DNA from: a virus
Taxonomy: Duplodnaviria > Caudoviricetes
Virus record (IMG/VR): IMGVR_UViG_3300044852_000015
Span: 96,001 to 160,000 of that record
DNA length: 64,000 nt
Direction: 5' to 3' (one strand)
Shown: positions 1-64,000 of the stretch, one piece after another
Position numbering within the stretch: the stretch's first letter is position 1
How the letters are laid out: the number at the start of each line of letters is the position of its first letter
Translations under genes and position numbers: made by a program
Notes under the pieces: model-generated
What the model was told of the DNA's origin: nothing
The model's database searches: none
Seen by the model: only the letters and a program-made list of their open reading frames with translations

Positions 1-919
1 TTTTCGTACCGGTAATCAAACCGAGGACATTAAGCTGGGTCCACGACAATGCTTGACGGATAACCTTCTTCGGCATGTAGAACGTTTTACCGGCGTCTAC
101 GAACTTCAACCATGGGGTCGTATCGTTAACGAGCGTCCCGGTAGTGAAGCCCACCGCAGCGGCCAAAGCAGAACCACTAATGAAGTCGGCTGCCTGTACC
201 TCACCTTTAAATGGTGTGGCTGGTATGGTAGATTTCTTGATCAACATTGGCCGCCAACCGTACCAGTTTTGTGGCGTGTTAGCATCAATGTACCAGATGC
301 CTTTAATTTGGGCACCAGACTCTTGAGAAGCCGAGTCACTACCCCGTGTGAAGTGTGAGGCGGCACTGCCATCGGCACAGATGGTACCTACACCTAGTTC
401 ATTCGAGCCATCGACAGTTGCAACCCCCAACATTGGTCCTGTGTAGTCGGCCCAATGGAGAGCGTCTACTGGGAAACCAGCTCGGTCAGCCATGGTGTAA
501 ATGTTGTACATGTAACGGTTCCAGTCGCCGCCGGCGTTAGAAGGACCCACACCACCACTGGTAGCGTTCAATGCACCCGTCATCAACCGGATCACATAGA
601 CCACGCCACCAATGGTGATTTCTGCTGACCCAGTCAAACCGCGTGCGTTGAGCTGTTCCCAACTCACGTTGTAACGGATGGGTTTCTTGGCGATGTATAA
701 CTCCAACCCGTTGTCTTCGATGTAGTGCAACCAACCACAATCCCTGTTCATCAGAGTGCCCGCAGTTAGACCCACTGCTGTCGCTAGGGAATCTCCGTAA
801 ATGAAGTTCACAGAAGGAACCACACCTTTATAGGGAGTCCCAGTAGGAAAGGTTAGCCCTGAGTCATCTGCTGCTGCTGCGGTTTGTTGCAATCTCCCGC
901 CGTTTAAGATCTCTAACAT
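1..919 (-). CDS. Virion structural/tail-associated protein (phiKZ gp131-like family), runs off the window edge
   Basis: Not in the ORF track because no stop lies in the window. ATG at 919 with GAGGAG upstream; reads MLEILNGGRLQQ...GWLHYIEDNGLELYIAKKPIRYNVSWEQLN and, in the same frame near position 1, a second copy KKVIRQALSWTQLN. The middle of the frame was not fully translated. Confidence 0.65.
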   Translation of the reverse strand, partial: MLEILNGGRLQQTAAAADDSGLTFPTGTPYKGVVPSVNFIYGDSLATAVGLTAGTLMNRDCGWLHYIEDNGLELYIAKKPIRYNVSWEQLNARGLTGSAEITIGGVVYVIRLMTGALNATSGGVGPSNAGGDWNRYMYNIYTMADRAGFPVDALHWADYTGPMLGVATVDGSNELGVGTICADGSAASHFTRGSDSASQESGAQIKGIWYIDANTPQNWYGWRPMLIKKSTIPATPFKGEVQAADFISGSALAAAVGFTTGTLVNDTTPWLKFVDAGKTFYMPKKVIRQALSWTQLNVLGLITGTK

Positions 920-970
920 TTTGTCTCCTCCAATTGGGGGACCCCTACTGCAAAAAAAGAGAGCTGGAAC

Positions 971-1011
971 ACCACCACACAAGAGGGTAGTGACTCCCCT
1001 TGTGTGGTGGT
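971..1011. terminator. Long hairpin between the fibre gene and the downstream structural gene
   Basis: ACCACCACACAAG...CTTGTGTGGTGGT inverted repeat. Confidence 0.55.
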
Positions 1012-1017
1012 TATTCA

Positions 1018-4000
1018 TCAGACAGAGGCACCAACAGTACCGATCCACTTTGTACCGTCCCACAACAGGGTAACGATGGTAGTAGACGCACCCAATGTAG
1101 GGGTAGCACCACCGCTCCACGTAATGGTTGGCCAAGTGATTGTTGCAGCCCCTTGGATGACCAGAACCACAGTCATGGTCCGTGTTGCACCCGGCACCGT
1201 ACCCGCTTTGAACGAGATCGTGGTAGCCGTGGAGTTAGCCACAGACCACACGTTACCGATAGCCAGGTCGAGGACACCAGCCGCAGCAGCGTTCATCTTC
1301 AGGTCGTAGACGTCCAAGGACACCCAAGCACCGTTCTTACGCAGGTACTGTTTACCGTCTGACGCAGCATCTGCAAACCCAGGGACGATCGTAGCCCAAG
1401 CTGCACCCTTACGAGCGTAGTAGTTGGTATCGTTTGGGGCATCGGCCAGCGAAGCTGGGATGATAGCCCACGCCAAACCTTTACGACCGTAGGTGTTAGC
1501 GTCGTTAGGTGCGTCAGTCAGGTAAGCTGGTGCCGCAGTCCACGCACCGTTACGGCGAGTGTAGTACGTGCCGTCAGATGGAGCATCAGCTAGGCGGGTG
1601 TCGATGATCCAAGCATTACCCTTACGGACATACTGGTTAGCATCGTTAGGAGCTTCAGCGATACCTGCTGGTACAATAGCCCAAGCGCCACCTTTACGCA
1701 TGTAGCCGTTGGCGTCGTTTGGAGCATCTTGTAGAACAGCTACCCACGCCAAACCTTTACGACCGTACGCCGTAGTATCGTTCGGGGCATCTGCAAGTCC
1801 GGCTGGGATTACAACTTCCACCCAAGCCCCGTTCTTACGAATGTATTGCTTGCCATCACTTGGTGCTTCAGCCACAGGGACTGCTACCCAAGCGCCGTTC
1901 TTACGAGTGTAGAAGCCACCGTCAGATGGAGCGTCAGTCAGACCTGCACCAGGGATCACTACTTCCAGCCACGCACCGTTCTTACGGATATATTGCTTAC
2001 CGTCGAGGGGTGCTTCAATGACCGGAAGTTCGAACCAGGTACCGTTTTCACGACCGTACAACTTACTGTCTTTCGGAGCTTCCAGTACGTCGACTTTAAC
2101 CCACGCACCGTCTTTACGAGCGTAGTAGTTACCGTCAACCAGCGCTTCCAGTACAGTGATCTCTACCCACTGATCGTATTCACGGGCGTACAGTTTACCA
2201 TCGTTAGACGGACTGTAAACGTTACCACCGCCCATGTGACCGAGCGATACCCACAGAACGTCAGTAGACTTTCTGAAGTACTCCATGGAGGCAGTGTTCA
2301 GATAGTAGTCGCCACGACGACCATCAATCGGTCCCGGATCACGAGCCAGCGAGACCCACGCAGTACCCACGTCACCTTTGTCACCGGTGAAACCTCGAAG
2401 ACCCTGAATACCTTGGATGCCTTGATCACCTTTGTCACCCTTGTCGCCTTTGATAGGCCCCAAGTTCTCGTAGGCGGCACCCGTCCAGCCCCAGAAGTTC
2501 TGTCCGATCAGGTAACCTTGACCGAGAGTACCACTGCCGGGTAGATCAGCAGAACTAACGAGTTTCCCGACGATCGTGATACCAGGACCCATCGGACCGT
2601 CGTTACCCTGAGGACCGACGATGTTACCGAGGAATACCCAAGCAGTACCGTCGTAGGAGTAGACATCACCAGCACCCACGATGTAACCGTCGCCTTGAAC
2701 CATTCCAGTGACGGCGTTCAAGTCAGCGATCAGAGCGAGATGACCTTTAGGCTTGAAGTTCTGACCGGCAGGGCCCTGAGGACCAATGTCACCGATCAAG
2801 CTTTCCAAGAAGTCATTGATGGTGAGGATGGAAGGGTTAACAAACTGAGCCAGCTCCAGAGCCGACGCACCAGCAGGACCCGTCAGGTCACCGAGGTTAA
2901 TCCAACCCGTACCGTTGTACGACCACAGGTGACCTCTGACCATATAGGTCCAGCCGATTTGTGGGTTAACAACCGCATTCAACAACCCTGGATCAGTCAT
3001 GATACCTTTGGCGATCATGGCATTACCAGTGTCGCCTTTAGGACCACGAGGACCCTCTGGACCTGGAGGACCTTGAACTACCCCGAGGTCAATCCACTCA
3101 GCGCCATCCCAACCCCAGAAGTGACCAGCAATCAAATAACCGTCACCCAAGTTACCCAGTGCTGGTAGCTCACCAACCGTATCGAACTTACCTTTCAGGG
3201 ACAGACCGGCACCGAGGTCACCTTTAGGACCGATCGGACCTTCGTCGCCTTGATCCCCTTTCGGACCCACGTAAGTACCACAGTCAACCCACGCACCGCT
3301 AATCACAACGTAGAGGTTCTGACCAGCGATCCACGCGGAGAAGGCAGGTACAGTAGTCGCATCGGGAAGGTTTCCAACGGCAGCCACCTTACCAGCAATG
3401 ATCAGGCTTTGTCCTGGATCACCCTTAGGACCAACAACTGTATCCCCTTTGTCACCCTTAGGGCCAGCAATAGACAGCAACCACTGCTCGAGTGTTCCGA
3501 GGTATCCAGCCTGCAAAGCCAAGTCATAGTTCGACTTACCTTTGATACTGTCCAACCATTGGGCCAAGGTACCTACGAAGCCTTCTTCTTCAACCGCCAA
3601 CTGGTAGGCAGAGAGACCTTGAACAACACCGAGGTCTTCCCAGTCTACGCCGTTCCACAACCACAAGTGGCCTTGGATGTAGTAGCCGTCGCCACCAGCG
3701 TTACCGTCGGGTGGTAGTTCCGATGGATTTTCGAACTTACCCAGGACAGAGATTGCGTTAGCTGGAAGACCTTTAGGGCCGATCGGACCATCGTCACCTT
3801 TGTCGCCTTTAGGACCAACCAAGCTTGCGAGGTATTGATCCAAAGTACCAGAGAAGCCTGTGGTAATCGCCAGTTGGTAGTTGTTCAAACCCACCAGTGA
3901 GTTCAGCCACTGACCCAAGGTACCTTGGTAGCCACGGGAAACCGCTAGCTCGTAAGCAGACTTACCGCTAGGGCCCACTTGACCAACCTTGGCCCAACCC

Positions 4001-4482
4001 ACGGTATCCCACACGTACATCGCTTCGGCAATGATCCAGCAATCGCCAGAGAGGTTATCCCCGTTAGGCAACTCAGAGATGTCCGCCAGAGAACCCATGA
4101 TCCGCAGGCCGATCCCGTCGTGACCTTTCAGGGACTCAATCCACTCTTCGAACGTGCCGGGGAACCCACCTTGGATTACCGCAACGTCGTACGCTGAGTA
4201 ACCCTGGATACCACGGATCACACCAACGTTACGCCACTCGTCTTCCACCAAGGTGTGAAGGTCAGCCCCGATGATCCAAGAATCACCCGGCTTGGAGTCA
4301 CCAATGTTCGGTAGGTTGTCCGTGCTCTGCAAGGTACCCAAGATGCGAATCGAGGTGCCATCCTTACCCGAGGTGATGACATCAGACAGAAGAGCTTTCT
4401 TACTACCCCCGTCTTGAACAACTTCGATTAACTCAGCACCCGTCAACGGGCCTGCTGGGTCCATATTTGAAATTTTACCCAT
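1018..4482 (-). CDS. Tail/head fibre protein with collagen-like and tandem repeats
   Basis: GPKGDKGD/GPQG collagen triplets, repeated SAYxLAxxxGFxGTLxQWLxSLxG modules, and about ten (D/E)APxDGxxYxRKNGAW repeats in the C-terminal third. Confidence 0.85.
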   Translation of the reverse strand: MGKISNMDPAGPLTGAELIEVVQDGGSKKALLSDVITSGKDGTSIRILGTLQSTDNLPNIGDSKPGDSWIIGADLHTLVEDEWRNVGVIRGIQGYSAYDVAVIQGGFPGTFEEWIESLKGHDGIGLRIMGSLADISELPNGDNLSGDCWIIAEAMYVWDTVGWAKVGQVGPSGKSAYELAVSRGYQGTLGQWLNSLVGLNNYQLAITTGFSGTLDQYLASLVGPKGDKGDDGPIGPKGLPANAISVLGKFENPSELPPDGNAGGDGYYIQGHLWLWNGVDWEDLGVVQGLSAYQLAVEEEGFVGTLAQWLDSIKGKSNYDLALQAGYLGTLEQWLLSIAGPKGDKGDTVVGPKGDPGQSLIIAGKVAAVGNLPDATTVPAFSAWIAGQNLYVVISGAWVDCGTYVGPKGDQGDEGPIGPKGDLGAGLSLKGKFDTVGELPALGNLGDGYLIAGHFWGWDGAEWIDLGVVQGPPGPEGPRGPKGDTGNAMIAKGIMTDPGLLNAVVNPQIGWTYMVRGHLWSYNGTGWINLGDLTGPAGASALELAQFVNPSILTINDFLESLIGDIGPQGPAGQNFKPKGHLALIADLNAVTGMVQGDGYIVGAGDVYSYDGTAWVFLGNIVGPQGNDGPMGPGITIVGKLVSSADLPGSGTLGQGYLIGQNFWGWTGAAYENLGPIKGDKGDKGDQGIQGIQGLRGFTGDKGDVGTAWVSLARDPGPIDGRRGDYYLNTASMEYFRKSTDVLWVSLGHMGGGNVYSPSNDGKLYAREYDQWVEITVLEALVDGNYYARKDGAWVKVDVLEAPKDSKLYGRENGTWFELPVIEAPLDGKQYIRKNGAWLEVVIPGAGLTDAPSDGGFYTRKNGAWVAVPVAEAPSDGKQYIRKNGAWVEVVIPAGLADAPNDTTAYGRKGLAWVAVLQDAPNDANGYMRKGGAWAIVPAGIAEAPNDANQYVRKGNAWIIDTRLADAPSDGTYYTRRNGAWTAAPAYLTDAPNDANTYGRKGLAWAIIPASLADAPNDTNYYARKGAAWATIVPGFADAASDGKQYLRKNGAWVSLDVYDLKMNAAAAGVLDLAIGNVWSVANSTATTISFKAGTVPGATRTMTVVLVIQGAATITWPTITWSGGATPTLGASTTIVTLLWDGTKWIGTVGASV

Positions 4483-4514
4483 TGCAAAATACCTTTGTGA
4501 AATTGGGTTCCTGT

Positions 4515-5072
4515 TTAAGCCGCGTCCTCAAGACGAATCGTACCGTCCTCCTGCAACCTGACGCTACCGTCTTCTTCCAGCCGCTGATTCGACGCTATAA
4601 TGACAAGCGTGATCGGTAAAGAACCGGTATAAAGCAACGAGCTAGCTTTAGCCCTAAGCTGAATAGTTACTTCCGTAGTGTCCGGTGCTGGTGCTGGTAA
4701 TTCGGTGACATCGAACTCAACGTCACTGGCTACCAGATTTAACTGCTGAGCTACGTAGCTCAATGTTTGAGCCAAATCACCTGCTGACGGATAGGAGAAT
4801 CCTGTTCCCAATACGAGTAACGTATCACGGTGATAATGGACTTCGACTGACCCGGTAAGTTTCTGACCACCTTTGGCAGTTAATACCACCTTGGTGTTGA
4901 ACCACGGATCAGTGGGTGATACCGACACGACTGGTGCCGTGTAAGTCACCTGAGAAGCTAGGAGGGTTTTGTTAGGACTGGTTCCATTGATAGCCGCGAA
5001 AAAGTTCTCTTCGGCGGTTTTCACCGGATCAATCTGTAATCGGTTAGTCACTACGCCTGACATGACAATCAT
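4515..5072 (-). CDS. Putative virion structural protein (tail/fibre-associated paralog)
   Basis: Shares NTxVxxxxK...GxVxxxYxRxxL and LxAxxxSLxYxGSLxI motifs with 5348-5872 and 6035-6481. Confidence 0.6.
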   Translation of the reverse strand: MIVMSGVVTNRLQIDPVKTAEENFFAAINGTSPNKTLLASQVTYTAPVVSVSPTDPWFNTKVVLTAKGGQKLTGSVEVHYHRDTLLVLGTGFSYPSAGDLAQTLSYVAQQLNLVASDVEFDVTELPAPAPDTTEVTIQLRAKASSLLYTGSLPITLVIIASNQRLEEDGSVRLQEDGTIRLEDAA

Positions 5073-5127
5073 CCTCTAGATAGAGTACGGTCTCTGGATT
5101 AACGACCTCTTGGTCGGGGACACTCGA

Positions 5128-5277
5128 CATAAAGTCCGGGTCGCCCCGGACTCCCCACAGGCGGCACCTAAATTAATTAGGCTACCTTAAATGGGAGCCA
5201 TGTAAATCCATTCACAAGGGGCCATCGAACTGACAGCCGTAATCCGTGTATAAAGCCACGACATTCGTCGGTTCATA
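5128..5277 (-). ncRNA. Candidate structured small RNA (alternatively a leaderless 29-aa peptide gene)
   Basis: Lies between a cUUCGg terminator and its own GCGA-loop terminator; begins at TATG; several hairpins with G-U pairs on the minus strand. Confidence 0.35.
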
Positions 5278-5347
5278 CTAATACCGGATAAAAAAATACG
5301 TAGGCTACTAGGGCATAGAGGACCGAAGTCCCCCATTCACAGAGTGC

Positions 5348-5872
5348 TTATGGGTTGATAGTCAGGCCGACCAGTTCTGGGTTTACAACGAGCTGGCTGA
5401 GCTGAACCGAACTAGGTTCGATAATGATCGTCAGACTACCCCGATACGCCAAAGAGTTGGGTGAAGCTTTCAACTCTATCACTTCGTCATCCACAAAATC
5501 GGTGGGTAGCGGAACGGACAGATCAATGTCTACTAGCTCCAAAGCTGACTTGTAGTGCGCATTGAATCCAGCCAGTAAAGTCGCATGGGTAGGTGGGACT
5601 CCAACCACGATTCCTTGTGGATCAGCTAACGTTTCAAACTCCGTCAAATCAATACGGTCGTAGCTAATTTCGACTTCACCGATGAGTTGACTGTTGGGTT
5701 TGGGTGAAATGACGACTCTGGTATTTGCGGGGTGTTCTACTCCCGGTTGTTCTTCTGGTGTGAGAGCTGACGGCACGCTAAATTGGACGTCGTCAAGCGT
5801 CAAGTTCAACAAGTCTGTCTCGTTGATCAGAGCCAGAACCTGCTCTGCGGATTTCATTCCAATGTGATACAT
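5348..5872 (-). CDS. Putative virion structural protein (paralog)
   Basis: Same motif set (NTRVVISPK..GEVEISYDRIDL; LKASPNSLAYRGSLTI). Confidence 0.6.
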   Translation of the reverse strand: MYHIGMKSAEQVLALINETDLLNLTLDDVQFSVPSALTPEEQPGVEHPANTRVVISPKPNSQLIGEVEISYDRIDLTEFETLADPQGIVVGVPPTHATLLAGFNAHYKSALELVDIDLSVPLPTDFVDDEVIELKASPNSLAYRGSLTIIIEPSSVQLSQLVVNPELVGLTINP

Positions 5873-6034
5873 GACGTGTACGCCTACATGGATTGATTAA
5901 TGTTCGCCGAATTGTTCGACCCCCGTCAAAGCATAAGTCTTTTTGTACAGACAAACGTTATAGCGGAGCACTTATCCTTATAGACACCCCACACCTACGG
6001 GGTCCTAACTCTAGCCGTTTATAGGAGCCTCAAC

Positions 6035-6481
6035 GTGATTGTTGATCATACCTTAACCCCGCTACAAAACATCATCAACCTGATCAACGAAACCAACAGT
6101 ACGGCCTTCACTGCCGACGATTTCGTTCTTTCGGACCTGACGCAAACCGACCTTACCGGCGACATCACGGTAAAGAACTCCACCCTCGTTGTGACCTGTA
6201 CTCTGAACAACGAGTTCTACGGCAACCAGACTTTGACTTACCGTCGTCTCTATGTTCAAGAGATCGTCAAGTCGACTGACTACGTGTTGCAAACCGGCGA
6301 CACCTTGGACTCGATCCGTCTGATGATTGCCGATCGTTACAAGATGATCGCTGGTGAATTGGAGTGGGACAAACCAGAACTGGACGTTCCAGTTGACACA
6401 ACCTCTCCGTACACCCTGCGTGCCAAAGACGGCAGCATGTGCTACGTGGGTGAGCTGGTAATTACGTTCATCCAGAACTAA
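6035..6481 (+). CDS. Putative virion structural protein (paralog, opposite strand)
   Basis: LINETN, NSTLVV..GNQTLTYRRL, LRAKDGSMCYVGELVI; GGAG upstream of GTG start. Confidence 0.6.
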   Translation: MIVDHTLTPLQNIINLINETNSTAFTADDFVLSDLTQTDLTGDITVKNSTLVVTCTLNNEFYGNQTLTYRRLYVQEIVKSTDYVLQTGDTLDSIRLMIADRYKMIAGELEWDKPELDVPVDTTSPYTLRAKDGSMCYVGELVITFIQN

Positions 6482-6483
6482 GC

Positions 6484-6522
6484 GCATAAAGAGGCCAGCC
6501 TTTTGGGCTGGCCTCTATGCCG
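6484..6522. terminator. Bidirectional terminator with GCATA/TATGCC flanks
   Basis: GCATAAAGAGGCCAGCC-TTTTG-GGCTGGCCTCTATGCCG between convergent genes. Confidence 0.8.
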
Positions 6523-6526
6523 TCTG

Positions 6527-7165
6527 TTACATGAAACGTTCTTCCAACTCCTTGGCGATGGTCACCAAGTTATCGAACATCGGCAACGTACCATCCAGAA
6601 TCAGTGAGGTTTCTGGCATCGACTGGAACCGCTTCAGGAAGCCCTCACGGACGTCGTGATGGTAGTCAATACCTTTCTCCTCAATACGATCCTTACGGCG
6701 TTCCTCGTCGGTCTGACGCTTGAACGATTCGGTAGGACAGATGTCGAGGTAGATCACCAAGTCAGGACGGAACCCTTTCAAGGTCATCTCTTCCACAGCC
6801 AAGTAGTCTGCTTCAGAAACGTCCCCAGCGTAGTACTGCATTGCGTAAGACGAATCGACGAAACGATCCATCAGCACAATGTTACCCAGTTCCAGATTGG
6901 GGATGATAAAGTTGTGCACGTTCTGATGACGCAACGCCATGAAGGTAAACAACTCAGACAACGGGTGGTAGATCTCGTCTCGCTTCTTGAGCAACACTTG
7001 TCGCAGCTCAACACCGATTTCTGTACCGCCGGGTTCGTTCGAGTTAACAACCCCGTTGGATACGTTTTCTTCAAGCCAGCTTTTAACAGCACGCAACATC
7101 GACGACTTACCACTGAAGTCGATGCCTTCGAAGGCAATGAAGAACGGCTTAACTTTCGTCGTCAT
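6527..7165 (-). CDS. tmk: Thymidylate (dTMP) kinase
   Basis: FIAFEGIDFSGKSS P-loop, EPGGT, MDRFVDSSYAMQ, PDLVIYLDI; likely start MTTKVK at 7165. Confidence 0.95.
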   Translation of the reverse strand: MTTKVKPFFIAFEGIDFSGKSSMLRAVKSWLEENVSNGVVNSNEPGGTEIGVELRQVLLKKRDEIYHPLSELFTFMALRHQNVHNFIIPNLELGNIVLMDRFVDSSYAMQYYAGDVSEADYLAVEEMTLKGFRPDLVIYLDICPTESFKRQTDEERRKDRIEEKGIDYHHDVREGFLKRFQSMPETSLILDGTLPMFDNLVTIAKELEERFM

Positions 7166-8507
7166 GGTCGGTTTCCAGGAACATAGTGATGGATGAGTTG
7201 GAGATATACCTCCTCGCAGACATCCCTTCACCTTTTAAATGGATAAAGTCTTGCACTTGGGTAACAACACCAAACCGAATCTTCGTGGTGTTATCGTTTT
7301 CGTATAGGTACTGAACCGGCATCCCCGGATAGATCAGAGAACCTTTGGAATGTTCCCACACCGCTTGCACGACCTGTCCCTTACGAGACGAGATCTTCGA
7401 CAGCGCCGACATCAGGTTTCCAGAGACCCCTTGGGCGGCTTGGACTACATGGTTCAGTCCGTTCCCAGCAGCTTCAAACAACACTTCCGTAGTGTTCTTA
7501 CCGCGAGACAAAGTCGTGACGTTGTCTTTGGTTGAACCAAAGCTTTCGAAGATACTCTTAGCATCCGTAAACCGAATGCCGTTACCTTCGTCCACTTGAC
7601 GCGTCGCAGACGTATCAATCGACCGAGTACCACCTGTGGTGATAATGATCAACTGATTAGCTGTTTCACGGTAAGTCCGTTCGATACCCGGCATCCGGTT
7701 CTCAGGGATGTTGATCACCGTCAAACCTTTAGGCGAGTCCTCAAAACGTTGTGTGTTAAAGAGGGGCCATACATACCAAGAGCCTTGGTGTAGATAAAAA
7801 CCGATCTCACTGTTGTAGATGCCACCACACTTGTCTTGCAAGTAGTTGGGGAGCGCCATCAGTGGCGTGCCGTGAGGCACAACGATGTGAGCACGCCGTT
7901 CTGTGTTGTCAGCAGGGACGCAATCAATTACGTTAATTGCAACCCCACGTTCAGTCGGCATCTCTTTGGCTTCTTTGGTCAGGATCGTTCGCAACACGTC
8001 CATTGGGGTACAACCTTTAAACACCCCACCGGTGGCCACGGAGCGTAACCATTCTGAAGCAGCATCCACCAATTGGAACTGAATCTTAGCCACGCCACCC
8101 AAGTCGCCCAGCTCTACGGTATCGAGCAAAGGAGAACTGGATTCCTTGGCGTGACCACGAGGGTCCATCAGCACCGCTGTGTAGGTCATCGTTTCGACCG
8201 CACCGTCAGGGTTGACAGCGTCTTCCACTTCACCAATGAACTGGCGTTGGATGATGGCTTGGATTTTGGTTTTCCACGGGTAGACTTTCTTGGTCAACGT
8301 ACCCATACCGAAGACCACTTCCATGACCACCACGTCTGACACGTTAACCCCGAAGTCACGCACGATGTCAATCGAGAGCAACTTCAAAGGATCAACCTCA
8401 GAACCATCGGGCATCCTGAGTTTCACGCTGTAGTCATAATGAACGAGGTTCGCACCGCTCTGGGTGATCTTTGTCACCTCGTTCATTATAGTACTGGTTT
8501 CTAACAT
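7149..8507 (-). CDS. Virion structural protein, probable baseplate hub (phiKZ gp101-like)
   Basis: 452 aa; position at the end of a four-gene structural operon matching the phiKZ gp98-101 order. Confidence 0.5.
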   Translation of the reverse strand: MLETSTIMNEVTKITQSGANLVHYDYSVKLRMPDGSEVDPLKLLSIDIVRDFGVNVSDVVVMEVVFGMGTLTKKVYPWKTKIQAIIQRQFIGEVEDAVNPDGAVETMTYTAVLMDPRGHAKESSSPLLDTVELGDLGGVAKIQFQLVDAASEWLRSVATGGVFKGCTPMDVLRTILTKEAKEMPTERGVAINVIDCVPADNTERRAHIVVPHGTPLMALPNYLQDKCGGIYNSEIGFYLHQGSWYVWPLFNTQRFEDSPKGLTVINIPENRMPGIERTYRETANQLIIITTGGTRSIDTSATRQVDEGNGIRFTDAKSIFESFGSTKDNVTTLSRGKNTTEVLFEAAGNGLNHVVQAAQGVSGNLMSALSKISSRKGQVVQAVWEHSKGSLIYPGMPVQYLYENDNTTKIRFGVVTQVQDFIHLKGEGMSARRYISNSSITMFLETDHDDES

Positions 8508-9082
8508 TAGACAGTCCCTCCACGGCGGCTTACTTCACGAGCAATGACCTGAGCCATTGGACTGTGTTCTGTTGGGACTTCACTCGCAACTTGTTCGGGG
8601 GTGGTCAGATCGCGCTTAACCGTAGCCCGGCGACTGATACGATCCAGACTACGGAACAGACGAGAGCCACTGACCTGAGTCGTCATGTGTTGGCGTGCCA
8701 TTGGGTAGATCTCTTTGGCAAACTGATCCAGCAGCCTCAAGTCTTCCACTGGAACGTCGTCACGACGGTTAGGGTCTTTGGCCACCTCGTCGGTCCAGTC
8801 GTTGATGTGCTCCACAACCCACTGGTAAATCTGCTTCGACTCTTCAGGGTGTAACAGAGACAACGCAGCCCCGTCAGCCATGTGTTGAGCCATCTGAGCA
8901 ACTGTCAGGTTGGCTTTCACGGTGTTCTGAAAGGTCTGGGCATCAATGTCCGCATCACCCGAGGTGTACAGCCCAAACTTTTGAACGTACTCTTGGGAGT
9001 ACAGGTACATCGCAGGAATCATGCACTCCACATAGTAGTTAAAGATTTTGTAGGCGGCTGTGTGATGCGGCTGTTCCATCAT
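8507..9082 (-). CDS. Conserved Chimalliviridae protein (phiKZ gp100-like)
   Basis: 191 aa, translationally coupled to neighbours; synteny. Confidence 0.45.
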   Translation of the reverse strand: MMEQPHHTAAYKIFNYYVECMIPAMYLYSQEYVQKFGLYTSGDADIDAQTFQNTVKANLTVAQMAQHMADGAALSLLHPEESKQIYQWVVEHINDWTDEVAKDPNRRDDVPVEDLRLLDQFAKEIYPMARQHMTTQVSGSRLFRSLDRISRRATVKRDLTTPEQVASEVPTEHSPMAQVIAREVSRRGGTV

Positions 9083-9084
9083 GA

Positions 9085-10476
9085 TTAGTAATCTCGTAAG
9101 GCAGTTTTGATGAGGATGAACAGGATTGGAATGTAGTAGAACCGTTCCAAGTTGTTCCAGCGTTTAGCAGTCTGGACCAAGTTCAACAACGTAGGCTTGT
9201 GCATCGACTGACCCGTTAACGCACACAGAACCAAGTGTTCCAACTTGGACTGTTCCAATGGCAGGTTGTCGTAAAACGCCTGTGACAGCACGTAGAAGTC
9301 ACCTTTGTTCACCGGATGGATGTCTGGCAGGGCCTCAAGGCCCACAGGAGCCTCTGGAGGCGCGTAGTGGAAGCCGTTCAGCTCTTTGCTGACCAACACA
9401 CGGCGTAGCTCTCTATTACGCGCTATGCCCGGCAGGAGGCGTCCTGGGACCAGTGGGTCTTGAACCGAGTACTGGGTGTCTACGACGGTGAGGGTAGAAT
9501 TGTCGAGTGGGTACACGACGTCCTGCACACCGCTGTAATAGATGCCGTCAAACATCGCGGCTTCTGTAAACAAAGACGACGGTGACAAGCCAGCTTTCTG
9601 GAAGCACAGCTCACGCACGTCGTTGTTCAAGTTAACCAGACACGTCCACAGGTTGTGTTCCCGGTACCGCACGTTACCATCAACGTTCAGAGCCCGGATA
9701 CGCATGATGATGTTGCTGTCACGGTTATCCAGAATCGACAGCAAACCAATTACCATAAAGGGATCGTACGTCACGTTCACTTGGTTCGGAACGCACAGTG
9801 TCTGGTATTCGACGTTGAAGAAGTCGGCGAGGTACTGGAACAGCAAGTTGGAGTAACCGGCGTTCAGTTGCGAGATCTGATCGAAGTCACTCGACGCCAT
9901 GACCGGGTTCTGACCGTGGTGAATAAAGTCGCGTACAAAGACGGACTCCTTCACTACTTTCTTAGCCAAGTCATTCTTGTACTCAGACGTCAGGTAGTCA
10001 CGCAGGGTGTAGTCGATTTGGTAGCAGGTGTCTTTGAAGATCGCTTTCTTTTCAGTCCGCGTAATCGTAAACACACCCACTCGACCGTCACCAATGTCAG
10101 CAAGGAACACGTCCCCGTTGTTTGGCTTGACTCCTGGGTACAACGTCGCCGAACCGGTCACAATAGCGTTACGGTTGTTGTCGTCTTGTTGATAACCCAG
10201 TTCAGTCTGTACCTTCAGCTCCAAGTGTCGAATGAGGCGGTACTGTTGGTAGACTGCTTGTTGGTTCAGTTGTAGGTCAGAGGTTTCGTCGTCCGTGTCG
10301 AGGACCTGTTGGTAGTAGTCAACGGTCCAACTGGAACCCTCAATGTGAGTCAACAAACTCGACATCGGAATGTAACGGCTGTCCACTACAGCATTGCGAA
10401 CCTCAGCCGCAATGGCTAAGGGTTCGACAGGTACTGCCTTAGGTGGGACAGTAGGTTTGGAATCCAAGATAGGCAT
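9085..10476 (-). CDS. Virion structural protein (phiKZ gp99-like)
   Basis: 463 aa; synteny and size; PNNGDVFLADIGDGR motif. Confidence 0.5.
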   Translation of the reverse strand: MPILDSKPTVPPKAVPVEPLAIAAEVRNAVVDSRYIPMSSLLTHIEGSSWTVDYYQQVLDTDDETSDLQLNQQAVYQQYRLIRHLELKVQTELGYQQDDNNRNAIVTGSATLYPGVKPNNGDVFLADIGDGRVGVFTITRTEKKAIFKDTCYQIDYTLRDYLTSEYKNDLAKKVVKESVFVRDFIHHGQNPVMASSDFDQISQLNAGYSNLLFQYLADFFNVEYQTLCVPNQVNVTYDPFMVIGLLSILDNRDSNIIMRIRALNVDGNVRYREHNLWTCLVNLNNDVRELCFQKAGLSPSSLFTEAAMFDGIYYSGVQDVVYPLDNSTLTVVDTQYSVQDPLVPGRLLPGIARNRELRRVLVSKELNGFHYAPPEAPVGLEALPDIHPVNKGDFYVLSQAFYDNLPLEQSKLEHLVLCALTGQSMHKPTLLNLVQTAKRWNNLERFYYIPILFILIKTALRDY

Positions 10477-11985
10477 TTACTTGTCCCTTCTGGCAATGAT
10501 GCCGGTGGCACCAACGGTGAACATACGACGTGACTGGTCACGCTTCCCTTTGTTAATCAGATCCCACAACCAATCCTTCGGAATCAACTTCCCACCAATG
10601 ATTGGAATCTTGCTGGTGTCCACCCGAGGGTAGAGGGTCTTGATCAACTCAATGGCGAAGATGGGGTTCGTGCGAATGCGGTCAATGGCTTCTCGAGTCA
10701 GGATACTCAAGTCTGTCACCAAGCACAGACGCAAGTGCTGTACGTCACGCAAGGTCAGGTCATATGAACTGCGGACATTCAAGTCCACGTCCATCAACAC
10801 CGAACCGTCTGGCATCGGTTTATCCCAACGGTACAGTTGGAAGTTAAACACCGACTGCGTGTACTTGCTGATGAACGGTACTTCACCCTTGAGGAACTCC
10901 AGCGCTGCTGCGGAGAACTCAAAGTCACCGAGGTTGTGCAGACTGACCATGTCACGAGGATCGTTTTCATCCACCCCCAGTAACAGCTCCAAGACAGGAC
11001 TGGTGCGAGGTACAACCCAGTTCGCCATCCAATCGTCAAACGCTGGAATACGATTACGAGCGAGTGGCTGTAGCCGCTCTTTATACAGCCTCGTGTAGTA
11101 GTCCATCAGGAAGCGTTCATTAGACGGACGCCGGGCACGATTAGCCAACTCGTAGACTGGGACGTTAGGTCGGAAACGTTCGTCCACCATCTGGTTGTGA
11201 ATGACCACTGGGTAGTGAGCCATCACAGCAACCACCTTGTCGTACATAAAGGTGTAATCGAAACCACACTCCCATGGAGCCCCTTCGCCAGCCTTAGCAC
11301 CCTTGTCAGGTTGTGCTACGAAGTTAAAGCCCCCTACGATGCTTGCCTGACGTTCTGCGATCGCCAACAGGGGTTGGGTTCCCGCTTGTGTCCGAAGCGT
11401 TGTAGCGCGTCCTGAGATGTGTTCCTGCACCCATTGCTCCAGCGGCTCATCGTAACCTGCGACTGCTTCACGCATTTCGTGGATTTGGTAGAGGATCAGA
11501 GCAATGGAGTCAGGGATTGGGTAGTGGTAGTCAATCTCATGGAGCAGTTCTGCACGCCCTTGTGAGGAACGTACCCGGAACTCGTCTCGCCACTTCTCAG
11601 CTTGAGTACTGTCCTGAGCACGGTAACGGAACGAGATAGTTACTTCACAAGAAACGTAGACAGGCTTAACGAACACATCGAGACGTTGATCGTAGAAGAC
11701 GAACTGGACGTTGTCTTTCTTTACCGCTGAGGTCAGCGTACGGTCTTCGATGTATTGTTCGTCAGCTTCGATGTTGACACGACCATTGAACGGGAACTTG
11801 TTCTGGATGCCGGTATCAGTGAGAGTGGTTTGAGGTTGGAACTGAGACTCCGCTTTACCGAAGAACTCAAAGCCAGTATCAGGCGGCAAGCGCATGATCT
11901 CAATCAACTGTTTCGCTACCTGAGTAATGGCGGGGCGTGTAATCGAGGTATACGTTTCTGGAAGTTCAACAACGATGTTAGGCAT
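10477..11985 (-). CDS. Virion structural protein (phiKZ gp98-like)
   Basis: Likely start MPNIVVELPE at 11985 after GGAG; the longer ORF extension overlaps the Tad1-like gene. Confidence 0.5.
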   Translation of the reverse strand: MPNIVVELPETYTSITRPAITQVAKQLIEIMRLPPDTGFEFFGKAESQFQPQTTLTDTGIQNKFPFNGRVNIEADEQYIEDRTLTSAVKKDNVQFVFYDQRLDVFVKPVYVSCEVTISFRYRAQDSTQAEKWRDEFRVRSSQGRAELLHEIDYHYPIPDSIALILYQIHEMREAVAGYDEPLEQWVQEHISGRATTLRTQAGTQPLLAIAERQASIVGGFNFVAQPDKGAKAGEGAPWECGFDYTFMYDKVVAVMAHYPVVIHNQMVDERFRPNVPVYELANRARRPSNERFLMDYYTRLYKERLQPLARNRIPAFDDWMANWVVPRTSPVLELLLGVDENDPRDMVSLHNLGDFEFSAAALEFLKGEVPFISKYTQSVFNFQLYRWDKPMPDGSVLMDVDLNVRSSYDLTLRDVQHLRLCLVTDLSILTREAIDRIRTNPIFAIELIKTLYPRVDTSKIPIIGGKLIPKDWLWDLINKGKRDQSRRMFTVGATGIIARRDK

Positions 11986-12056
11986 GTCAAAGCTCCAGTA
12001 AATGATCATAAGATAAACGGCATAAAGCCCTGAGGCGTTAACCTCAGGGCGATTGC

Positions 12057-12500
12057 TTAACTTAGACTGATCCGTCCAGCTTCCAAGTCTACCAATGCTT
12101 GCTTTACCGCTTGAGCTGTCTTGAGGCGATTGGTACGTTGGTGTAGGGAGTGCAGTGCATGAGACACGCCCAACAGTGCTTGTTGGTTCTCCTCGCTCTT
12201 GTACGGGCCTTCTTGACAACCCAACAAACGGTGTTCGCAGATTGCCAACAGGGCTTCGAGGGTGATTCCGTTGAACCCTTCTGCTGGATTCCCTGATTGA
12301 AACAGAATGTCTAATTGTCGGGTTGGTGGGAGGTGTTCGTAACCCGGTGTTGGTTGACGGTTGTAGTTATCCATCGTGTTAAAGTTACTGATGCAATACC
12401 GATGGTTATCACCACCGGGTCCCTTTTGATCACTGTGGGTGATGGTAAGAGCCTTAGGATCAAGATCAGAGGAGGACACTACGTGTCTGCTAATTTGCAT
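12057..12500 (-). CDS. tad1: Tad1/Acb2-family immune-signal sponge (anti-Thoeris/anti-CBASS)
   Basis: GPGGDNHRY, ILFQSG, NGITLEALLAICEHRL, QEGPYKSEEN..AL, HQRT match the Tad1 pattern GPGGAxHxY...FQxG...GxxxxxLLxIxxDRL..FQxGPF..REN..AL; start MQISRH at 12500. Confidence 0.85.
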   Translation of the reverse strand: MQISRHVVSSSDLDPKALTITHSDQKGPGGDNHRYCISNFNTMDNYNRQPTPGYEHLPPTRQLDILFQSGNPAEGFNGITLEALLAICEHRLLGCQEGPYKSEENQQALLGVSHALHSLHQRTNRLKTAQAVKQALVDLEAGRISLS

Positions 12501-12610
12501 ATAAAAACCCTTAGACGGAATGACAGAGCATTTTAAAGACATTAGATACAACGAAGCAGTAAGAAAAAACCAAAAAAAAAACACTGCTAGACAAGCCAGT
12601 GTTTTCATAC

Positions 12611-13417
12611 TTAGCCCAGTAGCGGCACTGCGCCGTCAAACACGACAGCTTCACGGTTAGCCACTTTAGCGAAAGGGGCCATATCGAGGAGGAGGATCTC
12701 GGTACGTTCAATCACTAGGTCGGGTTCACTGTGAGCTTTGTGCTTCGGTGGAAGCTTGGCCAAGTCTTCTGCGGTGAAGGGTGCACTGGTCTTGCGCCGT
12801 TGGATAAACTGACCACGACGGAAGGAGGCTGGGTAGTCAGCGAAGCGTACGCCTTTCTGGTACAGCAGCTCGATGCGTTCTTTACCAGTCTTACCGTGGA
12901 GGGCGGTGTGACTGTAGTGTTCACTGGCCGCCATGGTGATAGCGTTCTTGGTAGCGTCCCACTCGCGCCACAGCAACACGTTAGCCGCTTCAGTCTGGTT
13001 AGGGACTTGCCACACACGGGAGTCAAAGGTTGGGAGACGTTCTGCGTACTTCGCTGGCAACCGTTCTACGATCTCACGGTAGAAGAACAGAGTCGCTTGG
13101 GCTGCGAGGTGACAGTTCATCTTGGAGATGCGTCCGTTGAACCACAGTTGTTTCTTCAGGCTGTCGCTGAACCACACCAGACTGATCTCGTCAGACTGAG
13201 TGTAACCCATAGAAGCTCCTGTGTGCTCCACCAAGTGGCGACAGGTAGCAATCATGGCCGCTTGCATGTCTACGTCGTAAGGACGCTTCAAACCGCGTGT
13301 AAAGCGAGAGAAGCCACGACCGTCAATCCGTGCAACGATTGGGATCAACGGCATGAACATCCGACCAGCTTCAGCCGCTTCATACATCTTCATCCGATCG
13401 CCAAGTTCGTCTTTCAT
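12611..13417 (-). CDS. thg1: tRNA(His) guanylyltransferase Thg1-like protein (3'-5' polymerase)
   Basis: LGDRMKMYE, ARIDGRGFSRFT, GYTQSDEISL, WFNGRISK, FDSRV, WREWDATKNAI, FRRG. Confidence 0.95.
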   Translation of the reverse strand: MKDELGDRMKMYEAAEAGRMFMPLIPIVARIDGRGFSRFTRGLKRPYDVDMQAAMIATCRHLVEHTGASMGYTQSDEISLVWFSDSLKKQLWFNGRISKMNCHLAAQATLFFYREIVERLPAKYAERLPTFDSRVWQVPNQTEAANVLLWREWDATKNAITMAASEHYSHTALHGKTGKERIELLYQKGVRFADYPASFRRGQFIQRRKTSAPFTAEDLAKLPPKHKAHSEPDLVIERTEILLLDMAPFAKVANREAVVFDGAVPLLG

Positions 13418-13489
13418 CTTCTTTTCCTTAAAAGGTCTGATTAGGTATAAAAAAGAAAAGCCCGGTTAGGGGCTTTTCTCTGGTGTTAC

Positions 13490-14005
13490 TTACTCAGCAA
13501 CAAAACCGCGTTCAACCGTGGCTACGTCACCGAGGACACGTCCGATCATTTGATCGAACTGAATCGCGATCATCTGACCCGGAGTAATGGGTTGACCCCA
13601 GTTACTCACGTCGAAGTTCGGAGCCATGTCAGGACGCAGACCGATCACGATCGCACGGTCTTGACCGTTTGGAATGATAGCGAAGCCCGAAGCGCAACCG
13701 TACGGGTGAGCGCCGTAGCCACCCAACAGCGTGTGTGGCTGGCGCTGGTACTGCGGTTGAGCCGGTGGTTGGTTGTATTGCTCTTCACGCTCACGCACCA
13801 TTTGCAGGGTGATTGGGTCAACGATCAGAGTGTAACCTTTACCGCCCTCCAGCAGAGCGCCGAACTCAGGGTCGACTTTCGTGACAGCCGCTACTACCCG
13901 AGAGAACGGGGTTTGCAGATTGCGTTTGTCGAAGATCGCACCATGGACCAGGTTGGCCATAGGGACCGACAGGAATTTCTTTTCTTCAGTTGCGGTGGTA
14001 GTCAT
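13490..14005 (-). CDS. Hypothetical protein
   Basis: 171-aa ORF with phage-like codon use, flanked by hairpins. Confidence 0.7.
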   Translation of the reverse strand: MTTTATEEKKFLSVPMANLVHGAIFDKRNLQTPFSRVVAAVTKVDPEFGALLEGGKGYTLIVDPITLQMVREREEQYNQPPAQPQYQRQPHTLLGGYGAHPYGCASGFAIIPNGQDRAIVIGLRPDMAPNFDVSNWGQPITPGQMIAIQFDQMIGRVLGDVATVERGFVAE

Positions 14006-14059
14006 TGCATACTCTCTTTCTTAAGGGACGGGGCTCCACGATGAGCCCCTAGGGGGATT

Positions 14060-14368
14060 TCAGTTACGGTAGCCAGGTGGCACACCGAGACGGTTCATAC
14101 GAATCCAGCGGTTGATGAAAGCCCGCTGTATCCAACCACACGCATAGTTCACCACCAACACTGGGATCAGCGCCATAGCACCGAAGTAACCAGCGAGGAA
14201 GATGAACAGTGCAGTACCGAGGGTGAACTTAACGCGATGAGGACAAGTCTTTAACAAGAATGTCGCACTGCGCTCATCGTTCTTACGCTCGAAGCGATAG
14301 ATGCCGCGAGTAACGCTCAGGAAGCCAATGCCAAACCACAGGTAGACAATTACGATAAAGGCGGTCAT
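14060..14368 (-). CDS. Small membrane protein
   Basis: Start MTAFIVIVYLW; two or three hydrophobic segments. Confidence 0.65.
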   Translation of the reverse strand: MTAFIVIVYLWFGIGFLSVTRGIYRFERKNDERSATFLLKTCPHRVKFTLGTALFIFLAGYFGAMALIPVLVVNYACGWIQRAFINRWIRMNRLGVPPGYRN

Positions 14369-14369
14369 A

Positions 14370-14636
14370 TCACAGAGCCCCTTTGTAGATAGCGTCCAGT
14401 ACAGGCCACAGGTTCTGGTCAACCTTGAACTCAACGGCTTGAGCTACCGTAGGGCGCATCTTCTTCAGAGCGGTAGTCAGACCACCCAGACCGCGCAGCA
14501 GTTCAGCAGTCAACTCGCGAGTAGCGAAGTACTCATTGAATGGAATGCCTTCGATGTGGATAACATCGTTGACGATGGTGTGGTTTACAGTAACGGTGTT
14601 CAGGGATTCGGTGTGGATCGAGGTATTGAAGTTCAT
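14370..14636 (-). CDS. Hypothetical early protein
   Basis: 88 aa, AAGGAA SD within the repeated leader. Confidence 0.7.
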   Translation of the reverse strand: MNFNTSIHTESLNTVTVNHTIVNDVIHIEGIPFNEYFATRELTAELLRGLGGLTTALKKMRPTVAQAVEFKVDQNLWPVLDAIYKGAL

Positions 14637-14679
14637 GGTGTAATTCCTTCTAAGGATTTAGGATTAGGGTACAGCGGTC

Positions 14680-14841
14680 TTACTTCAACAGCGCCATTGC
14701 GTCAGCCAGTTTCTGGTCAGCGCTACGGTTGTCTTTCTCCTGAGCCTTTAACTGCTCTTCGGATTGCTTCAGGGCTTCACGACCTTTTGCCAAGTGTTGA
14801 GCGAGGTTAGGGTTGTGGACGCCATATTGAACATTGTTCAT
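14680..14841 (-). CDS. Small early protein (53 aa, coiled-coil-like), below the ORF-track cutoff
   Basis: MNNVQYGVHNPNLAQHLAKGREALKQSEEQLKAQEKDNRSADQKLADAMALLK; GGAG SD; first gene after an early promoter. Confidence 0.65.
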   Translation of the reverse strand: MNNVQYGVHNPNLAQHLAKGREALKQSEEQLKAQEKDNRSADQKLADAMALLK

Positions 14842-14870
14842 TGTGAGTACTCCAGAGTTAATTCTAGTTT

Positions 14871-14910
14871 ATTCACTTAAGTAATATATACTTGAGATTT
14901 TTTTAATTCA
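14871..14910 (-). promoter_or_regulatory. Early (virion RNAP) promoter
   Basis: TTAAAAAAATCTCAAGTATATATTAC-TTAA-GTGAAT; TATATTAC is the reported phiKZ early motif. Confidence 0.8.
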
Positions 14911-14984
14911 GATTACACGGGGCATAAAAGCCCACCCCGAAGAGTGGGCTTTTATTAGATTGACTTAAAGTCAGTCGTCAAGAA

Positions 14985-16292
14985 TTACTTCTTGGCGTCT
15001 TTCTTGTCGTCTTTCTTTTTGTCGTCGGTACCTTTGCTCGACAGTGCGCGCTCGACCAGGGTCAGGGCAGCACGGACGGCGCTGAAACCAGCGTTGTTCA
15101 CTTGCAGGAGCGGACGGGTCAGGTCTTTGGTAGCTTTACGCATACCGCTGTTGACCTTGGCCTGGCTCCAGGCTTTACCCAGCTTGCCAGTTTCGGCAGC
15201 TTTCACGAAGGTCTCGGTTTGAGCCAGAGCCTTGTCGCGAGCGCTTTCCAGTTTGGTCAGGTACTGACCTTTGGCGATCAGGGTAGCGACGATGCGGTCG
15301 CAGTAGTCCAGCATCTCTTTCAGAGGTACGGAACCACCAACGTCGGCTTCAACGCCTTCGTTGACGCTGTGCTTCTTGCGACCCAGGGTCACGGTGCGGT
15401 TGGTTTTGTCTTCGCCGGCAGGACCTTGTTCCTGAGAACCGGTGAAGTAGTAACCGCCCAGGGCTTCCTTGGTGCGTGCAGTCAGCTTGGCCGCAACAAC
15501 AGCGAACTCGCCGTCAGCTTTCTCGATCTCGGCGTTGATGGCCGATTCTTCCAGAGCGTTCTGGGTTTTCGGGTCGGTCAGGAGAGCGCCCCAGTGCTGG
15601 TAGTACTTCTCAGCACCGTTGACCATTTCGCTCCAGGAGTCTTCGATCATCGGCAGCAGCAGGCTGAAGCCTTTGTTGATCGAAGCCAGGTCGGACTTGC
15701 CCTGATAGTTCAGGATGTCCGGCGAAGGAACTTTGACCTTGCCGCCTTTGATGTCGTGACCTTCCGACTTCAGCTTGGACTGAAGAGCGTCAACGCGCGA
15801 CTTCAGTTTCTTGGCGCCGCCGATCAGCTTGGCGAAGAAGTTCTTGACCGCAGCGATGGCTTTCATCACGGCGTTCTTGATGGCCTGCCAGATTTTCTTG
15901 ACGGTTTCCTTGATGCCTTCCATCGAGATGGTGGTGGCAGCAGCTTGACCGCTCGCGCCGCCGAAGGATTCGAGCGAAGGAGTGATCGAGGAAACAGACA
16001 GACCCAGGCGACGGGTGTAGCCGTTCACGGCGTGTTGCATGAACAGAGCTGCCTGAGGGTTCAGACCGCCGTCTTCCATGCACGCTTCCATCGAGGCGCA
16101 GATGCTTTCCAGGCCTTCGGAAATGTCGCCCAGTTCGGCAACGTCGTCGGAACCTTGTTCGGCTTCGGCGTAGGATTCGGCGGTTTCAGCGATTTCCTGC
16201 TCAACGGTGTCGTCTGGGGAAACAACCAGCTCGGTGTCAAACAGAGCGTCGTCTTCCATTGAGACGAACAGGGCTTTCAAAGAAGTAGACAT
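14985..16292 (-). CDS. phiKZ-like internal head (inner body) protein, gp93-97 paralog family
   Basis: Acidic propeptide with SME/SLE prohead-protease sites (FVSMED, PSLESFG, TISMEG) followed by IKETVKKIWQAIKNAV amphipathic helix. Confidence 0.85.
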   Translation of the reverse strand: MSTSLKALFVSMEDDALFDTELVVSPDDTVEQEIAETAESYAEAEQGSDDVAELGDISEGLESICASMEACMEDGGLNPQAALFMQHAVNGYTRRLGLSVSSITPSLESFGGASGQAAATTISMEGIKETVKKIWQAIKNAVMKAIAAVKNFFAKLIGGAKKLKSRVDALQSKLKSEGHDIKGGKVKVPSPDILNYQGKSDLASINKGFSLLLPMIEDSWSEMVNGAEKYYQHWGALLTDPKTQNALEESAINAEIEKADGEFAVVAAKLTARTKEALGGYYFTGSQEQGPAGEDKTNRTVTLGRKKHSVNEGVEADVGGSVPLKEMLDYCDRIVATLIAKGQYLTKLESARDKALAQTETFVKAAETGKLGKAWSQAKVNSGMRKATKDLTRPLLQVNNAGFSAVRAALTLVERALSSKGTDDKKKDDKKDAKK

Positions 16293-16368
16293 CAGGAGAA
16301 CTCCATAAACAATTGTTTGATGCAATGATTGCACATGTGCATAACATACACACAGTCAGGGGTAAAGC

Positions 16369-16938
16369 TTACACGAACTTACCGGCGAGCGCTCTGACGT
16401 CAATGGTGGCGTCAGCTTTGGACCGTTTATCGCGCACTTCACCAAACATAATGTAAAGCGAAACTACGAGATCATTCAGCCCACCAGGACGGGAAACCCA
16501 AGTCGACACCACGGAACTGTCGGACGAGCCAACCGCTTGCAGGAAGTCTTGGATGTCTTTGCTCGAGCCGCGATCACGATAATCGTTGTTCGGAGAGTGG
16601 TTCTCCAGAAGCAGCGCTAACCAGTTCTGGACAGATACCCGGCGCCGACCCGTTTGGATAAAGCGCAGTGTGTCGATCAGAAACTCATAGTTATATCCGT
16701 ACAAAAACGGATTGTTCTTTTGAGTGTTGATAAACAACGGGAAATTGTTGAAGCAGTTCATTGCCACCATGAGCACACGCTTCTGGTAAGCCCAACCGTT
16801 GTGGTTGACCTGACGCTGCATCATCTGGTCGTAGAGAGCGGTGATGTCACCGCTACCCGTTACACGAATGATGTCGCTGCGCGCTGAAGGAGCAATGAAT
16901 CCACGGGGATACAGATCACCGAAGACTCGATTAATCAT
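16369..16938 (-). CDS. Virion/head-associated protein (phiKZ gp91-like)
   Basis: Synteny; overlaps upstream gene stop. Confidence 0.45.
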   Translation of the reverse strand: MINRVFGDLYPRGFIAPSARSDIIRVTGSGDITALYDQMMQRQVNHNGWAYQKRVLMVAMNCFNNFPLFINTQKNNPFLYGYNYEFLIDTLRFIQTGRRRVSVQNWLALLLENHSPNNDYRDRGSSKDIQDFLQAVGSSDSSVVSTWVSRPGGLNDLVVSLYIMFGEVRDKRSKADATIDVRALAGKFV

Positions 16939-17827
16939 TGTAACCCTCCTCCATCTCCGCGATACGCTTGTTCAGCTTCTGCACTCGACCCTCGGTGTAA
17001 GCGATCTCCTGCTCCAGCTTAGCGTCAGGCTCGCCACCGTCCTTCAAAGCCAACAGACGGTATTCCAGAGCCCGCTTCTCTTCGATAGCGGCCTTGTAGC
17101 GGTTTACCTGCCATTCAGCGATCGACATACGGATGTAGTAGATCGGGTTCAGGCGCACCGGGATGATGCCGAAGTGGAACGGGTCGGTCTTGGTAGCCCC
17201 AACAGTCGCTTCCACCGCAGGGATGTCGTCAGGAGCCACTACCATGTCTGGTACAGCGCTGAACGAGCTTTGCATCTTCTGCGTGTTGATCGACAGGATA
17301 GCCAGGCACTTGGCGTAGTTATCACGGTTGTCCCAGATCCAACGCTCTTCAGCTTTGGACATCGCTTTCGGCAGACGGAACGGCGAGTTGTCGCTGTCCT
17401 GTTCTTCACTGAGGCTCCACAGCAACAGACGACGAGCGTAGCGGCTAGAGAAGCTAGCTACTTCGAGGTACTGGAGAATGTTGGCACGCAGGAAACTGAT
17501 CGAAGACGAACCGACGTCTTTAGCGAAAGCACGGTCAATCATCTTGCCCAGGACTTCGAGTTTCTCTTCCATGGTGTTCAGCACTTGCCAACTTACAGTC
17601 AGGTAGTTGCCGGACGCCTTCTCGATCGTAGCGATCTTCAGGAAGTTCTTATCGTAGTTCAGGGCCTGTTTGCTTTTCAGCTTACCGACACGGTAGAACT
17701 CCGACGCTTCACGCAGTGGTGGCAGCGTGATCTCTTTGATCTCGTTACGCACAACACCGAGTTCCTCAGTCAAACGACCTTTCTCGAAAGTCGGCAACAT
17801 GAGGGAGATGAATTTTTGCAACTTCAT
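16931..17827 (-). CDS. Virion head protein (phiKZ gp90-like)
   Basis: 298 aa; synteny; C-terminal coiled coil. Confidence 0.55.
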   Translation of the reverse strand: MKLQKFISLMLPTFEKGRLTEELGVVRNEIKEITLPPLREASEFYRVGKLKSKQALNYDKNFLKIATIEKASGNYLTVSWQVLNTMEEKLEVLGKMIDRAFAKDVGSSSISFLRANILQYLEVASFSSRYARRLLLWSLSEEQDSDNSPFRLPKAMSKAEERWIWDNRDNYAKCLAILSINTQKMQSSFSAVPDMVVAPDDIPAVEATVGATKTDPFHFGIIPVRLNPIYYIRMSIAEWQVNRYKAAIEEKRALEYRLLALKDGGEPDAKLEQEIAYTEGRVQKLNKRIAEMEEGYND

Positions 17828-17842
17828 AGCGCACCCCTGGGG

Positions 17843-19021
17843 TTAGATAGACGGGCTGTTGCCCAGTTGGTAGGCCTTGAGGATCTCGGCGACGTCTGGA
17901 CCTTTGCCTTTGTTAGACACGGCCAGTTCTTTCACGCTGAGTTCGGTAGGGATGGCCAGACTGCGGTGATAGAACGTGACGACTTCCCAATCTGGGTCGA
18001 CCACGGCCAGGATCATGCAGTAGGTTTCTTTGAAGATCTTCTCGCGGGTGCGGAAGTCCTTCAAACGCCCACCAACGGTGCGTTCCAGTTCTTTGGCGCT
18101 GGAGGCCGACATCACGATCAGGTTCGACGCGGTGGCTACAGAAGGCTGACCCGAGAAGATGGCAGAGACGCTGTTGCCTGAACGGCGCTTACGGATTTCT
18201 TCGTACAGACCGGTTGGGTCTTTGGCCAGGGTCTTCTTGTGGGAGTCGATCAGATCTTGACACAGCAACAGGTCACGAACGAATTCGAGCTGACCAGCAC
18301 GCCATGCGTGGAAGCGTTCTTTGACAGAGATGTTCTTGCTGCCAACGCTTAAGATATGAACCAGCTCCTTAGAGCCAATGCCGCTACAGATGAGGCGGAC
18401 GTTGATTGGGAAGGTTGCACGGCTGCCCTCGGACTCGATTTGAACCTCGAGCATTTTACCGACGGAGAGGTTAGTCAACTCACCCAACATCTTGACGGTA
18501 TCACGACCCGGTGACATGCCAATGCCTGCACCGAATGGGGCTTCCTTGTTCTCGTCATCGACGCCATTTGCAGCGCGGACATAATCGAGGGCGCTAGCAC
18601 TTTCTAGGCTAGCGTTAAGGGAACCGAGTCCATCTGGACGACCAGGTACTGGCAGACGGAAACGATAGGCTTCTACCGACTCCATGCTTACAACTGTGGC
18701 CACGCCGTTGCTGACGCCGTTCACAACGTTATCAGCAACGTTGCGTTTAGGGTTGAGCTTGTCCAACAGCTTAACCACGTCCACACGACCAACGTTCACC
18801 GACAGGGCGACCGCTTGCAGGTAGTAACCACTGAACAGCGAAGTCAGAGATTGCATCAGGTCACCGGCATACGGCAGACTGGTACATTTCTCGTCCATCA
18901 GAACAATGGGTTCGACACGAGTCGGTTGGGTGTACTCGATCAACGAGCCGGACTTAGCAGCCCGAATCGTATCCGTCAGTTTGCTGGCCATATTAAGGCC
19001 AGTCACAATGTCATTCATCAT
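17843..19021 (-). CDS. Virion head protein (phiKZ gp89-like)
   Basis: 392 aa; SME/SLE processing motifs; synteny. Confidence 0.55.
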   Translation of the reverse strand: MMNDIVTGLNMASKLTDTIRAAKSGSLIEYTQPTRVEPIVLMDEKCTSLPYAGDLMQSLTSLFSGYYLQAVALSVNVGRVDVVKLLDKLNPKRNVADNVVNGVSNGVATVVSMESVEAYRFRLPVPGRPDGLGSLNASLESASALDYVRAANGVDDENKEAPFGAGIGMSPGRDTVKMLGELTNLSVGKMLEVQIESEGSRATFPINVRLICSGIGSKELVHILSVGSKNISVKERFHAWRAGQLEFVRDLLLCQDLIDSHKKTLAKDPTGLYEEIRKRRSGNSVSAIFSGQPSVATASNLIVMSASSAKELERTVGGRLKDFRTREKIFKETYCMILAVVDPDWEVVTFYHRSLAIPTELSVKELAVSNKGKGPDVAEILKAYQLGNSPSI

Positions 19022-19047
19022 TTCTGATAATCCCTCGAAGGTGACTT

Positions 19048-20169
19048 ATGGCTAAAACTATCAAAGACGTGTTAAGCGTCATTCAAAAATCAGGTGGGTT
19101 CGGCGCACTGGACCAAGCTGCAATCAACAACATGAAGGGCATCAACCACCGAGGTTACGGAAGTCCGTTACCGGGCAACAAAGATAACTACGGCCTGACG
19201 TTCTTTACACGCCCTAACCTGAACTTGTCATACGATAATATCGCAAGCCGCCGTATTCTCACGCCGTTGCTCGACGGTGATGGCTTAGCCTCCAACACTT
19301 ATCAGCGAGCAATTCGCATGACACTTGATCCGTATCTCGGAGACCCGGCGATGTACAAAACCGGCGACCCCAATCGGGCACTCAAGATGTTGACGACTGA
19401 CCTGATTGATCAGAAGAATGCGTTCATCCCACTGTTGACGAACAACCTACTTTCGATCAGTGGTTGGCCAGACTTGCAGGTTGAAACATTCACCTCCACT
19501 CCGGGCAACTACCAAGAGTCATGGAGCATGGTTGACAGTGCTTCACGCTTCTTCGAGACGTATGAACTTCAAGCCAACTTCAGAAACATTGAAGGTGACC
19601 CGATCTCTGCGATGTTCTCTACTTGGTTACACTATATGTCAGGGGTTTACGAGGGATCTATGGTTCCTTACCCAAACAATCTGGCTGAGCGTCGCATTGA
19701 TTACCAGACCCGGATCTACCGGCTCGTACTCGATCCATCCCGACGTTACGTTCAAAAGATTGCGGCGTGTGGTGCAGCCTTCCCCGTGAACTCACCGTTG
19801 GGTAACTCGTTCAACTATTCGATGGAAGGACTCCCGTACAACGGCGACAATGATCAGATCTCGATTCGCTTTAAAGCGATGGGTGCCGACTACTTGGACC
19901 CGATCACCATTCAAGAGTTCAATGCTGTGGTTCAGATCTTCAACCCCCAGATGAAAGGGGATGACTCTGACCGTCGTCGTTCGTATCGCAAGGCCGAGTA
20001 TGAAGAACTCAAAGCCTACAACTATCAAGGCTACCCACGCATCGACCCTGAGTCACACGAACTCGAGTGGTGGATTGATAAAGGCCAAAGCGATAAGACG
20101 GCTGCCGGAGTGAAGAGCGCTATCTCGGGCATCGACTATTCACAAATGACCAATTTACTGAAAGGTTAA
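19048..20169 (+). CDS. Virion structural protein (phiKZ gp88-like; tail tube/baseplate-type)
   Basis: GLTFFTRPNLNLS motif; divergent from gp89-like gene; synteny. Confidence 0.55.
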   Translation: MAKTIKDVLSVIQKSGGFGALDQAAINNMKGINHRGYGSPLPGNKDNYGLTFFTRPNLNLSYDNIASRRILTPLLDGDGLASNTYQRAIRMTLDPYLGDPAMYKTGDPNRALKMLTTDLIDQKNAFIPLLTNNLLSISGWPDLQVETFTSTPGNYQESWSMVDSASRFFETYELQANFRNIEGDPISAMFSTWLHYMSGVYEGSMVPYPNNLAERRIDYQTRIYRLVLDPSRRYVQKIAACGAAFPVNSPLGNSFNYSMEGLPYNGDNDQISIRFKAMGADYLDPITIQEFNAVVQIFNPQMKGDDSDRRRSYRKAEYEELKAYNYQGYPRIDPESHELEWWIDKGQSDKTAAGVKSAISGIDYSQMTNLLKG

Positions 20170-20172
20170 CCA

Positions 20173-23088
20173 ATGGCCACCTCAGTTTCAGACTTGATGG
20201 CGCAGATTGACGCCGTCCGCTTCAACCCTTCGGCTATTCATCAGCTCTCGCTGAAGTTGCTGGAGGAAGTCCGTAATGGAGAACGTGTGGTTGTTGACCC
20301 GACTAACCCGTTCATGTTCCTACTCGAAACCAGTGCTGTGAACGTGGCGGCTGCGATGGCTGCTAACGAAGCCAACACCCGGAAACAATACGGTGTGATG
20401 GCGCTGACTGAAGACGAGATCTATCACCACATGTCCGATAAGGACTACCTCGATCGGTTTGCTAAACCGTCTCGTACCACTATTACGATTCTGGTGAGTC
20501 GTGAAGAGATTATGGCCCGTGCTGTAGCGACTGGTCAGGGTGGGATGCGTAAGCTGGTGATCCCTCGACACAGTGAGTTTACTGTAGCGGGTTATCAGTT
20601 CACGATGCAGTACCCGATTGAAATGCGGGTGATGGCCAACGGTGGCTTGCAGATCATCCATGACGTCTCGCGTCAGTCTCCTTTAATGAGCCTGTCGTCT
20701 AACGTGGTGGATTACTCGTTGGCGAACATCGACGGTGTGATCTACCTGATGATTAAGGCTCCGGTCTTGCAGATGAAGATCGACGTCAAGTACCCGAAGA
20801 TGACTTCGGCTGCGGTGTTCGACACTCGATACGACTTCAACAACAAGTATCACTTTGCACGGGTTTACCAAGCGAGTGCTACCGGTGAATGGGTGGAGAT
20901 GCGTACCACTCACTCGGACCAAGTCTTCGACCCTCTCACACCCACTGCGGTGCTGCGTGTGTACGATGGCAAGCTACGGGTGAGCATTCCGCTGATCTAC
21001 CAGTCAGCAGGCTTGGTGGACTCTGAGCTGCGTGTGGAGATCTATTCCACCGTGGGACCACTGAACCTGATCCTGAACAACTACGAACCCGGTGCGTATA
21101 CCGCCCGTTGGGTGGACTACGATGCTGACGATGCAGGTATCTATTCGTCTCCTCTGGCGCAGTTGAATGCGATCTCTGTGTTCTCTGACTCCGTCGTAGC
21201 CGGTGGTGAAGACGCTCTGTCCTTTGACGCTCTGCGGGAACGAGTCCTGATGAACAGCTTGGGGGCTCAACAGCTTCCAATCACCAATGCTCAAGCGACG
21301 TCGAAGTTGGCGAACTTGGGTTACAACCTGACTGTCAACTTGGACACCGTGACTAACCGTCAGTTCTTGGCGACACGCATCCTCCCACCGCCGACTGACA
21401 AGTCTGTGATCTCGGGTGTGGCCTCAACGGTTGCTACTTATCAGGCCTCGTTTGACAGCCTCAAGCAGCACCCTGACATCCGCGACAACGGACAGCGCCT
21501 GACGATCACCCCTAAGGTACTCTTCGAGGGTAACAACGGCTTATACAGCGTCGTACCGAAGCCTACGGTCGATTCGTTGCTAGCGCTGCGTGGTAGTGAT
21601 GCATTTATCTCCACGGTTGAAGAATCGAAGTATCTGGCGTCGCCGTTCTACTACGTGTGGGACATCTCGGACGACTTGTTCGATTGTCGGATGTATCACC
21701 TCGACTCTCCAGAGATCGACTCCAAAGTGTTTGTTCAAGAGAACGACACGACGGGTTTGGTGGTAGCAACGGCGATGCAGGGGTTGGAGAAAACTGATGC
21801 CGGCTACCGTCTGGTGATCAAGACCAAGTCCAGCGTCGAATGGAAAGCTCTGCGGGATGATCAAGTCTTCGTACAGTTGGCCTTCCAAGCACACGGTGAG
21901 AGCACTCGAGCGTATCTGAACGGTACGTTGATCGGTCGTGACGTAGACACTCAGGAACGGATCTATGAGTTCTTGATCCACACCAACTACGACGTTAGCT
22001 CGACTGACGGTCTGACCATCACCAACTTCAACATCTTCGGTATCGACCAGAACTGTCCGATTGATCTGGGGGCTACCTTCGATTTGATCTACTGCGTGAC
22101 GGACTACTACTACTTGGACATGAAGAGTTCGGACATCGACAACATTGCAGGTTCTGCGCTGTTGCCCGATGGTTACGTGGGCCTGATTCATGAGCAGTTG
22201 AACATTCATTTGGGACACACACTGTCGACCTTCTGGATGAACAACCGTTCCGTAGTGGGGACTGCCGACTATCTGGTTCACCCGGTGGACGTTTACGCTA
22301 CCTACGAACAGAACGTCTACGAACGCGATCCAATCACCAACACCATTAAGGTGACGATGGTTGATGGCGCTGCGGTCTTCAACATCCTACATAACGCCGG
22401 GGACTTCATTCTGGACGTGAATGGGGAGAAGACCTACAAGCACCGCAGTGGTGAAGTTGTGTTGGATAACAACGGCAAACCTGTGATTGCAAACCCTCGT
22501 GGGATGCTGCGGCAAACTGATCTGTTCTTGATGGACGGGCTGTACTACTTTGCTACTGATCCAACGGCGAAGGCTTACGCGGCTTCGGTACCGAACACGA
22601 TCGTGGATTGGATGGAGAAAGACATTACTCCGATCGCTGAAGGTCTGCTCGAACAGTCTGAGTTGTTCTTCCACCCACAGATCACTTCCGGTAACACGGA
22701 TGCCTTGGTGTTGGAAGGGTTCGAGATCGAGATTGAAACTGAACAAGCCCTGACTGTGAAGTACTACATGACGGATGCTGGTTACAAGAACGCTGAACTG
22801 CGCACCAGCCTGACTAAGACTGCTATCGAAGTGATCAACAATTCCTTCGGGTCCAGTTCGGTCGTGGTTAAAGACATGGCGAGTAAGATCCAGTCTGCGG
22901 CTGGTGATGATGTTATCACCGTGGCGGTACAGGGTCTGGGTGGTGGTGTTCCGGGTTACGACATTGTTACCCTCACGAATCAATCTGCTCGACTGGGTAT
23001 CAAGAAGAAACTCTTGAATCTGGCGGACGGATCGTACACTGTGGTGGATGACGTTGAAGTACTGTTCCTGAAGCACCGCGAAAGCTGA
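20173..23088 (+). CDS. Large virion structural protein, probable baseplate wedge (phiKZ gp87-like)
   Basis: 971 aa; GGEDALSFDALRERV resembles the baseplate J/gp6 GGxDxE motif. Confidence 0.6.
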   Translation: MATSVSDLMAQIDAVRFNPSAIHQLSLKLLEEVRNGERVVVDPTNPFMFLLETSAVNVAAAMAANEANTRKQYGVMALTEDEIYHHMSDKDYLDRFAKPSRTTITILVSREEIMARAVATGQGGMRKLVIPRHSEFTVAGYQFTMQYPIEMRVMANGGLQIIHDVSRQSPLMSLSSNVVDYSLANIDGVIYLMIKAPVLQMKIDVKYPKMTSAAVFDTRYDFNNKYHFARVYQASATGEWVEMRTTHSDQVFDPLTPTAVLRVYDGKLRVSIPLIYQSAGLVDSELRVEIYSTVGPLNLILNNYEPGAYTARWVDYDADDAGIYSSPLAQLNAISVFSDSVVAGGEDALSFDALRERVLMNSLGAQQLPITNAQATSKLANLGYNLTVNLDTVTNRQFLATRILPPPTDKSVISGVASTVATYQASFDSLKQHPDIRDNGQRLTITPKVLFEGNNGLYSVVPKPTVDSLLALRGSDAFISTVEESKYLASPFYYVWDISDDLFDCRMYHLDSPEIDSKVFVQENDTTGLVVATAMQGLEKTDAGYRLVIKTKSSVEWKALRDDQVFVQLAFQAHGESTRAYLNGTLIGRDVDTQERIYEFLIHTNYDVSSTDGLTITNFNIFGIDQNCPIDLGATFDLIYCVTDYYYLDMKSSDIDNIAGSALLPDGYVGLIHEQLNIHLGHTLSTFWMNNRSVVGTADYLVHPVDVYATYEQNVYERDPITNTIKVTMVDGAAVFNILHNAGDFILDVNGEKTYKHRSGEVVLDNNGKPVIANPRGMLRQTDLFLMDGLYYFATDPTAKAYAASVPNTIVDWMEKDITPIAEGLLEQSELFFHPQITSGNTDALVLEGFEIEIETEQALTVKYYMTDAGYKNAELRTSLTKTAIEVINNSFGSSSVVVKDMASKIQSAAGDDVITVAVQGLGGGVPGYDIVTLTNQSARLGIKKKLLNLADGSYTVVDDVEVLFLKHRES

Positions 23089-23130
23089 CGGCATAGAGAG
23101 GCTCCCGCAAAGGAGCCTCTCTTTATGCCC
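23089..23130. terminator. Bidirectional terminator with GGCATA/TATGCC flanks
   Basis: GGCATAGAGAGGCTCC-CGCAAA-GGAGCCTCTCTTTATGCC. Confidence 0.8.
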
Positions 23131-24351
23131 TTACTTCTTGTTCAGCTCACGCAGTTTGTTCTTGGCGTCAGAGTCGCTAGAACTTACAATCGTTGCAACC
23201 ATCGCCGAATTGGTAGTGCCTGCTGCACGGTTAGCCATTTCAACGATCTTGTTACGCTGAGCAATGATGCGACCAGTCAGACCGTAGAACATCCGCACGA
23301 CGTCCATCATTCGACGCATGGAAGTGATGCACTGGCGCAGAGCGCGGTCTACATCCACACCCACGTTCTTGTTGAAGGTCATCCCGTCCAGACGCTTGAT
23401 TTCCTTTTCCAGCGAAGTCAGACTCGACTCTGGTTTAAGCTTGCCCAGCGGACAGGATTCAACCTTGAAGGCTGCGATGTCTTTAACGGTTTTATCCCCG
23501 TTGAAGCCCGCGTGTGCCGCCTGACCCAACTGACTGGTGATGTGATCGTTGATCTCACGCATGTCGGCTTGGTAGTTCACTGGCGACGAAGTCACCCGAA
23601 GGATCGGAATGAACAGACTACGGATCGCAGGATCGTCATCATGGATTTCGATACTGTTGAGGGTCGTCATGACGCGAGCAGCAGCCATGTGGTCGCCACT
23701 GTTGTCCTTACGACCTTCTTTCTCGATCAGGCCAGCCATCAAGTGCATCTTTTTGATGATGTCCGCGAAGGTCTTTTCTGCACCACCGAGGGTACGAGTG
23801 ATCGCACCGCCAGACATGACGTCACGCAGAATTGGATTCCACATGCCAGCCATTTCAGTGTAGATCGGTTCAACGCGCTCAGACTTACGGTGAGCGAAGT
23901 CTGATTTCATTTCTGAAGTCATCAGGCGCTCGATCTGTTCGTTCTTGCGAACCGTCTCTGACAGAGTAGCACCAGCCTTGATAGCCGAGTCAGTTGCTTT
24001 GTCCCCACCTTTAAAGAGGGAGATCAGCCAAGCGATGATCTTGGCGAACAGTGCCGATGCAGCCAACACCGCAGCACCAATCAGAGCGATAGCGCCAACC
24101 TTCAGCGACTCCATAGCGATCTGGTAATTGGTGTGCGTTGGGTTCTTGGTGAACGAGTTGAACTTCACGTCAGTCGGCAGCAAGTGCATGGCTGGGCGAA
24201 TCATCTTCTGCGAAACACCTTGAGCTGTCTGCATGTCGTTGATAACCATCTCGATGTCGAGAGCTACCGACTCCAACGAGGCAAGCTGCTCTTCTTCATC
24301 AAGCGTGTCTGGGGCCTCGGGGAAGCCCTTAGAAGTATCTCCGAATGTCAT
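23131..24351 (-). CDS. Virion head/ejection protein (phiKZ gp86-like)
   Basis: ASLES and IAMES protease sites followed by a hydrophobic helix; start likely MTFGD (24351) after GGAG. Confidence 0.55.
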   Translation of the reverse strand: MTFGDTSKGFPEAPDTLDEEEQLASLESVALDIEMVINDMQTAQGVSQKMIRPAMHLLPTDVKFNSFTKNPTHTNYQIAMESLKVGAIALIGAAVLAASALFAKIIAWLISLFKGGDKATDSAIKAGATLSETVRKNEQIERLMTSEMKSDFAHRKSERVEPIYTEMAGMWNPILRDVMSGGAITRTLGGAEKTFADIIKKMHLMAGLIEKEGRKDNSGDHMAAARVMTTLNSIEIHDDDPAIRSLFIPILRVTSSPVNYQADMREINDHITSQLGQAAHAGFNGDKTVKDIAAFKVESCPLGKLKPESSLTSLEKEIKRLDGMTFNKNVGVDVDRALRQCITSMRRMMDVVRMFYGLTGRIIAQRNKIVEMANRAAGTTNSAMVATIVSSSDSDAKNKLRELNKK

Positions 24352-24362
24352 GGCGAACTCCA

Positions 24363-24809
24363 TTAGAACACGCTGTTGGCTTTAAAAGCATCCACCAGGT
24401 CTTGGTTTTCGTACACGATCCGGTACTGCTGACCGAGTTGGCAGGAAACTGGGTCAGTGATCTCGCCACACAGGACGAGGTTCTTCAGCAGACTGGAGAC
24501 CGCTGGATGAGTCGGTTCGTGTACCAGACGGTAACGAGCGATCCACAGTTTGAAGACCAACTCTTCGACCACGTCCATTTCGATAACGTGTTCTTCGTTG
24601 ATGGTGTTCAGTGCAGTACCGATGTTGGCACGCAGGGTGTTACGGTACCAGCCCTCTGGGGAGTCCAGGCGGCTAGTAGGCAACGGCAACTGAGTAGCCA
24701 GAGCGTCAGCTACCATCAGGCTGGTAACTTTGCTACGGTCAGCAAACTGCACCTTACCCCAGTCCAGTTGTTGCTGGATGACGGTAGCGATGGGTTTAAT
24801 GTCAAGCAT
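24363..24809 (-). CDS. Virion-associated protein (phiKZ gp85-like)
   Basis: Synteny, 148 aa. Confidence 0.4.
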   Translation of the reverse strand: MLDIKPIATVIQQQLDWGKVQFADRSKVTSLMVADALATQLPLPTSRLDSPEGWYRNTLRANIGTALNTINEEHVIEMDVVEELVFKLWIARYRLVHEPTHPAVSSLLKNLVLCGEITDPVSCQLGQQYRIVYENQDLVDAFKANSVF

Positions 24810-24821
24810 GGGTGGCCCCTA

Positions 24822-26087
24822 TTAAAATTTGAGGTTGGTGAGTTTTTCAGCGGTCACGAACAGTTGGTTGTTCACCATCTTCTCGAGTTCGACTTGGAAC
24901 TGAAGTTGTTGGTACTGACGACGACCACCAGGCAGGACGGAAGTGTAGAACATTTCCATCAGAGTCCGCTTGTCGTCAATGTTCTTGAGCAGCGCGTCGA
25001 TCGCTTCGATGTCGTCGATCCAGGCCTTACGTTGCTGGGCCGGCACAGACTGATCTTTGAGACCCGCTACCAGCTCACGCTTCATACGAGCCAAACGAGC
25101 ACCCGGTTCATCGTAGAGCTTCATGGCAGGGTTGATCAGCAACACGAGGAAGATCAACCCGAAGGTTGGCAGGATCAGTGCGAAGAACAACAGGACACGA
25201 ATCAGCGTTGCGAACAGGTGAACCGCTGTCGATTGATACGAAGGACCACCACCATAGTGGCGATGGATGCGATCCAGACCCGTGGCGAGGTGACGACCAG
25301 CGCCTTGACGGATGGCGTATTGATCCGCCAGCGCTTCAGTAGCCGTGATGTCGTACACAGCCGAACCCGTCGCGGACTTGGCGTTCAGGATAGCCTTACG
25401 CAACACCACAGTTTGGAATACTTCCTTACTGGTGCAACGAACCAGGGCCTCTGGGTCTTCGAGGTCGATCTCCAACGCCTTACACGTTTCATCCACGATC
25501 TGTGTACGTTTGATCAGGTCGTCAGACTTGAAGAACGCTTGAGTGGCTGCGTGCAAAATTACGTTCGTCGTTAAGGTATGACCGAGGAACTCGTAGTACG
25601 TGAACAAGTGACCGATCTCGTGGAGCATGATCGCAGCACGTTCTTCGTCAGACATCAGCTTGGTATCAACCAGCCCTCTGTGGACGAATACTTGGTGTTC
25701 GATCTCCGAGAACACGCCGCCGACTTTACCGTGTTGGAGATCAACCCAACCCTTAATAATGTCGCTACGTTTGGCCTTGATGAATTTCTTCACATCGGTG
25801 TTGTCGATGTGGGGTTTCCACCAGTCGTAGATCAACGGGTTGTTCTTATCCACCATCGGCGGAATAACGTACGCGTTGATGTCGTTGGACTTGTCGAGGT
25901 TGAACTTGATCTTCAAACCAGTGTGCTGTTTGACGATTGCTTCAAACCCAACCCCGGCGACGGCCTTCGGATCGTTGGTGGTCAGGCCTCGCAAACGCGC
26001 GAAGGCAAGTACCAGATCCTTGAAGAACATCTCGTTTTGTACTTGAATGGCCTCTAGGCCAATGGATAGTCGTTTACTGGATAACAT
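24822..26087 (-). CDS. Virion protein with zincin (M48-like) metallopeptidase motif (phiKZ gp83/84-like)
   Basis: AIMLHEIGH, EALADQYA, hydrophobic hairpin LIRVLLFFALILPTFGLIFLVLL, N-terminal IGLEA. Confidence 0.6.
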   Translation of the reverse strand: MLSSKRLSIGLEAIQVQNEMFFKDLVLAFARLRGLTTNDPKAVAGVGFEAIVKQHTGLKIKFNLDKSNDINAYVIPPMVDKNNPLIYDWWKPHIDNTDVKKFIKAKRSDIIKGWVDLQHGKVGGVFSEIEHQVFVHRGLVDTKLMSDEERAAIMLHEIGHLFTYYEFLGHTLTTNVILHAATQAFFKSDDLIKRTQIVDETCKALEIDLEDPEALVRCTSKEVFQTVVLRKAILNAKSATGSAVYDITATEALADQYAIRQGAGRHLATGLDRIHRHYGGGPSYQSTAVHLFATLIRVLLFFALILPTFGLIFLVLLINPAMKLYDEPGARLARMKRELVAGLKDQSVPAQQRKAWIDDIEAIDALLKNIDDKRTLMEMFYTSVLPGGRRQYQQLQFQVELEKMVNNQLFVTAEKLTNLKF

Positions 26088-26172
26088 GTCAGCTCCATGG
26101 GCGGCGGTTGGGCTGTTAAAAAAGATGACTCATAATGATAGTATGGGCTAAACCGGACTAAAGGAAATCACG

Positions 26173-27864
26173 GTGACAGAGCAGAATTACAGCGAAGAAG
26201 ACATTGTTGGCGTTGAGTGCAAACATGCGGTGTATTGCGTCCCTCGAGACCGTGATGACCGTGACGATGCGATCTTCGTTAAAGAGGTTGTACACCTCAA
26301 AGACGGGCGTCAAATCCCACGCACCAAACTCGAGGAGAACTACAAACGTACGTTCTACCTAGAGCGTAACCAGAACTACAGCGAGAAGAAGACTCAGCAG
26401 AAACTCAGTCGTCTGCAACAGTTCTCGTGTACCCAACGTAACCTGATGCCGTCTATCGGTCGTGCATTAGGTCGGGGTAAGATCAACGGTGGTTTACGGA
26501 CAGTTGCTCGTAACCCGTACCTGTACGGTGCGGACATCACGACACCGACTCTACTCAAGCAAGAGTATCGTGACCGGGCGCCGAACTGCATCAGTCCCAA
26601 CAAGGTAGCGGTGTTCGACATCGAGACCGACGTTGTGAACGGTACGGGTGACACACCAATCTGCATGGCGTTGACGTTTAAGGATCGGGTATTCCTCGCG
26701 GCTAGTAAAGAGTGGGTGGGTTCCAATCCGAACTACGTTGAGCAAGTACAGAAGGCGGCTCAGAAGTACATCGGCGACCACATCGAGAAGCGCAACATCA
26801 CGCTCGAGGTTCAGGTCTGTGATACTCCGGGCCAGATGATCGTTGAGACCTTCAAGCGCGCTCACCTGTGGCAACCAGACTTCGTTACCGTCTGGAACAT
26901 CGACTTCGATATTCCAAAGTGTCTGCGTGTGCTGGAGAAAGAAGGTATTGATCCGGCTCAGGTGTTCTCTGATCCCTCCGTACCTGAGAAGTACAAGTTC
27001 TTCAAGTACAAGCAAGGTAACGCTACCAAGACTACCGCAACTGGTCGTGTGGATTCCATTCACCCAGCGGAACGGTGGCACACTGCGGAATGCCCTGCGA
27101 GCTTCTTCCTGATCGACTCCATGTGCGTCTACAAGCGCATTCGGATGGCGAAACAGAACGAGTCCTCGTACAGCCTCGATGCGGTCATGAAGAAGAACCT
27201 GAAGGACTTGGGGAAACTCAAGTTCGCTGAGGCAGATGCTTACACTGGTTTGCAATGGCACATCTTCATGCAAGACAACTACAAGATCGAGTACTCGGTC
27301 TACTGTATCTTTGACTGTGTGGGCGTTGAGCTGTTGGATGAGAAGATCAAAGACTTGCAGTTGGTTATCACCACGCAGTCCAAGGCTTCTGAGTACACCA
27401 TCTACAACTCTCAGCCTCGCCGTCTGGTAGACGACTACTATTTCTTCTGTCGTGACCGTGGCTTCATTGTCGCGTCGTGTTCAGATGAAATGGTACACGA
27501 GTTGGATCAGTACGTCACTGACATGAAAGGTTGGATCGTTACCCTACCTTCTCACCAGTGTGTGGATAACGGGCTGGACATCATTGAAGAGATGCCTAAC
27601 GTGCGGACGTACATTCGTTCTCACGTAGCCGACTTGGACATCGTGTCAACGTATCCCAACGTACAAGTGATCCTGAACATCTCGCGTGAGACCACTCGCC
27701 GTGAGCTGTACAAGATTGCGGGTTGTCCTGAGCGGGTACAACGGATGGCCGGTATCAACATGACTGGCGGACACGTGAACGCTGTGGAAGTGGTGTGCAG
27801 TGTGATGAAGGCTCCGAACTTCGACATGCTGTTGGAAGACTTCATGGCCGAACAAGCGGCATAA
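26173..27864 (+). CDS. Split family-B DNA polymerase, exonuclease plus motif-A subunit (phiKZ gp82-like)
   Basis: ExoI VFDIETD, ExoII WNIDFDI, ExoIII YCIFD, polymerase motif A DLDIVSTYPN; motifs B and C absent. Confidence 0.85.
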   Translation: MTEQNYSEEDIVGVECKHAVYCVPRDRDDRDDAIFVKEVVHLKDGRQIPRTKLEENYKRTFYLERNQNYSEKKTQQKLSRLQQFSCTQRNLMPSIGRALGRGKINGGLRTVARNPYLYGADITTPTLLKQEYRDRAPNCISPNKVAVFDIETDVVNGTGDTPICMALTFKDRVFLAASKEWVGSNPNYVEQVQKAAQKYIGDHIEKRNITLEVQVCDTPGQMIVETFKRAHLWQPDFVTVWNIDFDIPKCLRVLEKEGIDPAQVFSDPSVPEKYKFFKYKQGNATKTTATGRVDSIHPAERWHTAECPASFFLIDSMCVYKRIRMAKQNESSYSLDAVMKKNLKDLGKLKFAEADAYTGLQWHIFMQDNYKIEYSVYCIFDCVGVELLDEKIKDLQLVITTQSKASEYTIYNSQPRRLVDDYYFFCRDRGFIVASCSDEMVHELDQYVTDMKGWIVTLPSHQCVDNGLDIIEEMPNVRTYIRSHVADLDIVSTYPNVQVILNISRETTRRELYKIAGCPERVQRMAGINMTGGHVNAVEVVCSVMKAPNFDMLLEDFMAEQAA

Positions 27865-27896
27865 AAGGCAGGGGTGCAAACCCCTGCTGTATGCTG

Positions 27897-28346
27897 TCAT
27901 CTAGGTGCACGCCACACACCCAACTTCTGCTTACGGATTACTTCTTCTAGACCACGGATGTCATCTTGGTCTTTAGGACGATTCAAGGAACGCTTGAACT
28001 TAAGGATTTCCTCAGGTGACCACATCCCTACGCCGTCGATCACCACCACCGCAATGTTGGGATTACCTCGATTGACATCCACCAATGGGGACATCTCAAT
28101 CATCTCCATGTCTGGATTGTAGTACTGCTTGACCTTGAACTGCTTGGACTTCTTCCACTTGTCGTAAACCTCGGGAGGAACATCCATATCAATGTCAGAG
28201 GTGTGCTTGCGGATACCCAACAGTAGGCACCCGCCCCCGGCCAACACTGGTGCTTCTTCTGGCTTGAGTTTGTACTTGTGGATGAACTTCAGGTACTCCC
28301 AAATAAACTCATCCCTCGATAATACCTTTACCCCATCAACCACCAT
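27897..28346 (-). CDS. Minimal nucleotidyltransferase (pol-beta superfamily)
   Basis: LAGGGCLLLGIRKHTSDIDMDV (GG...RxTxDxD), C-terminal K..LNRPKDQDDI. Confidence 0.7.
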   Translation of the reverse strand: MVVDGVKVLSRDEFIWEYLKFIHKYKLKPEEAPVLAGGGCLLLGIRKHTSDIDMDVPPEVYDKWKKSKQFKVKQYYNPDMEMIEMSPLVDVNRGNPNIAVVVIDGVGMWSPEEILKFKRSLNRPKDQDDIRGLEEVIRKQKLGVWRAPR

Positions 28347-28427
28347 GACCTAACTCCCACAGAGAATCAATCTACGTAGGATATGCAAAAAAAAAAGAAG
28401 GGGTGCGAGCCCCTTCTTTATGCTGTC

Positions 28428-29018
28428 TTACAACTTATCTACCAACTCACGCTGAAGAGCTAACTCGTAGTCGAAAGCTTGTTGATACATTTCAGGGTAA
28501 CGAGCGTAACCATCAGTACCAAACTTCTCCTTCACATGTTCAATGGCACCCTGACGAGCATCCTTCTCACCGTAACCTAGGGCTAGGCGATACTGAATAG
28601 CGCGCTGTAAGATTGTCTCTACATCGGTGGTAGGGAAACCTCGATCGGCAGAACACATCAGTTCAGCAAAGTCACAGCTAAACGGTTCAGTTCCAGAAGC
28701 ACGATGTTCACGGCAACCAGCAGCAACCAGCTCACGCTCACCAGGCTTCAACACACAGATCATCGGTAGATCCGTAGTGAGTATCCATTCAGCAGACATC
28801 TGATGATGATTGTGACGAGACCATGCAAACATGTCGTGGAAGAACGCTACCATCAAAATCAACTTGGGTGAAAACTTCAACCCCAACTTCTTATTGATGT
28901 GGTTAGCACACTTCTCCACTTCCAAGAAATGTTCAATCCGATGGGCAGCATCATTCAGTTCCCAGACTTTGCTGAATTCATAGATGATTTGTTCACGGTA
29001 CGAGTCGACACGATTCAT
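28428..29018 (-). CDS. HD-domain phosphohydrolase
   Basis: AHRIEH, AFFHDM, HH, EHRAS, SADRG. Confidence 0.85.
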   Translation of the reverse strand: MNRVDSYREQIIYEFSKVWELNDAAHRIEHFLEVEKCANHINKKLGLKFSPKLILMVAFFHDMFAWSRHNHHQMSAEWILTTDLPMICVLKPGERELVAAGCREHRASGTEPFSCDFAELMCSADRGFPTTDVETILQRAIQYRLALGYGEKDARQGAIEHVKEKFGTDGYARYPEMYQQAFDYELALQRELVDKL

Positions 29019-29040
29019 AAAGACCTTCTTAGGTTAGTTG

Positions 29041-29078
29041 ATTCACTCGAGTAATATGTACTTGAGTTTGGTTTAAAT
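29041..29078 (-). promoter_or_regulatory. Early promoter
   Basis: TTTAAACCAAACTCAAGTACATATTAC-TCGA-GTGAAT. Confidence 0.75.
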
Positions 29079-29122
29079 GTGGCATAAAAAAGAAGGGGCG
29101 TGAACCCCTTCTCTATGTCGTG

Positions 29123-30064
29123 TTACAGTGAAACACCGGTACCTGGTGGCTGGATGTCTTTCAGTTGCATCAGTACGGGTTGCTCAACGCTCTCCGAATC
29201 GTAGCCTTCTTCTGTCGGGAGGATATTGAACTGATCAGCAATCAACACTTGGAGCACACGGCTAACACGACCACGGGTGTTAGTAATCAACTCCATGGTT
29301 TTACCCACCACCACGTCAGTGACTTGGAAGCGTACAGGCTGTCCCGCTTTGTTAGTCATCCAACCCTCGTAGATTCCAGGCTCGATGCGTGGGAACTCAC
29401 TGATGTAACTGTCAGCCACCTTGGCCACCACCCCTGACAACACGTCAAGACTGAGAGCCGCAATGGCGATGACTTCCAACCCAGCCTGAGCAGTCAGCCC
29501 CACTGTGTATACGAAGTTGACCCCTGACTCGTTATCGAAGACTTGCTGGAGCGTGTAGCCGTGCTCAGCAATCAGGTCGTCTTCTTTAGCGTGGAGGTGG
29601 GCTCGTACCACAGTCATCTGGAGCTGACCGATGGCCATTAAGGAAATACACTTTTCACGCATGAAGCGGAAGTAGTCGTCACGACTGAATCGAGCCACTT
29701 TGAAAGGGGAGGTTTGCCAGCCGCTAGCCAGTTGTTCCAACAAATGCTGAGTGAGGATAGTCGGGTGCCGCCGGAGGATGTCGAGTGTGGCGACGACGTC
29801 CTTAGCAGTAGGGATCAAGTCCCATGTCAGGAAGCGGGTGGAATTCTCGGGAATCAGTTCTGGCTCTAGGTAATCCCCCAGACCTTTGGAGATCAACCAC
29901 GTACAGAAGTTTTCAGGAGTGTGCTGGACTTCAGCAACCTCCTTTGTAAACTCCTCGTACTCCTCGTAAGGGCTGAAGGCGCGGGTGGGCATAAAGCCAA
30001 CATTCCAGATCGTCACCGGACGACCCTCAATGGTTTTGACCAACACGTGTGCTTTCGACATCAT
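29123..30064 (-). CDS. Hypothetical protein with C-terminal DUF4262-like domain
   Basis: IAEHGYTLQQV..FVYTVGL...LEV and VLQVLIADQFNILPTE. Confidence 0.55.
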   Translation of the reverse strand: MMSKAHVLVKTIEGRPVTIWNVGFMPTRAFSPYEEYEEFTKEVAEVQHTPENFCTWLISKGLGDYLEPELIPENSTRFLTWDLIPTAKDVVATLDILRRHPTILTQHLLEQLASGWQTSPFKVARFSRDDYFRFMREKCISLMAIGQLQMTVVRAHLHAKEDDLIAEHGYTLQQVFDNESGVNFVYTVGLTAQAGLEVIAIAALSLDVLSGVVAKVADSYISEFPRIEPGIYEGWMTNKAGQPVRFQVTDVVVGKTMELITNTRGRVSRVLQVLIADQFNILPTEEGYDSESVEQPVLMQLKDIQPPGTGVSL

Positions 30065-30822
30065 TTGTCCTCCATAGGACTGTCATCAAATTCGATGTTT
30101 ACATGTTGTAGCATACGACAGATGTCTTGAAGCGTGTCTAGCAAAGGTGCTCTGACGTACTGAAGCTCTGGGTAGAACTTAGCAGTCGTACCACCAGGGC
30201 GTAGCGAACCTACGCACTTGATCGCTTCCCACGTAGCCACAGGGCGGTTGCCGTGCATGTACGTGGCAATCCCACGACCAAACCACATCGACAGACCTTG
30301 GTAGGTTGGGGACACTTCCTTTAGTTCGTGCATCCACACCCGGATACAACCATCTGCATCAACGTTCGGTGGACGCATATCCCACTCGATAGCGGCAACG
30401 TTCAACTCAATGTAGAACAAACCATTGAGCTTACGTTCATGCAACCAGAACTTCTTGTAACGCTCACGCATCTCTACGCCAGCCCAACGCTGTAGCTTAC
30501 AGATTGAAGCGAGGTCTTTACAGAGGCCGCGATCGCGGTCTACCTCTGCTTCAGTTGGGTTCGGTACAGCAGGTACGTAAAGACGCCAGCCTTCTTCAGC
30601 CAGTTCGCCCAAGCGCCGCATTCCAGCATCCAGTGTTTTAGGCAACGAGGCTTGGAACAACTCACGACCGTTGAACCACACCACACACGGATAGCTGCGA
30701 GGAGTTTCTTTTGGTGGGAGGGTAGTGTAGAAGTGTTCGTTGATAACACGTTTCCACACATGACTGTTGCGAACTACGTAACCACCCCACGGGAGTTTCT
30801 GGTACTTCAGATGCTTGCTCAT
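30061..30822 (-). CDS. Hypothetical protein
   Basis: 253 aa; P(R/K)xYPxVV motif shared with 31181-31468. Confidence 0.65.
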   Translation of the reverse strand: MSKHLKYQKLPWGGYVVRNSHVWKRVINEHFYTTLPPKETPRSYPCVVWFNGRELFQASLPKTLDAGMRRLGELAEEGWRLYVPAVPNPTEAEVDRDRGLCKDLASICKLQRWAGVEMRERYKKFWLHERKLNGLFYIELNVAAIEWDMRPPNVDADGCIRVWMHELKEVSPTYQGLSMWFGRGIATYMHGNRPVATWEAIKCVGSLRPGGTTAKFYPELQYVRAPLLDTLQDICRMLQHVNIEFDDSPMEDK

Positions 30823-30850
30823 CTCTGTTCTCCTCAGAACACTTACTTAA

Positions 30851-31177
30851 TTAGTGACTGACCCAGATGTCACAGTTATGTTTAGCCGTATCGGCGATGA
30901 ATGTGCGGGCGGTTAGGAAGTCTTCTTCCGTAAACATCCCATGGCGATCCACCCACGGACCCAAGCCTTTCTCACAACGGTAGACGAGGTACTCTTTGTA
31001 AGTACGCGGAGTCTCGTCATTCGCTGCGTGGACGCTGGTGCTGTCAATCCTGACCTGATGGCGCTCTCCATCTGAATCTCGTTGCTCGTCATACCACAAC
31101 GAACACATCTCGACCACTAACCACGATCCGGTGGAATACCCAATCGCATCGTGCTTCGTATCAACTTGACAGCCCAT
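30851..31177 (-). CDS. Hypothetical protein
   Basis: 108 aa in tightly packed operon. Confidence 0.6.
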   Translation of the reverse strand: MGCQVDTKHDAIGYSTGSWLVVEMCSLWYDEQRDSDGERHQVRIDSTSVHAANDETPRTYKEYLVYRCEKGLGPWVDRHGMFTEEDFLTARTFIADTAKHNCDIWVSH

Positions 31178-31180
31178 TTT

Positions 31181-31468
31181 CTAGTCCCCTTGAACTTCTT
31201 TATATTGAGCCAGTAGTTTTTCTTTGTAGTCATCCAAAGACAACCACGAACAACTTACACCAGCACCCCAGCTACGACTGAACAAGTACACCACACTCGG
31301 GTACTCCTTCGGGTAGTTGGTAGGGTACTCCAGGTTCTCGTCTTCCGATGCACAGAAACGTTTGACTGCATCGCGGTACGCGGCTTGAGTGCGACAGAGA
31401 TGTCCACCGTCACTCAGGCGTTTGTAATTCGGTCGTTCCGTAAACTTATTCAATTGTACTAATTTCAT
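31181..31468 (-). CDS. Hypothetical protein
   Basis: 95 aa; AAGGGG SD. Confidence 0.65.
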   Translation of the reverse strand: MKLVQLNKFTERPNYKRLSDGGHLCRTQAAYRDAVKRFCASEDENLEYPTNYPKEYPSVVYLFSRSWGAGVSCSWLSLDDYKEKLLAQYKEVQGD

Positions 31469-31516
31469 GACAACCCCTTAAAAAAAGAAAGGGACCCGAA
31501 GGCCCCTCACTTACTA

Positions 31517-31918
31517 TTAGCTAGGAAACTGTAACAGGTACTCAGCCATCTTCTTGCGCGTGCGGCGAATCCACCGGGCGCAAGGGACCTGAGTGCAACT
31601 ACGCTTCCCTTGTCTGACACGTTCTTCCAGCGTACTGAACACCAACGGCAAGGGGTAATAAACCCACTGGTCTTCAATGGTGCGGCGAACTAACGTAAAC
31701 TGAAACTCTCGAGACGTCTCCTTGTGGTGAACGCCTCGGTATGCTGCCACCAACTCATGATCACGCAGGCGGTCGTAGATGATGACGTTCGTTCCAGTCT
31801 TCTCGTCTTCACGAGTTTTCTTCCGGAACAAAGTGCCTTCAATTACGTGTTCGTATTTCTGCCCGCGAACCTCCACACAGATGCGTGGGGTTTGGATGTG
31901 TGTGTTGATGGCATTCAT
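31517..31918 (-). CDS. Hypothetical protein
   Basis: 133 aa, coupled to upstream gene. Confidence 0.6.
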   Translation of the reverse strand: MNAINTHIQTPRICVEVRGQKYEHVIEGTLFRKKTREDEKTGTNVIIYDRLRDHELVAAYRGVHHKETSREFQFTLVRRTIEDQWVYYPLPLVFSTLEERVRQGKRSCTQVPCARWIRRTRKKMAEYLLQFPS

Positions 31919-32235
31919 TATTGCTGTGCCCGTGCTGGCAGTCTATCCCAAGGATGGGGCATTCCATTAACTTTGATCCACTCTACAACCTCAGGGTGAA
32001 TCTCTTGAATCCTTGCATCGGAGTACGATTCTGGGAACTCAATGGTGAAGCCATCTGGGGCGGTGTTGTCATCCCAGACTTCATTGGTAGTCCAGTTCTT
32101 ACACACATCAAACTTGCAGGTTACAAGTTGCATGTCTTTCAACCAGACCGGATCGGTGCTCGGTGGTTGAGCGATAGCGTTCGCTTGAGCGGTTGCGCAA
32201 GTGACCAGCATCAGTGCAGCGAAAAGAGTTTTCAT
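31918..32235 (-). CDS. Secreted protein (Sec signal peptide)
   Basis: MKTLFAALMLVTCATAQA signal; CKFDVC. Confidence 0.7.
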   Translation of the reverse strand: MKTLFAALMLVTCATAQANAIAQPPSTDPVWLKDMQLVTCKFDVCKNWTTNEVWDDNTAPDGFTIEFPESYSDARIQEIHPEVVEWIKVNGMPHPWDRLPARAQQ

Positions 32236-32273
32236 GGTTTGTCTTCCTTAAGACCAGATTTTGGTAGTGCTTA

Positions 32274-32561
32274 TTATTGAGGTTGAGTTACGTCGAGAAT
32301 GACGAAGCGTTGGTTATCAAACAACATCGGCAAAGAGTTACTCGCTTTGCGAGCTTCGAACTCTTCCACCGGGATTGCTACATCGAGGGTGCTGTAAACC
32401 ACGTAGCGGAACCCACCTTCCACTTCGACGATCTCAGGTTCCACCGGACTACAAGTACCCCCTTTATGGAGGTTGTCGCGAATCCAGTTCAGGATGGCTT
32501 GAGCTTCATCCACAGTCTTGAACAGTTTCTCGGAGGTTGTTGCGCAAAGTACTTGCTTCAC
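32274..32561 (-). CDS. Hypothetical protein
   Basis: 95 aa, GTGA overlap with upstream gene. Confidence 0.6.
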   Translation of the reverse strand: MKQVLCATTSEKLFKTVDEAQAILNWIRDNLHKGGTCSPVEPEIVEVEGGFRYVVYSTLDVAIPVEEFEARKASNSLPMLFDNQRFVILDVTQPQ

Positions 32562-32830
32562 AGTTCTACCCCTTTGTCTTTTTCAGCTTGACTTTTACGG
32601 ATCGCTGCGTAAACCCACCACAGCACGATTACAGCGAGTGCCAATGCCCACAGCTTGGTCAACACCAACGCACCCAACAGAATACAGAAGTTGGTGTTAG
32701 TGTGGTGACGCACCCCGTACAGCACAGTCGAGATGAACCAACCAGATTTACCGTCGAACGAACCCTTCTTATGCTGGGTCCACATTACAGCAGCAAAGCC
32801 CAGCAGAATTACAGCGATCAGGATCGACAT
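32558..32830 (-). CDS. Small membrane protein
   Basis: Three hydrophobic segments; GAGGAGG SD. Confidence 0.7.
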   Translation of the reverse strand: MSILIAVILLGFAAVMWTQHKKGSFDGKSGWFISTVLYGVRHHTNTNFCILLGALVLTKLWALALAVIVLWWVYAAIRKSQAEKDKGVEL

Positions 32831-32853
32831 CAGGCACCCTCCTCAGGGTAAAG

Positions 32854-33204
32854 TTATTTCTTCCAGAGTGCGTACTCTGGGTTCAACCCTATAACGTCGT
32901 CAGTGACGTTATAGCAGAACTCTAGTGAACAATAGTCAGATTGCTCTGCCATTGGGATATGTGCTCTCAGACTGGCCCTGAGGAGCTTACGGAGAGTGGT
33001 GGTCGTCAGGTAGCAATACTCACCTTCTGGCTCGCACCAGATGCGGTAGGTCTTCTTACCGACCGGAGTCTCAGAAGGTCCAAGTCTGCCCAGTGGTCCG
33101 TCCACTGAAATCGTGGGAGATTGGCCGGGCAGTGGGCTGGCTTGTGCTGCGCTCGACGCCAACAGAGTTAGAGTAATCGCGCAGAACATGGACATCAGTT
33201 TCAT
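32854..33204 (-). CDS. Secreted Cys-containing protein
   Basis: MKLMSMFCAITLTLLASSAAQA signal; CEPEGEYC and CSLEFC pairs. Confidence 0.65.
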   Translation of the reverse strand: MKLMSMFCAITLTLLASSAAQASPLPGQSPTISVDGPLGRLGPSETPVGKKTYRIWCEPEGEYCYLTTTTLRKLLRASLRAHIPMAEQSDYCSLEFCYNVTDDVIGLNPEYALWKK

Positions 33205-33376
33205 TCGTTGGTACCGTATCACTAGGATTAAAGATTAAGGTCAAAACCAAAGCTACTGCGAAGGTCACACATAACCAACGTAACCACCTGTTCTGTTGCG
33301 CCAACAATTTCAGGTCGACGTTGTTGTTCAGGTTGTCGATGGCTTGCTTGCTACGATCAGCTTTCACTTGGGACAT
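33071..33376 (-). CDS. Single-TM protein overlapping the downstream gene
   Basis: RWLRWLCVTFAVALVLTLIF transmembrane segment; GGGG SD. Confidence 0.5.
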   Translation of the reverse strand: MSQVKADRSKQAIDNLNNNVDLKLLAQQNRWLRWLCVTFAVALVLTLIFNPSDTVPTNETDVHVLRDYSNSVGVERSTSQPTARPISHDFSGRTTGQTWTF

Positions 33377-33377
33377 G

Positions 33378-33578
33378 TTACTTCCCCACCCAAACTTTCA
33401 TGGTGGTTTGTTGCAGGCTACCGTCTTCAGTAGCCACAGTCTGTTCTACTTGACACCAGCCGTCTTTGCAGTCGGCAGGTTTACCGGTCTCAGCAGGCAA
33501 CAGGTAGAACGCGTAAGCCGAGGAACAGATCGAAGCCAAGGCGATTACAGCGAGGATTGCTTTTACGAATTTGTTCAT
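33378..33578 (-). CDS. Small secreted protein
   Basis: MNKFVKAILAVIALASICSSAYA signal; CKDGWC. Confidence 0.7.
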   Translation of the reverse strand: MNKFVKAILAVIALASICSSAYAFYLLPAETGKPADCKDGWCQVEQTVATEDGSLQQTTMKVWVGK

Positions 33579-33624
33579 GGTTCAGATTCCTACTAAGGAT
33601 AAGAGATTGGTGTAAGGTTGTATG

Positions 33625-33966
33625 TTAAGCGAATTGCAGTGGGGTGCGAGCCACGACTGCGTTGTTGCGTGCCAGCGACTCAGTGTTAGCAGGAGCCGTT
33701 GGGGTGCTGTATTTGGACAGTTCAGCTTCGTCGAAGTTGATAGCCACTTCTTCAGTAGCTTCAAAACCAACCAGCACTTCAGCAGTGGTGGTAACGAAGG
33801 TAGCGATGTAAACTTTGTGGAACTCGCCGTTCACGTCTTTAACAGCGACTACTTCACGGCCTTCGTGTTGACCGACAGTTACAGTCTTGGCGATGAAGAA
33901 GGATTGGTCGTCTTTAACTTTGACCAGGCCTTTGGATGCATTCAGAGCTACGATTACTTTGTTCAT
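33625..33966 (-). CDS. Hypothetical early protein
   Basis: 113 aa, preceded by the repeated TCCTTAGAAGGAA leader. Confidence 0.7.
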   Translation of the reverse strand: MNKVIVALNASKGLVKVKDDQSFFIAKTVTVGQHEGREVVAVKDVNGEFHKVYIATFVTTTAEVLVGFEATEEVAINFDEAELSKYSTPTAPANTESLARNNAVVARTPLQFA

Positions 33967-34027
33967 GTTCGTTTCCTTCTAAGGATTTAGGATTTGGGTT
34001 GCCCTCCGAAGAGGGCGGGGTGGAAGG

Positions 34028-34498
34028 TTAGCGCCGGACCTTCGCCAGAATGGCGTTGGTGATGCTCGGGGCAGCCTGCTCCGAAGAGCGACTGTAGATC
34101 CCCTTGCTCACCCAGTCCAGCGCCTTACCGTGGTGCAGGGCAACCAGATCAGCCACTTGGTTGTGGGTGACCTTCATTGCCGGCTCCTGGACACGCATGA
34201 GCATCTCCTCGCGAAAGGCGAGTGCGATGTTCTCATACTTCTTTTCGCCGTAAACACGGTCGTAAAGAATATTGCCCATGGTAACCCCAACGCTGACCAT
34301 ACCGGCGTCAGTCATCGGCAGCCGCTCCTCTTTGGCGATATAACGGATTGCCAGAGCAATCAGTACACCACGGCGAGAAGGCTGCTTGAACAAGGAGTCT
34401 GCAAATGCAGCGCCCTTATCCAAGTCGTTCAATTCCATACCCAAACGGCGAGCCCAGACGGAAAGGTTCTGGTGGGTAGCGGTTTTGTAAGTAGTCAT
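34028..34498 (-). CDS. Hypothetical early protein
   Basis: 156 aa; GGAG SD; first gene after an early promoter. Confidence 0.7.
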   Translation of the reverse strand: MTTYKTATHQNLSVWARRLGMELNDLDKGAAFADSLFKQPSRRGVLIALAIRYIAKEERLPMTDAGMVSVGVTMGNILYDRVYGEKKYENIALAFREEMLMRVQEPAMKVTHNQVADLVALHHGKALDWVSKGIYSRSSEQAAPSITNAILAKVRR

Positions 34499-34547
34499 GT
34501 TGTGTTCTCCATAGAACGAAAGATTAATGACCAGATTATTCTAGTCT

Positions 34548-34585
34548 ATTCACCAAAGTAATATATATCTGAGATTTTTTTAATT
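34548..34585 (-). promoter_or_regulatory. Early promoter
   Basis: TTAAAAAAATCTCAGATATATATTAC-TTTG-GTGAAT. Confidence 0.8.
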
Positions 34586-34599
34586 GGAATGTTTACACT

Positions 34600-34750
34600 A
34601 TGTTGTGAATACAGGCAATGTCAACATTGTCCGCAAGGGGGTGATCCAGCCTTAGTGTGTTCTCCGAATCCTTGGACTGCTGAGAAGCAAACTAAAAGGG
34701 ATTCACGGCTGCCTGTGTTCGCCCGTCCTTCGGGGCGGGCTTTTATGCCC
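34600..34750 (+). ncRNA. Candidate stand-alone structured small RNA (about 145 nt)
   Basis: 13-bp closing helix 34605-34617/34710-34722 with G-U pairs, GCAA and GAGA tetraloop hairpins, cUUCGg terminator plus U-tract, TATG at the 5' end. Confidence 0.6.
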
Positions 34751-34792
34751 AAAAAAAAAGAGGGTGTGTAACCCTCTCTCTTTCTTTATTAC

Positions 34793-35164
34793 TTACGAGT
34801 GTCCCCCATGTTTCTTCAAAGCCGCCGTTACCAAGGCGTTCTGACGAGTGGTGTCTTCGGTCATGAGTTTAAGTAGAGACGGGCTGGCTTTAACCAATGG
34901 GCTCATCTCCATCTCAAACCGACCACCCTTACGAATGTGCAACACTCCGAGCTGGTGACCGAATTCAATGCTAGAGAATTCAATGAAATCTCCCTCGTTA
35001 CAATAGCTAATAGCCAACTGTAACATCCTTGGCATGGCGGTATCGAAGTAACCGTAAGTCCGCACCATGATGATGTCTTTGGATTTACCGCGATACATGG
35101 TAGCAACAACGCGGCGGCGGTGTGGGCTGTTCAATTGGTCGAGGATTTCTTGCGCGGTAGCCAT
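34793..35164 (-). CDS. Hypothetical protein
   Basis: 123 aa, TCCTTAGAAGGAA leader. Confidence 0.7.
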   Translation of the reverse strand: MATAQEILDQLNSPHRRRVVATMYRGKSKDIIMVRTYGYFDTAMPRMLQLAISYCNEGDFIEFSSIEFGHQLGVLHIRKGGRFEMEMSPLVKASPSLLKLMTEDTTRQNALVTAALKKHGGHS

Positions 35165-35228
35165 ACTACTTTCCTTCTAAGGACTTGAGTTTAGTGGGGG
35201 TTCCCGAGAGAACCCCCTTTATGCCGTG

Positions 35229-36257
35229 TTACTTCTGGGTAACAGTGGCCATGAACTGATTGATGATCCCTTGTTTGATCTCAGCTCGCTTCTTGGCGCC
35301 CACACCATCCAGAATCAACATGTACTCGTCGATCGCTGACGACAACATGTTCTTGTAGTGCTCGTTGGTACCGTGGAGTGGGAAGTGTTTCTTGGCCGCA
35401 GAACCCAACAGTGATACAGACACCACGTCTAGGAAATCAGTGTCGGTCTTCAGGAGGTGTTCCAAAGCCTCGTGAACAGTGGATTGACTGATCTGCTCCT
35501 TTGGCGCAGGCTTGACTTCTTCACGCGGAGACATCTTCGGCATGTAGTACGGCATAGCGTACATCCCACGCACCATCCACTGGTCATTACGGTACTGACG
35601 CACCCAACCCAGGAGGGAACTGTAGTCCGCCGCACAGCCTGCGATTTCCAGAGCGCGCACCACACCGTCTTTACCACGGGTAGCCCAGAAGATGTTACCG
35701 CTGGTAGCCGACCAGATCATCACGTTGCCATAACGGAGCTTGGTGGGCTTCTCGCTGTAGTTACGCCCTTCACGACCACACCACTCCAGCTTGAGCAGCA
35801 TACGGGCTGGTTGTGGGAAGCCGGTGGTATCAATGAACGTTTCCACTTGGTCGAATGCTTCTTCGACATTGTTGTGGTAGTTCGGATACACAGGGTTTAC
35901 TGGAGAGAACTCCAGCAGGGAGAACTCAGGGCTGGTCTGCGCCATCAGGAACGCGAAGAGGTCATCGCGAGACTTCCATTCAATAAACTGGCGACGCATG
36001 GAGTAAAGTACTTGTCCCGCAGCAGTCACCACCGGGATCATGTTGTTGTCACGAGATTCCGGGTCCATGAAGAACCCATCAGTCATCTCCAGCGGTTCAT
36101 TGAACTCCTTAGAGAACAGCAGGACCCGAGGGACGTCATAGTGAGTAACCAAAGCAATAGCATCAATCACGATCGGAGCGATACGACCTTCTGGATTAAT
36201 CACCACACGGTTATTGTTTTCGGCCAGCAGGTTAGCAGTAGGGGTGAGGATGGACAT
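35229..36257 (-). CDS. Hypothetical protein
   Basis: 342 aa. Confidence 0.7.
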   Translation of the reverse strand: MSILTPTANLLAENNNRVVINPEGRIAPIVIDAIALVTHYDVPRVLLFSKEFNEPLEMTDGFFMDPESRDNNMIPVVTAAGQVLYSMRRQFIEWKSRDDLFAFLMAQTSPEFSLLEFSPVNPVYPNYHNNVEEAFDQVETFIDTTGFPQPARMLLKLEWCGREGRNYSEKPTKLRYGNVMIWSATSGNIFWATRGKDGVVRALEIAGCAADYSSLLGWVRQYRNDQWMVRGMYAMPYYMPKMSPREEVKPAPKEQISQSTVHEALEHLLKTDTDFLDVVSVSLLGSAAKKHFPLHGTNEHYKNMLSSAIDEYMLILDGVGAKKRAEIKQGIINQFMATVTQK

Positions 36258-36305
36258 TGTTTACGCCTTCTTAGGGTTTAATAGATAATTGATGTATGTC
36301 AGGTT

Positions 36306-36515
36306 TTACAAATAGAACACTTTGCTGTGGTTACTGGACGTAGCGTAGCGAGCAACACTACGAGCACTAAGTCCACTTCCACGGGCAGCTTGGGTGAGGT
36401 TGTTATACACCACGCCATTCACGCTAACCTTCTTGCGGATAGTGGCTTCACGGAGGAATGAAGCCTTTCTCACATTCTCACGATGTTCCGGGGTTTGGAT
36501 GTATCCTTCACGCAC
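36306..36515 (-). CDS. Small NUMOD1/IENR1-like DNA-binding protein (homing-endonuclease remnant)
   Basis: QTPEHRENVRKA (NUMOD3-like) and KKVSVNGVVYNNLTQAARGSGLSARSV (NUMOD1-like HTH); no nuclease domain. Confidence 0.55.
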   Translation of the reverse strand: MREGYIQTPEHRENVRKASFLREATIRKKVSVNGVVYNNLTQAARGSGLSARSVARYATSSNHSKVFYL

Positions 36516-36534
36516 GGTTTAAGTTCTCCTGTAG

Positions 36535-36572
36535 ATTCACCTAGGTAATATAGGTTTGAATTTAGTTTAAAT
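36535..36572 (-). promoter_or_regulatory. Early promoter
   Basis: TTTAAACTAAATTCAAACCTATATTAC-CTAG-GTGAAT. Confidence 0.8.
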
Positions 36573-36600
36573 GCGGCATAGCGGGCCCGAAGGCCCACCA

Positions 36601-37047
36601 TTAATAAAGGATGATGCTCACGGGTAACGGGGTTTCCACCAAGTGCTTCTCTACCAAAGGCTTGAAGTTCTTGAAGTAGTCCAGTTGACCTTGACCACAC
36701 CCTAATGCTGGAATGCCCAGTTCGGTGATCCCCAGCTCTTCGTAACGAGCCACCAAGTCTTCGAAGCCTGCACTCAGGTACTCTTCTTTACTGGGGTTGG
36801 CGAAGTGTTCCTTCGTCGGAAACAGTAAGACTTGCTGACAGGAATCTGGAATGGGGTAAACCACAAGCTTACCCACATCCAACTGCTTGGTCTTCAGAGC
36901 CACCTGATAGAACGCCAGAAGGCCAGGAGTCCTGTACTTAAAAGCTGCGGCCAACCCGTTCCCGAGTGTACCCCAGGTATTGACTGGACAGGCTACCGTT
37001 TGCAGCCCACAACTAAAGAGGGAGCCCTCACCTTCGAACACGATCAT
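36601..37047 (-). CDS. Macrodomain protein, DarG/TARG1 (Poa1p-like) class ADP-ribosylhydrolase
   Basis: GSLF, CPVNTWGTLGNGLAAAFK, LLFPTKEHF, IPALGCGQGQLDY. Confidence 0.85.
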   Translation of the reverse strand: MIVFEGEGSLFSCGLQTVACPVNTWGTLGNGLAAAFKYRTPGLLAFYQVALKTKQLDVGKLVVYPIPDSCQQVLLFPTKEHFANPSKEEYLSAGFEDLVARYEELGITELGIPALGCGQGQLDYFKNFKPLVEKHLVETPLPVSIILY

Positions 37048-37469
37048 TTTGGTTTACCCTGTTTGTTTTGTTCAAGCTGTTTGATCTGCTTCTCCGTAGG
37101 GATCAGCGACCGTGCAGCGTCTTCTGAGCAAATGCGCAAGATCAGTCGGTGGAACTCACGAGGGAGGTCTAGGAACTCCGTCAATGTGAAACCCCAATTC
37201 TTGTGCACCTCATTAACATTGAACTGGTAAATAGCGCGATACAGACCACCGTATTCGTGGTAGTCCTCTTTCACGTGTTTACCCACCAAAGCCAACGGGC
37301 GACCTTGCTCCGAGGAGTGGTCGTAGATCCCGTAGTCTTCGTCGTAAGCTTCACGCAAGACCAGTTGGGCTGTCATGCTATCCAAGTTACTGGCGTTCTC
37401 AAGCAGCCCTTCTAGCCGTCCTTTCTGACCTATCCGAGACAAACCGAAGCCGGGGAGTGCTGTGTGCAT
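37044..37469 (-). CDS. Tail/baseplate assembly chaperone-like C-terminal ORF, probably reached by -1 frameshift
   Basis: WGFTLTEFLDLPRE motif; frame is open upstream through the T9 run at 37543-37551; poorly spaced SD. Confidence 0.6.
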   Translation of the reverse strand: MHTALPGFGLSRIGQKGRLEGLLENASNLDSMTAQLVLREAYDEDYGIYDHSSEQGRPLALVGKHVKEDYHEYGGLYRAIYQFNVNEVHKNWGFTLTEFLDLPREFHRLILRICSEDAARSLIPTEKQIKQLEQNKQGKPK

Positions 37470-37492
37470 GTCCCCGATTTGTGGGTTGATCT

Positions 37493-39025
37493 CTAGAGGT
37501 AAGTTCTTGTAAGGACTTTGTTGGTGCGTTGGTAGAGAAGGGAAAAAAAAACTCTCGCAACGTCCAGAGGGATGAGGTGAGGGTGTCGTTTCTCTGTCTC
37601 AGAAGCCTGAGGGAAATTACAGGCCGGGCAGTTGTGCTTCGGCAGCGCGACCAGAGACACAGTGGCGTTGTCGATGAACTTGCCGATTTCTTCGATGAAG
37701 CGATTACGAATTTCTTCGTCGCCGGAGAACAGAGCCGCCAGACTTTCGATGGTGTCACGATCGTCGGAGATCTCAGTGTCCGGTACCAGCACTTCGCCCA
37801 CCCAGTGACCATACTGACGCATGGTGGTCAGACGACCTTGGTTGGTGATGTACTCGTCGCGTTCCTGACCTTTCAACGGAACCTGGAATGCGTTCTCCAT
37901 CATCTGGACGATCGAGTCGATCCAGCTAAAGCCAGAGTTCTCGTAGTCTTGGATGACCGGCGTACGCAGGTTCATCGAAACGGTAGGAGTCAGCTCAACC
38001 AGCTTCACGCCGCCACGGGTGTGCTCTTGCTCGTAACGCTTGATGTCTTCCGGGGTCATCCGTTGTTTGCGCTGAGTCATGCGCTTACGCTGCCACTCAG
38101 TCAACGAACGGTTGTCGGTGAACACCAGCTTGCCGAGATCCAGCATCTCTTTGATCAGGTGCTGACACGAGCCTTCGACGTTGGCGCAGGCTTGTACGTA
38201 CGGGTAACCGCCCGGATAGATCGCCAATGCCAAGCCCCACAAGATCGCCGGAATGTCCGTAACCTTGATGATCGACTTGAGGTAGTCGACGTTTAGCTCT
38301 TGGGCGTTGGTGTCGAACACGTACTGGAACGCGAAGTTCAGCAGGTAGCTGGTCTGGTAGACCGACGTGTTGGAGAAGATCATGCCATTGGTCAAACGAC
38401 CCAGCGTGGTCTTGTCGTTGGCGATACGACGCTCCAGTTCCAGGATAGCCGACTCAGGTGGAGTTTTGAAACTCAACCAGATACCGGTGTGCCACAGTGG
38501 AACTTGTACCAGAGAACCCAGGCCAGTAGCCGCAGCCACACGCAGGACAGCGCGCTCACCCGTCAGAACAGCACCGCCGTCACCGAACTTAGGACGGGAG
38601 GCACCGATCTTCTCGCCTTCGTAATCCACGAACTGCTGCCAGTCCGAGTCAGGACGTTCCAGCGAAGCCGCCAGCGGGTTACCGCGCAACAGGGTTGCTT
38701 GTGCCAACTTCAACTCTTGTGCCCAGACGCGCATCTTGGCGTCGCCGTTGGCGTTGATGTTCGGGTAGGCGTCGATCAACTCGTTCAAGTCGAAGGCGTC
38801 ACCACCGAGCAACGACAGGTGTTCGTTGTCCGCTTCGAAGTCGTACTTGGCAACGTCCTTCTCCGGCACTGGTTTAGAGTGCGGGAACGTTTGCGTGACG
38901 TTCGGGTTGGTGCGCTTGGTTTCGAAACCAGTCGGAGCTGGTTCTTCAGGCTTCTGCGCAGGCTTCGGTTCAGGAACAGGTTGACTCTGTTCTACTTCAC
39001 CTTTGGTTAGGTCTTCAGATGACAT
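37493..39025 (-). CDS. Baseplate hub/assembly chaperone-like protein (phiKZ gp77-like, T4 gp26-type C-terminus)
   Basis: C-terminal CPAC...IPLDVARVFF; internal ACxxxxxxC. Confidence 0.55.
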   Translation of the reverse strand: MSSEDLTKGEVEQSQPVPEPKPAQKPEEPAPTGFETKRTNPNVTQTFPHSKPVPEKDVAKYDFEADNEHLSLLGGDAFDLNELIDAYPNINANGDAKMRVWAQELKLAQATLLRGNPLAASLERPDSDWQQFVDYEGEKIGASRPKFGDGGAVLTGERAVLRVAAATGLGSLVQVPLWHTGIWLSFKTPPESAILELERRIANDKTTLGRLTNGMIFSNTSVYQTSYLLNFAFQYVFDTNAQELNVDYLKSIIKVTDIPAILWGLALAIYPGGYPYVQACANVEGSCQHLIKEMLDLGKLVFTDNRSLTEWQRKRMTQRKQRMTPEDIKRYEQEHTRGGVKLVELTPTVSMNLRTPVIQDYENSGFSWIDSIVQMMENAFQVPLKGQERDEYITNQGRLTTMRQYGHWVGEVLVPDTEISDDRDTIESLAALFSGDEEIRNRFIEEIGKFIDNATVSLVALPKHNCPACNFPQASETEKRHPHLIPLDVARVFFSLLYQRTNKVLTRTYL

Positions 39026-39034
39026 CTATAACTC

Positions 39035-39517
39035 CTAGATGCTGGCGGCTGGGGCATCAGGCAGCGGCTGGATTTGACCCAGGACTGGCTGTGCGGCTTG
39101 TGAGAAAAACGCGGTAACGTTGAACGCCGACGGAATCACGACCAATTGATATGACGTGATCCAATTGCTGTACTCTTCACCGATGGCCATCAGGGCGGCC
39201 AGCGTATCCGGGTTGAGGGTCGGATCGCCTTTACGATCTTTGGCGATCGCTTCGTGCTTGACGTGAATGGCAGCGAGTTTGTCGCCGTACTCTTTAACGT
39301 CTTTGGCCAGAACGCGTGCGCAGTCGAGCAGACCTTGTTTGTCGGACACTGCACGATCAACCAGCTCTTGGTTTTTGATCAGCAGCAGAGCATGAGACGG
39401 ACTGGTACGCAGCGCGTGACATTCACGCAGCAGAGTATCCATACTGTCCCACATCTCCATGGAGCGTTGGGTCTGAACCATTTGTGCAACGTTATTGAAG
39501 GTGCGACGCTTAGCCAT
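39035..39517 (-). CDS. Conserved hypothetical protein
   Basis: 160 aa, AAGGA SD. Confidence 0.65.
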   Translation of the reverse strand: MAKRRTFNNVAQMVQTQRSMEMWDSMDTLLRECHALRTSPSHALLLIKNQELVDRAVSDKQGLLDCARVLAKDVKEYGDKLAAIHVKHEAIAKDRKGDPTLNPDTLAALMAIGEEYSNWITSYQLVVIPSAFNVTAFFSQAAQPVLGQIQPLPDAPAASI

Positions 39518-39624
39518 GATTGGATTCCTTAAAGCCGAAATAGGTTACGTGCCGGGAAATGAGTAAAGAAAAGGGCACTTTTCCTATAATGAGAAAGTTG
39601 TGTATTTATTAACAGGGCGGTACT

Positions 39625-40476
39625 ATGACTATTGATGAACTGGAGAATTACCTCCAACAGCGGGTTTCGCCCGAAGCAACAGAGTTAATGGTTGATACCG
39701 CTCGTGTGATGTGCGAGTCGGGTTTGACCAGTCACCTTGATGATTTGGATGACATGATTGCCTCTGAAGACCAGATCGGTCGAGACATCACTGTCTTACA
39801 AATGCGTCAGTACCTCACTTCCACTTTGGAAGCGTGTGTCAACCAATTCGGTATTGAACTGTTGGAAGATGCTGAGATCAACTTGCGACACCTGACCGGG
39901 TTGCAACGTGGTATCAACATGATCACCAACTACGAAGACGTTGAAGCGATTGAAGCTTTGTGTCTGGCTGAGACTGATCCCGAAGAACGCCTCATTGATA
40001 TACTGGAGATGCTGACCGAATATACGTGGGCTGACTATAGTCTCCTCATCGACACGGTTAGTACTTCACTGTTCGATCGTATTCTGGAACAGTTGGTCAA
40101 ACCTGATCAGTTGGCTGCATCCGACAATATCGGTAACGCGGTACTGATCCGTGTCAAGTCGTTGCTCCCTCACGTAGAAGCCCCGTGGCTGCTCGATGAG
40201 ATTCAAGACGGGTGTGAGTTGGGGTTGCCGGTTGCCGCAATGGTAGAGCGCTTCAAGACCCGTTACGATCGAGTTCTGACGGTCTCCAACGAACTGCACC
40301 GCAAGCCACAAGTACTGGCTGAGCAATTCCTTCTTTATATACTCGCTTCGAGTTGCCCAGACGCTGAACTGTTGGCGACAGCCCAAGATCAATTGGAAGC
40401 TGTGGTGATGCACGTTCCTACTCTGTCGGCTGCTTCCAAGTGTATCCAACAACTGTTGAGTCAGGTGACGCAATGA
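39625..40476 (+). CDS. Conserved protein upstream of vRNAP beta'-C (phiKZ gp79-like)
   Basis: 283 aa; ATGA overlap with next gene; synteny. Confidence 0.5.
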   Translation: MTIDELENYLQQRVSPEATELMVDTARVMCESGLTSHLDDLDDMIASEDQIGRDITVLQMRQYLTSTLEACVNQFGIELLEDAEINLRHLTGLQRGINMITNYEDVEAIEALCLAETDPEERLIDILEMLTEYTWADYSLLIDTVSTSLFDRILEQLVKPDQLAASDNIGNAVLIRVKSLLPHVEAPWLLDEIQDGCELGLPVAAMVERFKTRYDRVLTVSNELHRKPQVLAEQFLLYILASSCPDAELLATAQDQLEAVVMHVPTLSAASKCIQQLLSQVTQ

Positions 40477-41786
40477 AAACTGCTGACTACTACTTGATGG
40501 CTCTGAACGGTGGCGCTTATAAAAAGAAGCGTTGGGTTCTGAGTATCTTCAGTGTACTGATCGACTCCAAGCCTCAAGGCTGGCCGTTCGAGATCGTGCG
40601 GACTGAAAAGAACGTATTCTTCCGTGACCCTACGGACTTGAACGTTCTGATCTCCCTCGATGACGCTGACGTGAACAAACCGGTCTTAAGTTTCAAAGAC
40701 AAGATCGCTGTGACGCCGGAACAGGTTCTGAACCTAGACAAGCCGATCACCACGACCGCAGGCAACCTGCTCTTTAACTACTACGCGTTGATCTACGCGT
40801 TGGGTAAGAAGATTCCGTACATGGAAGGTCGGATCTCTGCAACTCAGGTGGAAAAGATCATTGAACCCCGGTTGACGTCTAACCCGGTGGACAATGGGGC
40901 GAACTATGACCCTAACGATCTGAACCCGATCTACGTGAGTGAGTACAAGAAGTTCAACAAGGCCATGTTTGGTCTGATGGGTTTCACTCAACTCTGTGTG
41001 CCGTCCGCTACGCCACGTACGATGTCAACCGACCCACGTATCCCAGCGATCCGTGAAAAGCTCTTAGAGAAGTACGCAGGCCGTCTGAACGACCCTGCCA
41101 TCATCTCCCTGATCGACCAAGAACTAATTAAGGTCGACAAAGAGTGGATGGCCAACGATCCTGATGGTGGTGCTGGTTTCTACGTGAACGAAACCAAGTC
41201 TTACGACGTGGTGCGTAAGAAAGTGTTCCTGATGCACGGTGCTGAGTCCGGCTTTAAAGAGGGTACTGATGTAGATTTCATCAAGAACTCCTTGAACGAA
41301 GGTTGGGACATCGAGAAACTCCCTAGCATGGTTAACTCCCTGCGGGAAGGTTCGTACAACCGTGGGCGAGACACTGCACTCGGTGGTGAGGCTGTGAAGT
41401 TCCTCGGGCGAGTGTTCCAGAACACGATGATCACTGAAAAGGACTGTGGGTCTACTCTCGGGTGGCTCAAGAACTTTACCGAGGCCAACTACCAGAAGTT
41501 CGTTGGTTTCTACCGCATCACTCCACAGGGACCGGTGCTGATGGATGAGGCTTACACCAAGTCTCAAATTGGCAAACAAGTCCTGGTTCGTTCACCCATG
41601 TTGTGTAGGACTCCGAAAACGGCATTCTGTGAATGCTGCATGGGAGCCAAGAACGCACTGAATCCAACGTCGTTGGGTTTGATGGCGGCTGACGTAGGTT
41701 CCCAGATGATGGGCTTGTTCATGGGAGCAATGCACGGGAAAAGCCTAGCAACTGGCCGCTACTCATTCAAAGACGCTATCTTCTAA
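40473..41786 (+). CDS. Virion RNA polymerase beta' C-terminal subunit (phiKZ gp80-like)
   Basis: RGRDTALGG bridge helix, EKDCGS, VRSPMLC...CECCMG Zn site, trigger-loop-like MGAMHG. Confidence 0.85.
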   Translation: MKTADYYLMALNGGAYKKKRWVLSIFSVLIDSKPQGWPFEIVRTEKNVFFRDPTDLNVLISLDDADVNKPVLSFKDKIAVTPEQVLNLDKPITTTAGNLLFNYYALIYALGKKIPYMEGRISATQVEKIIEPRLTSNPVDNGANYDPNDLNPIYVSEYKKFNKAMFGLMGFTQLCVPSATPRTMSTDPRIPAIREKLLEKYAGRLNDPAIISLIDQELIKVDKEWMANDPDGGAGFYVNETKSYDVVRKKVFLMHGAESGFKEGTDVDFIKNSLNEGWDIEKLPSMVNSLREGSYNRGRDTALGGEAVKFLGRVFQNTMITEKDCGSTLGWLKNFTEANYQKFVGFYRITPQGPVLMDEAYTKSQIGKQVLVRSPMLCRTPKTAFCECCMGAKNALNPTSLGLMAADVGSQMMGLFMGAMHGKSLATGRYSFKDAIF

Positions 41787-41808
41787 TCCACTGTAAGGAA
41801 CGTTACAC

Positions 41809-42738
41809 ATGGCTAAGCAACAACGTACTCAGACTGCGCCTACCGCAGCACCAACACAAGAGCAACCAAGCGAAGAGCTGGCTCTTGATCAAACCTCCCC
41901 AGAAGAAGGTGTTGATAATGCGAATGAGCCGGGGGATGACTCTGTTGGCGCTGGTACTCCAGCAGGCGACAGCGAAGGGACCGATGCCTTGGAAGAAGGC
42001 GAAGCGACAGGCGAGGGTGAATCGGACGCCGGAGCACCCGTCGATGAAGTGGGTGAAGGCGCTGACGCACACCCAGAGCTTGACACCGACCCGGAAGCCG
42101 AACAACTGGCAGCAGCGTTGGCGGCAGCAGTTGCCGCGCCACAACCGACGCTACAAGTAAACGATGCTCCTGAAGTCGTTGAACCAGTGGCACCGGTTGC
42201 TCCAGTGGGTTCTGACATTCCGGATGCTGCTCCAGTGGCAGCTCCTACTGACCGGGCTCCTTCGGTGTCCGTTTTGAAACCAGTTCCAGTGAAGGTTGAC
42301 GTGAAAGCACAACAAGCCGAAATCAAGTTCCAACTGATCGTTGATCGCCTGACCGCGTACGGTGCCGCCATGGCTCCTAACGCCGCCGTCGGTGAAGCCG
42401 AAGGTAAGGCCCAGCAACTGGCCCTGTGGCGGGTCATCGAACAAGTGCTGAAACTGGAAGGCGCCGAGTTCATCAAGGGCTTCAGCCTGCTACTGGACTT
42501 CATCGCCGAACACCGCACTGCTCACTTCAGCGAGAAATACGCTTACCGCTTCTTCGGTCCGATGGCCCTGAGCGCCGGTGACAAGCGTAACTTCAACCGC
42601 CTGCTCAACCTGTTCATCGCCACTGCCGACCGTGCTACTCGTCGCATGGGTCTGGAACAAGTTGGTCTGCACGCTAGCCTGGCTGGTATCCGTGACACTG
42701 GTATCCAACAGCGCGTTGCCGAGTTCTACCAGATTTAA
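41809..42738 (+). CDS. Conserved protein with acidic, low-complexity N-terminus (phiKZ gp81-like)
   Basis: E/D/A/P-rich N-terminal half, helical C-terminal domain; AAGGA SD. Confidence 0.55.
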   Translation: MAKQQRTQTAPTAAPTQEQPSEELALDQTSPEEGVDNANEPGDDSVGAGTPAGDSEGTDALEEGEATGEGESDAGAPVDEVGEGADAHPELDTDPEAEQLAAALAAAVAAPQPTLQVNDAPEVVEPVAPVAPVGSDIPDAAPVAAPTDRAPSVSVLKPVPVKVDVKAQQAEIKFQLIVDRLTAYGAAMAPNAAVGEAEGKAQQLALWRVIEQVLKLEGAEFIKGFSLLLDFIAEHRTAHFSEKYAYRFFGPMALSAGDKRNFNRLLNLFIATADRATRRMGLEQVGLHASLAGIRDTGIQQRVAEFYQI

Positions 42739-42797
42739 GCGGCATAAAGGGTAAAAAAAAAAAGCAGGGGTGAGAGCCCCTGCTTTTATGCCGTGTG

Positions 42798-43415
42798 TCA
42801 ATGGAAGGTGAACTTCATTTCAGGACGGCCTGTGGTTTTAGCCACTCGCTGAGACAACTGAATTACTTCCTCCATGTCCAGCTTCAACCGACGGCACAAC
42901 TCGGGGGCCATGTGACTGGAAAAGTTGAAGGGGTAGTGGAGTTCCAACTGACCGATGAACACCGCCAAATAGAATGGCTTGAAGTCATACGGGCGAGTAG
43001 GTTCAGCATCCCGATCAGCGATCAAGAACATCTTGCGATAGAACCCTACGTCGATCTGGTAGAACGCCTCAGCCATCAAGAACGTTCCGATCAACGAACC
43101 AAACAGTTGGAACACTTGGTAAACGAACTCGTCACCGTGAGTGTGGTAGGCGAGGCTAACCCCTCTCAAGATTTGTTCACGCACCGCTTGGTCAGAGATC
43201 TGATCCACCGTGGTGCTGTAAACGTTGTGCTTGCCATCAGTGAGCACCCAGCGTGGGGACAACATGGCTTTGGTGTAACGGCTCTCACAGGTTTTCATGA
43301 GGACTTCACGGTAATCAATCAAAGGGGACTGACGATTAGCAATGAAATCCAGTGGAGCGTTGAAGAAACGTTCAACAGCAGAACGTGGAACTACTTGAAA
43401 ATATGGTGTTGGCAT
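42798..43415 (-). CDS. Hypothetical protein
   Basis: 205 aa between terminators. Confidence 0.65.
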   Translation of the reverse strand: MPTPYFQVVPRSAVERFFNAPLDFIANRQSPLIDYREVLMKTCESRYTKAMLSPRWVLTDGKHNVYSTTVDQISDQAVREQILRGVSLAYHTHGDEFVYQVFQLFGSLIGTFLMAEAFYQIDVGFYRKMFLIADRDAEPTRPYDFKPFYLAVFIGQLELHYPFNFSSHMAPELCRRLKLDMEEVIQLSQRVAKTTGRPEMKFTFH

Positions 43416-43469
43416 ACTGGACCTTACTTAAGGCTGGCATAAAAAGTGGGGCCTTGCGACCCCACAGGA

Positions 43470-45041
43470 TTAGACGACGTAATCAGTTGTCAAGTACTTG
43501 TGCCCTACGACCCTGCCCGCAAAGTTCTCGACCTTGCGTTCATGATACTCAATGTGCTTGTCGATGTCGACACACACGAAGTAGTAGAAGGTTGGCTTAG
43601 CTTCAGGCCAAATCTTAAAGATCGTGTCACGTAGACGACCCATCGCTTGCAGGTTACCTTGTTTGGAACCCAAGGCATCTGTCATCAACACTTGAAGTAG
43701 CTTAGGAATGTCCTGAGCTGTCCCGAGGGATTTCAGTGTCGACACGATGAGATCCGCTTCGAGCATTTCGTCGAAGTCGTCATCTGCCGTATACCGCATC
43801 ACAGTGATGTCACTGTTCCGAGGCTTCAGGTAGTTCGTGACAATGGTACACATCTCAACCGTAGCACAATAGATCAACAGCTTCTGGTCATCCACACGCA
43901 CCTTACGGAAGTTGTGGGTTACAAAATCGGAGATCATCTCAAGGTAAGCCTTGAGGCACTGCTTGTTCTTCATCAACGATTGCTCGAAGATGACATGACT
44001 GTACGACTTACGCGCCTTGTTGATCCACTTAAGGACGTTCTGGTGACGCAAGCGGTACTGCAACGCTTCTACTGCGGTAAAGATCACACGCTCGCCGTTG
44101 TCAATCCGTTCGTCTCTCGGGAACATGATTGCCGTGCGATTAATCAAGAACTCGTCGTCACCTTCCAATGTACCGGAGAGTGAGATGGTCTTGTGTACGT
44201 GTGAGTACAAGTCTTGCCGATAGTTGAGATGGATGTCCTGGTGGACTTCGTCAATCAACCGAATCCCAATCCCACACGTCTGGTAGAAGTTGGGAGGAGT
44301 ACAACCGTACCCGAGCTGTAACAAGCCGTCTTTAAACTTCTCGTAGTCCTTCAGGTAGTTGAAATACGTCATGTTCGAACAGATGATGATCTTGGCTGTC
44401 AACTCGCCTGCTACAGCGAGCTGGGTGACGAGAGCCAGTTGTGCTGACCCCCGTACAACCATGATGTCTCCCTTCTTACACTTGTACGCTGCCTCAATAT
44501 CGCCAATCCACTTTTCAATGTACATGGCCTTGATGCAGATGAAAACCCGACGACCAATAGCCGCAATGCCACTCAGCGCCATGAACGTCTTACCGCGACC
44601 GGGATCTACGGTGAGGATCTTCGTCTTACCCGGAGCGATCAGGTATGCGATCTTTTCAACTTGGTCATCTCGCGGTGTACGCTTGTCGATTACTTCGAAG
44701 TTAACTTCAACTCCGAGGTTGTCAGGCAAGTGCTCGTACACAATGGCGTTCTCATGAACACCCCACATCTTTAAGCACCGAAGTAACGCGTCCAGTTCAT
44801 TCCGATGGAAGTGAAAGTCTGAACGGTCATTCGTAACGCCCACAAAGACCCGCAGCATGGCTTTTCTGAAACGACCATCAGGCCCCTTCTCAAAACCATA
44901 CTGAGCCAGTGACTTACAGAAGTCCAACAACGCAGCTTTAACCCTAGGGGTGAACTGCGTTGCTCTCACGTGGTGACTGGCTACTCTCAGAGTCAGTTCT
45001 GGTGCTCTAGCGGTAGGTGACGGCTGGACTTCACTAGACAC
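43470..45041 (-). CDS. SF2 (DExH) helicase (phiKZ gp75-like)
   Basis: PGRGKT, IDEVH, SLSGT, QAMGRLR. Confidence 0.9.
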   Translation of the reverse strand: MSSEVQPSPTARAPELTLRVASHHVRATQFTPRVKAALLDFCKSLAQYGFEKGPDGRFRKAMLRVFVGVTNDRSDFHFHRNELDALLRCLKMWGVHENAIVYEHLPDNLGVEVNFEVIDKRTPRDDQVEKIAYLIAPGKTKILTVDPGRGKTFMALSGIAAIGRRVFICIKAMYIEKWIGDIEAAYKCKKGDIMVVRGSAQLALVTQLAVAGELTAKIIICSNMTYFNYLKDYEKFKDGLLQLGYGCTPPNFYQTCGIGIRLIDEVHQDIHLNYRQDLYSHVHKTISLSGTLEGDDEFLINRTAIMFPRDERIDNGERVIFTAVEALQYRLRHQNVLKWINKARKSYSHVIFEQSLMKNKQCLKAYLEMISDFVTHNFRKVRVDDQKLLIYCATVEMCTIVTNYLKPRNSDITVMRYTADDDFDEMLEADLIVSTLKSLGTAQDIPKLLQVLMTDALGSKQGNLQAMGRLRDTIFKIWPEAKPTFYYFVCVDIDKHIEYHERKVENFAGRVVGHKYLTTDYVV

Positions 45042-45062
45042 AGACCTACCTCCTTGTTTCCC

Positions 45063-47039
45063 TTACTGTTTGGTAAGATCCCCCATCATCAGGGCATCCA
45101 GCGGATGGTCAGGACGTCGCTTCAAGATGAAGGTCTTGATGTCCTGCAACGTGGCTCCTTGACGCTCGTACGCCATACTGGCTGACAAGCTACGGAAATC
45201 CATGTTGTCCTCGTAGTAACCCACTTCCCCATTCACCCGATCCAGCGGTAGGCGGTGATCCCGACCTTCCACACTCTCAACCATGGTCGAAAGGATGATC
45301 ACTTCCAAGTGAGCAATGTTCACGTTCAGCTTGGAGTTAATCAGATCGTAGAAAGCAAACAGCGCTTCCTCGGTGTTGGTGTAGGCATTCGACGATTTAA
45401 CCTTCGAACGTTTGCCACGTACTTTCCCAGACTTCGTAGGGGCTGCCTTGATGAAACGCTCGATGTCACCCATGTACTCCACCATGTTGGTGTGCTTCAT
45501 TGGCAACTTGAACATCGTATCAGAGTAGTCCCACCCGGCCAGATCGACGATGTAATCGCCACGGGAGTTGATTTCCCAACCTACACGTTTCATGTAGATC
45601 AGTGCGTCTTCGGTCAAGAAGCTCAACCGGCTACCCATGGACACCGACAGGTTGACTTTATCCAAGTTCCCGTCATCAGCGACAATCTCCAGCGTGATGT
45701 CAATGATCTCGGAAAGTTTCTCCAGAGGCAGGTTACGAATCGTGCGAACCCGATTGATGTCAGGAAGGCGCGGTGCGTATTCTGCCGAGATCACCATCTT
45801 CACGGAGGAACGCTCAGCCAAGTCAGGACTGAGTTTGATTTCTGCCCCGGTGTTCCCCTGTCTGAGATACACAGCATCGTGCTCACAGATATAGAAGTCA
45901 TCTACAACCGAACTACCGTCCAAGTGTTTGGTCGACAGAACGTTCTGGGATACCAGCTCACATAGAGTGGTGGCACTTACGTGACCCAATACAGTGTGTG
46001 GTGGAATCGAGAAGGCGATCTCACCCAAGCAGGTAGAGCAAACGCCGTAGCGATCTGGGTGACGACACTTCAGTACCGAGCGAACTTCGATCTCTTCACC
46101 GATCAGTTCACGAGACGACTTCAGGATTGGCTTCAACCCATTCGGCGTCTTGTAGTACTTACCTTCCAACGCTTGGAAGTTCCCCGCTGTCACACGCCAC
46201 AGAATGGTATCCTGCGTGCCACAGTCTTCGTAGTGTACGTGTTGCAACGTCGCACAACCCAACTGCATCTTCCGGTTGAAGTACTCGGAATCTGCCACGG
46301 GGTCTTTAGCAGCCCACAGAGCCTTAGAGGCCGAGCGGGATTCTACCAACGCGTCGTACAGACTCACCAGACCCTGTGTATAGTTGCGCATCACTGGATC
46401 GTGGAAGATCCGGGAGTCGATGTCAGTCAGGAAGCCCCGCAAGGACACTACCTGCAACACCTGACCCAGACTCACCAACTTGGACTTTACCGCTTTACCG
46501 ATAGGATTCCCTTGTAACTCATTGGGGTCTTTCAGCACAGCGGATACACCACGATAGGTATCGTCGATGCTGTTCTGTGTTGGTTGTGCCGCCGCGTTCA
46601 GTGCAGCGATCTTCGGATGACGGATGACGTCAACGAAGTCCGTGATGCAGATACTGGCCACTTCCTCTTCCAGCCCAGTCACGGTGTCGTTGTAGATGTC
46701 TTGCTCCACGTCGTAGATCCAACCGGACCACTCGGTGTTGTCAAAGGCCGTATGGGTGGTGTTGCAATAGTCCAGCGCAATGCTACGACCAAACGCCAGC
46801 AGGTTGTTGAAGGTATCCTTCGTCAGGCGTTCATCACCCATGTGCGATTTCTTCAGACACGGAATCTGAGGATACGCACGATTGAAGATGGCACAGTACC
46901 ATGAGAAGATAGTGGCTTCACGCTCCACCACCATTTCCCCATCGTCAAACACCATGATAAACTTTGCCTCTGGGGATTCCAAGTCCCACATCTGCTGCTT
47001 GGTCAGTTGGTAAATGTCACGGGCGTTGTAACGATTCAT
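45063..47039 (-). CDS. Non-virion RNAP beta' C-terminal subunit (phiKZ gp74-like)
   Basis: ESRSASKAL, SEYFNRKMQL, EDCGT, VRSVLKC...VCSTCLG, SQNVLSTKH. Confidence 0.9.
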   Translation of the reverse strand: MNRYNARDIYQLTKQQMWDLESPEAKFIMVFDDGEMVVEREATIFSWYCAIFNRAYPQIPCLKKSHMGDERLTKDTFNNLLAFGRSIALDYCNTTHTAFDNTEWSGWIYDVEQDIYNDTVTGLEEEVASICITDFVDVIRHPKIAALNAAAQPTQNSIDDTYRGVSAVLKDPNELQGNPIGKAVKSKLVSLGQVLQVVSLRGFLTDIDSRIFHDPVMRNYTQGLVSLYDALVESRSASKALWAAKDPVADSEYFNRKMQLGCATLQHVHYEDCGTQDTILWRVTAGNFQALEGKYYKTPNGLKPILKSSRELIGEEIEVRSVLKCRHPDRYGVCSTCLGEIAFSIPPHTVLGHVSATTLCELVSQNVLSTKHLDGSSVVDDFYICEHDAVYLRQGNTGAEIKLSPDLAERSSVKMVISAEYAPRLPDINRVRTIRNLPLEKLSEIIDITLEIVADDGNLDKVNLSVSMGSRLSFLTEDALIYMKRVGWEINSRGDYIVDLAGWDYSDTMFKLPMKHTNMVEYMGDIERFIKAAPTKSGKVRGKRSKVKSSNAYTNTEEALFAFYDLINSKLNVNIAHLEVIILSTMVESVEGRDHRLPLDRVNGEVGYYEDNMDFRSLSASMAYERQGATLQDIKTFILKRRPDHPLDALMMGDLTKQ

Positions 47040-47048
47040 GGTTCCTCC

Positions 47049-49253
47049 TTAGGACTGTTTCTTATAGACGAAGCGAATACCGGCACATTCCAGGATGTGT
47101 CGCACGAACAGGTTGTTACGACCGTTGCCCACTGGGTGAACTTTACGGTCAATCACTGCCTGAATGTCGGTAGGCTTGTCAGCCCGCAAGAGATTTGCAA
47201 GGATCTCTTTACCCACGGTTGGGTTGTTCGACTGGTCAATAATATCTGCCCAGACATCGCCGCCACACGTGGCCGCACCCAAACGCACTTCTGCTTCACC
47301 AGTCATCCGTACAGGCTGTGCAGCCCCAGGGTAACTGTTCTTGTCGCCTTTGGTGATCTTGGCTGGAATGCCGTGGTGTTGTAGCTTCGGTGCCGAAACA
47401 CCTGACCAATCACCACCAGTCTTTTCCAGTACAATGATGTCAGCACCGCCAATCAGGATAGGTTCCTTCGTGACGATCTTGTTACCATTGATACCCCCAA
47501 ACGTAACCGGACCGTACACAGGTGGGTATTCCGCCCGCAGTTGGTCGATCATGGTTGGGTAATCCACTGGGGAGTTGTTAGGCATCCACAGGTAGATCCC
47601 GTCACGCAACACAGTCAGAACGTGGGGTTCCCCTTTATTGAGGTAATCCGGTTCTGCCATCACCTGCACCATCCACGGGGAGACGATGTGGTAGAAACGC
47701 AGCAGACGATCCCATGCCGCTTGACACTTCACCGGATCAAGGCGTGGGCCAATGGAACTGACCTGAGTCTTGAACAGGCTAGGTTTAGCTGCTTCTTTCG
47801 GTACGTCTGAACCGTCGTTAGCAAAACCGAACTCACGACGCAGTTGCTTGGTGAGGCGATCAGCGCAAGCGTTGATGTAGGGTTCGTACAGACAGCCCAA
47901 GTTCATACGCTTGATCACGGAATACGGTTCCATGATGATGTCCGCACGATTACCTTCAGCATCGACAGGCATCCGGTGGGCTGGCCACACTTGGCAGATT
48001 ACACCTTTGTTACCGTGGAACCCAGACAGCTTCGCACCATCAGTAGGCTGCGTTTCGAACTCGATGGTGATTTCAACACGCCAATCGTCCAGAGGCTGAC
48101 GACGGTGAGTCTTGTTCACTTGTTCCCCTTTAACCCCGTGTGGGCGGTTTACGTAGCCCAAGGCTTCAAAGATCAAGCGATGGAACTCGTGGCTCAGGTT
48201 CAAGTTCGGACCGTATTCCTTCTTGAGCTGCTTGTGTACGTCCAGAATCCGGTTGTAGAACCGCAGAGCCGCCTGATGATACTTGCTCATCTGACGTTCC
48301 ATACCTACCGGAGTTGGTGGGTTACGGTTGGTGTCGTCGTGGTGTACCACAATGTCCACTACACGGGCCCGTGGGGTCACGTAGGTGAGTCGGTCGTAGA
48401 CGTAGTCCACTTCCTTCAGTGCAGCCACCGACATCTCCACAGGCGCTAACAGAGGGTTGTACGGACGGGTAGCAAACAACAGACCATCAGCACGCACGTA
48501 GTCCCCAATGTCTGGGAACGGCTTGTACTCGTTGGGTTTGTTGGGGTCAGCATACAGGTTTAGGAACATGTGGTTCTTGCCTGCGGACTCCACATACTTC
48601 TTGAAGCCCTTCGCGGTGATCTTCGGCAGCACGTCATCGGCTACGATCACACCGTCTTCAATCACGCCTGCAAGTGACATGTACGCCACCTTCAGTTCCA
48701 GCGATGGAGTGTAGTTGCCGTGCTCGTCAATGTTCGGCGAGTCAGCTACTACAGAACCGGCTGGGATGCGACTGCCAGCATACAGCTTGGTGGCCAAGTC
48801 CTTGTTGAACTTGTACTTAAAGCCGAAGTACTGGTGGTTACAGTTGAAACGTGGGACCGACATCATCCCGACTTCTTTTGTTTCTGCATCTTCGTAGATG
48901 TAAATGGTTTCAGGGTTCTCCACGATGGAGTCGCCGCCCATGGTTTGTGGGTAGCGCTCGATCTCAGCGATGATGGTGACATTGCTGTCAAACTTCTTCG
49001 CAAAGGTAAACTTGCCAAACTCACGCTCAGTACCAGTCTGCTGGCGGCGTTTGCTGGCCCCTTTAATAACAAGCGCTTGTCCCAACTGGGAGTTAACCAT
49101 CTGCACACGAGAAGCACTGTTACCACGAATGTGAGTAATCATGCTCCCCATACCAGCGATCTCTGGAAACAGTTGGTATTCTGTTGCCATTGGATCTTGG
49201 TTCATGTAGTGCGGAATTGGGTTACCGCTTGCATCGACGGGTGTTTCGTTCAT
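47049..49253 (-). CDS. Non-virion RNAP beta C-terminal subunit (phiKZ gp71-73-like), uninterrupted
   Basis: NSASRVQM, IEDG, GAKLSGFHGNKGVI, RMP...ADII, KRMNLG, RMTGEAE. Confidence 0.9.
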   Translation of the reverse strand: MNETPVDASGNPIPHYMNQDPMATEYQLFPEIAGMGSMITHIRGNSASRVQMVNSQLGQALVIKGASKRRQQTGTEREFGKFTFAKKFDSNVTIIAEIERYPQTMGGDSIVENPETIYIYEDAETKEVGMMSVPRFNCNHQYFGFKYKFNKDLATKLYAGSRIPAGSVVADSPNIDEHGNYTPSLELKVAYMSLAGVIEDGVIVADDVLPKITAKGFKKYVESAGKNHMFLNLYADPNKPNEYKPFPDIGDYVRADGLLFATRPYNPLLAPVEMSVAALKEVDYVYDRLTYVTPRARVVDIVVHHDDTNRNPPTPVGMERQMSKYHQAALRFYNRILDVHKQLKKEYGPNLNLSHEFHRLIFEALGYVNRPHGVKGEQVNKTHRRQPLDDWRVEITIEFETQPTDGAKLSGFHGNKGVICQVWPAHRMPVDAEGNRADIIMEPYSVIKRMNLGCLYEPYINACADRLTKQLRREFGFANDGSDVPKEAAKPSLFKTQVSSIGPRLDPVKCQAAWDRLLRFYHIVSPWMVQVMAEPDYLNKGEPHVLTVLRDGIYLWMPNNSPVDYPTMIDQLRAEYPPVYGPVTFGGINGNKIVTKEPILIGGADIIVLEKTGGDWSGVSAPKLQHHGIPAKITKGDKNSYPGAAQPVRMTGEAEVRLGAATCGGDVWADIIDQSNNPTVGKEILANLLRADKPTDIQAVIDRKVHPVGNGRNNLFVRHILECAGIRFVYKKQS

Positions 49254-49311
49254 AAAGCGCTCCTAACAGGGTGGAGTTAATACAGGAGATCTTGGATGCA
49301 CGTACCCTTGA

Positions 49312-49347
49312 TCCCATTAATAATATAGGTTTCAAAAGCTTTTTAAT
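49312..49347 (-). promoter_or_regulatory. Early promoter variant upstream of nvRNAP beta-C
   Basis: TTAAAAAGCTTTTGAAACCTATATTAT. Confidence 0.6.
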
Positions 49348-49365
49348 GAACGTGAGGTTCTGACC

Positions 49366-49710
49366 ATGGCAATGCCAATTGAATCGTTGATGGTTAACTC
49401 GGGGGCGGCTATCTATTACGATGCTGCCTTCCGACGCGTTCTTGAAACCCATATGGGTCTTCTACGCAACCTGGCCTCAACACAACTGATACAGATCGAA
49501 GCACAACTGGCGTACAAGTACGAGTTCGACTTCTACGGCCTGTTGCAGGAAAAGGGTGTGGCTGAACACCTACACTGGGTTATCCTTCGTGTGAACGATA
49601 TGGTTGACCCGCGCGAGTTCAAAACCACGATGGATCGGCTGATTGTTCCTTCGGCTGAAGTGGTTGACTCCATTCGAAAGCTTCATATGACCAGCGCCAC
49701 CAAGCTCTAA
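49366..49710 (+). CDS. Small LysM-like/T4 gp53-like baseplate protein
   Basis: YKYEFDFYGLL...LHWVILRVNDMVDP...LIVP pattern. Confidence 0.5.
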   Translation: MAMPIESLMVNSGAAIYYDAAFRRVLETHMGLLRNLASTQLIQIEAQLAYKYEFDFYGLLQEKGVAEHLHWVILRVNDMVDPREFKTTMDRLIVPSAEVVDSIRKLHMTSATKL

Positions 49711-49758
49711 CAGGGACAAAAAAAGAAAGGGAGCGTGAGCCCCCTTTCTTTATGCCGC

Positions 49759-51087
49759 TTAGATCCCGTTCGGGAACATCACCGCTGGCTGGTTAAAGGC
49801 CTGTGGTTGGTTGAAGCCGAACTGCGGTTGTGCTGGTTGAACGTAACCACCGCGAGTTACTTGTTGCGGCTGTTGGAACGGTTGTTGGGGGTTACGGAAC
49901 AGCCCTGGTTGCTGGAACTGTTGTTGTTGCTGGAACATCGCTTGTTGCTGTTGCAGTGCTGGGTTGTGCGAGACAACCGAGTTCCACGACAGACCGCTAC
50001 CAGTCTTGGCCACAGGAGCTACTGCCGGAGCAGGTTGCTGGTTGAAGCCAGTAGGAGCTGGTGCAGGTTGCTCGTTCCACGGTGGAATGAAACCAGTCGG
50101 TGCAGCGGCTACCGCAGGTTTGGCTTCAGACTCACGGTCGATCACAGCTTGTGCGAACTTGCTGGTATCAACTTGTGGGTGCTGGTGGGCTTTGGCTGGG
50201 GCGCTGGATTCAGCACTGTCACCCAAGTCACCTTCGTTACCAGACAACGACGGGATCAGATCCCGGTACTGGGCCAGATCAGCAATGTGCTTCTCGAAGC
50301 CCAGCTCGATGTGCAGGTCCTGCGGATTGTCCAGGTGTTTCTTGAACAGGTGAGTCACCTTGTTCAGCTTGCTGGCAATCTTCGCGTAGCTGGTCAACAG
50401 TGCGTGCAGGTTCGGAGCAGCCAGGCTATTGCTACCGAAGGAGTAGGTTTCACCTTCCGCATCAGGCAGCACGTAGTTGAACAAGGCGGTGATGGCCTTC
50501 TTGTTCTTCAGGCTGTTCAGGTTTACGCCACAAGCGTAAGTCCCTTCCGACTTGAGTTCCTGGATCAGGGGGAAGTCCACTACGCACACGCGCTGGAACT
50601 TCTTGCCCTTGTACTCGCCACCACGCTTGACGTACATGTTGAACAGACGATGGTCACCGTCGATCGACACTACGTCCAGCAGTTTTTCCAGCTTGGTCAG
50701 CGTTTCTTCCTTGACGTTCGGGATCAGGTCAAGGAATTCGTTCTGCGTTGGCGAGAGCTTCTTGTGGTAGTCGTGGTCAACCGCGATGCCCATCAGTTCA
50801 GTAACCAGACAGGTGGCTACCGAGGTCAGACGGTTCAGGCAGGCAATCTTCAGTTTGCGGAACACTGGGGATTCGCCACGGATGATCGCTTCGGACAGCG
50901 GGTGGAACGCCACGGTGTTTGCCCAGTCCGGATTAGCCAGTACGTCATGTACCGGCAACACCAGACGTTTACCACTCACTTGCACCGGAACTTTGTGGCT
51001 GCCGATTACGAAGCTGATCAAGTGGTTGTCGTCGACCTCGAAGTTTACAGATTTCAGGATCGACTGATACAACTCGATGATAGTCAT
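49759..51087 (-). CDS. Conserved nucleus-locus protein (phiKZ gp70-like) with Q/P-rich disordered tail
   Basis: FHPLSEAIIRGESPVF; synteny; ATGA coupling to upstream gene. Confidence 0.6.
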   Translation of the reverse strand: MTIIELYQSILKSVNFEVDDNHLISFVIGSHKVPVQVSGKRLVLPVHDVLANPDWANTVAFHPLSEAIIRGESPVFRKLKIACLNRLTSVATCLVTELMGIAVDHDYHKKLSPTQNEFLDLIPNVKEETLTKLEKLLDVVSIDGDHRLFNMYVKRGGEYKGKKFQRVCVVDFPLIQELKSEGTYACGVNLNSLKNKKAITALFNYVLPDAEGETYSFGSNSLAAPNLHALLTSYAKIASKLNKVTHLFKKHLDNPQDLHIELGFEKHIADLAQYRDLIPSLSGNEGDLGDSAESSAPAKAHQHPQVDTSKFAQAVIDRESEAKPAVAAAPTGFIPPWNEQPAPAPTGFNQQPAPAVAPVAKTGSGLSWNSVVSHNPALQQQQAMFQQQQQFQQPGLFRNPQQPFQQPQQVTRGGYVQPAQPQFGFNQPQAFNQPAVMFPNGI

Positions 51088-52610
51088 AGTTGACCTTCCC
51101 AAGGGTTATGAATGTTGCCGCCAGCAGGTGGGACGACGAGATTATTGGATTGCGCGTGCTGATGGTGTTGAGCCATCCCTTGCGCCGCAGTGTGTTTGAT
51201 GTCCAGGTTGTTGGCCACGGTATCGAAGTCTTTCACCAAGCCGAATACTGCTTCTTGGTTATACGACATCACCGGTGCCGTCAGTGCATCAGCAAAGCCT
51301 GTGAAGCAATGCGGAGTCATTGGACCACCGTTCAGCGAGATGTTGACGTACGTCTCACCGAACATGTCCACTTGTACCGACATGTTGAACTTGGTCATCC
51401 GGTTGTTCGACAGGCCAACCAATACACTGCCGATCAGACGCTGCTTGAACGACTCGATGTAACGGGTCATGTCCATCTGCGCAAACGACAGGTAGTTCGG
51501 TGCGATGTCTACCACGTACTCGCCACCGAGGGTATCGTTGGTTGCAGTGAACATCAGGCCAATCAACATCAGTTCCGACATCAGTGCAGGAACTTCGCGG
51601 GCAACTGTAGTAGCGGCCATGCATTCAGGCGTAGCTGCTGCGAGGTTAGCCGTTTGACCAGCGTGGTGCAATTGCTGGGTGTACTTGGATTCACCGCCAG
51701 TAACAGCAGCAACGTGGTCCAACCCAGGACTGACCTGACACAGCGAACCGTACGAGATGCTACCGTCTTCGTTGAAGTTCAACGTCCGGCAGATCGCATG
51801 GAACAGCGGGTCTTCGTTGATCACCGACTCAGCCACGTTACCGATGGCGTAAGACATGGCATCCGCAGGAGTAGACACGCCACCCATTGCGTTAGTGACC
51901 GAATCCCGATAGTTGCTCAGGATCGAAGACATGTAGACGTTGGTCAGCTCGTTGCTACGGCGAGACTTCTTCGGCAACAGGTCAGCGAACAACAGACGAC
52001 CATCGGCGTAAGGTTCGTTACCGGATTGCATCGACACTTCCAGCACGCTGAAGATGTCTTCCGGGCGAGTAGCGTAAGCCACTTGCGATTGGTCTGCGTT
52101 GAAGCTTGGGTTGTACTTGCCGAACAACAGGTGACTGGAATCAATCACCGAGGAACGGACAGCGTTGCCATGACCGGCGTCGTACTGACTGTGTTGCAGC
52201 GTCACGGTGTTGTTGAAGTACAGCTTCATGTTCTTATCGAACACCACTTCATTACCAGCGATCCGAGTGTAGCCTGGATAGTCGGTGTAACCAGTGACGT
52301 AGCTGGTCAGGTTGGCACCCATCGCCTGACTTTGCACTTCCATCATGAAACGCAGGCGCTGTTCGCCCCAACCGTTTGCAATCTGGATACCAGTCATGAT
52401 GTCTGCTTTAGGGCGCAGGAGTTGACCAGAGAATGGAGCCAGTACACCCGCGTTGATGGTGCGACCGCCTTTGGTTACTTCTTGCAGGATCGACATCGAC
52501 TGGAAGTCAACGTTGTCACCGAGGTAGAACGGACGGAGGAACTGATCGCCGTAAGTGCCGGTAGGGCAGAACAGCAACTTGGTAATCTGGAAGCTTGCAC
52601 GAGGGTTCAT
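51084..52610 (-). CDS. picA: Phage nuclear import factor PicA/Imp1 (phiKZ gp69-like)
   Basis: 508 aa, directly downstream of the gp68-like gene; assignment mainly by synteny. Confidence 0.65.
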   Translation of the reverse strand: MNPRASFQITKLLFCPTGTYGDQFLRPFYLGDNVDFQSMSILQEVTKGGRTINAGVLAPFSGQLLRPKADIMTGIQIANGWGEQRLRFMMEVQSQAMGANLTSYVTGYTDYPGYTRIAGNEVVFDKNMKLYFNNTVTLQHSQYDAGHGNAVRSSVIDSSHLLFGKYNPSFNADQSQVAYATRPEDIFSVLEVSMQSGNEPYADGRLLFADLLPKKSRRSNELTNVYMSSILSNYRDSVTNAMGGVSTPADAMSYAIGNVAESVINEDPLFHAICRTLNFNEDGSISYGSLCQVSPGLDHVAAVTGGESKYTQQLHHAGQTANLAAATPECMAATTVAREVPALMSELMLIGLMFTATNDTLGGEYVVDIAPNYLSFAQMDMTRYIESFKQRLIGSVLVGLSNNRMTKFNMSVQVDMFGETYVNISLNGGPMTPHCFTGFADALTAPVMSYNQEAVFGLVKDFDTVANNLDIKHTAAQGMAQHHQHAQSNNLVVPPAGGNIHNPWEGQL

Positions 52611-52640
52611 CTTTTCTTCGACCTTCTTTAGTCAGGGAGA

Positions 52641-54161
52641 TTAGGTTGGGACGCGTTCGAGTATCAGGCGAGCCAACTGGTTCTTGATTTCAGCCGGGAC
52701 CACCATGTCGCCGTTCACAACGTACTTCGCTACATCGGGCAACAGCTCCTTAGGCAAGTTCAACGACCAATAACACTTGGACATTTCACTGGTCAGTAGG
52801 TTGATTGCACGGATAGCGACGTTGTTCTGACGATCCGACTGTGGTTTACCACTCTGACGCTGGGCGTAAGGGTAGCGTTCCATCAAGGCTGCGATGTACT
52901 CTTTGGAGACGCGTGCACGGAAATCGCCCGTGGCCAGTGCGTACTCTTCATCGTAGATAGCAGGTTGAGCAGTCATCAGCGCTGCCAGTTCTTTGTAGCC
53001 CCAGTGCCACAGCAACGCTTGAGTCACCCCAATCGTGCGCAGTAGTGCTGGTTTGCTCAGGCTTGGGATAGCCCGTGCAGACAGGGAACGAGCCATTACC
53101 CACTGACACAGAGTCATGTGGTGCTGGTCAATCCGCATGTTGGTCATTTGGGTAGCAATCCCCACGAACCCTTCGACTAACTCGACTGGTACGGTTGGAT
53201 CGACCTTTACCGCCATAGCAGTATAGTTCTCTGTATAAACAGACAGCATGATGATGTCGCCATTGGACACCTCTTGCTTGATCTTGTAGTTCTCAGCCGA
53301 AGACATGTTGTCCTCTTCAGCTTTCTCCGCCGCATTGCGCTTTGGAATGATGCTACCCGCTTTCCAGAAGTTCCGGTCGAGCGAGTTCAAGCTGGTGTCG
53401 ATCGTGTGGAATACGTTGGAGATCACGCTGGAGTTGTTATCCTCCACGGTCACTTCACCGATACTCACCTTACGTACGATCACCTTTGCCAACAACCAGT
53501 CTGGCAATTCAGTAGACCCCAACGACTTGAATACAGCCCCGTTAGAGACTTTCTCCAGTTGTGCGTAGGAATCAATGTACACCCGCAGACGATCCATGGG
53601 TGGGCATTCGTACAACCACGATTCGCTGATCAGCGACATCGCGTACCATTCCTTGTAGTTGTTGCCAACTTCACGGAAGATCTGTTCCACGTATTCGCCG
53701 AAGATTGGAACCATCGGACGGTGCGCTACCGACATCACACCCAACTGGTAGTAGTCGTCACGCAGATACGTTTTGTTTTGCGGTTTGTCGTCGTACTCGG
53801 TTTTGGTAGTCGTCGGGATAACTACCTTACCGTACATCCGCATCCACGAGGTGAGATCATCACTAGGGATGCAGCCGTACATTTCCCGGACCAGCTTGAT
53901 CAGACGTTTCTTCATCCGATCTTTGTCCGCCACAGTCTTGATGACTTCGTGGATTGCTACGTAGTGCGCCCAGATCGCATCCTGCTGGTGCGAAGGGAGA
54001 GATGCAAAGAATGCGTTGATCTGTGTGAACAGGTTCGGCAAGTCTTTGAAATTGTTCCGACGATAGATAATCGAAACGCCCCAGTCTAGAAACTCATCGC
54101 CGTGCACGGTACGGAGAGTGGTGAGTTCGCTAGGCTTTTCACTGATGTTATCAATACGCAT
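52641..54161 (-). CDS. nvRNAP promoter-specificity (sigma-like) subunit (phiKZ gp68-like)
   Basis: 506 aa, all-helical; position between the chmC-like and picA-like genes. Confidence 0.65.
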   Translation of the reverse strand: MRIDNISEKPSELTTLRTVHGDEFLDWGVSIIYRRNNFKDLPNLFTQINAFFASLPSHQQDAIWAHYVAIHEVIKTVADKDRMKKRLIKLVREMYGCIPSDDLTSWMRMYGKVVIPTTTKTEYDDKPQNKTYLRDDYYQLGVMSVAHRPMVPIFGEYVEQIFREVGNNYKEWYAMSLISESWLYECPPMDRLRVYIDSYAQLEKVSNGAVFKSLGSTELPDWLLAKVIVRKVSIGEVTVEDNNSSVISNVFHTIDTSLNSLDRNFWKAGSIIPKRNAAEKAEEDNMSSAENYKIKQEVSNGDIIMLSVYTENYTAMAVKVDPTVPVELVEGFVGIATQMTNMRIDQHHMTLCQWVMARSLSARAIPSLSKPALLRTIGVTQALLWHWGYKELAALMTAQPAIYDEEYALATGDFRARVSKEYIAALMERYPYAQRQSGKPQSDRQNNVAIRAINLLTSEMSKCYWSLNLPKELLPDVAKYVVNGDMVVPAEIKNQLARLILERVPT

Positions 54162-54185
54162 ACTGGCTTCCTAGTGGAGTACTGC

Positions 54186-54217
54186 AACTAGATGATATAT
54201 ACTTCAAATATCTTTGT
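54186..54217 (-). promoter_or_regulatory. Early promoter variant upstream of the gp68-like gene
   Basis: CAAAGATATTTGAAGTATATATCAT. Confidence 0.5.
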
Positions 54218-54310
54218 ATGGCATAGAGCCAACACATAGTCCTTCTATGGGGGATAGTGGACTTAGAGTCGAGCCAGGTCGTATTGACCCAGCTCTCCTC
54301 TTATCAGTAG

Positions 54311-55033
54311 TTACATCGGGAAGTCGTCGTCGTCGAAGCCGCCAGCCTGGGTCTGGTTGCCACCGCCTTCGTTACGCTGTTTCCAGCCACCACCATCACC
54401 GCCACCTTGGCGCTGTTGTTGTGGACGCTGTTGTTGACCGCCACCACCGTTGAAGTCTTTCTTGACCGGCTCAACGTACTCTTTCACCGCCACGGCTGCC
54501 ATCATGTTTTGCAACATTGCACGGTAGCCACGCAGGAAGTAGTTGGACGCTGCACGCTTGTCCAGCGGATTGCCGTCGGTGCCAATCATGGCGTGGTAGT
54601 TCGATGGCAGCAGGTTGAACTTCAGATACGGACGATCTTTCGCCACAACGGCCAGGAACAGGCAGCCTTCTTTGTCACGACCGACGCAGGTAGTGGAAAC
54701 CAGCTTCGGTTGATCGGAACGCTTGCCTTCGAAGAAGGTGTGGTTCAGGTTCTGGATTTTCAGCACCATGCCGTCTTCCAGGGTCAACGCGTCTTGCATC
54801 GCTTCGAGCAACATGTAGAACGTTGGCATGTCCATCGCGGCGCGGATGTTACCGTTCATCTTGTCGTTCGGGACGTTGGTGTACACGTCGATGCGCGGGT
54901 TGTTGGATACCAGCGAGATCGCGAACGAGCCAGGCTTTTGTGCGCCCTGTGCTGGTGGGCAAGACAGACGCAGTTTGAATTCATCCAATGCGTTCTTGGC
55001 GCGAGGTGGGGCTTGAAATTGTGGACCGGCCAT
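54311..55033 (-). CDS. chmC: Nucleus-associated RNA/ssDNA-binding protein ChmC (phiKZ gp67-like)
   Basis: 240 aa alpha/beta core plus G/Q-rich tail ending FDDDDFPM; synteny. Confidence 0.65.
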   Translation of the reverse strand: MAGPQFQAPPRAKNALDEFKLRLSCPPAQGAQKPGSFAISLVSNNPRIDVYTNVPNDKMNGNIRAAMDMPTFYMLLEAMQDALTLEDGMVLKIQNLNHTFFEGKRSDQPKLVSTTCVGRDKEGCLFLAVVAKDRPYLKFNLLPSNYHAMIGTDGNPLDKRAASNYFLRGYRAMLQNMMAAVAVKEYVEPVKKDFNGGGGQQQRPQQQRQGGGDGGGWKQRNEGGGNQTQAGGFDDDDFPM

Positions 55034-55101
55034 TTTGAATCTCCAGAACTTTTGTTTCGTACAAATTATGGGAGTTCCCCGTATTTCAATACAGGGAGTC
55101 G

Positions 55102-55953
55102 TTAAAACATCGAGAGAATGATACCTTTAAAGACCGGATGAAGTGGTTCAGCTTTGATGTCTGACTTCATCTTGTCCAGCGACGTCGTAGGATTCCAACG
55201 GCGGGCTTCGGCTAACTCAATGATCTGTTTCTTTTCCTTTGCAGGAAAGGTGCTAAAATGAACCCCATCACCAAAGAACTGTAACGTTACGTGGTTGAAA
55301 GGCATTCTCGCTAGGTCCTTACCCCCGGTCAGTTTACTGTTCCAGGAAGTGTAGGACTTCACCTTGCCTGTGTGTGACTCTAACAGGCGAAGTTTGGTGA
55401 AGTTGTAGCGGGACAACAAATCCACAGGCATGTGGGTGATGATCAAAGCATCGGAGTTGTTCCCGTTGAGTTTCAGGTCAGACATCACAACAGGACGATC
55501 CTGCATGACGTCAGCCAATTTCCGAATCACGTCGTCCTCCAAACCACGAAGGAACAATTGCTTTTCAGTCTTCAGCTCCCTATGAAAGCAGTGCGGGTAT
55601 TCGCGCATGATGCTTTTATAAGACTGACAATAAATAACCACCAAACAACCGCCATGGGTGTAACGATCCACAGCGGCTTGGATGATCTGGATTTCTGCGG
55701 TTATTGCATCCACCAGAGGATCGGGGAACACCCGGTTATGGTCAGCCGTCGGGATGGCGCCAAGGATGTTCCTTATTAATGTACGCACGTTGATCCAAAG
55801 CGCATTCGCACTGAGGATCGGGGGTTTCGCTTTATGCTCAGGCATTTCTTCCGAAATACCAAAAGCACTTTCCAACGCTAAAGCCGTAGCAATGGAAACG
55901 GGGACTTGCGTCCCCACCTCACGATCAGCTAGGACTTGGTAGTACTTGTCCAT
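55102..55953 (-). CDS. Conserved protein, possible PIN/5'-3' nuclease fold (phiKZ gp66-like)
   Basis: LWINVRTLIRN, IITHMPVDLL, LLESHTG. Confidence 0.5.
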   Translation of the reverse strand: MDKYYQVLADREVGTQVPVSIATALALESAFGISEEMPEHKAKPPILSANALWINVRTLIRNILGAIPTADHNRVFPDPLVDAITAEIQIIQAAVDRYTHGGCLVVIYCQSYKSIMREYPHCFHRELKTEKQLFLRGLEDDVIRKLADVMQDRPVVMSDLKLNGNNSDALIITHMPVDLLSRYNFTKLRLLESHTGKVKSYTSWNSKLTGGKDLARMPFNHVTLQFFGDGVHFSTFPAKEKKQIIELAEARRWNPTTSLDKMKSDIKAEPLHPVFKGIILSMF

Positions 55954-57061
55954 TCAACAACTCCTGAGTGGCTGCGATCAGCACGGGATCGTCAGTACGT
56001 TCCCGAACGCGTTTCATGACCATCTCAATAATATTGTCGGGCGTGATAGCAGCCGGAGTAAACGGTGTGATGATCGCGGAAACGGCTTCCCGGTTAATCT
56101 TCTCTCCGCCTACAGTTTTCTGAGTGAGCCAATGTAACCTGTAACGATCCGTGACTTCCTTGAAACCCACCAGTATCGGTGCACCTTTCTCGGCGATGAC
56201 CCGCACATGACTATCAATAGGCATGGTGTTGATCAAGTCGTCGATCTTGGTAAGCGAGTCCTCCAGATTCAAGCCGGTACAATCCGCAGACTTATACAGC
56301 TTCGACCCTTCGTTCACAATGAAGCGAATCTCGTGGTCTAGGTTGTCCCGGTCTACAACCACACGGTAATGACCTTTGTCTTCTTCTTCACCATGTGTCA
56401 AGCGATCGAAGGAACCAGCAGCCAGAATGTTACCGTACTGAGAACGCTTGTGGATGTGGCCACCGAATACAAAGTACTTGGTGATCTCCATATAACGCTC
56501 AGGGATATGCGTTGGAACTGGAACGTGAGACGGGAGCTGGTAGTTGAACGCACCGTGTAACACAGTGAAGTCCACCTGCGTCAAACCCTTCTCATGCAAT
56601 TCCTTACATACGTCTTTCCAGACATCATCCGTCTCGTGTTTCCATTCGTCTGGGACGTACAGAACATTGATACCGAAACGTTCGATGTGTTCAATCGACA
56701 GGGACTCTACCCACTTGATGTCGCAGCCTATATTAGCTACTTCGTTCTCGGTGATAAAGTGTACCGATTGTTTCCAGTCGTGTGAGGGAGTGCCTTCCAG
56801 AATCCTGACAACAATGTCCCTACGCTTACACATGTGGAGGAACAGAAACATCCACCGACGGATCAGCGCAATGTTTGGATCGGGGTACATCGTCAACCGA
56901 TCAAACAGATCACCAGCAATGATGATTAGATCCAACTCACCTGTCTCAGCGTTATCAGGGAACGCCTTTTGCAGGTTCTTCAGAATGTGATCGGTTGAGG
57001 TCTTGTTGTGTAGAAGGTGAACATCCCCCAGCTCACCTATCCGCAACTTACGCCAGGTCAT
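55925..57061 (-). CDS. SbcD/Mre11-like metallophosphoesterase nuclease
   Basis: GDVH, AGDLFD, GTPSHD, LHG, GHIH, GSFDRL. Confidence 0.9.
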   Translation of the reverse strand: MTWRKLRIGELGDVHLLHNKTSTDHILKNLQKAFPDNAETGELDLIIIAGDLFDRLTMYPDPNIALIRRWMFLFLHMCKRRDIVVRILEGTPSHDWKQSVHFITENEVANIGCDIKWVESLSIEHIERFGINVLYVPDEWKHETDDVWKDVCKELHEKGLTQVDFTVLHGAFNYQLPSHVPVPTHIPERYMEITKYFVFGGHIHKRSQYGNILAAGSFDRLTHGEEEDKGHYRVVVDRDNLDHEIRFIVNEGSKLYKSADCTGLNLEDSLTKIDDLINTMPIDSHVRVIAEKGAPILVGFKEVTDRYRLHWLTQKTVGGEKINREAVSAIITPFTPAAITPDNIIEMVMKRVRERTDDPVLIAATQELLNGQVLPSPS

Positions 57062-57608
57062 AGTCGTCCGAAAGGAAATTACCCGTGTCCAACGGCGCAG
57101 CAGCCGGTTTAGTGGCCGCTTCTGCAACTTGCTCAGCAGTGTCTGTGAAGCCCGTCACGTTGTAGTACTTGAAGACGATACGCCACTCTTCGATCTCTTT
57201 CGGATCGAGCACGTTGTCCTTCACACGCCCTACCAGCACGTTCTTCAGGTAACGCTGACCGAGTTTCGGTACAATGTCATCCTTCTGCATCGCTTTGGAG
57301 ATGTGTTCGAACATGCTGTCACGAGACCCACGCGCTTTGTGCAGGTTCATGGAGCGGCCAATTGCTGGACACTTGAACAGGAACTCGTTACCACGCCAGA
57401 CCGTGATCGGACGTTGTACGGAATCGCTGTGACGCAACCAAGGCTCGTAAGACTTGATAGGTTCCCGGCTGATAATCATCGGGAGAATCGTGGTACGGAA
57501 AACATCTTCCTGTACTCGGGGTAGATCTTCTTCGAATGCTTTTGCCAATACTTCGAACGCGTTTTTAACTTCGTCTGTATTGGGTACCGGTGCGCTTAGT
57601 GGGTTCAT
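57048..57608 (-). CDS. Conserved hypothetical protein
   Basis: 186 aa; GGAGG SD. Confidence 0.65.
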   Translation of the reverse strand: MNPLSAPVPNTDEVKNAFEVLAKAFEEDLPRVQEDVFRTTILPMIISREPIKSYEPWLRHSDSVQRPITVWRGNEFLFKCPAIGRSMNLHKARGSRDSMFEHISKAMQKDDIVPKLGQRYLKNVLVGRVKDNVLDPKEIEEWRIVFKYYNVTGFTDTAEQVAEAATKPAAAPLDTGNFLSDDYDLA

Positions 57609-57624
57609 TAGTTATTTCCTCCTA

Positions 57625-57660
57625 CAAAACTCCTAGGGTTGTTATACCCTAGGAGTTTTG
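57625..57660. terminator. Perfect 14-bp inverted repeat (terminator or processing hairpin)
   Basis: CAAAACTCCTAGGG-TTGTTATA-CCCTAGGAGTTTTG. Confidence 0.65.
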
Positions 57661-57697
57661 TATAAAGAGTTACGTGTGATAGATGGCGGTACTTTAT

Positions 57698-58216
57698 TCA
57701 GACTGCCTGACCGACGGCTACCGACGTTTCGTCGATGGGCGCATCAGTAAGGCGGTGCACTTCAACGAAGTACACTTTGTTCGGCACTTCGCCGATTTGT
57801 GCAGCGAATTCGCGGCTGATCAATTCAACCAACGCCGGCTCTACCGGGAGAGAGTCAAACACATCCGTGCCTTCACGGCGCGTGTGGATGTTCAACTGGT
57901 TCGGGCAGATCGGGTGATCGGCGGCGTCCTGGTATACGCGGTACATACTATTGAGCGACAACTGCTCCAGGAAGGTGAACTGGATTTCAGGCGCTGGTTG
58001 GTGGTCGTGACCGTGAGCCAGACCATGCTCCAGAGCGTTCAGTTGCGTACGGTGCATCTGGTTAACCGCCATGCTCAGGTCACGAATGGCCGACATGATG
58101 GTGTTCTCCAGGGCATCCTGACGTTGCTCCAAACGAGCCAGACGTTCTGGAGTCGTTGGTGGACGAACTGGATCAGGCGTATGGAGGTTGTGTAGGTCTT
58201 TCTCTTTAGGCAGCAT
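57698..58216 (-). CDS. Hypothetical protein
   Basis: 172 aa; N-terminal coiled coil and His-rich linker. Confidence 0.6.
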   Translation of the reverse strand: MLPKEKDLHNLHTPDPVRPPTTPERLARLEQRQDALENTIMSAIRDLSMAVNQMHRTQLNALEHGLAHGHDHQPAPEIQFTFLEQLSLNSMYRVYQDAADHPICPNQLNIHTRREGTDVFDSLPVEPALVELISREFAAQIGEVPNKVYFVEVHRLTDAPIDETSVAVGQAV

Positions 58217-58225
58217 TCTCTTTCC

Positions 58226-58630
58226 TTATTTACCGTTGTTTGCATCGAAGATCGCTACAACCTTCGCATTGATGATTTGAAGTTCTTTACCCACACTGTA
58301 AGAAACCCCGTCTTGACCGACTTGCGCATCCACCATGAGGTTTAACTCTCCCGGTTTGTTGGGGTCTTCCACCGAAACTGTTACGTCCACTTGGACTCGG
58401 TCGAAGTATGGCTTTAGCAAGTTAGTCAGGTTCTTAGTGGTTTCTGACAGCAGCAGGCTTTGGTTTTCCGCAGTGACCTTGATGATGTACGGAAGTGAAG
58501 CAATGTTGCCACGGTACAGGTGACTCTGGGAGTAATCACTTACAAAGAAGTAACCTACCAGTTTATCGAGTTTCTCTGAGATGTTCCCTACCCAACCGGA
58601 AGCACTCAGACTAGGTACTTGCACTGCCAT
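58226..58630 (-). CDS. T4 gp25-like sheath-initiator/baseplate protein (phiKZ gp62-like)
   Basis: 134 aa; LTNLLKPYFDRVQVDV...LNLMVD topology. Confidence 0.45.
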   Translation of the reverse strand: MAVQVPSLSASGWVGNISEKLDKLVGYFFVSDYSQSHLYRGNIASLPYIIKVTAENQSLLLSETTKNLTNLLKPYFDRVQVDVTVSVEDPNKPGELNLMVDAQVGQDGVSYSVGKELQIINAKVVAIFDANNGK

Positions 58631-58715
58631 GAGATGGCCCTCCTATGAGATCATAGAATGGCTCAACTCTAGCAACCCAACAAAAAAAGAAGGGGAGCCG
58701 AAGCCCCCTTTCAAT

Positions 58716-59333
58716 TTACAGTGAGGCGTTGTACTTACTAGTCGGGTCATCCCGACGCTTACGGATTTCTCGGATGATGTTGAGGCAGGAATCTTTGAGA
58801 TCCATCTGCTCATCAAACCGGAGTTCGTGATCACCTTCCAACAGTTCGTCGAAGAAGGTCCACGCTTCCCAACCGCCATCGTCACGTTCTTCTACTATAC
58901 CGTTGTTCATCCGACGGTAGTCGTAGTGATCGTGGCCAATCACGTTACCATGGATGTTCTGATAAGTATCAGAGTAACCATCCAACTGCTGGTTCAGGAA
59001 CATCTTGCGGATTATTGGATCGGCCATGATGTACCGCTGCATGACCATTGGAGCATGTTGCATTTGCGCAATCGTTGTCAAATGCTTGATTACATCGGCA
59101 TCCCACATCGTCTGCACAGTACGTACCGCTGCACGTGCAGCACGTAAAGCATTGTCCCCGAAGAAATGTGCCCACTTCTCCCGAGCTGTGTCCATGAACA
59201 TTCTACCGGAGTCTGTCAGGTTCTGCGACAGGTTCATCGCTTGGTCTTTCAAGTACTCAATGGTATTCTGGTCACGTGGTGCATACGCCAGCTCGTTAAA
59301 TGCTAGGGTACCACCTTCAATGTACATCGCCAT
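58716..59333 (-). CDS. Conserved core protein (possibly phiKZ gp59-like)
   Basis: MQRYIMADP, LDGYSDTY, YDYRRMNNG, DPTS; synteny only. Confidence 0.4.
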   Translation of the reverse strand: MAMYIEGGTLAFNELAYAPRDQNTIEYLKDQAMNLSQNLTDSGRMFMDTAREKWAHFFGDNALRAARAAVRTVQTMWDADVIKHLTTIAQMQHAPMVMQRYIMADPIIRKMFLNQQLDGYSDTYQNIHGNVIGHDHYDYRRMNNGIVEERDDGGWEAWTFFDELLEGDHELRFDEQMDLKDSCLNIIREIRKRRDDPTSKYNASL

Positions 59334-59376
59334 GGTTACGCTCCTTCCTCACATACCTTACGGACGGGATGTAAAG

Positions 59377-59655
59377 TTAAACAAGGGAGAAGCCCCGCTG
59401 TTCCAGCCATTCTGCCGAAGAGTTAGAAGCTACCAGTGCCATGGAATCATCGTCACCGGTTACGAGGTACAGGTCGTACTGGGTTTTGCCTTCAGCTTCC
59501 CGCTTGCGAGTGGTGAAGGAGATCTTGCGGCCCTCCAGTTCATCGCGCATCTTGGCGAAGTCTTCAGGGGTTTGTTTCACCAGGGTAAGGTACATCGCGG
59601 GCGTACTACATTGCCCGGTCTTAACCATCTCCACTATTTTATCAACATTACACAT
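59377..59655 (-). CDS. Hypothetical protein
   Basis: 92 aa; AAGGA SD. Confidence 0.6.
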   Translation of the reverse strand: MCNVDKIVEMVKTGQCSTPAMYLTLVKQTPEDFAKMRDELEGRKISFTTRKREAEGKTQYDLYLVTGDDDSMALVASNSSAEWLEQRGFSLV

Positions 59656-59708
59656 AATCGACTTTTCCTTAAAAGCGTGGGGACACTTAGATCCCCACAG
59701 ATTCGGGG

Positions 59709-61130
59709 TTACTTGCCGTGATGGATAAAGTTGGCGATCGTGGCGATCATGGTGGAGGAAAGACTCACGTGTCCCGAGATTGCTCGTGGGGTACGTAGGT
59801 CCAACACACCGTTCTTGGGCGCCAGCGGGTCCAGCTTCTCCAGGGTGGTATGATCCAGAATCACAATGCCGTTCAAGGCATCACCGTCAAAGTCAGCGTT
59901 CATCCCAGAGAGGATGTTCACAGACGGACTGATGGTGTTGATTGCTGGGTTCGTTTTAACACGTTTCACGTAGAGCCGTTGCGCTGACAGACGAGTCAGG
60001 GTCGGGTTCCGCTGAAAGATCACTGGGATACCGCCACGTGGGGCTTCAGCAATCAGTTCCTTGAACAGCTCATCAAGGAGCGGGTGATAGCACAGGGTGT
60101 TCTCGAACAGAAACTTGTTGGCCTCGTTCGGGGTGTAGCCGCGTTTCAACAACTTGTTGGTCAAGTGAATCTTGAAGGTCATCACCGACAGAGACCAAGG
60201 AAGTTCCAAGTCTTCGTAGTGATGTGGATCAGACAGCGAGGAAATCACTGCACGGAAACTGAAGCTATCCCGTGATCCAAAGATGTGCTTACGATACCAC
60301 CCTGGTTTACCGCCCAACTGGGTGGAGATAAACGGGGCATAGTAAGCTACCAACATGTTCAACGCTTTGATCGTACGCAACTCGATCTCACGCTGACGCA
60401 GGGGTGTAGGCGAATTCTCAATACTGCTGAACGCTCGCATGGCGTTTACCGCTGGAGTCATGCCGGTATCAGCGTAAGTGCCGGTAGCGGTGTTCTCCGT
60501 GATAAACGTGATACGACTCGGACAAGGCAGGTACTTACAGAAGATCTCCTTACGGTACATCTCAATGAACGTGAGAGTGTCGTCCATTTGTTGCTGGTTC
60601 TTGTTGTTCGGAAGGATCTCCCGCAAGAACAGGTTCATCAACTGGTCAAAGTGCCGGTAGAAGGTATTGATCCCTCGACCGAGTCCTAACGACTTGATGT
60701 AGTCCAGGACGTTGTTAGCGTCTTGGTTAGGTGGTTGATAGCCTGGGTTTGTAATCCAGTCCAGCAAGTTCACACCTTTGTACAGGAAGATCGGCTTCAG
60801 TACGTGGAAGGCCCACGGGTTGATCAGTGTGTCCACGCCACGGGGTGTGGTGATCCACAGGAGCGATTCCAGCGGTCGTTCCGTAACAGACATGCAGGTG
60901 AACCCGCAGTCGTCGCAGACAACCCCTACGTTGTGCTCGTACTTAACCTTCTTGCACTCACATGACGGGATCACGTCCAAGGTATCACCCTCGTAACGCG
61001 ACATGATCATGCGATTCAGTTTCTCCCGGTCTTCTTCGGTGGTGACATCGAAGTCGTTGATAATCACTGGAGCGGACGTCAAGCTATTGAACAACTCGTC
61101 GTGATCAACAATAACTGCTTCTACACCCAT
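59709..61130 (-). CDS. Non-virion RNAP beta' N-terminal catalytic subunit (phiKZ gp55-56.1-like), uninterrupted
   Basis: CEC...CDDC Zn ribbon, GKPGWYRKHIFGSR, FRAVI, QRNPTL, NADFDGD. Confidence 0.95.
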   Translation of the reverse strand: MGVEAVIVDHDELFNSLTSAPVIINDFDVTTEEDREKLNRMIMSRYEGDTLDVIPSCECKKVKYEHNVGVVCDDCGFTCMSVTERPLESLLWITTPRGVDTLINPWAFHVLKPIFLYKGVNLLDWITNPGYQPPNQDANNVLDYIKSLGLGRGINTFYRHFDQLMNLFLREILPNNKNQQQMDDTLTFIEMYRKEIFCKYLPCPSRITFITENTATGTYADTGMTPAVNAMRAFSSIENSPTPLRQREIELRTIKALNMLVAYYAPFISTQLGGKPGWYRKHIFGSRDSFSFRAVISSLSDPHHYEDLELPWSLSVMTFKIHLTNKLLKRGYTPNEANKFLFENTLCYHPLLDELFKELIAEAPRGGIPVIFQRNPTLTRLSAQRLYVKRVKTNPAINTISPSVNILSGMNADFDGDALNGIVILDHTTLEKLDPLAPKNGVLDLRTPRAISGHVSLSSTMIATIANFIHHGK

Positions 61131-61204
61131 GGGGTTCTCCTGAAAATACCGGACATAAAAAGAAAAGGGGCGCGAACGCCCCTTTCATTACCGCTTAGCC
61201 GAAC

Positions 61205-63205
61205 TTAGTTGCGACCCCAGTTGCCGGTGAACGGCGAGCTGAAGAGGCGGGAGTTCTGCTGAGTAGCGGTGCCGTAGTTGAAGAAGTTACCCACGTTCTG
61301 GTTAACAACCAGGTGGTCCAGAGCGTAACCGCCGCGCTGTACTTGACCCGCGTTGTCATCCAGACCTTTGGCAGGACGGACGTTCAGGCCGGACTTCACG
61401 ATCGCTTCCGACAGTGCGTCCAAGAACGCGTTGTCGAAGCTGACGCGACGAGCGAAGCCTTTGATCACGATGTCGCCAGAGATCAGTTGACGCAGGATTG
61501 CTTTGCGCTGATCCAGACGGACTTCCAATGCGACTTGGGTGTTGCGGTGGGTATCTTCCCACGCTTCAACCAGCTTCGGATTGGTTTTGCCAGCCAGGTT
61601 CAGGATTGCAACGTAGTCCAGCTCACGCAGGTCACGACGATTGCCTTCGCGATCGTAGTAGTAGCCCAGGTGGATGCGGTCTTGGTCATCGTAGCAGACC
61701 GGCGCCGACGCGTTGAACAGAGTCTGGAAGTGACCCATGGTCAGGTTGTTGGCCGCTTGCAGGATTGCCAGGCGAGCATCTTCGTTGCCGTTGGCGGCAG
61801 CGATGAAGGTTTGGTGAATCCAGCTCAGCTCACCAGCTTCTTCGATGTCCAGGGTGTAGATCAACTTCGGAGCGATCAGCATGTTGATCAGTTGGCGCAT
61901 TTCGTTGTCACCGAATTCGGCGCTACGAGTGTCCAGACGATCAGGCTTGGCTTGCGGATCACCAGTCAGGTTGATTTCATAGCCCAGCGCGCCCAGGTCT
62001 TTCAGGTCAACGTCGTTGCCTTTGCCTTTGTGGGTGCGGAAGGTACCGGACCAGTGCATGTTGCGGTTCAGGCCCAACGCGGTGCTGAGTGCCAGCAGTT
62101 GCAGCTCCATGGTGACGGCGTCAGTCATGGTGTCGATGGTGGTCATGACCAGACGAGGCTGGTACATTTGAGTAGCCATCGGTGCTTGTTGCTGGAACAT
62201 GCCCATTTGCGGCTGTGGTTGGAAACCGGCAGCGGCAGGTTGGTACATCAGGTCAACGTACGCAGTAACGCGAGTCAGTTGACGAGACTGTTGCAGGCCG
62301 AACTGAGCATCGGTTTGAGTCTGTGCCGACATGCCGACAACGATGTCACCACGGACCGGCAGGCCCACGATGTTTTCTTCGTGCTGACGGGTGAAGTCAA
62401 CGCGAGCGATCATCTGGTCGTTGGCACCAACTTCGCCGAGGGTGAACGGTTCTTCAACCGAACCCAGCTTGTTGTCCATGATGGTGTACACCGCCTGAGT
62501 GGCGTTGTGCAGCAGACGGTTGAAGCGGGTCTCGGTGAAATCTTCGGTTTCCGAGTTGATGATCACGCAGCCGCCGTCGTGAACCAGGGCATTGATGCCA
62601 TAGCTGTCGATGACGAACTTTTCCAACACCGACCAGTACGACTTGTGCAGGTAGATGTCACCGGCCACGACGTCGACTTCAACTTGCTGACCGTTCAGGT
62701 TCACAGTCGAGCTTTCCAGCGGAGAACCCGAGGATTCAACCATCAGGCTGTAGACCGCGATGTGGTTCTGACCGCCGACGGCTTCCTTGTAGCAGACCAG
62801 GATCGAGCTGTAGGTAACCGGCGTTGCGTTGTTGTCCAGCACCAGGAGACGGAAGTCAGCTTTCTGCTGCTCGTTCATGGTTTTGGCGATGCGGTCTTTC
62901 AGGCCTTGAAAGATGACGCTGACGTCTTCGCCGGCCATGTTACGGCCAACTGGACGACGGTGGTTGGCGTTGATGTCGAGGACCGAACGGCCACGGCTAC
63001 CGACGCGGGAAGAAGGCTGGTTCACGTTTGCACCTGCTTGAGCGAAAGACTGTTGTTGGGATTGTTGAGCTTGTGGTTGAACTTGTGGCTGCTCAGCCTG
63101 TGGAGCCGACTGAGATGCCTGAGGATTCAAACCTGCCGTACGCATGGCATCGGCCATTGCATTGTTCGGAGGGGTTGGGTTGTTGCTGTTCTTCTGGACG
63201 GCCAT
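61205..63205 (-). CDS. chmA: Chimallin, major phage nuclear shell protein
   Basis: 666 aa, Q-rich disordered N-terminus, strongly biased codons, immediately upstream of nvRNAP beta'-N as in phiKZ gp54/gp55, early promoter upstream. Confidence 0.85.
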   Translation of the reverse strand: MAVQKNSNNPTPPNNAMADAMRTAGLNPQASQSAPQAEQPQVQPQAQQSQQQSFAQAGANVNQPSSRVGSRGRSVLDINANHRRPVGRNMAGEDVSVIFQGLKDRIAKTMNEQQKADFRLLVLDNNATPVTYSSILVCYKEAVGGQNHIAVYSLMVESSGSPLESSTVNLNGQQVEVDVVAGDIYLHKSYWSVLEKFVIDSYGINALVHDGGCVIINSETEDFTETRFNRLLHNATQAVYTIMDNKLGSVEEPFTLGEVGANDQMIARVDFTRQHEENIVGLPVRGDIVVGMSAQTQTDAQFGLQQSRQLTRVTAYVDLMYQPAAAGFQPQPQMGMFQQQAPMATQMYQPRLVMTTIDTMTDAVTMELQLLALSTALGLNRNMHWSGTFRTHKGKGNDVDLKDLGALGYEINLTGDPQAKPDRLDTRSAEFGDNEMRQLINMLIAPKLIYTLDIEEAGELSWIHQTFIAAANGNEDARLAILQAANNLTMGHFQTLFNASAPVCYDDQDRIHLGYYYDREGNRRDLRELDYVAILNLAGKTNPKLVEAWEDTHRNTQVALEVRLDQRKAILRQLISGDIVIKGFARRVSFDNAFLDALSEAIVKSGLNVRPAKGLDDNAGQVQRGGYALDHLVVNQNVGNFFNYGTATQQNSRLFSSPFTGNWGRN

Positions 63206-63283
63206 CTCTGGTTCCTTTTCTTTTCGAGGGTTACTAGCACAACATTAGCCAATGCACTATTCTAATACATTTACTGCTAAGTG

Positions 63284-63321
63284 TTCATGTTGGTAATATG
63301 TGGCTCAAATTGCTTTGAATC
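63284..63321 (-). promoter_or_regulatory. Early promoter of chmA
   Basis: TTCAAAGCAATTTGAGCCACATATTAC-CAAC-ATGAAC. Confidence 0.7.
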
Positions 63322-63423
63322 AACTATTACCGATTCTTTGGATCATGCGCCCATATTCACTAAGTGCTCATCGCACCCAGAAGGATCATTTTCCTTATAA
63401 GATATAGCGGCGTATGTATTCTT

Positions 63424-63714
63424 TTACTTAATCAGGGTATTGCTGATCACGCAGTGTACGTAATGTCCATCGGCTTTAGCTGCTTTGCGAGCATCTATCT
63501 CAGCCAGCGATTCCATCAGTTGCTTGGAATCGAACGGGTACTCGGTGATGGTGTGTCCACGATCCTTGGAGATACCCAAGACAACGTGGCGTTCGTAAAT
63601 CTTCCTTTTAGCCTTCTTAGGCTTATCTGGGATTTCTACTTCAGGAGCATCGCCAGTAGCCCGAGCAATGTCCAGTCTCAGTTGTGCTTCCCAGTCTTTC
63701 AATTCTTTGGTCAT
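63424..63714 (-). CDS. Small hypothetical protein
   Basis: 96 aa; GGAG SD; own early promoter. Confidence 0.65.
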   Translation of the reverse strand: MTKELKDWEAQLRLDIARATGDAPEVEIPDKPKKAKRKIYERHVVLGISKDRGHTITEYPFDSKQLMESLAEIDARKAAKADGHYVHCVISNTLIK

Positions 63715-63766
63715 AGCGGTTCAACTCCATAGTTGAAATAGATTAGTGATAGCTTTAGGTGTAGTC

Positions 63767-63804
63767 TATCACGAGGATAATATGTATTTCAAATTCCTTT
63801 GAAT
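63767..63804 (-). promoter_or_regulatory. Early promoter variant
   Basis: TTCAAAGGAATTTGAAATACATATTAT-CCTC-GTGATA. Confidence 0.6.
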
Positions 63805-63824
63805 CCAGTTTAAGGGCGCCTACC

Positions 63825-64000
63825 ATGTACACCCTCTTTAATGAAACAATCTGGGGTTCGAGCGGTGTTACTATTACTTACCCCAAATACGAGCAAGCCC
63901 TCAAAGGTCTACGTTTGAATTTGGAGCGAGTGGTTGACTACAACCGCCAATACCCCAGAGCTACCAACAGTAATCACTTCCTCGTGAAATTGCTGCAATC
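63825..64000 (+). CDS. Partial CDS (phiKZ gp52-like position), runs off the window
   Basis: MYTLFNETIWGSSGVTITYPKYEQALKGLRLNLERVVDYNRQYPRATNSNHFLVKLLQ; divergent from the chmA locus. Confidence 0.55.
   Translation, partial: MYTLFNETIWGSSGVTITYPKYEQALKGLRLNLERVVDYNRQYPRATNSNHFLVKLLQ

Follow-up and report, generated by a model that had tools for sequence, protein, structure and literature searches.

Synthetic anti-16S oligonucleotides take subunits out of initiation by pairing with the anti-Shine-Dalgarno (anti-SD) sequence, which is an artificial intervention, and box H/ACA guide RNAs, which are directed at rRNA, carry two antisense segments that flank an internal hairpin. STAB-SD is an established mechanism, described for the cry3A mRNA of Bacillus thuringiensis, in which a short cis element in the 5′ UTR, an SD-like sequence without a start codon, pairs with the 16S 3′ end and blocks RNase J1 (PMC4113751). 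RNAs with rows of SD-like motifs, which are also artificial, deplete free 30S subunits by an anti-SD pairing that removes them from initiation, and inhibit the growth of E. coli (Mawn 2002, as summarized in PMC3986360). Among ribosome-associated ncRNAs, the archaeal small RNA Val-tRF acts on the small subunit itself; it is a tRNA fragment at the decoding site, and it is neither viral nor a long antisense to the 16S tail (PMC11009984). Our literature search found no described natural trans-acting RNA gene that pairs with the 16S 3′ tail, and no description of the RNA reported here.

This RNA lies in a window of 64,000 nucleotides (the whole stretch of DNA that was analysed) from a 238-kb uncultured phage, which has a phiKZ-type RNA polymerase subunit with only ~40% identity to any isolate. 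Fold, homologs and covariation predict that positions 34602-34744 (plus strand) are an unannotated folded RNA gene found in numerous Pseudomonas jumbo phages, phiKZ among them, ~143 nt in length with its terminator. Conservation is highest in a stretch complementary to the 16S 3′ end, a feature that had been missed in the original prediction and that points to the host ribosome as the target.

Layout and fold of the predicted RNA

The RNA is encoded on the plus strand in the gap between two minus-strand genes, and it stands alone in this way, with both neighbours on the opposite strand, in the window and in PA1C. A TATG late-promoter element at 34599-34602 (+) predicts a start at G34602. TATG is kept in most homologs and appears as TATAG in some, with variable preceding bases; phiKZ late promoters have TATG at their end (supplement to bioRxiv 10.1101/2023.10.13.562163). 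The unit is closed by an intrinsic terminator at 34721-34744 (+) with an 8-bp stem, a UUCG loop and U4. Its stem covaries in homologs; among relatives with a downstream gene, some have only a weak U tract. The RNA thus has a terminator of its own, as had been proposed, separate from that of the convergent gene (34793-35164) at 34751-34777 (-), which is seen in the sequence and whose stem, listed by the terminator search, differs in L001 and L004 with pairing kept. This convergent gene (minus strand, 123 aa) has isolate homologs only in the Pseudomonas phages PaBG and Lana, which may be taken as a hint at the host. Upstream of the RNA, and not part of it, an early-type promoter core TATATTAC at 34558-34565 (-) is predicted to drive the divergent gene 34028-34498. 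The core is found in 12 copies with common flanks in the genome, and a similar multi-copy motif is found in Erwinia and Salmonella jumbo phages; the label "early" is taken from phiKZ. Elsewhere in the window, 36601-37047 (-) encodes a macro-domain protein (PF01661, E = 1.4e-9).

Folding of the plus strand gives -57.9 kcal/mol (z = -2.9), a value equalled by one of 200 shuffles, and the minus-strand fold is weaker (z = -1.6). Every sequence quoted in the original prediction was found at the position given for it. In P1, 34609-34614 (+) pairs with 34713-34718; five of the six pairs show two-sided changes and 93% of the alignment cells are paired. Of the longer, 13-bp closing stem that had been proposed, homolog comparison upholds only the inner 6-8 pairs; those further out share positions with the terminator and are disrupted in homologs. 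The P2 hairpin (34615-34630, +) varies in length within the family, with 98% of cells paired and two-sided changes in two pairs, and the proposed CAATG/CATTG hairpin is confirmed by comparison of homologs. Segment 1 (34635-34651, +), a 17-nt complement of the 16S rRNA 3′ end with one G-U pair, is followed by a linker (34652-34665, +) whose 3′ end masks three G's of segment 1. These masking pairs are present in 77 of 78 cells, with one-sided changes only. The long arm P5 (34666-34704, +) with its GNRA cap at 34682-34685 was correctly anticipated: compensatory, pair-keeping changes are found in close relatives, all three cap pairs change on both sides family-wide, and the loop variants GAGA, GUGA, GGGA and GCGA differ only at the N. 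Segment 2 (34705-34714, +) is a 10-nt complement of 16S nt ~1503-1512 with one G-U pair.

Two other helices were not retained. A proposed TCC-GCAA-GGG hairpin has a pairing probability of 0.02-0.06 in the window and no two-sided change, and one of its pairs is broken in 13 of 26 members. An internal helix CAGCC/GGCUG (77% paired, no covariation) is only apparent, because segments 1 and 2 match the two strands of helix 45. ARAGORN called no tRNA or tmRNA on the RNA, in agreement with the claim that it is not a tRNA. Nor does it match a family in Rfam 15, which gave 0 matches at gathering score on the window (by E-value only chance-level ones, the best with 18.9 bits vs a cutoff of 99) and none on the RNA at homolog loci L203, L224, L244 and L262. 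No credible ORF had been expected, and the sole ORF across the RNA (34589-34771, 60 aa) loses its frame through 1-nt insertions in L004 and L079, two of the homologs, and is therefore not a conserved gene.

Homologs, neighbours and transcription

A search with the neighbouring 123-aa gene yielded 21 loci, six of which, in close uncultured relatives, carry the RNA at 87-95% identity; further close copies came from a metagenome scan and from look-ups via the downstream protein. The RNA core is more conserved than the neighbouring gene (90% vs 77-79% in the three most distant loci), and the invariant core of ~60 nt among close homologs contains 34635-34651. A 17-mer scan of viral contigs gave 65 matches. 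Six of these are known close copies, and nine more, several of them in 170-325 kb phages, have the whole layout, namely TATG/TATAG, closing stem, hairpin, segment 1, linker, GNRA-capped arm, segment 2 and terminator. One of the nine is PhiPA3, from which BLAST led to 60 Pseudomonas phage records including phiKZ, 201phi2-1, PA1C and Viktualia; DT01 was reached by BLAST from another of the nine. Model R1, built on close copies, is too narrow to recover phiKZ-type members. Model R2 found Noxifer, which was outside the training set (E = 1.9e-8), and in phiKZ it matches only 212855-212970, where the homolog lies between PHIKZ203 and PHIKZ204. The diverged copies are accordingly those of phiKZ, PhiPA3, 201phi2-1, PA1C, DT01, Viktualia and Noxifer.

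Every isolate carrying the RNA infects Pseudomonas, and the named hosts of family members are all Pseudomonas, with a single 16S tail sequence. No match was obtained when the window RNA was compared by BLASTn with isolated phages, with E. coli genomes and with 15 genomes that have a neighbouring gene in common. Under strict filters, R2 found nothing in 18 other isolates (phages of Enterobacterales, Ralstonia, Xanthomonas, Burkholderia and Vibrio, as well as EL, OBP and PaBG) or in G001-G015 except one chance-level match. A lookalike on the opposite strand in Erwinia phage AH06 was rejected as chance level (E = 8.4).

The mean column identity of the 26-member alignment is 67%. Across P1, P2, the masking pairs and the cap, 92.8% of cells are paired and 10 pairs show two-sided changes, counts that leave out the P5 arm, which the MAFFT alignment placed out of register. 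The covariation score is 0.454, whereas shuffles score 0.222 ± 0.015 and slid controls no more than 0.10; covariation counts are not to be read as p-values, because relatedness inflates them.

The neighbours of the RNA differ among phiKZ, PhiPA3, PA1C and DT01. The gp297-like gene that follows the terminator in most close relatives (L003:3400-3903, minus strand, and homologs) has 130 representatives with an RQCG motif and no Pfam match, and its model appears to resemble a single stand-alone RecA-like helicase domain (pLDDT 65, Foldseek E ~5e-4). This family is often found beside tRNA genes, as in phiKZ, Noxifer and Moabite. Near the gp297 homolog of AH06 we noticed an unannotated hammerhead-like core and tRNA-like pieces (L066 ~2310-2380 and 650-730). 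In phiKZ, the ncRNA candidate 3′UTR_PHIKZ298 (PMC8545117, PMC10914365) resembles the window RNA in its ~110 nt, its TATG start, its hairpin end and its position ahead of PHIKZ297, a homolog of which follows the window-type RNA in most close relatives. Unlike the window RNA, it has no 16S-tail complement, and it gives no match to model R1 (best E 3.5 on L065). Orthology via the gp297-like neighbour was rejected, since this neighbour is interchangeable; the actual phiKZ homolog is at the other site given above. Inspection by eye suggests that 3′UTR_PHIKZ298 (L065:986-1097, minus strand; phiKZ 270595-270485) might form a double pseudoknot, with each of its two hairpin loops able to pair with the 3′ strand.

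A plus-strand transcript end has been mapped in phiKZ at 213001 by a long-read study, with the start not assigned, and this end coincides with the terminator of the homolog. Among the phiKZ ncRNA candidates, the homolog goes unmentioned in the available parts of PMC10914365 and bioRxiv 10.1101/2023.10.13.562163. All four environmental runs, including RNA-labelled ones, yielded contigs, which cannot show a discrete RNA: those of X1 and X6 also span the flanks and may be DNA, that of X5 spans the promoter region, and X10 has one adapter-bounded insert at 34596-34731, at a depth of ~5, that starts 6 nt ahead of the predicted start. None of X1, X5, X6 and X10 was counted toward expression, which fits a rival account in which the locus makes no functional RNA and is a DNA site or a chance intergenic structure. 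However, G-U interchange and GNRA variation make sense only in a plus-strand RNA, and the excess of covariation over shuffles and the mapped phiKZ transcript end also make such an account highly implausible. We infer that the RNA is expressed in the window's phage and that its timing is late.

A 10-nt match to the ribosome-binding site of the neighbouring gene, which could have indicated an antisense action on that gene, was rejected; it is present in the window and lost in L003, L010 and L062. Taken together, homologs, covariation, promoter, terminator and the lack of an Rfam match agree with the original prediction of an undescribed, stand-alone, probably late ncRNA with a multi-way junction. 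The roles suggested with it (protein decoy, antitoxin mimic, packaging or nucleus-associated RNA) found no counterpart in these data.

Complementarity to the 3′ end of 16S rRNA

Segment 1 pairs with 16S ~nt 1525-1541 (E. coli numbering; L127:394-410), a stretch that takes in the anti-SD together with the base of helix 45. For segment 2 the partner is the 5′ strand of this helix (L127:372-381), and the linker can pair with the helix 45 loop; the 16S reference, L127, is Pseudomonas by Rfam and may not be the host's own. The longest duplex against 3.3 kb of Pseudomonas rRNA is 17 bp, located at the 16S end, and the best in 23S is 10; the corresponding value in shuffles is 10.1 ± 1.2 (maximum 14, n = 60). 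The cofolding gain is -29.5 kcal/mol, vs -3.5 ± 2.1 in shuffles and -2.8 ± 3.0 in 128 other rRNA windows, in energies that leave out ribosomal proteins and the packing of helix 45. For phiKZ, PhiPA3 and L224 the gain ranges from -22.7 to -25.1, and in L224 one other rRNA window is nearly as good (-21.9). In the cofold of the window, the loop region of helix 45 is a further possible partner of linker positions 34659-34665; this pairing is weak or absent in PhiPA3, PA1C and phiKZ.

Segment 1 is unchanged in 18 close loci that were recovered via flanking proteins and not via the RNA. Among the 26 members, 14 consecutive columns of segment 1 are invariant and 441 of 442 cells pair with 16S; the deviations are three A to G and one C to U, all wobble-compatible, and one terminal mismatch. 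Noxifer has A instead of the wobble G in each of the two segments, together with two C to U changes; all of these keep the pairing, and one terminal mismatch is present as well. The G at the wobble position in other members is explained by its pairing with the linker. Segment 2 is less strictly kept across the family, and in 201phi2-1 and L257 it is degenerate. Exact segment-1 search yielded nine of the diverged members and searches including segment 1 the remainder, and the invariance of segment 1 among them is therefore partly circular. Non-circular support comes from the protein-found close loci, from the architecture outside segment 1 and from the direction of the few changes. These results suggest that the RNA very likely pairs with the 16S tail in some role.

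Segment 1, linker and segment 2 come in the order in which a reverse complement of the final ~42 nt of 16S would place them, except that the long arm separates the linker from segment 2. Such an order is expected from capture of part of an rRNA operon, and the conserved fold with its GNRA cap would suit a protein-binding, structural or antitoxin-like RNA whose 16S match is a capture relic or a mere stabiliser of the RNA. A relic would decay, yet it is the stems that vary freely and not the 16S-matching stretch, and no antitoxin or decoy family in Rfam matches the RNA; we regard this explanation as quite improbable.

The pairing could also serve in cis, as an orphan SD similar to STAB-SD, with 30S loading stabilising or enhancing the read-through mRNA of a downstream gene and the window copy being a leftover after gene loss. 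Such a role is consistent with the gp297-like gene behind the terminator in most close relatives, with the weak U tract in some, and with the precedents of STAB-SD (PMC4113751) and of the many prematurely terminated leaders of phiKZ (PMC10914365). As in STAB-SD, complementarity to the 16S 3′ end is found together with the absence of a start codon at SD distance: no conserved start codon lies 4-13 nt behind the G-run, and a GTG at +13 occurs in the close clade only, in a frame broken by indels. However, the terminator separates the segment from any gene, and the 5′ UTR position of STAB-SD is not found in the window, L001, L004, L059 and PA1C, where the terminator is followed by no same-strand gene and the RNA is still kept with pair-keeping changes. 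The downstream gene is moreover swapped: its proteins in L003 and L052 share 45% identity, although the two RNAs are nearly the same. STAB-SD works against RNase J, on which, to our knowledge, Pseudomonas aeruginosa does not rely. A cis role is on these grounds improbable.

Complements of the 16S tail were also seen in other viral sequences. A second, AT-rich family on smaller viral contigs has a perfect 17-nt complement in an intergenic gap (L205:2958-3100, L207, L208, L210-L212, L214, L219, L225, L228, L236 and others), within a conserved, apparently folded stretch that is unlike the window RNA and has no Rfam match. Apparently non-coding elements in Goslar (L304; NC_048170 ~87361, minus strand) and PaBG (L306; NC_022096 ~235221, minus strand) consist of a hairpin, a 12-nt 16S-tail complement, a masking CUCC stretch, a long arm and a terminator; as they were missed by R2, they may be distant relatives or convergent. 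The viral contigs L209, L220, L230 and L260 carry a 16S-tail complement that ends in CCAACC, with no ATG behind.

Possible action on the 30S subunit

The reading that we favour, with a probability of roughly 0.6, is that of a late, self-masked antisense RNA that binds the 30S subunit and blocks or titrates initiation, by which the phage probably grips host ribosomes directly. The small folded RNA would be made late in infection, and its task would be to pair with the host 16S 3′ end. While it is free, its complementary stretches would be partly hidden in its own helices. On the 30S, the open part of segment 1 would pair with the single-stranded anti-SD tail and zip up to 17 bp; where helix 45 is loose, in subunits that are free, inactive or immature, the remainder of this helix may be taken over by segment 2 together with the linker. 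With no start codon in reach, the 30S would be held in a dead-end state, and SD-dependent initiation would be lowered or re-timed. The secure element of this model is the 12-nt free tail; full opening of helix 45 in the mature subunit is doubtful. Plain inhibition would also cost the phage, because its mRNAs use SD motifs too.

KsgA, Era and RbfA act on the 16S 3′-end region during 30S maturation. Pairing with the tail might shield or process it, with the RNA acting against host abortive-infection nucleases, blocking 30S maturation or guiding an enzyme of the phage or the host to the tail; the anti-SD and helix 45 would be protected, or the RNA would be a two-armed guide with the long arm between its arms. 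The complementarity is not confined to the SD-binding bases but reaches the two strands and the loop of helix 45, beyond the needs of a decoy, and two segments around an internal hairpin have a guide-like geometry. A protein could be bound to the conserved GNRA-capped arm, and the phage depends on an intact anti-SD for its own messages. Initiation would, however, already be stopped by the 17-bp duplex on the anti-SD, and no partner gene co-travels with the RNA, the neighbours being different in the window, phiKZ, PhiPA3, DT01 and Viktualia. We therefore consider shielding or guiding unlikely, though less so than a cis role, and retain 30S sequestration as the preferred reading.

Compared with STAB-SD, the window RNA is a separate promoter-to-terminator unit, with 17 nt plus two segments into helix 45, masked in a conserved fold, and it frequently lacks a downstream gene. 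In contrast to box H/ACA RNAs, it forms long duplexes, has no kink-turn and no H or ACA box conserved in alignment A8 (as judged by eye), and belongs to a bacterial host without guide machinery. We lean towards regarding it as a virus-encoded antisense RNA gene that strand-invades the anti-SD and helix 45 and inactivates, protects or marks the 30S, and as a single family within a broader class of phage RNAs that bind the 16S tail. This proposal is testable at once, because the RNA is present in phiKZ, PhiPA3 and 201phi2-1, for which knockdown tools exist and gradient and transcript data are public. If true, it would represent a new viral route to control host translation, a probe of helix 45 accessibility in living cells and a natural counterpart of the anti-ribosome antisense oligonucleotides.
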